Assembly: GCA_002763225.1 (NCBI GenBank)
Contig: PFAI01000030.1
Coordinates: 1-25,926 of the forward strand
From: Candidatus Diapherotrites archaeon CG10_big_fil_rev_8_21_14_0_10_31_34
GTDB lineage: Archaea > Iainarchaeota > Iainarchaeia > Iainarchaeales > 1-14-0-10-31-34
DNA length: 25,926 nt
Direction of reading: 5' to 3'
Part shown: positions 1 through 25,926 of the stretch, one piece after another
Layout of the letters: every line of letters starts with the position of its first letter
Position numbering within the stretch: position 1 is the first letter of the stretch
Made by a program: the position numbers and the translations under genes
Notes under the pieces: model-generated
The model's database searches: none
The model's input: only the letters and a program-made list of their open reading frames with translations
What the model was told of the DNA's origin: nothing

Positions 1-165
1 GAGTTTGGAATTCAAACCCTTAAAGGTTATTAAAATCCAATGAGTAATAAGTATAACAAAAAAAATTTGTTCTCAATACCATTTTTTCCCAATACCTAAT
101 TTTTCACTGGCAATCAGCTATGTAAAATAATTTAAAGGCTGAAAAACAGAATTTAAAGGGAAAGC

Positions 166-3100
166 ATGGAAAAAACCGAAATTTTAACTGAAACAGAAGA
201 AAATCCTTTTGTTGTAAAATTTGAACAATTTTTTGTTCAAAAATATAAAAAACAAATTGAAAGGCTTGCTTCAGTTTATCCTGAAAAAAAATCTTTGGAA
301 GTAAATTTCAAGGAACTCGAAGAATTTGATTTTGAATTAGCTGACTCTTTATTAGAGAATCCTGATTACCTGCTTGAAGCCGCTCAATTAGGAATCAAAA
401 ACATTGATGTGCCTATATTAGAAACAGAAAACTTTGAACCATTCATTAGATTTTATAATCTGCCAAAAGACAGCCAGCCATTGCTTAAAGATATTGGTGC
501 GATTCATTTAGGAAAATTAATTTCAGTTGAAGGAGTAATAAGACAGATAACAGAAGTTCTTCCAAGATTAAAAGTTGCTAAATGGGAATGCAGAAGCTGC
601 GGCAACACATACAAAATTCATCAGTCAGGCACAACTCCGCAGCAGCCTGTTTTATGTGAATGCAAAAGAAAAGATTTTAGATTACTCGCTGAATCAAGTG
701 AATTCATTGACAGCCAAAAAATTGAAATCCAGGAACCATTAGAGCATTTAAAGGGTTCAGACCAGGCAGTAAATTTAGAAGTTTATGCAACAAATGATTT
801 AGTTAATAAAGTTTCAGCCGGAGACAGAACAAGAATAACAGGAATGCTTAGATTAAGGCCTCCAAAAGAAAAAAAATTAGTGTTTACAAGATTTTTAGAT
901 GTACTTCATTTAGAGGAAACAGCAAGAGAATTTGAAGACGTGGAAATAAGCAAGGAAGAAGAAGAAAAAATAAGGGAGTTAGCAAAAAAACCTGAAATAT
1001 ATGAACTGTTAACTCAAAGCATTGCACCAGCAATTTATGGGCATGAAAGAGTAAAAGAAGCAATAGTGTTTCAGTTATTCGGAGGAGTGAAAAAAAATCT
1101 TCCCGGAAAAGCCACTATAAGAGGAAATATTCATGTTTTATTAGTTGGAGACCCAGGTGTTGCAAAATCCCAGATCTTAATGGCAGTAAATAATATTGCA
1201 CCAAAAGCAATTTATGTTGCAGGAAAAACTTCTAGTGGAGTAGGGTTATGTGTTTCCCCTGAATCAATGATTTTAAATGACAATGGATTTAAAGAAATTG
1301 GAAAATTTATTGAAGAAAGATTTGATGAAAAAAAAGCAATTGAAGAAGCTGAAGGAATTAAATACAATGAAGTCTCTATGGAAACTTTTGCATTAAACAA
1401 TTCTCTGAAAACTGAAAGAAAAAACCTTTCAAAAATCTGGAAAATCAATGCACCAGAAAAAATGACAAGAATTAAACTCCAAAGTGGGAAATTTATTGAA
1501 ATAACCCCAAACACAAAAATGCTCAGAATAAAAGAAGGAAAAGTGGAATGGATTAAATCAATGGAAATTCAGGAAAAAGACTTTGTTGCAAGTGCAAGAG
1601 AACTTCCTGAAGGATTAAACAAACCAGTTTACTCAATTGAAGTTTTAAGCAAAGATAAAAACACAAGAATAAAAGACAATGTTTCAGAGACAATGCAAAA
1701 AATAACTGACAAACTGGCTGAAAAATATGGAAGCATTCAAAAGGTTACCAAAAAATACGGATTAAGAAGAGATAATCTTTATTTTTGGCGTTCAAAAAAA
1801 CTTTACACAGGAATGCCCTTAAATTTGTTCTTTAAAATGGGATTAAACGCAGAGTTTGAAAAAGAATTTCTTTCAAAACAAGTTAAAACAGTTTTCAACA
1901 GATATGGAAAAAACATTTTAATACCTCAAGCATTGAATAACAAAAAATTATGTTATTTAGCAGGGCTTGTTTTTGGAGACGGAAGCATTTACTTGACAAA
2001 AGAAAATCAGGCAGGAATAAGATTTTATAATTCTGATAAAGAACTGTTAAAAGAATTTGACAAAATAATTTTTGAATTATTTGGATTAAAAACTGAAAAA
2101 TTAAATGAAAAAGATAAAGTGCCTGGAAGACGCATTAATTCAGTTACTGTTTGGAAACTGCTAAAAGAATTTGGGTTAAGCAACAAAAAAATTGAAAACA
2201 AATTATCTCATTTCTGCACAGAACAAAGCAATGAATTGCTTTCAAATGTTTTGAAAGGATTATATGACACTGACGGATACACTTCAAAAAGCAGTTCACC
2301 TCATGTTGGGTTAACAACAATAAGCAAAAAACTTGCTTTGACTGTCCAGTTATCCCTTTTAAAGTTTGGAATCCAGTCAAAAGTAAGAGAAAGAAAAAAA
2401 GAAGGAGTAATCGCAAAAGGAAAAAATATAACAGTAAAAAGCAATCATAACCAGTTTTATATTGAAAGCAGAGGCAAAAAAAATCTTGAATTATTTTACA
2501 AAAAAATAGGGTTTGGTCTTAAAAGAAAAAATAAATCGCTTAAAGGGATAATTGAAAAAATTCCAATAAGCAATCCAAACATTGATGTTGTTCCTGAAAT
2601 AAGTTCTCTGCTGAAAGAAATCAGAGCAACCAGAAATTATAATCCAACTCAAGAAAAATTAAAAGAATTAATTAAAAACAAAAAAAATGAATTGCTTGAA
2701 TTTTTATCAGAATCAAATGTTGTCTGGGAACAAGTTAAATCAAAAGAATTCTTTAAACCGGAATACAATTTTGTTTATGATTTTACTGTTGAAAACTCGC
2801 ATAATTTTATTGCAAATGGGATAATTGTCCACAATACGGCTTCTGCAGTAAAAGATGATTTTGGCGAAGGAGGCTGGACATTAAAAGCAGGGGCATTAGT
2901 TTTGGCTTCAGGAGGTTTAGCTAACATTGATGAATTTGATAAAATGGATAAAGAAGACAGGAGTGCAATGCATGAAGCAATGGAACAGCAAATGGTTTCA
3001 ATTGCTAAAGCAGGAATTGTAACCAGATTTAAAACTGAAACTTCAATTCTTGCCGCAGCCAATCCAAAGTTTTCAAGATTTGATCCATATGAACCATTTA

Positions 3101-3849
3101 TCAAACAAATTGATTTGCCTTCAACTTTGATTTCAAGATTTGATTTATTTTTTATGATCAGAGATGTATTAGATAAAGTTAAAGATGAAGAAATCACTGC
3201 AAGCATTCTGAAAACACATAAAGCCGGAGAAATGATGCTTCAAAAAGGAAAAAGAGGAAAAAAAGAAACAGATGAAATGGAAGAACTCAAAAAACTTATT
3301 ACTCCTGCAATTGATACTGAATTACTGAAAAAATATATTTCTTTTGCAAGACAAAAGATTTCTCCAGTGTTAAGCGCTGAAGCAATTAAAACTTTAACTG
3401 ACTTTTATTTGGGGTTAAGAGAAATGGGAAAAAAAGAAGGAAGTTATGCTGCAACCCACAGGCAATTAGAAGGATTAGTCAGATTAAGCGAGGCAAGCGC
3501 CAGAGTAAGGTTAAGTGATACAATAGAAAAAAGCGATGCAGAAAAAGCAGTAAAATTACTGAAGAATTCCTTGCAGGATGTAGTAACTGATCCTGAAACA
3601 GGCAGAATTGACATGGATATAATTAATATCGGGACAACTCACTCTAAATTGACTGCATTAAGAAATGTGCTGAATATTGTAAGACAAAAATCAAAAGAAC
3701 AGGATTTGGTTCCAATAATTGAAGTAATAGAAGAAGCAAAAACACTTGGATTAGAAAAAGAAAGAGTAAATGAAATAATTTCAGAACTAAAAAGAAAAGG
3801 CGAATTATACGAGAAAAAACACGGCTTTATTTCTCCGGTAGAAAAATAA
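166..3849 (+). CDS. mcm: Replicative helicase MCM, intein-containing (about 698 aa after splicing)
   Basis: Zn finger CRSC...CEC, Walker A GDPGVAKS, Walker B IDEFDKM, AAANP sensor, SRFD arginine finger, C-terminal winged-helix-like region. Confidence 0.97.
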   Translation: MEKTEILTETEENPFVVKFEQFFVQKYKKQIERLASVYPEKKSLEVNFKELEEFDFELADSLLENPDYLLEAAQLGIKNIDVPILETENFEPFIRFYNLPKDSQPLLKDIGAIHLGKLISVEGVIRQITEVLPRLKVAKWECRSCGNTYKIHQSGTTPQQPVLCECKRKDFRLLAESSEFIDSQKIEIQEPLEHLKGSDQAVNLEVYATNDLVNKVSAGDRTRITGMLRLRPPKEKKLVFTRFLDVLHLEETAREFEDVEISKEEEEKIRELAKKPEIYELLTQSIAPAIYGHERVKEAIVFQLFGGVKKNLPGKATIRGNIHVLLVGDPGVAKSQILMAVNNIAPKAIYVAGKTSSGVGLCVSPESMILNDNGFKEIGKFIEERFDEKKAIEEAEGIKYNEVSMETFALNNSLKTERKNLSKIWKINAPEKMTRIKLQSGKFIEITPNTKMLRIKEGKVEWIKSMEIQEKDFVASARELPEGLNKPVYSIEVLSKDKNTRIKDNVSETMQKITDKLAEKYGSIQKVTKKYGLRRDNLYFWRSKKLYTGMPLNLFFKMGLNAEFEKEFLSKQVKTVFNRYGKNILIPQALNNKKLCYLAGLVFGDGSIYLTKENQAGIRFYNSDKELLKEFDKIIFELFGLKTEKLNEKDKVPGRRINSVTVWKLLKEFGLSNKKIENKLSHFCTEQSNELLSNVLKGLYDTDGYTSKSSSPHVGLTTISKKLALTVQLSLLKFGIQSKVRERKKEGVIAKGKNITVKSNHNQFYIESRGKKNLELFYKKIGFGLKRKNKSLKGIIEKIPISNPNIDVVPEISSLLKEIRATRNYNPTQEKLKELIKNKKNELLEFLSESNVVWEQVKSKEFFKPEYNFVYDFTVENSHNFIANGIIVHNTASAVKDDFGEGGWTLKAGALVLASGGLANIDEFDKMDKEDRSAMHEAMEQQMVSIAKAGIVTRFKTETSILAAANPKFSRFDPYEPFIKQIDLPSTLISRFDLFFMIRDVLDKVKDEEITASILKTHKAGEMMLQKGKRGKKETDEMEELKKLITPAIDTELLKKYISFARQKISPVLSAEAIKTLTDFYLGLREMGKKEGSYAATHRQLEGLVRLSEASARVRLSDTIEKSDAEKAVKLLKNSLQDVVTDPETGRIDMDIINIGTTHSKLTALRNVLNIVRQKSKEQDLVPIIEVIEEAKTLGLEKERVNEIISELKRKGELYEKKHGFISPVEK
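1249..2835 (+). mobile_element. Intein (529 aa) with LAGLIDADG homing endonuclease, inserted in MCM at SSGVGL|TASA
   Basis: Begins with Cys (CVSPES), ends VYDFTVENSHNFIANGIIVHN followed by Thr+1; LAGLIDADG blocks YLAGLVFGDG and LKGLYDTDG; removal restores the MCM motif GL-TA. Confidence 0.95.
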
Positions 3850-3864
3850 AAAGATTTAAATAAA
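3849..3864 (+). promoter_or_regulatory. BRE-TATA promoter of the TA operon
   Basis: AAAAGA-TTTAAATA upstream of 3909; the same 16-mer precedes the fic gene at 24651. Confidence 0.6.
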
Positions 3865-3908
3865 CTAATACACACGAAATACATACAAAGTGCATGTGAG
3901 GGGTAGTT

Positions 3909-4163
3909 ATGGTTGATGCAAGAGTTTCCTTAAACCATTATTCAAATAAGGTTTTAGCAGTAGTTAAAGCAAAATATGAATTAAAAGACAAAAGCGAGGC
4001 ATTAAATAAATTTATTGATGCTTACGGAGAAAATGAAGTTGAAAAAGAAGTAAAAGAAAGTTATATTAAAAAAATTCTTAAAATTGAAAAAGATCATATT
4101 AAAAAATATGGGTACAGACACACCAGCATACAGGAGTTAAGAAAAGAAATCGAAGGCAAATAA
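3909..4163 (+). CDS. Putative antitoxin, DUF2683-like
   Basis: 84 aa, SD GAGGGG; motif VLAVVKAKYELKDKSEALNKFI; abuts a RelE-like gene. Confidence 0.75.
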   Translation: MVDARVSLNHYSNKVLAVVKAKYELKDKSEALNKFIDAYGENEVEKEVKESYIKKILKIEKDHIKKYGYRHTSIQELRKEIEGK

Positions 4164-4442
4164 ATGTTAAAACACGATTTTTCAGAAAAACTAAAAACAA
4201 AAATGAAAGAATTGTTTAGAAGGGATAAAAGAAGATATAATATACTACTAAAAAAAATACAACAAATATCTGACTCAGATGAATTTTCAATTGAGCATTA
4301 CAAGAATTTAAAGCATGATTTGAAAAATGAAAAAAGAGTTCACATAGATAAAAGCTTTGTTTTGACTTTCAACTACACTAAAGAAAAAAATTTTATTTTA
4401 TTTCTGGATTTTGATCATCACGACAATATCTATAAAAAATAA
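4164..4442 (+). CDS. RelE/ParE/YafQ-superfamily toxin
   Basis: 92-aa basic protein with HYKNLKHDL..KRVHIDKSFVL..DFDHHDNIY; starts immediately after the antitoxin stop. Confidence 0.8.
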   Translation: MLKHDFSEKLKTKMKELFRRDKRRYNILLKKIQQISDSDEFSIEHYKNLKHDLKNEKRVHIDKSFVLTFNYTKEKNFILFLDFDHHDNIYKK

Positions 4443-4463
4443 AGTCATACTACTAACTATTGA

Positions 4464-5303
4464 ATGAATAAAAAATTAATGCTTCAATTGATTGGATTGT
4501 TTTTGATTACTCAAATGCTTGGGTTATTTGTCGGAACAAATTTAATTGCATCAGGATTAGAAAGAGAAGGAATAGTAAACGACAATCCAGATGATCCGAT
4601 TAATTCAGTTGGATTATTTGTTTACATTCTGGGTTTTACAGGAATACTTTTAATTGTATTAAAATTCTATAAAGGAGATTTATTGTTTAAATTGCTTGAA
4701 GCAATGCTTGTTTTTTTGACTTCAGTGATTGTGTTTGGTTTTTTAATTCCAGAAGAAATAGGATTGCTTGCATTAATTCTTCCATTAGGAATAGTAATTG
4801 CAAGATTTGTTTTCAGAAAAAACATTTGGTTAAGAAATTTAGCTTCAGTTTTAGCTGCGGCAGGAGCAGGACCATTAATCGGCTACAATTTTGGAATAAT
4901 TCCTGTATCATTATTTTTGGTTATTCTTGCAGGATATGATATTATTGCAGTTTTTTATACAAAGCACATGGTTACTTTAGCTAATGCAATAGTAAAAAAA
5001 AATCTGGCTTTTACTTTTGCTTTGCCTACAACAGAACACCAGTTTGAATTAGGAACAGGAGACATGGTTATTCCATTAGTTTTTGCTGTAAGCGTTTTAG
5101 TTGAAACCACAAAAAGTTTTAGTTTTCCTTTTGCATTGATTTCACCTTTAATAGTTTTATGGGGGTCTTTAATTGGTTTATTATTAACAATTCATTATAG
5201 TTCAAAAAATGTCGGCCAGGCTCTTCCGGCATTACCTTTACAGACAATAATAATGTTTGTAATGCTTGGATTATGCACTGCAATGAAAGTATTTATTTTC
5301 TAA
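4464..5303 (+). CDS. Presenilin/signal-peptide-peptidase-like GxGD intramembrane aspartyl protease
   Basis: Many hydrophobic segments with YD (GYDIIAV), LGTGD and PALP motifs in canonical order. Confidence 0.92.
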   Translation: MNKKLMLQLIGLFLITQMLGLFVGTNLIASGLEREGIVNDNPDDPINSVGLFVYILGFTGILLIVLKFYKGDLLFKLLEAMLVFLTSVIVFGFLIPEEIGLLALILPLGIVIARFVFRKNIWLRNLASVLAAAGAGPLIGYNFGIIPVSLFLVILAGYDIIAVFYTKHMVTLANAIVKKNLAFTFALPTTEHQFELGTGDMVIPLVFAVSVLVETTKSFSFPFALISPLIVLWGSLIGLLLTIHYSSKNVGQALPALPLQTIIMFVMLGLCTAMKVFIF

Positions 5304-6562
5304 CAGTTATTTTTCTCAAATTCTTTCATTAAGCCATTATTTTCTTCTGAATAAAACTGCCTGCATAAATTGTAAATATACAATCTTCCTTCTGGCAAAA
5401 CATTAATTTTGTTTTTCTTAACTGAAATCATTTTTTCTTTAGATAAAAAAGTTATTTGTTTTTCAAAAACTTTATTTAATTCAACTCCAAATTTTTCTTT
5501 AAAAATCTCTGAATTAATTTCAAGTGAAAGCAAACCCTTAATCATAAACCTTTCCATCTGTTCTTTTTTAGTTAATTTTTTTCCTGCTTCAACTGCAAAA
5601 CCATTTTCAGCTTCTTCAAGATATTTTTCAAGATTAAGTGAATTCCTGAATTCAAAGTCATTGAAATGAGAAAAAGCCCCGCAACCTAAACCAATTACTT
5701 CTCCTGAAAGAGTTTGCTTTGCATAACTGCTTTCTTTTCCTTTTAATGCAAACTGGTCAATTAAATATCTTTTGAATCCTTTTTTTCCAAGAAGTTTATC
5801 AGACAAAAACAGCATTTCTTTTTCTTTTTCAAAAGAAGGAATTTCCCCCAAAATTTTTCTTTCCTTTAAAGCAAAAAAAACTGTTCCCGGAACAACATCC
5901 AAAGCATAAGTGGTTAAATGAGAAACCTTAAGTTTTGTTGCTTTAATTAAATCAGTTTGCCAGTCAGACAAAGTCTGTTCAGGCAAAGCATACATTAAAT
6001 CAAGATTAATACTATTAAAATAATTTTTTGCGAGATTAACTGCATTAACTGCTTTAACTGAGTCATGAGCAGTTCCAAGTTTTTTAAGAAATTTATCATT
6101 AAATGACTGTATTCCAAAACTAATTCTGTTAAATCCTGCTTTTTTCAGCTGTTTTAACTTTTGTTCATCAACACTTGAAGGATTGGCTTCAACTGTAATC
6201 TGAATGCCTTCCAAAAAAACAAAATGATTTCTGCAAAAGGAAAGAATTTCGGTTAACTGTTTTGCTGAAAGAAAAGAAGGAGTGCCTCCCCCAAAAAAAA
6301 CAGAAGAAACAGCATAATTACTCAACGCATTCTGGGAAGAAATAAATTTAATTTCTTTTTTCAAGGCAGAAACATACTGAATAATTTTTTGTTTTTTGGA
6401 AAGATATTTAGTATAAGGACAGAAAAAACACAGCCTTTCACAAAAAGGAATATGGATATATAATCCAATCCTTTTTTTTTCAAAAATTTCTTTGCCTTTA
6501 ACAGGAAAAAGAAAAGGCGGATAATTATAGAACCTGCTTTTATCTCTTTTTAGTTTAGTCAT
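5300..6562 (-). CDS. HemN-like radical SAM enzyme, function unassigned
   Basis: LYIHIPFCERLCFFC (CxxxCxxC), FFGGGTPS, EANP, RISFGIQSF, DLMYALPEQT; HemN_C-like tail; lacks HemW HNxxYW and HemN RNFQGY motifs. Confidence 0.9.
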   Translation of the reverse strand: MTKLKRDKSRFYNYPPFLFPVKGKEIFEKKRIGLYIHIPFCERLCFFCPYTKYLSKKQKIIQYVSALKKEIKFISSQNALSNYAVSSVFFGGGTPSFLSAKQLTEILSFCRNHFVFLEGIQITVEANPSSVDEQKLKQLKKAGFNRISFGIQSFNDKFLKKLGTAHDSVKAVNAVNLAKNYFNSINLDLMYALPEQTLSDWQTDLIKATKLKVSHLTTYALDVVPGTVFFALKERKILGEIPSFEKEKEMLFLSDKLLGKKGFKRYLIDQFALKGKESSYAKQTLSGEVIGLGCGAFSHFNDFEFRNSLNLEKYLEEAENGFAVEAGKKLTKKEQMERFMIKGLLSLEINSEIFKEKFGVELNKVFEKQITFLSKEKMISVKKNKINVLPEGRLYIYNLCRQFYSEENNGLMKEFEKNNC

Positions 6563-6588
6563 TTATTCCCCTGAAATAAATAGAATAA

Positions 6589-6615
6589 AAAGGAATAGAA
6601 TAAATCTAATCCTTT
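6589..6615 (-). other. Stem-loop between the peptide gene and the radical SAM gene
   Basis: AAAGGA-T-TAGA-[TTTAT]-TCTA-T-TCCTTT, 10 bp with one mismatch, followed by a T-rich run. Confidence 0.55.
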
Positions 6616-6617
6616 AT

Positions 6618-6677
6618 TCAGCCCATAAAATGGACAAAATCTGCTTTTAACTTTTTGACGACATTGTTTGGATTCAC
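6618..6677 (-). CDS. 19-aa peptide MNPNNVVKKLKADFVHFMG, candidate RiPP precursor or leader peptide
   Basis: Near-perfect SD GGAGGTG (6689-6683) 5 nt before GTG; TGA stop at 6620-6618; BRE/TATA upstream; not in the ORF track. Confidence 0.7.
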   Translation of the reverse strand: MNPNNVVKKLKADFVHFMG

Positions 6678-6728
6678 TTAAACACCTCCCTGATTCCTAG
6701 AACAAGAAAAAATATTTGTTAAACAAGT

Positions 6729-6743
6729 ATTTTAAACATTTCG
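6729..6743 (-). promoter_or_regulatory. BRE-TATA for the peptide-radical SAM transcript
   Basis: Minus strand CGAAATG-TTTAAAAT about 50 nt upstream of the peptide start. Confidence 0.5.
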
Positions 6744-6759
6744 TAAAAAAAAAGGCAAA

Positions 6760-6778
6760 TAATACGAAAAACGTATTA
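6760..6778. promoter_or_regulatory. Palindromic operator, likely Lrp/LysM-type binding site
   Basis: TAATACG-AAAAA-CGTATTA perfect 7-bp inverted repeat between divergent promoters; ACG-N5-CGT core resembles archaeal Lrp-family sites. Confidence 0.7.
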
Positions 6779-6809
6779 CCTTAAATAATTTTCGTTATAT
6801 TTTTACGTT

Positions 6810-7223
6810 ATGGATAAATTGGATTTAAAAATAATTAAAATTCTGGAAAGAAACGGAAGGGCCAGCAACACAGAAATAGCAAAAAAAACAAATGTTTCAG
6901 AAGGAACTGTGAGAAAAAGAATTCTTTTTCTGGTAAAAAAAGAAATAATTAAAAGATTTACAATTGATTTAGGGGCAAAAGGAGGTTTTACTGCTTTGAT
7001 TTTAATCAACACAGAACCAAATGTAGTTCTTTCTAAAATCATAAAAAAGATTTGTGCAAGAGAAGGGATTAGGAAAGTATCTGAAGTTGCAGGGGCTTTT
7101 GATTTAGTAGTGGAAATAAGCACCGAATCAGCAGAAAAATTCAATGCAATAATAGACTCAATCAGGACAATAACAAAAATTAAAGATACTCAAAGTTTAA
7201 TAGTGTTAAAAACAAGTTTCTAA
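6810..7223 (+). CDS. Lrp/AsnC family transcriptional regulator, LysM-like
   Basis: N-terminal HTH (GRASNTEIAKKTNVSEGTVRKRI) and C-terminal RAM domain (EVAGAFDLVV); TTAAATAA about 25 nt upstream suggests a leaderless mRNA. Confidence 0.93.
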   Translation: MDKLDLKIIKILERNGRASNTEIAKKTNVSEGTVRKRILFLVKKEIIKRFTIDLGAKGGFTALILINTEPNVVLSKIIKKICAREGIRKVSEVAGAFDLVVEISTESAEKFNAIIDSIRTITKIKDTQSLIVLKTSF

Positions 7224-7711
7224 ATCCCACCAGTAAAAAACTCAATTACTGAAACCCCAAAAAAAGCTAAAATTGAATAACGACAGAATCTTCCAATGAA
7301 TACTGCCGGATAAAATTTTTTTAAATCATATTCAAGCATTCCGGCAATAACTGAAATCAAATCAAAAAGAAATGGAATAAAAGACATTAAAACAATAAAA
7401 CCAAAACCCCATTTAGAAACTTTTTCAGACAAATCATCAATTTTGTTCAGATGTTTATGGTATTTTTCTTCCACTACACTTCTTCCCCCTCTTCCAATAA
7501 AATAGCCTGTTGACTCGCCTATTGATGCGCCTAAAGCAGCAAACAATGCAATCAAAAAAGGATTAAATATTTTTGTCGGAGCAATCAAAAGGATTATCGC
7601 ATCAATCGGCAAAGGCAGAAAAAGAGTTGCATTAGCAATCAATGAAGCCAAAAAAATTCCGATTAAACCATAAGAATTTACAAGAGATTGAAGCAACACT
7701 GAAGCATCCAT
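7220..7711 (-). CDS. DedA/VTT (SNARE-associated, YqaA-like) membrane protein
   Basis: LPLPID, ALGASIGESTGYFIGRGG, PFLFD...AG, F...FIGRFCRY motifs; start ATG 7711 or TTG 7714. Confidence 0.88.
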   Translation of the reverse strand: MDASVLLQSLVNSYGLIGIFLASLIANATLFLPLPIDAIILLIAPTKIFNPFLIALFAALGASIGESTGYFIGRGGRSVVEEKYHKHLNKIDDLSEKVSKWGFGFIVLMSFIPFLFDLISVIAGMLEYDLKKFYPAVFIGRFCRYSILAFFGVSVIEFFTGGI

Positions 7712-7784
7712 CAATAAAACCTTTAAACTAATTCACTACAATGTATTAATATACTTTTTTTATTTAAATAGTTAAGTGAACACA

Positions 7785-8189
7785 ATGGAATATGAAAAAA
7801 TGCTTGAAAGGCTTTATTTAAGCCTTCCGGAACAAACAAAAACAAAAGAAAGATTTGAAATGCCTAAAGTGGAAAGCTTTGTTCAGGGACAAAAAACAAT
7901 AATAAAAAATCATTCAGCTTTACTTAAAGCAATTAACAGAGAAGAAAAACATTTAATGAAATATTTAACTAAAGATTTGGCTGTTCCTGCAAGTATTTCA
8001 GAAGGAAGAATTATTTTAACAGGAAAGTTTTCTGAAACACAAATAAGAAATTCAATTGAAAGTTATGTAAAAGAATTTGTTTTATGCAAGGAATGCGGAA
8101 AGCCTGACACTAAATTCAAAGAAATGAAAGGAATTAAAATGCTTAAATGCGAGGCATGCGGAGCAATGACTCCAATAAAACAATTGTAG
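7785..8189 (+). CDS. eif2b: Translation initiation factor aIF-2 beta subunit
   Basis: YEKMLERLY, ERFEMP, C-terminal CKEC/CEAC zinc ribbon; ATG 7785 preferred over GTG 7776. Confidence 0.95.
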   Translation: MEYEKMLERLYLSLPEQTKTKERFEMPKVESFVQGQKTIIKNHSALLKAINREEKHLMKYLTKDLAVPASISEGRIILTGKFSETQIRNSIESYVKEFVLCKECGKPDTKFKEMKGIKMLKCEACGAMTPIKQL

Positions 8190-8200
8190 AGGGATAAACT

Positions 8201-8509
8201 ATTTTTTATAAAATTCATTCAATTCAACAGCAAAAAGTTTTAGCAGTATGCGACAAAGAATTAAGTGGAAAAATATTAGATGAAGAAATAGGTTTTAAAG
8301 TTAAACCAGAATTTTATGGAACAGAATTGATTTCAGAAGAAGAATTAAAGAAAAAAATAAAAGAAGTTAATTCAGCTAATTTTGTTGGAAAAAAATGTGT
8401 TAAAATTGCATTAAACAAAAAAATTGTTTTAAAAGAAAACATTATTAAAATAAAAGATGTTCCGCACATTCAAATTTATTTCATAGAGGTACTGGAGGAA
8501 AACAAATGA
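8201..8509 (+). CDS. DUF424 family protein (102 aa), apparent ATT start
   Basis: Frame is open upstream of the track's TTG: IFYKIH..KVLAVCDKELSGK..EFYG..ANFVGKKCV..VPHIQI; in-frame TAA at 8195; SD GAGGGA at 8189-8194. Confidence 0.85.
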   Translation: MFYKIHSIQQQKVLAVCDKELSGKILDEEIGFKVKPEFYGTELISEEELKKKIKEVNSANFVGKKCVKIALNKKIVLKENIIKIKDVPHIQIYFIEVLEENK

Positions 8510-8581
8510 ATGAACTGTTTCGTCAGTTCAGTACGATGCACGACCTTTGGTCGGGCTGCACTAGGAGGAAAACAAATGAAT
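8494..8581 (+). repeat. 18-bp direct repeat GGAGGAAAACAAATGAAT (8494-8511, 8564-8581) enclosing two hairpins
   Basis: Exact repeat with 70-nt period; hairpins TGAACTG/CAGTTCA and TGCA-CGACC/GGTCG-ggc-TGCA. Confidence 0.9.
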
Positions 8582-8914
8582 AAACCGCAAAAACCGCAAA
8601 TGACTGAAGAAGAAGCAGTCAGCAGAATCAAAATGCCAAAAAGAAAAGAACTGGAAATGTTTGCTGTAACAACACAATTAGTCGGCGGAGACAAGATTAA
8701 AGCATTATGCGAAGACGGAGTAGAAAGAGTTTGCAGGATTCCTGGAAAACTAAGAAAAAGAGTATGGATTAGAGACGGAGACTTAATTATAGTCAGATTA
8801 TGGGATTTCCAGCCAATCAAAGCAGATGTAGTTTGGAGATATATTAAAGTTCAGACAAACCACTTAAAGAAAAAAGGATTTCTGGATAAACTTCCAATAG
8901 AAGACGGATTCTAA
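8576..8914 (+). CDS. eif1a: Translation initiation factor aIF-1A
   Basis: CEDGVERVCRIPGKLRKRVWIRDGDLIIV..WDFQ..KADVVWRY; SD GGAGG before ATG 8576. Confidence 0.95.
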   Translation: MNKPQKPQMTEEEAVSRIKMPKRKELEMFAVTTQLVGGDKIKALCEDGVERVCRIPGKLRKRVWIRDGDLIIVRLWDFQPIKADVVWRYIKVQTNHLKKKGFLDKLPIEDGF

Positions 8915-9799
8915 ATGAAAAACAAGAAAGGAAAAGAAAATTACGAAAAAAACACTGAATTAAATAATTACGAAGAAGAAGCTGAAAAAAGAAAAAAAAA
9001 TGAAACAAACAACGAATTAAATAAATACGAACAAGAAACTGAAAGAGAAAAACAAGGGAAACGGTTTCCGCAAAAAAAAGTTTCAAAAACTTTTGATAAA
9101 GTTTTTGACAAAGAAACTTTAGACACAATCCATAAAATATCTACGGCAGGTTTATTTGATGTATTAGAGTTTGTGATTTCAACCGGAAAAGAAGCATATG
9201 TTTTTAGATCAACAGACAAAGGCGGAAATTTTCGCGCAGTAAAAATCTACAAAACTTTGACTTCAGATTTTCATAACATGACAAAATACATTGAAGGCGA
9301 CAAACGGTTTAAAAATATTCCAAAAGAAAAAAAAGAAATAGTAATTGAATGGACAAAAAAAGAATTCAAAAATCTTGAAAAATTATCTAAAGCTTATGCA
9401 TCAGTTCCTTATCCAATCGGCTACAAAAACAATGTTTTGGTAATGGAGTTTATCGGAGAAAATGGAGAAGCAAGCAAAACCCTTAAAGAAGCAGGCGTAA
9501 AAGACATGGAAAATGCCTATCAACAAATAGTTGAATTTATTGCCAGAAGCTTTTATTTATCTAATTTAATTCACGCTGATTTAAGCGAATACAACATTTT
9601 AGTTAAAAATTTTGAAGGAAAAGAAAAATTAGTGGTAATTGACGTAGGACAAGCTGTATTGAAAAGTCATCCAAAAGCAGAAGAATTTTTGGGAAGAGAT
9701 CTGAGAAACATTTCAAATTATTTTTCAAAAAAAGGCTTTGAAAAAAGCGAAGAAGAATTAAGAAAAGACATTAGAAAATGGAAAGAAAAATTGGTTTGA
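8915..9799 (+). CDS. rio1: RIO1 atypical Ser/Thr kinase/ATPase (small-subunit biogenesis)
   Basis: ISTGKEAYVF, AVKIY, IHADLSEYNIL, IDVGQAV; conserved position after aIF-1A. Confidence 0.96.
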   Translation: MKNKKGKENYEKNTELNNYEEEAEKRKKNETNNELNKYEQETEREKQGKRFPQKKVSKTFDKVFDKETLDTIHKISTAGLFDVLEFVISTGKEAYVFRSTDKGGNFRAVKIYKTLTSDFHNMTKYIEGDKRFKNIPKEKKEIVIEWTKKEFKNLEKLSKAYASVPYPIGYKNNVLVMEFIGENGEASKTLKEAGVKDMENAYQQIVEFIARSFYLSNLIHADLSEYNILVKNFEGKEKLVVIDVGQAVLKSHPKAEEFLGRDLRNISNYFSKKGFEKSEEELRKDIRKWKEKLV

Positions 9800-9854
9800 T
9801 CAGAGGCAGCCTACACCAAATACAAATAAATACAATTTATTAATCAATTTCTTA

Positions 9855-10376
9855 ATGATTTTTGAAATTGATGTTAGTGGCTCAGATATCCTAAACAAAG
9901 ATACTGTAATAATGGTTGCAGAAAGAAATAATGAAAATATAATGCTTGGCTTCAAAATGACTAAAGAAATAAGGGACACGATTCTTTCAAGGCACGGGCA
10001 AGGGAAATACAAATACCAAAAATCTAACAAAGGCAAAGCCGACTTAAAAACAAGAGTTTATTGTGCGGCAATATATTTAATTTTTAAGGAATTAAAAAGA
10101 CGACACAACATTAAAGAAGTTTCTTTGGAAATTTGCAGGGATTTATCTGGAAGAGAAAAACAAATTAAAGAAATGTTGAAGCAATTACTTGGAACAAAAA
10201 ACAGCAAAAGAGGGCTTGGCTTAAACATTACCGGAATACATTTCACAGAATTAATTAAAGGAAAAAGTTTAGCTGATGAATACGCTTATTTTTTAAGAAG
10301 AGACAGAGTAAACAAACTCACAAATATTTCATGCAAAATTGACTTAGAAGATATTGAAAGTTTCCTAAAACATTAA
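9855..10376 (+). CDS. Hypothetical protein, putative RNase H-fold (DUF3800-like) nuclease
   Basis: Acidic motifs FEIDVSG (N-terminal strand), LEICRD (middle), SLADEYAY (C-terminal helix), spaced like DUF3800 IDESG...D...QLAD; family call is inference. Confidence 0.6.
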   Translation: MIFEIDVSGSDILNKDTVIMVAERNNENIMLGFKMTKEIRDTILSRHGQGKYKYQKSNKGKADLKTRVYCAAIYLIFKELKRRHNIKEVSLEICRDLSGREKQIKEMLKQLLGTKNSKRGLGLNITGIHFTELIKGKSLADEYAYFLRRDRVNKLTNISCKIDLEDIESFLKH

Positions 10377-10474
10377 AAAAATAGAAGTGCGACAAGAACC
10401 TCCACTAAAGGAAATTGAAACTCCTATTCTGCCCTTCAGGACTGGTTACCTGCCGAACTCGATAGCAATGCCAC
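10375..10474 (-). ncRNA. Putative ~100-nt structured ncRNA convergent with the 9855-10376 gene
   Basis: GC-enriched non-coding island; BRE-TATA upstream; 7-T run at the 3' end; end pairing GTGGCA/TGTCGC; hairpins GTCC-TGAA-GGGC and AGGAG-TTTCAAT-TTCCT. Confidence 0.6.
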
Positions 10475-10496
10475 GAATACATTGTATACAAACTTC

Positions 10497-10512
10497 TATT
10501 TAAATTTTGCCC
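10497..10512 (-). promoter_or_regulatory. BRE-TATA driving the putative ncRNA
   Basis: Minus strand GGGCAAAA-TTTAAATA, predicting a start near 10474. Confidence 0.6.
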
Positions 10513-10671
10513 ATTTTTAAAGCTTTTGTTTCTGAAAAATCTTAGACTAAAACAAGAATATAAAGGTTTTCTTGTATTATTGTAGTATCAGCGCCAATAA
10601 AATCCTGTTTTTAATTGGCTAATTTGCTTGATTTTTTGATCAAGCTTTTTTAGGAAAAAAAGGTTGTTTTT

Positions 10672-11190
10672 GTGCAAGAATATTTAAAGATACCAAAGGA
10701 CAGAATAGCTGTTTTAATCGGAAGAAAAGGCGAAACAAAAACAAAAATAGAAAAACTAACTGAAACTAAACTTGAAGTGGATTCAGAAAACGGGGAAATA
10801 GATGTTGAAGGAGAAAAAGCATTAGATTTTTATATTTCACTAAACATAATTAAAGCTATTGCCCGAGGTTTTTCTCCAGAACACGCTTTTATGCTAAAAG
10901 AAGAAAATTACTTCCTTGAAATAATTGATTTAAAAGAAAAATTAGGCAAAAACGATAAATTAATTCAGCAAAAAAAAGGAAGAGTAATAGGAAAAGCAGG
11001 AAAAACAAGAAAAGAAATAGAAGAGCAAACTGAAACATTTATTTCAGTGTATGGAAAAACAATCGGGATAATTGGGAAAGAACAAGGAATAGAAAAAGCA
11101 AGAAATGTAATTGAAATGCTGTTAAAAGGAGCATCCCATTCAACTGCAGAATCATTTTTATTTAAAAAAGAAAAAGAACTTGAAATATAA
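10672..11190 (+). CDS. KH-domain pre-rRNA processing protein (aDim2/Pno1-like)
   Basis: IPKDRIAVLIGRKG, AIARGFSPE, KGRVIGKAGKT, ISVYGKT; usual neighbour of rio1. Confidence 0.94.
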   Translation: MQEYLKIPKDRIAVLIGRKGETKTKIEKLTETKLEVDSENGEIDVEGEKALDFYISLNIIKAIARGFSPEHAFMLKEENYFLEIIDLKEKLGKNDKLIQQKKGRVIGKAGKTRKEIEEQTETFISVYGKTIGIIGKEQGIEKARNVIEMLLKGASHSTAESFLFKKEKELEI

Positions 11191-11256
11191 AAAAGAAAGA
11201 AAATAAAGAAAACAAAAAAATTCAAAAAAGAAATAGATATTTAAAATTGTGATAAA

Positions 11257-13059
11257 ATGGCAGAACCAGAAAAAACAAAAATAAAAGAAACTCCTAAAAC
11301 ACCGGAAGAAAAAAAAGTTAATGGGGAAATTCAGAAAATAAAGCCAAAAGAGATTTCAGCTGAAACACTGGCAAAAGAATTCAAAGAACATTCAGTCGCA
11401 GAATTCTTCAAAAAAAATCAGCAAATGCTTGGATTAAGCGGAAAAATCAGAACATTAACAACAATAATCCACGAATATGTAACTAATTCAATTGATGCAT
11501 GCGAGTCAGCAAACATTCTTCCTGAAATAGATATTAAAGTTCAGGAACTGGGAAGCGAATATTACGAAATTACAGTAAAAGACAACGGCCCGGGATTAAC
11601 AAAAAACACGGTTGGAAAAGCTTTAGGGCAATTATTAGCAGGAACAAAATTTCATAGAATGGTTCAGTCAAGAGGACAACAAGGAATTGGTGCAGCAGGA
11701 GCAACAATGTATGCCCAGACAACAACCGGAAAACCAGTTAAAGTAATTTCCGGAACAGGAAACGGAAAAGCGTTTTCCCTTGAATTAACTATTGATCCAA
11801 AACAAAATGAACCAAAAATAGAAAACATGCAGGATATAGATAAAGAATTTAAAGGCTTGGCAATCCAGGCAAAAATAAAGGATGTAACTTACAGAATTTC
11901 AGAGCAAGGACCCTTGGAATATATCAGAAGAACTGCAATAGCCAATCCTCATGTTCAAATAAGTTTAACTGACCCAACAGGACAAAAAACTTTGTTCAAA
12001 AGAAGCTCTGATAAAATCCCTGATGCGCCAAAAGAAATGCAGCCTCATCCAAAAGGAGTAACAGTAGATGAAGTAGTTACAATGGCAAAATATTCTGATG
12101 CAAGAAAAGTTGGTTCATTTTTAAAAAGCTCTTTTGACAGAATGGGAGACAAAGCAGTACAAGAAATAACTAAAATGGTTTCATTTGACATGAACATGGA
12201 CCCAAAAAAAATGGAGTGGAGTGACGCAGAAGAAATAATTAAAGCAATTAAAACAATCAGTTTTATTGCTCCGACAACAGAAGGATTAAGCCCAATAGGA
12301 GAAGACCAAATAGAAAACTCATTGACATCAATTGTTCAGCCTGAATTCCTAAAAGTAATTACAAGAAAGCCTCAAGTGTATAAAGGAGGATTTCCTTTCC
12401 AAGTAGAAGTTGCAGTAGCTTTTGGAGGAAACGCAGGAAGAGCTTCTTCAAACGGCGGAACAGAAGGAGAAACATTAAAAAGAATGGAAGTAATGCGTTT
12501 TGCAAACAAAGTGCCATTGCTTTTTGACGGCGGAGGCTGTGCAATAACAAAAGCAGTTCAGACAATTGACTGGAAAAGATATGGAATACAAAATATTGAT
12601 GATGCACCATTAACTGTTTTTATTAATGTGATTTCAGTTCATATTCCTTATACTTCAGCAGGAAAACAGGCAATTTCAGATGAACCAGAAGTATTAGAAG
12701 AAATTCGCTTAGCTTTAATGGATTCAGGAAGAAAGATTGCAAGACATATTATTGGAAAAAAGAAATTAAAAGAAAAAGAAGCAAAGAAAAGGACTTACTT
12801 AAAATATGCAGTTGAAGTTGCTTATGCAATAGGAGAACTTACAGGCAAGAAAAAAGAAGAAATACAAAAAAAACTGCATGACATTGTTTTAAAGAGATTA
12901 AAGTTAGAGGAAAAAGAAGAACAAAAAGAATTAAGCGACGACGAAGTAGACAAAGAAATAGAAAAAGAAACAAAAAAAATTCAGAAAACAGAAGAAAAAA
13001 AGAAAGGAAAAAAAGAGAAAATAAAAGGAATAAAAAAAGTGAAAAAAGAAAAAGAATAA
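11257..13059 (+). CDS. top6B: DNA topoisomerase VI subunit B
   Basis: GHKL motifs HEYVTNSIDA, DNGPG, SRGQQGIG; RFANKVPLL; charged C-terminal tail. Confidence 0.97.
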   Translation: MAEPEKTKIKETPKTPEEKKVNGEIQKIKPKEISAETLAKEFKEHSVAEFFKKNQQMLGLSGKIRTLTTIIHEYVTNSIDACESANILPEIDIKVQELGSEYYEITVKDNGPGLTKNTVGKALGQLLAGTKFHRMVQSRGQQGIGAAGATMYAQTTTGKPVKVISGTGNGKAFSLELTIDPKQNEPKIENMQDIDKEFKGLAIQAKIKDVTYRISEQGPLEYIRRTAIANPHVQISLTDPTGQKTLFKRSSDKIPDAPKEMQPHPKGVTVDEVVTMAKYSDARKVGSFLKSSFDRMGDKAVQEITKMVSFDMNMDPKKMEWSDAEEIIKAIKTISFIAPTTEGLSPIGEDQIENSLTSIVQPEFLKVITRKPQVYKGGFPFQVEVAVAFGGNAGRASSNGGTEGETLKRMEVMRFANKVPLLFDGGGCAITKAVQTIDWKRYGIQNIDDAPLTVFINVISVHIPYTSAGKQAISDEPEVLEEIRLALMDSGRKIARHIIGKKKLKEKEAKKRTYLKYAVEVAYAIGELTGKKKEEIQKKLHDIVLKRLKLEEKEEQKELSDDEVDKEIEKETKKIQKTEEKKKGKKEKIKGIKKVKKEKE

Positions 13060-13215
13060 TTTGAGAAAAAATGGAAGAAAAAATTGGGAGAAAAAGATTA
13101 AAAAATAAAACAAAAAAAAGGGACAAAACAGGAAAAAAAGAATAAAAAAATTAACTTAAAAAAATAGAAATGAAAAAAAATTGGAGAAAAAAAAATTAAA
13201 TAATTGGTGTGTTAA

Positions 13216-14313
13216 ATGACTTCAAAAAAAGACAAGGAAGTAATCCAGAGATTAAAAGAAGCAGGAATAGATATTTATTCTCAGATAAACAAAGGAAATG
13301 ATCCCACTTATGAACTGCCTGTAAGAAGTTTAAACAATGTTTTCTTTGACCAGAAAACAAAAACAATTAAGTTAGGCGACAAAAAAAGCACCAGAAATTT
13401 TTTGAATATTGCTCACACAAGAAAATTCATGCAGACAATGCTTATTGCATCAGAACTCAAAAAAGTAATTGAAGAAGAAGCAACTGTTTCAATCAGAGAC
13501 CTGTATTATGCATTAAAGCACACAATTGAAGGAACAGAAGAAAACACTTTTGAAAATCAAGGAGAATCAGATCCAATAATTGAAGACCTTGAATCATCAT
13601 TGAATTTACTTAGAGAAGAACTTCATTTAGCTGCTTCAAGCAAAGGAGTAATTTCCGGAAGCATGAAAATCAAAGACGGAAAAGACACAATTGACTTAGC
13701 TAAAATGGGTTCTGGAGGATGGGGGGTTCCATCAAATGTAGAACCAGATAAAATTGAAATAAAAGACTTGAGTGCAGAATATGTTTTGTTCATAGAAAAA
13801 GATGCTGTATGGAAAAGATTTAATGAAGACAAATACTGGCAGAAACATAACTGTATTATTATTACAGGAAGAGGACAGCCTTCAAGAGCAGAAAGAAGAT
13901 TTGTACAAAGACTGAACAAAGAACACAAGCTTCCGGTTTTTGCTTTAATGGATGCAGACCCATGGGGGATGTATATTTATTCAGTAATAAAACAAGGAAG
14001 TATTTCTTTGAGTTACTCAGAAGAAAAACTGGCTACTCCAGACACAAAATACGTCGGGTTAACTGTTTCTGATGTTGAAACATTTAAAATCCCAAAAGAA
14101 GTAACCATTAAATTAAACAAATTAGATATAAAAAGATTAAATGAAATGAAAAACTATGACTGGTTTAAGAAAAAAGAATGGCAGAATGAATTCAATTTAA
14201 TGAAAGAAAAATCCATTAAAATGGAATTAGAAGCATTAAGCAAAAAAGGAATCAGATTTATAACAGAAGAATATCTACCACAAAAAATCAAATCAAAAGA
14301 TTTTTTGCCTTAA
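13216..14313 (+). CDS. top6A: DNA topoisomerase VI subunit A
   Basis: RDLYY catalytic Tyr region, toprim IEKDA and DADPWG, KMELEAL; follows top6B. Confidence 0.97.
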   Translation: MTSKKDKEVIQRLKEAGIDIYSQINKGNDPTYELPVRSLNNVFFDQKTKTIKLGDKKSTRNFLNIAHTRKFMQTMLIASELKKVIEEEATVSIRDLYYALKHTIEGTEENTFENQGESDPIIEDLESSLNLLREELHLAASSKGVISGSMKIKDGKDTIDLAKMGSGGWGVPSNVEPDKIEIKDLSAEYVLFIEKDAVWKRFNEDKYWQKHNCIIITGRGQPSRAERRFVQRLNKEHKLPVFALMDADPWGMYIYSVIKQGSISLSYSEEKLATPDTKYVGLTVSDVETFKIPKEVTIKLNKLDIKRLNEMKNYDWFKKKEWQNEFNLMKEKSIKMELEALSKKGIRFITEEYLPQKIKSKDFLP

Positions 14314-14365
14314 AACTGTTTTTAAAGCTTTGAAAAATAAAAGGCTTTTGCTTCAATTTTAATGC

Positions 14366-15070
14366 ATGATAAAAGAAATAAAGAAAGAAATCAAAGAAAA
14401 AGAAAATAAAGAAAAAGCTAGAATTCTTCAAGGGTTTTTTAAAACAGGAAAAGGGCAGTACGGCGAAGGAGATATTTTTTTGGGTTTAAGCGTCGGAGAA
14501 ACAAGAACAATTGCAAAAAAACATTTTGGAATTGCGTTAAATGAATTACAGCCATTACTTGAATCAAAAATCCATGAAGAAAGATTATGCGCTTTATTAA
14601 TTTTAGTTGAAAAATTCAGGAAATCAGAAGAAAAAGAAAAAAAACAAATCATAGATTTTTATTTGAATAATACTAAAAACATTAATAACTGGGATTTAGT
14701 TGATTTATCTGCAGACAAGATTTTAGGAGAATTTTTGTTTGACAAAAACAAAGATGTTTTGTTTAAGTTGGCTAAATCAAATAAGTTATGGGAAAAAAGG
14801 ATTTCAGTTTTATCAACTTATGCGTTTATCAAAAGAAACAGATTTAAAGAAACACTTGAAATATCAGGGTTGTTGCTGAAAGATGAACATGACTTGATTC
14901 AGAAAGCAATTGGCTGGATGCTGAGAGAAATTGGAAAAAGAAATTTGAAAACAGAAGAAAAGTTTTTGAAAAAACACTATAAAAAAATGCCCAGAACAAT
15001 GCTAAGATATGCAATAGAAAAGTTTCCTGAAACAAAAAGAAAAGCTTATTTAAAAGGAAAAATAAAGTAA
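14366..15070 (+). CDS. DNA alkylation repair protein, AlkD-like HEAT-repeat glycosylase family
   Basis: FFKTGKGQYGEGD, NNWDLVD, LWEKR, QKAIGWMLREIGKR, MPRTMLRYAIEK. Confidence 0.9.
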   Translation: MIKEIKKEIKEKENKEKARILQGFFKTGKGQYGEGDIFLGLSVGETRTIAKKHFGIALNELQPLLESKIHEERLCALLILVEKFRKSEEKEKKQIIDFYLNNTKNINNWDLVDLSADKILGEFLFDKNKDVLFKLAKSNKLWEKRISVLSTYAFIKRNRFKETLEISGLLLKDEHDLIQKAIGWMLREIGKRNLKTEEKFLKKHYKKMPRTMLRYAIEKFPETKRKAYLKGKIK

Positions 15071-15128
15071 TTCCTTTTTCAGAGAAACCATTACTCTTTT
15101 AAATTTCAGCTGTGTATTTTAGTGTATT

Positions 15129-15371
15129 ATGCTGTATGGAATAAGCTTTTTTTCGCTGAGTAAAGTAAAAATAGGAATTTTTCTGTTTTTTGTTTTAAGT
15201 TACTTTAGTCTGGCTTATAAAAATGTGTTAGAAAATGAATTTGTTGACTGGTCTCCGCCAGAATACTTTATTCTTTCACTCATTTTTATTATTATAGTGT
15301 CATATGTATTTGCAGCATTCTTAGAATATTTTTATTATAAGGTGAGAAGGAAATGGCCGAGATGGTTTTAG
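15129..15371 (+). CDS. Small hypothetical membrane protein (2 TM)
   Basis: 80 aa, two hydrophobic segments, basic C-terminus; fills the gap and overlaps the cutA start. Confidence 0.55.
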   Translation: MLYGISFFSLSKVKIGIFLFFVLSYFSLAYKNVLENEFVDWSPPEYFILSLIFIIIVSYVFAAFLEYFYYKVRRKWPRWF

Positions 15372-15682
15372 GATATATTCCTTGCAAAAACAAAAAAGAA
15401 GCAGAAAAAATAGGAAAACAATTAGTGGAAAGAAAATTAGTGGCTTGTGCTAATGTAATTCCTGAAATCAGTTCATGCTATAGATTTGAAGAAAAATTAT
15501 GCCAAGAAAGTGAAGCATTATTACTGTTTAAAACAATTAAATCAAAAAAAGTTTTTATTAAAAATGCAGTGAAAAAAATGCATTCCTATAAACTGCCTTG
15601 TATTGCGTTCATTAAATTTGATGATGTAAACAAAGAATACGAATTATGGGTCAAAAAACAAGTTTTGAGTGGATTAATATGA
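15353..15682 (+). CDS. cutA: Divalent-cation tolerance protein CutA
   Basis: LVERKLVACANV, ESEALLLFKT, HSYKLPCI; SD AGGTGA. Confidence 0.92.
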   Translation: MAEMVLGYIPCKNKKEAEKIGKQLVERKLVACANVIPEISSCYRFEEKLCQESEALLLFKTIKSKKVFIKNAVKKMHSYKLPCIAFIKFDDVNKEYELWVKKQVLSGLI

Positions 15683-17058
15683 AAGGATTAGATTACTTTT
15701 TTTTTCCAAAAAAAGTTGCAGTAATTGGCGCATCAGAAAAAGCAAATAAAATAGGCAATGTAATCATGAAAAACATGATTAAAGCCGGCTTTAAAGGAAA
15801 ATTAATTCCTGTTAACCCTAAAACAAAAAAAATCCTGGGAAAAAAATGTGTTAAAACAGTTAAAGAAATAAATAACTTAGATTTAGCGGTAATTGCTGTT
15901 CCAGCCAAAATTGTTCCAAAAATAATCAGGGAATGCGGGCAGGCAAAAACTAAAGCAGTAATAATTGTTTCAGCAGGATTTAATGAAGTAGGAAACATGA
16001 CTGTAACAAAAGAGTTGTTTAAAGCAATGCAGGAGTTTCCTGACATGAGAGTTTTAGGGCCAAACTGTTTAGGCATTTTACACGTAAAAAAAGGGATTGA
16101 CACTTTATTTTTGCCTTATGAAAGGCTTGGAAGAACGCCTCATGGAAGAATCAGTTTTGCTTCACAGTCAGGCGCAGTTGGAAGCACTTTAATTGACTGG
16201 GCATCAATGAAAAGTTATGGAATCAATAAATTCATTTCTTTTGGAAACGCATTAGATGTAAATGTAACTGAATTACTAGAATATTTAAACAAAGACAAGG
16301 AAACAAAAGTTATTTGTTTGTATATTGAAGGACTAGAAGAAGGAAGAAAATTACTGAAAACAGGAAAAAAAGTTTCAAAAAACACTCCAATTGTAGTGTT
16401 AAAAGGAGGAGTAACTGAAGCAGGAAAAACTGCAGCTGTTTCTCATACAGGAAGCATTGCAGGAGAAGCAAGAGTGGTTAAAGCAGCATTTAAGCAAAGC
16501 CATATGGTTGAAGCAAAAAGCTTTGAACAATTATTTAATTTTGCCAGAGTTTTATCTAATGAGCCTTTAACCAAAGGAAAAAAAGTCCAGATTATAACTG
16601 ACGGAGGAGGCTATGCAGTTTTAGCTGCAGATGCATTAATTGAAAATGGATTAGAATTAGCTTTAATGGAAAAAAAGAATTTGAATTCACTGAAAAAAAT
16701 TGTTCCTGTTTTTGCAGAACTAAAAAATGTAATTGATTTAACCGGAGACGCAACAACAGAAATGTACAAAAAAGCAACTGAATTAGCATTAAAAGACAAA
16801 AACATTGACATGATTTTATTGATTGTATTGTTTCCCCCGCCATTATTAGACAAAAATATTGTGTATGAAATAATTAAACTGCATAAAAAACAAATTAAGC
16901 CAATTATAGTGGTTTCTGCTTCAGGAAATTACACTGAAAGCCAGAAAAAAATAATGGAAAAACAATTTGTTCCAACATTTACTTTTCCAAAAGACGCGGC
17001 AGAATCACTTAAAGCATTATATGATTATTCTTTGTTTAGAGGAAAAGTTAAAAGGTGA
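15679..17058 (+). CDS. acdA: Acetate-CoA ligase (ADP-forming) alpha subunit
   Basis: VAVIGAS CoA-binding fold, GPNCLG, SQSGA, phospho-His motif SHTGS; start reset to the ATGA overlap with the cutA stop. Confidence 0.88.
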
Positions 17059-17062
17059 AGAA

Positions 17063-19015
<1,953 letters not shown>

Positions 19016-19025
19016 TGTTTCAGTT

Positions 19026-20243
19026 TTATTTTTCCAGCAGGAATTCAATTGATTTATCTATATCTTCGTCAGCCAGTAATTCAAAAAATCTTTGGATGTC
19101 AAAGTTTTTATCAAAAGAAGTCTCAGAAAGATTTTTTTCAAGCATTTCAATTCCTAAAGCAGAAACAGATTTCTTTGTTTTATGCAAGTCTCTTAATTCC
19201 TGAATTCTTCTTTTGAATTCAACAGAAGAAAAATCCTTGTTAACAGAAAAAATTGCTTTTCCCTGAAACTCGGATAAAACTTTATTTAAATCTACGTCAG
19301 ATTGAGTTAAACCTTTGGCTAAAGTTCCGGTTAATTTAATTCTAATTAAAGGAATTAAATCAGCTCTGTTTTGAGCTAAAAAAACATCAATTTTTGTTTC
19401 TAATCTTTCAAGAATTTGGGCAGGAGTTGCTTCAATAAAAGAAATTTTTTCATAAAAAAGGTTTCTCTGGTTTTTTAATGGAATAAAAAAAGTATTCATT
19501 GACTCAGAATCAATCAATACAATTCCTTTTTGTTTTTCTGATTCAAGTTTTTTCATTTGCGTTGTGATTGTAGAACCAGGCATTAATAATTTGCCTCCAT
19601 CAAAAGCTTTTTCTGCATGCCAATGCAAATGTCCATTAATAATTAAATCAAATCCTTTTGGCAGATTAGAAATTGAAATAGTTGCAGCCATTTCATCCTG
19701 GGTTGGAAGAAATTCCTTAATGGATTGATGCAATAACAAAAAGTTTTTTGCTAAAGGAATTGGATTTGGATTATATAGTTTAAGGACATCTAATGCTTTT
19801 TTTTCTGGAACGCCGCCCATGCCATGAACAGCAACTTTTTCATTGTCTTTTTCTGCAGTTAAATAGTTTGCATGAATGTAAAAAATAAATCCAGCACTTT
19901 CAAGCACTTCAAGAGGATTCTTAAAATCCCTTGAACGCAATTCATGAGTTCCGTGAATTGCAATAACCGGAATTCCCCTGAAAAATAGTTCTTTTCCTTC
20001 TTTTAAAATTCTTACTTCGCTTTTTTTTGCATTTTTTGTCAGCCTGAATAACTCAAATGAATCAAACCATGTTTCAATTAAAGGGATTTTTGAATCAAAA
20101 ATATCTCCAGGCAATAAAATCAGTTCAGCATTATTTTCTATTGCAAGAGCAAAAGCATTTAACGCATTATTTAATGCCTCTTCTTTTCTTTCAGTTTTAT
20201 TGGAAAAACCTAAATGAGTGTCAGAAATAATTGCTATCTTCAT
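19026..20243 (-). CDS. mre11: Mre11/SbcD-family DNA repair nuclease
   Basis: Metallophosphoesterase motifs SDTHLG, GDIFD, HGTHE, LHQ, GHLH, PGS, plus capping-domain region. Confidence 0.88.
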   Translation of the reverse strand: MKIAIISDTHLGFSNKTERKEEALNNALNAFALAIENNAELILLPGDIFDSKIPLIETWFDSFELFRLTKNAKKSEVRILKEGKELFFRGIPVIAIHGTHELRSRDFKNPLEVLESAGFIFYIHANYLTAEKDNEKVAVHGMGGVPEKKALDVLKLYNPNPIPLAKNFLLLHQSIKEFLPTQDEMAATISISNLPKGFDLIINGHLHWHAEKAFDGGKLLMPGSTITTQMKKLESEKQKGIVLIDSESMNTFFIPLKNQRNLFYEKISFIEATPAQILERLETKIDVFLAQNRADLIPLIRIKLTGTLAKGLTQSDVDLNKVLSEFQGKAIFSVNKDFSSVEFKRRIQELRDLHKTKKSVSALGIEMLEKNLSETSFDKNFDIQRFFELLADEDIDKSIEFLLEK

Positions 20244-21130
20244 TTAATCAACTCTAAAATTTCTTTGAATTGCTGTTCAGGATAAAATGTTATTGGAGAG
20301 AAAACAACAAAACCTGTTTTGTCCTGCAATTCACTGATTTCTTTTAATGCTTTGGCTTCATTTCTTTCACTTAAAACCAAAGCAGAAAGAAAATTTCTTT
20401 CTTGTTCTATTGCAGAAAAAGGAATTGATTTTAATTCAGTAAAAGAATTAAACTGAGAGATTAATTCAATATTTGCTTTAATTTTAGAATTATTTTCCCG
20501 GATTATTGGAAAAATATTGCAGCCTCTTTTAAGCATTAAAAAAGCTGAAACTAATTCATCTTTTTTTCCATCCATGATTAAACCAACTTTTCCTTCTACT
20601 CCAACCGGAATGCCTTTTACCCCGGGAATTTTTTCTGAATAAAGAAAAACAGTGTTTTGGATTACATCAGCAAAAATTTCTTTTGAAGGACTTGAAAGAT
20701 TTACTTTTAATCCTTTAATTTCATCCATTATTTTTTGTCCTACTTCAACTGCAATATCCTGAGAAGAAAAATCGTGTTTTCCGTTTCTTGAAATACGCAA
20801 AGCAAAAGAATCTCCTTTTGAAAGAGTTTTTTTTGCAAAATCAACAAAGATTTCTTTTAAGTCCTGCATTGAATTAAAAGTAAAAGGAACAGCAAAAGAA
20901 AAAGAATGGATTCCAAAAACTTTTTGCATTAAAGGAATTGCTTTTATCTGATTATCTGTTTCACAGACAAGAATGCCTGAAAACTTTCCTGAAAGAGTTA
21001 AATTAATGTTTTTTGAGTTAAGTGTTTTCCTTAAATTTGAAACCAATTTTTTAATAAAAAATTGTCTGACAAAATGAGTTTTAAGATAGATTTCTGAAGC
21101 AGGGCGCAAAACTATAATTGATTTATCCAT
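20240..21130 (-). CDS. ThiI-derived THUMP-domain protein with degenerate PP-loop domain
   Basis: SEIYLK..VR, VFGIHSFS, SFALRISR.GKHDFSS, KVNLSSP, GVKGIPVGVEGK; PP-loop SGGIDS replaced by DGKKDE. Confidence 0.88.
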   Translation of the reverse strand: MDKSIIVLRPASEIYLKTHFVRQFFIKKLVSNLRKTLNSKNINLTLSGKFSGILVCETDNQIKAIPLMQKVFGIHSFSFAVPFTFNSMQDLKEIFVDFAKKTLSKGDSFALRISRNGKHDFSSQDIAVEVGQKIMDEIKGLKVNLSSPSKEIFADVIQNTVFLYSEKIPGVKGIPVGVEGKVGLIMDGKKDELVSAFLMLKRGCNIFPIIRENNSKIKANIELISQFNSFTELKSIPFSAIEQERNFLSALVLSERNEAKALKEISELQDKTGFVVFSPITFYPEQQFKEILELIK

Positions 21131-21218
21131 TAAATAAAATAAAAGAGAAAAAGTTAAAACACAATCTAATTATACATAATTTATTGTGTGTTTTACATCA
21201 AATAAAAGAAAAAAAGGT

Positions 21219-21380
21219 TTAGCTGTATTTTGACACACTAAAACCTAATGCGCCTATTCCACCCCACATTACTGCTAAGGCACCCCAATTTGCGGCATAA
21301 GGACTCCAAATCCAGGCTACACCAATTGCAAAAAGAATTAAACCAAAAACAATGCTGGCTTTTTTCACAAATTCGCTCAT
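21219..21380 (-). CDS. 53-aa two-TM membrane protein MSEFVKKASIVFGLILFAIGVAWIWSPYAANWGALAVMWGGIGALGFSVSKYS
   Basis: SD GGAGGG 5 nt before ATG, helical-hairpin hydropathy, T-rich run after the stop; below the ORF-track cutoff. Confidence 0.8.
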   Translation of the reverse strand: MSEFVKKASIVFGLILFAIGVAWIWSPYAANWGALAVMWGGIGALGFSVSKYS

Positions 21381-21463
21381 TAAATCCCTCCAAAAACTAA
21401 AATAATGATATTAATAACATTTTTTGATTAATAAACCTTTGTGTTTTAAGAGTTAAATTGTCT

Positions 21464-22072
21464 TTAGTTTATTTGTTTTTCAAATTCAATAAACAGTTTT
21501 TCGGTTAAATCATTTAATCCTGCTTTAAGTTCTTCTTCTAACACTTTTTTTTGAAGTGATTTGGTTGCAGGCTTGTCTGGGCCTAATGCATCACAGGTTT
21601 CTGGTCCGACAGAAAGATTATAAGTATCAAGTTTTTTTGCTAAATCAATTATTTCTTGTTTATCCATTCCAAGCAATGGCCTTATCACAGGAATTTTAAG
21701 TCCAAAAGAAATTGAAACTAAATTCTCTAAAGTCTGGGATGAAACCTGCCCTAAATTTTCTCCTGTAACAATTAAATCAAACTTGTGTTTTTCACAGATT
21801 TTTTCAGCTGTTTTCAGCATTAAACGCTTCATTAAAATAAAATAAAATTTTCTTTCAGTTTTATTCACAATCTGCTGTAATGCATCAGAAAAATCTATTG
21901 AAATAAATCTTGAATTCAGTTTTTCAGCTAATTTCTCTGATTTTTCAACTGACTGTTTCCCTGTTATTTTAACTGAAGAAAAATGCAGGCAGGTAATTTC
22001 TGTTTTATCTTTAATTAAAAATCCTGCTACAGGACTGTCAATTCCTCCGCTTAACAAAAGCAATGACTTCAT
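21464..22072 (-). CDS. thiI: Stand-alone ThiI catalytic (PP-loop) domain, tRNA s4U8 sulfurtransferase-like
   Basis: LLSGGIDSPVA, TGENLGQVSSQTLENL, IRPLLGMDKQEII, PETCD; no THUMP or rhodanese domain. Confidence 0.88.
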   Translation of the reverse strand: MKSLLLLSGGIDSPVAGFLIKDKTEITCLHFSSVKITGKQSVEKSEKLAEKLNSRFISIDFSDALQQIVNKTERKFYFILMKRLMLKTAEKICEKHKFDLIVTGENLGQVSSQTLENLVSISFGLKIPVIRPLLGMDKQEIIDLAKKLDTYNLSVGPETCDALGPDKPATKSLQKKVLEEELKAGLNDLTEKLFIEFEKQIN

Positions 22073-22150
22073 ACAAAAATATGGATTAGATTAAATTAAA
22101 AAATAAACCAAATAAAGACAAATAAAATCAAAAAAAAGCCTAAAAAAAGA

Positions 22151-22258
22151 TTTAATTAAAAAAAAACCAAACAAAAACAACCAATAAAAAAAACAAATTT
22201 AATTAAAAAACCAAACAAAAACAACCAATAAAAAAACAGGTTTAATTAAAAAAACCAA
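22151..22258. repeat. Tandem repeat, about 2.4 copies of a 43-47 bp unit
   Basis: TTTAATT-A(n)-CCAAACAAAAACAACCAAT-A(n)-CA starting at 22151 and 22198, partial copy at 22241. Confidence 0.9.
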
Positions 22259-22276
22259 TTAATTAAACATATTATA

Positions 22277-23452
22277 ATGAAAGAAATTTTTGATGTAATA
22301 ATAATTGGCGGAGGACCAGCAGGATGTTTTGCTGCATTAGAATGCGCTAAATCTAATTTAAAGACTCTTTTATTAGAAGAAAATTCGGTTATAGGGCAAC
22401 CAGTTCATTGTGGGGAATGCATTTCAGGAATTGCAGCCGGAAGGCTTGGATTAGAATTACCTGAACAAGTAATTTCAGCTAATGTAAAAGGCATTAAAAT
22501 AATTTTTCCTAACGGAAAAAACACTGTTTTAAAAGAAGAAGGATTTGTATTAGAAAAAGATAAATTCGAGCAATGGATTGGAAAAAAAGCAGTTAAAGCA
22601 GGAGCAAAAATAAAAACAGAGCATAAAGTTAAAGAAATAAAAAAAGAAGGAAATTTTTGGGAAATACAATGTTCTAATAAAAATTCTTTTACAGGAAAAA
22701 TTTTAATTGATGCATCAGGAGTTTATTCTTTTACATCAAAAAAACTTGAATTAAATTCAATGCCGAAAACAGTTATTGGAATCCAGTACAAAATGACAGA
22801 AATTGAAAGAAATGATTTCTTGGATTTCTATTTATGGCCTAAACTGGCGCCAAAAGGATATTTGTGGATGATTCCAAAAAAAAATGGGAAAGCAAACATT
22901 GGATTAGTTACAGAAGAAAAAACGCATGCAAAGAAATTTTTGGATGAATTCTTAAAACAAAAAAAATGGGAAAACAAAAAAATTGAGAAAAGCTTTGGCG
23001 GATTAATTCCAATTTCGGGCCCGCACAAAAAAACTTTTGATGATGGCTTAATGTTAATAGGGGATGCAGCAGGATTTACTTCTCCTTTATTTGAAGGCGG
23101 AACTTCTCTTGCATTAACTTCAGCAAAGTTTGCAGGAATGACCGCAAAAAAAGCAATTGAAACAAATGATTATTCAAAAAAAGTTTTGAAAGAATATGAA
23201 GAGTTATGGAAAAAAGAGTTTCCTGACTACAATAAACTGATTAAAGGAAAAAATATTTTTTATTCTTTTAGTGAAGAAGAACTGAATTTTTTTTCTGAAC
23301 TGCTTCCGGATGACTTGACTAAAATCAGTTTCTGGAAATTTTTGTCTTCTTCTTTAAAGCTTTTAATCAAAAAGCCTTTACTGGTTAAAAAAGGGGCTTT
23401 TAAGGCTGCAAAAGCTTTTTCTTTCAGCAAAGCAAAGCATTATGGGTGGTGA
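22277..23452 (+). CDS. Geranylgeranyl reductase family flavoprotein
   Basis: GGGPAG, HCGECIS, PKGYLWMIP, LIGDAAG..PLFEGG. Confidence 0.9.
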   Translation: MKEIFDVIIIGGGPAGCFAALECAKSNLKTLLLEENSVIGQPVHCGECISGIAAGRLGLELPEQVISANVKGIKIIFPNGKNTVLKEEGFVLEKDKFEQWIGKKAVKAGAKIKTEHKVKEIKKEGNFWEIQCSNKNSFTGKILIDASGVYSFTSKKLELNSMPKTVIGIQYKMTEIERNDFLDFYLWPKLAPKGYLWMIPKKNGKANIGLVTEEKTHAKKFLDEFLKQKKWENKKIEKSFGGLIPISGPHKKTFDDGLMLIGDAAGFTSPLFEGGTSLALTSAKFAGMTAKKAIETNDYSKKVLKEYEELWKKEFPDYNKLIKGKNIFYSFSEEELNFFSELLPDDLTKISFWKFLSSSLKLLIKKPLLVKKGAFKAAKAFSFSKAKHYGW

Positions 23453-23457
23453 AAAAA

Positions 23458-23829
23458 ATGTTTGTAAGAAAATTAAAGGAATGCAGTGAATTCACTGCAG
23501 GAGACCATTCAATTTTAAGGGAATTATTTAATCCATTAAAAGACAAACTTGAATTAAATTACAGTTTGGCTTATGCAAGAGTTCCAACAGGGAAAACCTG
23601 CACTAAACACAGGCTGAAAAGCAGTGAAGTGTATTATATTCTGCAAGGAAAAGGAATAATGTTTATTGATGACAAACAAAAAAAAATAGAAAAAAATGAC
23701 GCAATTTATATTCCGCCTAATGCAGTTCAACGGATTTCAAACACAGGAAAAAAAGAATTAATCATTTTATGCATGGTTGAGCCTGCATGGAAACCAGAAG
23801 ACGAAGAAGTGTTTGAAGAAAAAGATTAA
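23458..23829 (+). CDS. Cupin-domain protein
   Basis: SLAYARV, HRLKSSEVYYILQGKG, IYIPPNAVQRISNTG; GGTGA SD favours ATG 23458. Confidence 0.9.
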   Translation: MFVRKLKECSEFTAGDHSILRELFNPLKDKLELNYSLAYARVPTGKTCTKHRLKSSEVYYILQGKGIMFIDDKQKKIEKNDAIYIPPNAVQRISNTGKKELIILCMVEPAWKPEDEEVFEEKD

Positions 23830-23860
23830 ATAATCGTATTTCTTTTCTTTTAGTGATAGC

Positions 23861-24550
23861 ATGGGAAAAGTTTTAAACAGAAACAGGGTCAAAAACCTGA
23901 ATGTTTTCAGGCAAAAAATGCAGTGGGCAGTAAAAGACATGATTAAACACGAAAAAAACCCTACTTTAAAAACTGCTTATGAAAGAACTTTAACTAATTT
24001 AGAAACAGTTCCAATTAATTTTTATCCAAAAGATTCATTATCAAGAACTGTTTTTCAGATCGGAAAACATTTTTTTACATCAGAAGTTTTAGGGGAACAC
24101 AAGCAAAACATCAGAGTCATAAGAAACGGCAATTTGCTAAAAGTTATTCCAGAAGGCAGATTAATTGAAATTCCTGCAAACCATTTTTTTCTTGGAAACA
24201 CCCCTGCATGGGGGGGAATGAAAACTTTAATGCATGAAATCTGTCATGATCCGGCAAGAAATGTATTTGATTTTTCCAGAGAAATTCAGTTAAACCCAAG
24301 CCAAACAGAAGAATTGATTGCAGATTTAATGAGCGCAAAAATAGCAATTAAAATGGGTTTTCCAAGGGAAAAAGTTTTAAGTTTATATAATGGAAGAGAA
24401 TGGGTTTACGGAAGATTTCCTTATAGAAAATTTTTAGAGAAAGCCATTAAACAAAAAAAGTTCAGAGAAGAAATCTCCGGAAGAAAAGCAAGAGAACCAT
24501 TAAAAATAATGAAAGGCAAAAAAAGAAATCAAAAAATGCTTTATAAATAA
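23861..24550 (+). CDS. Hypothetical protein with HExxH...E zincin-like motif
   Basis: TLMHEICHD followed by TEELIAD; basic termini. Confidence 0.6.
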   Translation: MGKVLNRNRVKNLNVFRQKMQWAVKDMIKHEKNPTLKTAYERTLTNLETVPINFYPKDSLSRTVFQIGKHFFTSEVLGEHKQNIRVIRNGNLLKVIPEGRLIEIPANHFFLGNTPAWGGMKTLMHEICHDPARNVFDFSREIQLNPSQTEELIADLMSAKIAIKMGFPREKVLSLYNGREWVYGRFPYRKFLEKAIKQKKFREEISGRKAREPLKIMKGKKRNQKMLYK

Positions 24551-24637
24551 AAGATTTTCATTAAACTTTTATAACATAAAAAAAAGCCGGGAGAGGGACC
24601 AAAAGGCAAAGTTTGAAGCCGAACCAAAAAAAACACA

Positions 24638-24678
24638 GTAGTGTATAAACAAAAGATTTAAATAAATGTAGTGTATAA
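24638..24678 (+). promoter_or_regulatory. fic promoter: BRE-TATA flanked by 11-bp direct repeats
   Basis: GTAGTGTATAA at 24638 and 24668 around AAAAGATTTAAATA (24651-24664). Confidence 0.65.
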
Positions 24679-24685
24679 TATTTTT

Positions 24686-25588
24686 ATGGTTTTTATAAGA
24701 AAAATTAAGGGTTATTTTGTTTTGGCGCATTCTGTCAGAAAAGGAAAAAAAACAGTGCAGGAAACAAAATATGTCGGGAAAGTTTTGCCTTCAAAAGAAA
24801 GACTGGGGCAGTTAAAAAAAGAGTTTTTGAAGGAACTCAAAGGAAGAAAATACAAATATTTTTCCGGAGAAGAAGTAGAAGAAATTGAAAAAAAGAAAAC
24901 AGAATACTCCGTGGAAAGAAAAAAATTGAGTTCTCTGGAAAAAGAAAAATATTTCAAGAATTTCATGATAAGGTTTACTTATGACAGCAGCAAACTGTCA
25001 GGAGTTGACATTACATTAAGGCAGACGCACTTAATTCTCAAAGACGGCATTATCCCGAAAGATTTCAAGAACTTAAAGACAGTTAAAGAAATTGAAAACC
25101 ACGAAAAAGGCATTGTGGCAATAACAAAATATACAGGAAAACTGAATATTAAGTTCATAAAAAAACTGCATAAGATTCTTTTTGCAGGAGTCAGCAACGA
25201 AATAGCCGGAAAACTGAGAAGTGAACTGAAAAGAAATGTTAAAATTGGAGGGACTCCTTTTGTTCCCCCGAAATGGAATGAACTTGAGAGAGAACTAGAA
25301 AATTTTTTTAGCTGGTATAAATCTGAAAACAGAAGAATGCATCCTTTAGAGTTAGTAGCATTAATTCACTTAAAAATGGCTTCAATTCAGCCTTTTGTTG
25401 ACGGCAACAGCAGGCTGTCAAGGCTTTTAATGAACTGGATTTTATGGAAAAAAAGCTATCCATTAATTGACATAAAAATTGAGGAGCTGGAAAAGTATTA
25501 TAATGTTTTAGATGAATTCCAGATTGAAGGAAAAGAAAAGCCATTCATAAAATACATTAAAGAAAAATACTTAGATAGTAATAGCTGA
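24686..25588 (+). CDS. Fic/Doc family protein with degenerate active site
   Basis: IKKLHKILF, AGKLR, HPLELVALIH, QPFVDGNSRLSR (canonical HPFxDGNGRxxR); ATG 24686 fits a leaderless start. Confidence 0.9.
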   Translation: MVFIRKIKGYFVLAHSVRKGKKTVQETKYVGKVLPSKERLGQLKKEFLKELKGRKYKYFSGEEVEEIEKKKTEYSVERKKLSSLEKEKYFKNFMIRFTYDSSKLSGVDITLRQTHLILKDGIIPKDFKNLKTVKEIENHEKGIVAITKYTGKLNIKFIKKLHKILFAGVSNEIAGKLRSELKRNVKIGGTPFVPPKWNELERELENFFSWYKSENRRMHPLELVALIHLKMASIQPFVDGNSRLSRLLMNWILWKKSYPLIDIKIEELEKYYNVLDEFQIEGKEKPFIKYIKEKYLDSNS

Positions 25589-25908
25589 GAGAGGGATTCG
25601 AACCCTCGATCTTCCGCTTTCTGCTCCTTTTCTTTTTTTCCGAAAAAAGAAAAGGTGTAAGTTAGCCCAAAAGAAAAAAAGGAATTTGGCTAAAAACATT
25701 TTCTCTTTTTGAGCACTACTAAAACTTTTGGTTTTAGTGTGCACTTAATTTCTTTCTGAAATTAAGTTGCAACCTGCACTGGTTTTCTCTTTGGATGCTC
25801 ACGGCCTTTTTTTACCCTTTTTCTTTTGGTAGACCGTAGCTTTTCTTTTTCTGGAAAAAGAAAAGGTTGGAACTGCAGGCGGATGCATATCCTCTCTGCC
25901 ACCTCAGC
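25583..25908 (-). tRNA. tRNA-Cys(GCA), exons 25908-25873 and 25618-25583, with a 254-nt intron at 37/38
   Basis: Acceptor GCTGAGG/TCTCAGC plus U73; anticodon stem TCCGC/GCGGA with loop CT-GCA-G|A; T arm GAGGG-TTCGAAT-CCCTC; CCA not encoded. Confidence 0.95.
25619..25872 (-). other. BHB-type tRNA intron, 254 nt
   Basis: Canonical bulge-helix-bulge: CTGC/GCAG 4-bp helix, 3-nt bulges AG|T and AA|A, outer helix TCC/GGA. Confidence 0.92.
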
Positions 25909-25926
25909 TTAATTAAAGAAAGGGCT

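Follow-up and report, generated by a model that had tools for sequence, protein, structure and literature searches.

This study revealed that a 19-residue peptide gene with a strong ribosome-binding site lies upstream of a HemN-like radical SAM gene in a 25,926-nucleotide stretch of DNA from Candidatus Diapherotrites archaeon CG10_big_fil_rev_8_21_14_0_10_31_34 (the window, hereafter), and that its C-terminal heptapeptide, DFVHFMG, is identical in every distinct locus in which it could be read. Judging from sequence, the block that holds the peptide gene, the enzyme gene and a divergent Lrp/AsnC-family regulator is probably a portable module for a RiPP-like product or a peptide-derived metabolite, served by a class C radical SAM enzyme. 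The peptide-enzyme set looks like a new modified-peptide pathway rather than a heme gene. The features concerned are as follows, the last two lying in related loci.

5297..5303, no strand: TTTCTAA, 7-bp direct repeat shared with 7217-7223, marking the left end of the inserted block of 1920 bp
5300..6562, minus strand: HemN-like (class C type) radical SAM protein of 420 aa, the presumed peptide maturase
6583..6619, minus strand: stem-loop immediately behind the stop of the peptide ORF, with a U-rich tract after it
6618..6677, minus strand: putative gene of the precursor peptide, GTG-started, of 19 codons and a stop, with orthologous ORFs in relatives
6641-6621, minus strand: peptide core DFVHFMG, the invariant C-terminal heptapeptide
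6677-6642, minus strand: peptide leader MNPNNVVKKLKA, the N-terminal part of the 19-aa ORF
6683..6689, minus strand: Shine-Dalgarno sequence GGAGGTG, 5 nt before the GTG start
6730..6736, minus strand: TTTAAAA, TATA-like box and putative promoter, some 45 nt ahead of the start codon
6763..6775, no strand: palindrome TACGTTTTTCGTA in the divergent intergenic region, candidate regulator site
6810..7223, plus strand: Lrp/AsnC-family regulator, divergent, accompanying the cassette, with Pfam HTH_24, HTH_AsnC-type and AsnC_trans_reg domains
7217..7223, no strand: TTTCTAA, right border of the inserted block and second copy of the 7-bp direct repeat
L002 305-367: 20-codon orthologous ORF with identical core
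L032 42-104: 20-codon orthologous ORF with identical core

The original prediction had described a Shine-Dalgarno-led GTG ORF on the minus strand, and both elements are present: GGAGGTG occupies 6689-6683, and the GTG at 6677 opens VNPNNVVKKLKADFVHFMG, which is closed by the stop codon at 6620-6618. GGAGGTG occurs only once in the window, both strands included, and 12 times in the 1.04-Mb genome. Since 21 of the 48 GAGGTG sites of the genome lie 3-9 nt ahead of ORFs of at least 50 aa, Shine-Dalgarno pairing is in use in the source organism. The relatives carry GGGGGTG at this position; the signal is thus kept in 3/3 loci and is stronger in the window. Further upstream, alignment of the window with L002 shows AAAT(G/A)TTTAAAA to be common to both, and the TTTAAAA box may be the promoter of a transcript spanning peptide and enzyme. 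The stretch occurs, whole or in part, in 23 groundwater or aquifer DNA runs and in no listed RNA run. In four of the runs with part of it, a contig search at 80% likeness yielded near-identical fragments only and no variant of the small ORF.

A close enzyme orthologue with readable upstream DNA was available in three loci, namely the window, genome G001 (locus L002) and the metagenome contig L032; proteins P0003-P0009 are not included in this set. The small ORF lies upstream of the enzyme in all three, although L002 and L032 are close kin, so that the three contexts represent effectively two independent lineages. DFVHFMG is identical throughout, and its codons differ between the window and L032 by three synonymous and no non-synonymous changes. 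Over the whole ORF, G001 and L032 are separated by 4 synonymous changes at 11.3 sites and 2 non-synonymous changes at 48.7 sites (pS about 0.35, pN about 0.04, pN/pS about 0.12). On these counts, the substitution pattern of the small ORF is that of coding sequence. The leader behaves differently from the invariant core: 16 non-synonymous steps over 28.3 sites separate that of the window from that of G001, which reads MNSQLLLEEIGRI. A conserved, Shine-Dalgarno-led peptide upstream of homologues, the check named in advance, was accordingly found, and the proposed division into leader and core is borne out by an invariant core behind a highly diverged leader.

The enzyme clade is small. Among the 215 genomes of the phylum, two have an enzyme orthologue at E <= 1e-70, and searches of the order, class and phylum gave no additional close orthologue. 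The scan of the genome collection for relatives returned G001 only, and the metagenome scan returned two relatives among 245 pattern matches, one of them being the window's own sequence.

Between the peptide and the enzyme lies a hairpin. The 66 nt at 6640-6575 fold with -17.7 kcal/mol (z = -4.5), and none of 200 shuffled sequences folds as well; the stem-loop predicted earlier at 6615-6589 is real and is contained in the main stem-loop at 6619-6583, and the predicted gap of 55 nt from the peptide stop to the enzyme ATG at 6562 is likewise exact. The relatives have a corresponding hairpin, which overlaps with the FMG and stop codons and is followed by a U-run. A scan for sigma-70 promoters and terminators, a model not relevant to archaea, flagged nothing at the hairpin. 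Its probable role would be to stabilise the transcript or to terminate it partially, so that the peptide exceeds the enzyme.

The same hairpin suggests a reading that we consider improbable, in which the small ORF would be a regulatory upstream ORF that, together with the hairpin and U-tract, attenuates a HemW/HemN-type enzyme, the peptide not being a substrate. Attenuation would fit a very short ORF in the 5' part of the operon, the hairpin and U-rich tract that follow or overlap its stop codon in 3/3 loci, and the compensatory pair change in the stem (GGC/GCC in L002, GGT/ACC in L032). However, what is conserved in an attenuator peptide is a run of the sensed amino acid, whereas an invariant heptapeptide is maintained here under purely synonymous change. 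Moreover, the window and its relatives share the peptide core but not the position or sequence of the hairpin, and attenuation would leave the PqqD-family gene and the probable fusion protein described below without a role.

With regard to the enzyme, the original prediction of a radical SAM protein with a CxxxCxxC motif was correct: it comprises the Pfam domains Radical_SAM (PF04055, 83.6 bits) and HemN_C (PF06969, 33.1 bits), and the motif is formed by C41, C45 and C48, which are invariant in 64 aligned relatives. The two motifs said to be missing are indeed missing. HNxxYW, which is proposed to interact with heme in the accessible text of PMC10114718, was present in 0 of 8 clade members but in 6 of 6 HemW-named or HemW-length proteins of the same alignment, the window enzyme reading SSYAKQTLSG at this position; in the HMMER alignment to 1OLT, nothing corresponds to the RNFQGY segment of HemN. 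The best PDB sequence matches are HemN 1OLT (153.2 bits, residues 28-404) and then NocN 9p2u (110.6 bits). Y35 aligns to HemN Y56 and NocN Y34, and D188 aligns to NocN D196, both being invariant in 64 sequences; their counterparts hold two SAM molecules according to the available part of PMC12871812, but the pair is not discriminating, because it is also conserved in HemW.

The enzyme belongs to a clade of eight proteins at 42% identity or more, as counted among the best 120 matches of a word-indexed search of 5.8 billion proteins. Its N-terminal extension contains RFYNYPP, a segment that HemW does not have. The enzyme and its seven closest relatives are monophyletic (SH-aLRT 100) and fall outside 34 sampled HemW-like proteins, from which the clade and its sister group are split by branches of SH-aLRT 99. 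The tree comprises 52 rows, with every third HemW-like match taken. It contains no HemN, ChuW, MenK or TbtI references, and the clade might fall inside another characterised clade. The claim that the enzyme lies outside the HemW, HemN and MenK clades thus stands for the HemW sample, HemN and MenK not being in the tree. Across the wider family, N-terminal fusions (DNA_alkylation, NUDIX, CMD and double radical SAM) offered no peptide-related clue. A co-fold of the enzyme with the 19-aa peptide, a 4Fe-4S cluster and two SAM molecules scored 0.01 against a mark of 0.32, which is no evidence either way, since the peptide is below the calibrated size of the method.

These data also bear on whether the enzyme is a divergent HemW heme chaperone or a HemN porphyrin enzyme, with a small ORF that is unrelated or a gene-calling curiosity. 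Several observations favour this reading: TIGR00539 (HemW) is the top NCBIfam match, at 233.6 bits against a cut-off of 205.4, the orthologue in G001 is named HemW by NCBI, and bona fide HemW proteins of the YggW/RSAD1 type share 35-38% identity with the enzyme over about 86% of its length. The description of the enzyme as atypical is therefore relative, as the enzyme passes the HemW model, if only marginally. Nevertheless, the NCBIfam models for HemW, ChuW, HemN and STM4012 score it almost alike, HemW being only 24.7 bits above ChuW/HutW. Clade members score 225-267 bits on the HemW model and so exceed their next-best model by about 6-41 bits, whereas two Bacillus-group HemW proteins reach 427-428 bits with a margin of about 180; P0030 and P0052, which are HemW-named or of HemW length, score 331 and 285 bits, respectively. 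HemN itself shares YxHxPFC, GGGTP and NRxS-type motifs and an N-terminal extension with the window enzyme, which, in contrast, reads CERLCFFCPY and so has no fourth Cys, and which reaches 204.9 bits on TIGR00538 (HemN), below the cut-off of 325.

The genomic context points the same way. As had been stated, there are no heme genes in the window, and ALAD, PBG deaminase and cytochrome bd were likewise not found in the source genome (81.5% complete), in which no tetrapyrrole pathway was thus found. The absence of HNxxYW, the RFYNYPP segment, the separate clade, and the coding-type conservation of the small ORF and the linked RiPP recognition element (RRE, a PqqD-like wHTH domain) of the relatives, which a heme enzyme would leave unexplained, set this clade apart from HemW, and we regard a heme-related identity as very unlikely.

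In both relatives' loci (L002 and L032), the peptide and enzyme genes flank an ORF of the PqqD family, annotated by NCBI as "PqqD family peptide modification chaperone". Against PF05402 this ORF reaches 23.9 bits, which is at threshold (cut-off 23.4), and PqqD is its best NCBIfam model (TIGR03859, E = 3e-4 in L002 and 2e-3 in L032). Its predicted structure has the order beta-beta-beta-alpha-alpha-alpha at low confidence (pLDDT 64.6); a fold search with this model gave nothing at E <= 0.001 (best E = 0.12), ranks 1-6 being lasso-peptide RREs at non-significant values. In a further clade member, P0009 (514 aa, 42% identity with the window enzyme), the N-terminal extension is similar to the PqqD ORF (BLASTP E = 3e-5; hhalign E = 1.2e-4, probability 55%), and P0009 is probably a fusion of an RRE-like domain with the enzyme. 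In an Atlas search with the P0009 N-terminus, scores were 0.84 or lower, the clusters retrieved carried PqqD on about 10% of their members, and MftB appeared at rank 19. No RRE gene stands beside the window cassette, a local HMM for the relatives' RRE type found no match in the source genome, and the sole Pfam PqqD match of that genome belongs to another cluster, on contig C26. The precursor-plus-maturase reading of the original prediction is thus supported by the two computational tests proposed for its refutation, conservation of the small ORF and placement of the enzyme, and by the PqqD-family RRE of the relatives.

The cassette is probably portable. SPP and VTT are adjacent and cassette-free in 5/5 congeners, and the empty site of G004 (L055) reads ATTTTCTAAATC, with a single copy of the TTTCTAA that borders the block on both sides in the window. 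The block at 5304-7223 is an indel at the SPP-VTT junction. In G001 the cassette sits elsewhere than at this junction, and the cassette flanks hold no direct or inverted repeat longer than the 7-bp TTTCTAA at the ends. The G001 locus has the same divergent Lrp gene (68% identical over 53 readable aa), and no Lrp orthologue at E <= 1e-20 was found in the cassette-free genomes G002-G005. The palindrome at 6763..6775 is identical in the window and L002, with differing flanks, and may bind the regulator. The 1.9-kb block contains neither a leader protease nor an exporter, and there is no linked transporter or immunity gene; the adjacent presenilin-type SPP is a backbone gene conserved in all congeners and lies outside the cassette.

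Given the strong divergence of its leader, the window copy could be a decaying remnant, its RRE having been lost on transfer to the SPP-VTT junction, its peptide left unprocessed and its enzyme idle or re-recruited. The presence of the RRE gene in G001 and L032 but not in the window, the 16 non-synonymous steps in the leader and the restriction of orthologues to 2 of 215 genomes would all be expected of such a remnant. Several signs of maintenance nonetheless make decay unlikely in our view: the enzyme is encoded by an intact ORF and retains each of the 90 residues that are invariant in the eight-member clade, the start codon is kept, the Shine-Dalgarno sequence is stronger than that of the relatives and the core is unchanged. 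In addition, P0003, which is 81% identical to the window enzyme and comes from another sample, shows that the sub-lineage persists, and the window sequence recurs identically in contigs from several groundwater runs. The lack of an RRE need not be disabling either, as NocN and similar class C RiPP enzymes act without a recognisable RRE in the accessible text of PMC12871812.

Under the preferred reading, a modified-peptide module, the peptide would be translated from its own strong ribosome-binding site and the enzyme would modify DFVHFMG with a [4Fe-4S] cluster and SAM. The core contains no Cys, Ser or Thr, and the peptides are of 19-20 residues. By analogy with other class C enzymes, and with low confidence, the likeliest reaction would attach a methylene or methyl group from SAM to an sp2 carbon in the side chain of the His or a Phe. 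In the relatives, the PqqD-type RRE, whether separate or probably fused, would present the leader to the enzyme; the source genome, with no such RRE gene and a diverged leader, would require direct recognition. The invariant core and the lack of a travelling protease or exporter suggest a product that may stay inside the cell, as a small molecule or a cofactor-like compound, and not a secreted antibiotic.

Two groups of known systems invite comparison. PqqA/PqqD/PqqE and MftA/MftB/MftC each comprise a precursor of about 20-30 aa with an invariant C-terminus, a PqqD-family chaperone and one radical SAM enzyme, with no exporter, a layout like that described here. PqqE and MftC, however, are SPASM/twitch enzymes with auxiliary clusters, whereas the window enzyme is HemN-like with no SPASM domain; equivalents of PqqB/C/F or MftD/E/F are not linked here, and the RRE is missing from the window. 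The existence of both systems is cited among the accessible references of PMC9062424. The second group comprises the thiopeptide class C methylases TbtI, PbtM2/M3 and NosN/NocN, which, in the parts of PMC10114718 and PMC11285071 available, have ribosomal precursor peptides, or derivatives of these, as substrates. These likewise combine a radical SAM core with HemN_C, and their SAM-contact residues are kept in the window enzyme as Y35 and D188. In contrast to the window enzyme, which is the only maturase of its locus, enzymes of the TbtI and NosN/NocN type perform late tailoring in large bacterial thiopeptide clusters. The targets of the thiopeptide methylases are thiazole or indolic-acid carbons and they have no recognisable RRE, whereas the relatives described here have one of PqqD type; their hosts are bacteria, and the host of the window is an archaeon of about 1 Mb.

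To our knowledge, the only class C enzymes known from ribosomal-peptide chemistry are methylases that tailor bacterial thiopeptides at a late stage. PqqD-type recognition elements are known to work with SPASM-type radical SAM enzymes as well as with enzymes of other types. Full-text searches of the non-subscription literature, as far as its text was accessible, found no paper describing an RRE, a HemN-like enzyme and a 20-residue peptide together, and the available text of RRE genome-mining papers mentions neither HemN nor coproporphyrinogen. More tentatively, the set could represent a new RiPP-like class in which a HemN-type enzyme, RRE-guided in the relatives and RRE-independent here, is the sole maturase of a peptide of about 20 residues; DFVHFMG would be converted into an intracellular cofactor or signal, an archaeal counterpart of PQQ or mycofactocin that would arise by another radical chemistry, and the 1.9-kb block with its Lrp/AsnC regulator would move between genome-reduced groundwater archaea. 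We consider this extended version possible, but doubtful as a whole.

If the interpretation is true, the combination of an RRE, a HemN-like enzyme and a 20-residue peptide would constitute a new enzyme-substrate logic for RiPP biology, and a function would be assigned to a clade that annotation pipelines now label "HemW" or "coproporphyrinogen oxidase". It would also place a rare biosynthetic pathway in a groundwater archaeon of about 1 Mb that is presumably host-dependent and in whose genome no heme genes were found, and this pathway would be near-minimal: one peptide, one enzyme and an optional chaperone.

Our sequence comparisons revealed that a small ORF, conserved and of a translated type, is linked to a clade of HemN-like radical SAM enzymes. 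The elements of the original prediction, an ORF led by a Shine-Dalgarno (SD) sequence, a stem-loop and a HemN-type gene, were all found in place. The 19-codon ORF starts with GTG at 6677 on the minus strand and encodes VNPNNVVKKLKADFVHFMG, followed by a stop. GGAGGTG lies 5 nt upstream of this GTG, and the heptamer occurs once in the window and 12 times genome-wide (1.04 Mb in a 65-contig bin, 81.5% complete). The organism is an AT-rich archaeon (31% GC), whose window genes include MCM (with an intein), topoisomerase VI, aIF2-beta, aIF1A and RIO kinase. Across its genome, 21 of 48 GAGGTG sites are followed, at a spacing of 3-9 nt, by an ORF of 50 aa or more, which indicates that SD pairing is in use. 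The stem-loop (6619-6583) is located downstream of the peptide stop (66-nt segment, -17.7 kcal/mol, z = -4.5), and the radical SAM/HemN_C gene (420 aa) begins 55 nt past that stop.

A close enzyme orthologue was found in one of 61 related genomes, G001 (59% identity, next best 30-36%), and across the whole phylum two of 215 genomes have an orthologue at E <= 1e-70. A metagenome scan yielded one further 1.5-kb contig, L032 (60% identity), plus a contig identical to the window; the readable context comes from about two independent lineages only. Both independent relatives were found to carry the anticipated SD-led small ORF upstream of the enzyme gene, here of 20 codons with the SD GGGGGTG, encoding MNSQLLLEEIGRIDFVHFMG in G001 and MNSQLVLEEIGKIDFVHFMG in L032, each followed by a stop. 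The C-terminal core, DFVHFMG, used as a back-translated pattern, matched 2 of 196 genomes of the order, with no hits for reversed-pattern controls; the window's genome has a single match. Over the seven core codons, the window and L032 differ by three synonymous changes (3.3 sites) and no non-synonymous change (17.7 sites). Over the whole ORF, G001 and L032 differ by four synonymous changes, two conservative ones (L/V, R/K) and a stop changed from TGA to TAA. Between the window and G001, the leader, which precedes the core, differs by 16 non-synonymous steps (28.3 sites). The small ORF follows the substitution pattern of a coding sequence.

RNA structure is ruled out as the cause of core conservation. 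In G001 and L032, a hairpin overlaps both the FMG codons and the stop codon and shows a single compensatory pair change, whereas the main hairpin of the window has another position and another sequence.

Between the peptide and enzyme genes, G001 and L032 carry an ORF of 87-96 aa, which NCBI names 'PqqD family peptide modification chaperone'. Its Pfam PqqD score of 23.9 bits is just above the threshold of 23.4, and its E values against TIGR03859 PqqD are 3e-4 and 2e-3. A low-confidence model (pLDDT 64.6) exhibits three strands followed by three helices, the topology of RiPP recognition elements (RREs). A fold search with this model gave no significant match (best E = 0.12); ranks 1-6 of this non-significant listing are leader-bound lasso-peptide RREs, and the RRE-bearing CteB and TigE stand below them. 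The clade member P0009 (514 aa, 42% identity) exhibits about 95 extra N-terminal residues resembling this ORF (BLASTP E = 3e-5; hhalign E = 1.2e-4, probability 55%) and is probably an RRE-enzyme fusion, by a match at or near threshold. These similarities identify the ORF of the relatives as a predicted RRE, with a PqqD assignment at or near threshold. No RRE was found at the window cassette, where the peptide-enzyme gap is only 55 nt, and a local profile search of the window's genome with the relatives' RRE gave no match. Given the missing RRE and the diverged leader, the window cassette could, with low probability, be a decaying copy.

The sole Pfam PqqD match in the window's genome belongs to another radical SAM cluster, on contig C26. 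This second RiPP-like cluster (about 7261-10471; locus L034, C26:6872-9955, partly masked) comprises a 350-aa radical SAM protein that is nearest to the YydG family of peptide epimerases but, at 109 bits, falls short of the cut-off of 300. Next to it are a PqqD-like ORF of 67 aa (23 bits on Pfam), a P-loop protein of 303 aa and another ORF of 356 aa.

With regard to the enzyme, the best 120 matches among 5.8 billion proteins include eight with at least 42% identity, followed by a 437-488-aa group at 36-39% and ordinary 375-380-aa HemW at 35-38%. When 1.84 billion representatives were searched exhaustively with a profile, the two clade representatives scored 731 and 666 bits, followed by 491 bits. 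A 52-row tree (8 clade members, 10 sister proteins and every third of 102 other hits, with a self-duplicate left out) supported the clade (SH-aLRT 100), the clade with its sister group (99) and both against 34 HemW-like rows (99). The predicted position outside HemW, HemN and MenK held for the HemW-like rows, the tree carrying no HemN, ChuW, MenK or TbtI references. NCBIfam scores of the window enzyme are nearly flat (HemW 233.6, ChuW/HutW 208.9, HemN 204.9, STM4012 202.4 bits). The clade members scanned reach 225-267 bits on the HemW model with a margin of about 6-41 bits, whereas Bacillus HemW, at 427, leads by about 180. HNxxYW, a motif suggested in a HemN-like review (PMC10114718) to contact heme, is missing from the enzyme as predicted, being present in 0 of 8 clade members versus 6 of 6 co-aligned HemW proteins. 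An RFYNYPP-type N-terminal extension is found in the clade and sister group but not in HemW. By sequence, the closest PDB match is HemN 1OLT (153 bits), followed by NocN (111 bits), a class C methylase of the thiopeptide type. A preprint (PMC12871812) assigns second-SAM contacts to the residues of NocN and HemN with which Y35 and D188 are aligned; HemW keeps them too. Genes for ALAD, PBG deaminase and cytochrome bd were not found in the window's genome (81.5% complete).

The same-phylum relatives at 30-36% identity adjoin U32-peptidase-family genes at three loci (L003, L004 and L006, in genomes G027, G048 and G035), with NHL-repeat beta-propeller genes also at L003 and L004, and none of the three carries a cassette-type peptide. 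This context of the HemN-like sister proteins is recurrent and differs from that of the cassette. Distant family members (P0133, P0153, P0168, P0189, P0192, P0200 and P0236) are fused to extra segments, the partners including DNA_alkylation repair, NUDIX, carboxymuconolactone decarboxylase and a second radical SAM domain; those of P0133 and P0189 have no or only sub-threshold Pfam matches.

The module behaves as a mobile accessory block. The backbone MCM - SPP - VTT - aIF2-beta is common to all five congeners, where the convergent genes SPP and VTT are separated by 10-30 nt. The window has 1920 bp (5304-7223) exactly between SPP and VTT, containing the genes for the enzyme, the peptide and a divergently oriented Lrp/AsnC regulator, with the following boundary:

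5297-5303 and 7217-7223: 7-bp direct repeat TTTCTAA, bounding the 1920-bp cassette

One copy of TTTCTAA is present at the empty site of the congener G004, and at both cassette junctions convergent stop codons share an overlapping CTAA; the repeat could stem from target-site duplication or from microhomology-mediated insertion. In G001, the SPP-VTT junction is empty (contig C29) and the cassette lies on a different contig, again with a divergent Lrp/AsnC gene (68% identity to the window's over 53 readable aa). A TATA-like box and the palindrome TACGTTTTTCGTA are conserved in the intergenic region common to both genomes. The four congeners without the cassette yielded no close Lrp orthologue. 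Given the empty junctions, the divergent Lrp gene beside the cassette and the lack of a close match to it in those four, regulator, peptide, optional RRE and enzyme travel together.

The same backbone exhibits a second indel in the MCM-SPP interval, a toxin-antitoxin-like pair (3909-4442, plus strand; 84-aa ORF and 92-aa YafQ-family toxin), which is present at this position in G001 and not in G002-G005. The MCM helicase gene (166-3849, plus strand) is split by an intein with a LAGLIDADG homing-endonuclease domain (Intein_splicing, residues 369-890). Elsewhere in the window (20240-22072, minus strand), ThiI-like functions are divided between two ORFs in swapped order, with a 333-nt gap:

21464-22072, minus strand: PP-loop/ThiI domain ORF, the upstream partner
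20240-21130, minus strand: ferredoxin-like plus THUMP ORF, downstream of the PP-loop/ThiI domain ORF

Full-text searches of the open literature retrieved no paper on a PqqD/RRE-coupled HemN-like enzyme, nor any on a comparable RiPP from DPANN-type archaea. In the passages covered, the HemN-like review (PMC10114718) lacks the terms 'RiPP' and 'PqqD' and links no enzymes other than TbtI and NosN to peptides. The terms 'HemN' and 'coproporphyrinogen' are likewise missing from two papers on genome mining for RREs (PMC7470986 and PMC12710340). For class C, a 2024 RiPP methyltransferase review (PMC11285071) gives as examples TbtI and, from thiopeptide pathways, PbtM2 and PbtM3.

We propose that the peptide is the substrate of the HemN-like enzyme and that the invariant DFVHFMG is the part modified or excised. 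The reaction would be a class C-type methylene or methyl transfer onto a carbon of an aromatic residue (His or Phe). The hairpin would raise the peptide-to-enzyme ratio, and the Lrp/AsnC protein would regulate the divergent promoters. With its invariant core, its variable leader and no linked protease or exporter, the cassette is closer to PqqA and MftA than to RiPPs of the bacteriocin type, and by this analogy its product may be an intracellular small molecule.

Follow-up and report, generated by a model that had tools for sequence, protein, structure and literature searches.

An interrupted tRNA-Cys(GCA) gene at the contig end

The window analyzed here is the whole stretch of 25,926 nt, and its source genome is referred to as G000. 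At the far end of the window, on the minus strand, lies a tRNA-Cys(GCA) gene whose two exons are separated by a long intron, and it is followed by a convergent ORF of the Fic/DOC family (Table 1). When the two exons were joined by a script, ARAGORN returned a tRNA-Cys(GCA) that folds into a clean cloverleaf and has U73 as its discriminator, so the complete tRNA that the first-pass annotation had rebuilt from two 36-nt exons, like the 254-nt intron between them (25872 to 25619), was recovered. The cloverleaf has a 7-bp acceptor stem, a T arm with a GTTCGAATC-type loop and the GCA anticodon at 34–36. U73, an identity element for CysRS, is the final T of exon 2, at 25583. Upstream of the gene a TATA-like box at about −35 to −18, read on the overlapping contig C51, is conserved in 6/6 genomes of the genus g1.

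Table 1. Features of the interrupted tRNA-Cys gene, its intron and its flanks, in window coordinates.
Feature	Position	Strand	Support or remark
tRNA-Cys exon 1, positions 1–37, 36 nt, ends C32 U33 G34 C35 A36 G37	25873..25908	−	35/36 identical (97%) to the intronless G035 gene
tRNA-Cys exon 2, positions 38–73, 36 nt, 3' end U73, without encoded CCA	25583..25618	−	identical in G001–G005
tRNA-Cys intron, 254 nt, canonical position 37/38	25619..25872	−	ARAGORN, BHB scoring, X1 contigs with 0 mismatches
5' strand of central helix H, C32–C35 of the anticodon loop	25875..25878	−	4/4 Watson-Crick pairs
3' strand of H, GCAG, intron nt −6..−3; terminal motif of the antisense E copy	25621..25624	−	BHB scoring
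h' 5' strand, UCC, intron +2..+4, pairs with GGA at 25625–25627	25869..25871	−	BHB scoring
E copy 1, sense, begins 6 nt past the 5' splice site	25815..25866	−	nhmmer; model R1; repeat search (I5)
Middle partial E unit (spacer and purine run), interrupted by a two-hairpin block	25699..25779	−	BLAST; G003 alignment
Two-hairpin block H2, 56 nt, nested in the middle E unit	25713..25768	−	alignment with relatives, allele comparison
E copy 3, antisense, final nt exactly at the 3' splice site	25619..25682	−	nhmmer 2.7e-15; R1 76 bits; repeat search (I3, I1, I4)
5' flank, first 18 nt, reaching the window end	25909..25926	−	overlap with contig C51 of 71 nt
Neighbouring convergent ORF, Fic/DOC family, 305 aa	24671..25588	+	overlap of 6 nt with the tRNA 3' end, at its stop codon

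Standard tools overlook this gene, as had been suspected: ARAGORN at default settings found 0 tRNAs in the window, and Rfam gave no match there at the gathering threshold. With introns permitted, which was among the checks proposed at first pass, ARAGORN recovered the gene with boundaries shifted by 2 nt, giving A37 against the G37 of intronless relatives. Over the whole of G000 the number of ARAGORN predictions was 23 at default settings and 39 with introns permitted, and the sole tRNA-Cys among these 39 is the interrupted gene. We also observed that the intron mode gives a wrong anticodon label for several tRNAs. An intact tRNA-Cys elsewhere, which the first-pass annotation had regarded, if joined by the lack of a spliced product, as a mark of a disrupted copy, was found neither in the 65 contigs of G000 by ARAGORN or the intronless probe, nor in seven same-family relatives with a match. 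Because G000 is 81% complete, a second tRNA-Cys within its missing part is conceivable for this genome alone. G000 also contains a CysRS gene, and Cys codons make up 1.24% of the 345,804 codons in its ORFs of at least 90 aa.

The interruption is shared among relatives. The intronless probe, taken from G035, has 97% identity to the exons over 1–36 and 94% over 37–72, or 69/72 in total, and the exons are near-identical or identical throughout the genus. In nine genomes of the family this probe hit split exons only in eight and had no match in the ninth; none of the seven matched same-family relatives (90–99% complete) has a contiguous tRNA-Cys, and in G008, of the same family and 93% complete, the tRNA-Cys was not located. 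We rebuilt 16 interrupted tRNA-Cys genes, and all of them are interrupted at 37/38, by introns of 47–254 nt. In the wider sample of the order, 35 genomes had a match, with tRNA-Cys split in 13 and contiguous in 22. The interrupted tRNA-Cys(GCA) is a real gene.

BHB motif and predicted splicing

The exon-intron junctions form the perfect hBHBh' motif that had been noticed at 37/38. The anticodon stem, of 5 bp, makes up helix h, the central helix H consists of C32 U33 G34 C35 paired with G−3 A−4 C−5 G−6 in four Watson-Crick pairs, and h' has 3 bp, formed by UCC (+2..+4) with GGA (−9..−7). With A36 G37/U+1 as the 5' bulge and A−2 A−1/A38 as the 3' bulge, there are two 3-nt bulges, a 4-bp helix between them and flanking h and h' of at least 2 bp, which is the canonical arrangement. 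As a control for chance, the exons were kept fixed and the intron was shuffled 200,000 times; H=4/4 arose in 1,342 of these shuffles, and H=4/4 together with an h' of at least 3 bp in 67. The junction is gapless when compared with the natural intronless tRNA-Cys of G035, G033, G019 and G015.

We surveyed BHB motifs in tRNA introns by a free-register search, which is independent of the ARAGORN boundaries. G000 itself has seven BHB-supported canonical introns of at least 100 nt, and tRNA introns of 150–216 nt occur in its relatives. The intron had been called unusually long, and this holds against the range of 11–129 nt given for archaeal tRNA introns in excerpts of PMC4090602, but not within the lineage.

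Both processing enzymes are encoded in G000: EndA as a 172-aa ORF with N-terminal and catalytic domains (PF02778, PF01974), and RtcB (PF01139). All of the 24 runs found to carry the sequence are DNA (groundwater or aquifer, and one hot spring), and we infer the splicing of the tRNA-Cys precursor from sequence. Among nine intron-bearing tRNA-Cys genes scored, five have a central helix with only 2–3 of the four pairs. EndA of the alpha4 type is classically strict, and such relaxed helices sit uneasily with an enzyme of this type. DPANN alpha4 enzymes with an extra loop, called L3, are linked to more disrupted tRNA genes in excerpts of PMC5829648.

On its own, the intron folds with −76.6 kcal/mol (z = −6.08). 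The cloverleaf with the full hBHBh' lies only 3.2 kcal/mol above the minimum free energy (MFE), with a rod stacked on h', and pair probabilities in the unconstrained ensemble are only about 0.1 for the anticodon stem and for H. The native intron interior gives the BHB no advantage, at +3.2 kcal/mol versus a mean of +2.9 for shuffled interiors, 64/100 of which are no costlier than the native one. On its sense strand the intron also contains T runs (T5, T5, T7 and T6). Such runs resemble the termination signals of archaeal RNA polymerase and should cut the yield of full-length pre-tRNA.

The intron as a mosaic of repeat copies

The intron is 254 nt long because it is built from three copies of a structured repeat of about 60 nt, here called E, which lie at the two ends and in the middle (Table 1). 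Copy 1 is laid out as a pyrimidine-loop-purine hairpin, a spacer and a second purine run. Copies of the middle unit are found on contigs C3, C27, C42 and C51 at 82–86% identity by BLAST. The block H2 nested in it is missing from the G003 intron and from a 167-nt allele described below, and is inverted in the G006 intron; a search for a target-site duplication returned only a possible 3-nt TGC repeat flanking H2. The internal hairpins and long-range inverted repeats of the intron were confirmed by the repeat search. E has one pyrimidine run and two purine runs; a triple helix or an alternative pairing among them was considered and dropped, since the runs are mirror-symmetric and sequence alone cannot tell such pairings apart.

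In total, repeats make up 232/254 nt (91%) of the intron, with copies at 10 other loci of G000, while random 254-nt windows are covered by 13.7% on average and random ORF-free 120-nt windows by 21.5%. The ORF-free DNA of G000 is generally repeat-rich, 27/300 random ORF-free windows of 120 nt being at least 90% covered, and this counts against a special repeat content of the intron.

As to other contents, a C box (even when one mismatch is allowed) and a D box are both absent from the sense strand of the intron, one CUGA lying on the antisense strand, and stop-free stretches reach 57 aa at most with the flanks counted in; the first-pass annotation had likewise seen no clear C/D boxes and no ORF of note. 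An Rfam E-value search of 25500–25926 gave 33 weak matches, which we took as chance since all score far under gathering (best 23 bits versus 100). A group I or group II intron was rejected, with no such family either at gathering in the window or in the E-value search of 25500–25926.

Element E across the order

E is present in 28 of the 61 genomes searched in the order, from many families, with 0–24 copies per genome (1–24 in the 28 carriers). Of its 13 loci in G000, four lie within tRNA introns; the E introns of this genome include Pro-cgg, plus Thr-tgt as read by eye. In G006, 14 of 24 copies are in tRNA introns, and 11 of those 14 are in sense orientation at the 5' splice site. Among the introns of other genomes 12 were checked; sense E begins a few nt at most from the 5' splice site in 12/12, and 11 of these have a solid BHB at 37/38. 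Validated E introns are all single and at 37/38, and they belong to tRNAs of at least 12 anticodons overall, eight of them in other genomes and more in G006. Three G006 introns, of 150 nt (Asp), 201 nt (Gln) and 216 nt (Arg), carry antisense E at the 3' splice site; the E-like copy at their 5' splice site is sense or degenerate. E also abuts tRNA genes: sense E begins 0–8 nt past the tRNA 3' end in 9/10 cases, and the tenth is an antisense E ending at the tRNA 5' end. In every case examined the CTGCCC end of E points toward the mature tRNA sequence. Searches of the Creative Commons main texts in PubMed Central and of bioRxiv turned up no repeat described as having this polarity at the tRNA splice sites of DPANN archaea.

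This fixed polarity, the repeated placement near 5' splice sites and tRNA 3' ends, and the spread over many families are features that a functional RNA module might show, either as a released small structured RNA or as a cis-acting processing flank, with the tRNA-Cys intron as its host. The long pyrimidine-purine helix of E also covaries, with both-side changes in 17/22 pairs, 71 covarying cells versus 28 ± 4.9 in shuffles (0/500 shuffles reach 71) and a score of 0.317 versus 0.13–0.20 for slid controls; but the aligned copies had been fitted to the model, and pairing in palindromes can persist without selection on an RNA. Against such a function, tRNA-Cys is intronless in 22/35 genomes of the order with a match, and the intron is therefore dispensable for the tRNA. 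The copy number ranges down to zero, free copies in G000 take either orientation relative to neighbouring genes, and no Rfam family matches E. Like selfish repeats, E falls within one genome into sequence subfamilies and shows nested insertions as well as presence/absence alleles, and insertion polymorphism is seen in H2, present in G000 and not in G003, and in the replacement of 96 nt by 9 nt in the shorter allele. We regard a functional RNA as rather unlikely on this evidence. Neither a Y1 (RAYT/IS200-type) transposase (Y1_Tnp) nor a TnpB zinc ribbon was detected in G000, at its completeness of 81%.

A role of E as an efficient terminator was considered as well, because sense E opens with T-rich runs after tRNA 3' ends and some stop codons. 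As a main function it was set aside, since the runs also stand just past the 5' splice sites of many single-copy essential tRNAs.

Length alleles and assembly support

The length of the intron is polymorphic in the aquifer, where a 167-nt allele, arising by the 96-nt-to-9-nt replacement, is found in 4/4 runs. In X1, overlapping contigs cover 25543–25851 and 25854–25926 with 0 mismatches, and pieces specific to the long allele have depths of 17.8–19.9 versus 14.8 at the joint of the short allele. Since the genome may have been assembled from the sample of run X1 itself, this cannot be taken as independent support. We also observed in X1 a joint from 25624 to 25873, which skips 248 positions and has a depth of 3.9 in one contig; most simply it is the tRNA-Cys of another organism with a different intron.

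The 254-nt intron might instead be a chimeric assembly path through repeats, the shorter allele being the real one, and several observations lean this way: only 18 nt of the contig remain upstream of the gene, the overlapping contig C51 breaks off after 17 nt of the intron, the intron is nearly all repeat, and the 167-nt allele is in all four runs, with no single Logan contig across the whole intron. However, the X1 contigs match without mismatch, whereas other genomic copies of the modules are only 82–88% identical, the long-allele pieces are deeper than the short joint, and relatives have the same modules in the same order, G006 including the same two-hairpin block. We consider an assembly artefact highly improbable.

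It is hardly credible that the gene is a disrupted, non-functional copy killed by repeat insertions in the anticodon loop, for although the T-rich runs and the incomplete genome would allow it, no other tRNA-Cys is found in G000 and no contiguous one in the matched family relatives, the exons are kept across the genus and close to the intronless orthologue, the BHB is intact far beyond chance, and CysRS and Cys codons are present.

Proposed processing and origin of the intron

The locus is very probably a functional tRNA-Cys(GCA) gene, present in single copy in its host, a DPANN archaeon from groundwater; its intron would be removed by BHB splicing and appears to have been inflated as a mosaic of E. 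Transcription would start from the conserved TATA-like promoter, and in the pre-tRNA the anticodon stem, the four pairs between 32–35 and the intron end, and the 3-bp h' would assemble the canonical BHB. The single-unit (alpha-type) EndA is predicted to cleave within both 3-nt bulges and RtcB to ligate the exons, which would give a tRNA carrying G37; the 254-nt intron, once excised, is presumably circularised. The terminal GCAG of the antisense E copy would be the strand that the intron contributes to the central helix. The outer E copies, as inverted repeats, could zip the intron into a long rod stacked on h', so that the splice sites would stay together at any length. Such an intron may tolerate or even attract E, and its length may drift through gain and loss of repeat modules, as suggested by the range of 47–254 nt among relatives and by the 167-nt allele in the same aquifer.

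More tentatively, E may itself be an intron-making module that has spread with fixed polarity to tRNA processing sites, an idea that we hold as a possibility and would not favour at present. Its target sites would be after position 37, before position 38 and after the discriminator, and its terminal CTGCCC/GGGCAG would contribute part of the splice-site helices. The consensus terminus of E, GGGCAGAA, is an exact complement of the tRNA-Cys loop 32–35 and leaves an overhang of 2 nt; E would thus bring a BHB strand along ready-made. If this is true, the order displays both the arrival and the growth of archaeal tRNA introns, with the Cys intron as the most inflated product; both may then proceed at the RNA level, in connection with EndA/RtcB processing, and not through a transposase.

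These results bear on how archaeal tRNA introns originate and spread. An element that marks the introns of many tRNAs, and that is also free and strain-variable, offers a concrete system for tracing intron gain and growth. In addition, because default finders miss such genes, tRNA-Cys and other tRNAs may be recorded by mistake as absent from DPANN genomes, as the counts of 23 and 39 in G000 illustrate.

Comparison with known systems

In its position at 37/38, its hBHBh' geometry, the lack of an encoded CCA and the accompanying EndA and RtcB genes, the tRNA-Cys intron resembles canonical archaeal BHB introns. It differs from them in length, being about twice the upper bound of 129 nt in the excerpts of PMC4090602, in consisting of genome-wide repeat over 91% of its length, and in that default finders miss the gene.

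The same excerpts describe the tRNA-Trp intron of Haloferax and other Euryarchaeota as host of a box C/D guide RNA (PMC4090602). Both are long canonical introns with a structured RNA module, but the tRNA-Cys intron has no sense C/D boxes and no near-threshold Rfam snoRNA, and E is multi-copy and also occurs outside tRNA genes.

In Thermoproteales, intron families common to different tRNAs have been reported and ascribed to "intron transposition" (Fujishima et al. 2010, as cited in excerpts of PMC4033280). The E introns are similar to these in that related intron sequences are found in tRNAs of many anticodons within one lineage, which implies a spread between tRNA genes. Unlike the Thermoproteales introns, which are mostly at non-canonical positions with multiple introns per gene, the validated E introns are single and all at 37/38; the part they share is a module of fixed polarity anchored at the splice site, the remainder of the intron being unique; and E also abuts tRNA 3' ends and lies free in intergenic DNA, in a DPANN lineage with a single-unit EndA.

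Finally, E is like REP/BIME and MITE-like repeats in being short, structured, multi-copy, intergenic, mosaic and nested, with presence/absence variants, and unlike them in that no Y1 transposase or TnpB was detected in the 81% complete G000. REPs are without a strong tie to tRNA processing sites or a fixed polarity there, whereas E has both.

Structure and detection of the interrupted tRNA-Cys gene

When the two exons of the minus-strand gene were joined by script, ARAGORN identified the product as tRNA-Cys(GCA); its acceptor stem has 7 bp and its anticodon stem 5 bp, the T arm is standard and the discriminator is U73. The register of the splice motif, a bulge-helix-bulge (BHB), places the cuts after G37 and before A38, with the anticodon stem as outer helix h. 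The 5' bulge is A36 G37/U and the 3' bulge is A A/A38 (slashes mark the cuts). Helix H comprises four Watson-Crick pairs between C32 U33 G34 C35 and intron bases G A C G (-3 to -6), and h' pairs UCC (+2..+4) with GGA (-9..-7). Only 67 of 200,000 controls with shuffled introns and fixed exons reached H of 4/4 plus h' of at least 3 bp. Moreover, the BHB-defined junction is colinear, without gaps, with the natural intronless tRNA-Cys of four relatives, all carrying G37 A38; identity to the intronless gene of G035 is 97% in the first half and 94% in the second. These results uphold the first-pass annotation, which had read a complete tRNA-Cys(GCA) with U73, two 36-nt exons, a 254-nt intron and an hBHBh' motif at 37/38.

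It had also been expected that standard finders would miss the gene. Indeed, ARAGORN at default settings called no tRNA anywhere in the window, and a search with Rfam gathering thresholds gave no match. ARAGORN detects this tRNA-Cys solely in its intron-allowed mode, a check proposed beforehand, with boundaries 2 nt off that yield A37. Because its boundaries ignore the BHB, this mode also mislabels anticodons in G000, the genome holding the window. Several tRNAs on contigs C13, C31, C45, C47 and C64 are affected: 'Thr cgt' is Pro(CGG), 'Glu ttc' is Gln(UUG), 'Glu ctc' is Gln(CUG) and 'Tyr gta' on C47 is Arg(UCU). Neither a C box (one mismatch allowed) nor a D box was found on the sense strand of the intron, which also lacks a meaningful ORF and any Rfam match near threshold, in agreement with the original description of an intron with no notable ORF and no clear sense-strand C/D boxes.

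Features of the tRNA-Cys locus and repeat units of its intron (E, ~60-nt structured repeat; sense and antisense relative to the host tRNA)
Feature	Position	Strand	Remark
tRNA-Cys exon 1	25908..25873	-	36 nt
tRNA-Cys intron	25872..25619	-	254 nt, between G37 and A38
tRNA-Cys exon 2	25618..25583	-	36 nt
Sense E	25815-25866	-	6 nt after 5' splice site
Partial middle E unit	25699-25779	-	spacer split by 56-nt block
Two-hairpin block	25713-25768	-	56 nt, nested in spacer of middle E unit
Antisense E	25619-25682	-	ends at 3' splice site
Fic/DOC-family ORF	24671-25588	+	convergent; stop codon overlaps tRNA-Cys 3' end by 6 nt

Probable requirement for the gene, and its processing machinery

G000 comprises 1.04 Mb in 65 contigs (G+C 30.8%, completeness 81%), and the sequencing runs that contain window sequence are groundwater and aquifer metagenomes. 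We treat G000 as a DPANN archaeon from groundwater. ARAGORN finds 23 tRNAs in G000 by default and 39 with introns allowed, only one of which is tRNA-Cys. An intronless tRNA-Cys probe matched only the two split exons and one end of contig C51. Because that end shares 71 nt with the end of the window, the latter match marks a contig junction rather than another tRNA-Cys. An intact tRNA-Cys elsewhere, which together with the lack of a spliced product would for the first-pass annotation mean a disrupted copy, was found with this probe neither in G000 (81% complete) nor as a contiguous copy in the rest of the family (nine genomes in all); eight of these have split exons only and G008 gave no match.

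G000 encodes CysRS (C23:9289-10197), a 172-aa splicing endonuclease of the single-unit alpha type with N-terminal and catalytic domains, and an RtcB ligase (C60:39638-42454, one 984-aa open frame). Cys codons account for 1.24% of codons in ORFs of at least 90 aa, and a TATA-like box lies ~18-35 nt upstream of tRNA-Cys in six genomes of the genus, whose flanks are otherwise variable. Given the single tRNA-Cys together with CysRS, EndA, RtcB, Cys codons and the TATA-like box, the gene looks required and expressed and, judging from its sequence, is presumably spliced.

RtcB, the tRNA ligase, matches its Pfam profile in two parts (profile positions 1-50 and 49-426) that lie ~1.5 kb apart in one frame, and so probably contains an intein. 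For CysRS, identity is 84% to the proteins of MAGs labelled Ca. Iainarchaeum and Micrarchaeota, and 60-67% both to other DPANN archaea (most at 62-67%) and to several bacteria; among bacterial MAGs the values are 68% for Omnitrophota, 64% for Zixiibacteriota and 60-64% for Verrucomicrobiota. That CysRS is as close to these bacterial MAGs as to most other DPANN hints at inter-domain transfer of its gene. In many genera a short CAAC-N-GTT hairpin ends exactly at G1 of tRNA-Cys (seen in the 5' flanks of G006, G007, G010, G023, G035, G047, G061 and G071), and the genus of G000 has the TATA-like box instead. The hairpin could be a leader-processing signal or another repeat targeting tRNA ends.

Repeat composition of the intron

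BLAST against its own genome showed that 232 of the 254 nt (91%) of the intron are covered by copies at 10 other G000 loci. Random 254-nt windows have a mean repeat cover of 13.7%, with 5 of 300 reaching 90%, and random ORF-free 120-nt windows one of 21.5%, with 27 of 300. E is built of a CTGCCC end, a run of pyrimidines with a short loop and a complementary purine run after it, a spacer of ~13 nt that is conserved, and another purine run. The final bases of the antisense E, GCAGAA, contribute one strand of H and both bulged As. The two-hairpin block is absent at exactly that spot from the 165-nt intron of the closest relative, G003; in G006 it is present, inverted, at the equivalent spacer site of the 3' E copy, and it also occurs in four free E copies of G000.

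By nhmmer, E occupies 13 loci in G000: two in the tRNA-Cys intron, one in an intron assigned to tRNA-Pro(CGG) by BHB-aware reading, one in a tRNA that runs off contig C58 and was assigned by eye to tRNA-Thr(UGU), and nine in short intergenic gaps. Repeat cover is also high in other long introns of G000 (Asp 96%, Arg(CCU) 100%, Arg(UCU) 100%, Leu(UAA) 96%, Pro(UGG) 86%) and zero in introns of 21-34 nt. On contig C3 (1380-1600) two near-duplicate 5' ends of a pilin-like ORF enclose a long E copy, with …GGACA-GAATTTGAAGTA flanking E on both sides, possibly an insertion with long duplication or an in-frame insertion.

Long and short alleles

Contigs of run X1 tile 25543-25851 and 25854-25926 with 0 mismatches. 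Since other genomic copies of the intron modules are only 82-88% identical, the tiling pieces are specific to the tRNA-Cys locus; X1 is possibly the source sample of the G000 assembly, so this support is not independent. A short allele, with 25716-25811 (96 nt) replaced by 9 nt to give a 167-nt intron, occurs in all four runs; in X1 its joint has a depth of 14.8 versus 17.8-19.9 for pieces specific to the long allele. Intron length is thus polymorphic among co-occurring strains.

A further X1 contig, of low depth (3.9), connects exon 1 with the final 6 nt of the intron (25624 to 25873) across letters that are not read, and is probably a different organism's tRNA-Cys with another intron. In runs X3 and X4 a near-identical strain has the tRNA-Cys 3' end and the Fic/DOC ORF set apart by ~980 additional nt, and window 25583-25596 is present on both sides of this segment. 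The duplicated tRNA 3' end looks like an att-type duplication made by an inserted element.

Interrupted tRNA-Cys genes in relatives

We reconstructed 16 tRNA-Cys genes with an intron, and in each the cut is at 37/38. Their introns range from 47 to 254 nt, and the length comparison suggested by the first-pass annotation puts G000 first. The other family members have introns of 165 (G003), 134 (G001), 145 (G004), 194 (G006), 102 (G002), 103 (G005) and 100 nt (G007), and the genomes of other families 88 (G010), 86 (G023), 47 (G029), 142 (G071), 142 (G047), 122 (G061), 114 (G059) and 74 nt (G064). In an even sample of 91 genomes of the order, 35 match the intronless probe, 22 contiguously across 36/37 and 13 split; both forms are present within two families. 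The central helix is 4/4 in G000, G003, G001 and G010 and 2-3/4 in the other five of the nine genes scored. A published analysis (PMC5829648) notes an extra loop in DPANN alpha4-type enzymes and an association of these enzymes with a larger number of disrupted tRNA genes. E-like hairpins occur in the tRNA-Cys introns of the family of G000 and of G010, G023, G029, G059 and G064, and unrelated G+C-rich hairpins in those of G047, G061 and G071.

Distribution and polarity of E in the order

A covariance model found E in 28 of 61 order genomes, with 1-24 copies each. Among 30 best-hit loci, 13 lie inside intron-containing tRNAs predicted by ARAGORN; 12 were BHB-checked and the thirteenth runs off its contig. 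The spliced tRNA was rebuilt in all 12, representing eight anticodons; 11 have H of at least 3 and h of at least 5 at 37/38, and G045 is weak. In all 12, E is in sense orientation with its start no more than a few nt from the 5' splice site, and the 3' part of the intron is unique and supplies the H strand.

Then we took a census of G006, whose 24 E matches comprise 14 in tRNA introns, four abutting tRNA 3' ends and six elsewhere. Eleven of the intronic copies are sense at the 5' splice site and three antisense at the 3' end of long introns; 12 of 14 intron predictions at these loci pass BHB validation. In the introns of 150 nt (Asp) and 201 nt (Gln) a sense E lies at the 5' splice site, in that of 216 nt (Arg) a degenerate E-like hairpin, and in all three an antisense E ends 0-3 nt before the 3' splice site, the same design as in the G000 tRNA-Cys intron. 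A tRNA cluster at G006:C1:393957-394727 holds five E copies in ~770 nt: its three intron-bearing tRNAs each carry a sense copy at the 5' splice site, and these tRNAs alternate with sense E directly after tRNA 3' ends. Abutting copies are sense and start 0-8 nt after the tRNA 3' end in nine of ten cases; the remaining one is antisense and ends at the 5' end of its tRNA. In both intronic and abutting placements, therefore, it is always the CTGCCC/GGGCAG end of E that points towards mature tRNA sequence.

The long pyrimidine-purine helix of E covaries, with 89.9% of cells paired and both-sided changes in 17 of 22 pairs (38 copies). Cells with both-sided changes number 71 versus 28 ± 4.9 in shuffles (0 of 500 reach 71), and slid controls score 0.13-0.20 versus 0.317, in an alignment fitted to the model and made of related sequences. 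Neither a Y1 transposase nor TnpB was found in G000 (81% complete).

Predicted folding and splicing

On its own, the intron has a folding energy of -76.6 kcal/mol (z = -6.08; 200 dinucleotide shuffles). In the predicted fold the outer E copies, as inverted repeats, pair into a long imperfect rod that encloses the inner hairpins. The 326-nt precursor has an MFE of -106.6; a fold held to the cloverleaf, the anticodon stem and H lies +1.1 kcal/mol above it, and one held to the full hBHBh' with 3-nt bulges, where the rod stacks directly on h', +3.2 kcal/mol. Introns with shuffled interiors cost about the same (mean +2.9; 64 of 100 as little or less), so the native interior neither helps nor hinders the BHB. 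These shuffles, with pair probabilities of only ~0.1 for anticodon stem and H in the free ensemble, argue against a special role of the interior. The sense strand carries T5, T5, T7 and T6 runs. Such runs resemble archaeal termination signals and are an unexplained cost to the gene.

The best-supported reading, which we hold with good confidence, is a required tRNA-Cys with an ordinary splicing mechanism and an unusual repeat cargo. EndA and RtcB would remove the canonical BHB intron, which three E units would have inflated to 254 nt, and its length would shift via gain and loss of repeat modules.

Nature of E and comparison with known introns

E can be read in two compatible ways: it may be a selfish repeat, a functional module, or both. 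In favour of a selfish repeat are a copy number that varies, the existence of subfamilies, the nesting of insertions and the presence/absence alleles, and the polarity fixed at all processing sites, the covariation and the order-wide spread speak for a functional or processing-linked RNA module. In the boldest reading E itself makes or propagates introns, and for tRNA-Cys the terminus of the E consensus is exactly complementary to loop positions 32-35; we consider this reading rather unlikely.

A review of archaeal tRNA introns (PMC4090602) gives a range of 11-129 nt with medians of 12-25 nt, compared with 254 nt in G000, and names the tRNA-Trp intron as the case hosting a C/D RNA. In Thermoproteales, intron families are common to different tRNAs (Fujishima et al. 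2010, as cited in PMC4033280), and a 2026 preprint on Asgard introns found no general arrival route. Full-text searches of the open literature gave no account of a repeat with the polarity of E at DPANN tRNA splice sites. The G000 tRNA-Cys gene belongs to a known intron class, and what is new is its repeat-built architecture together with the polarity rule.
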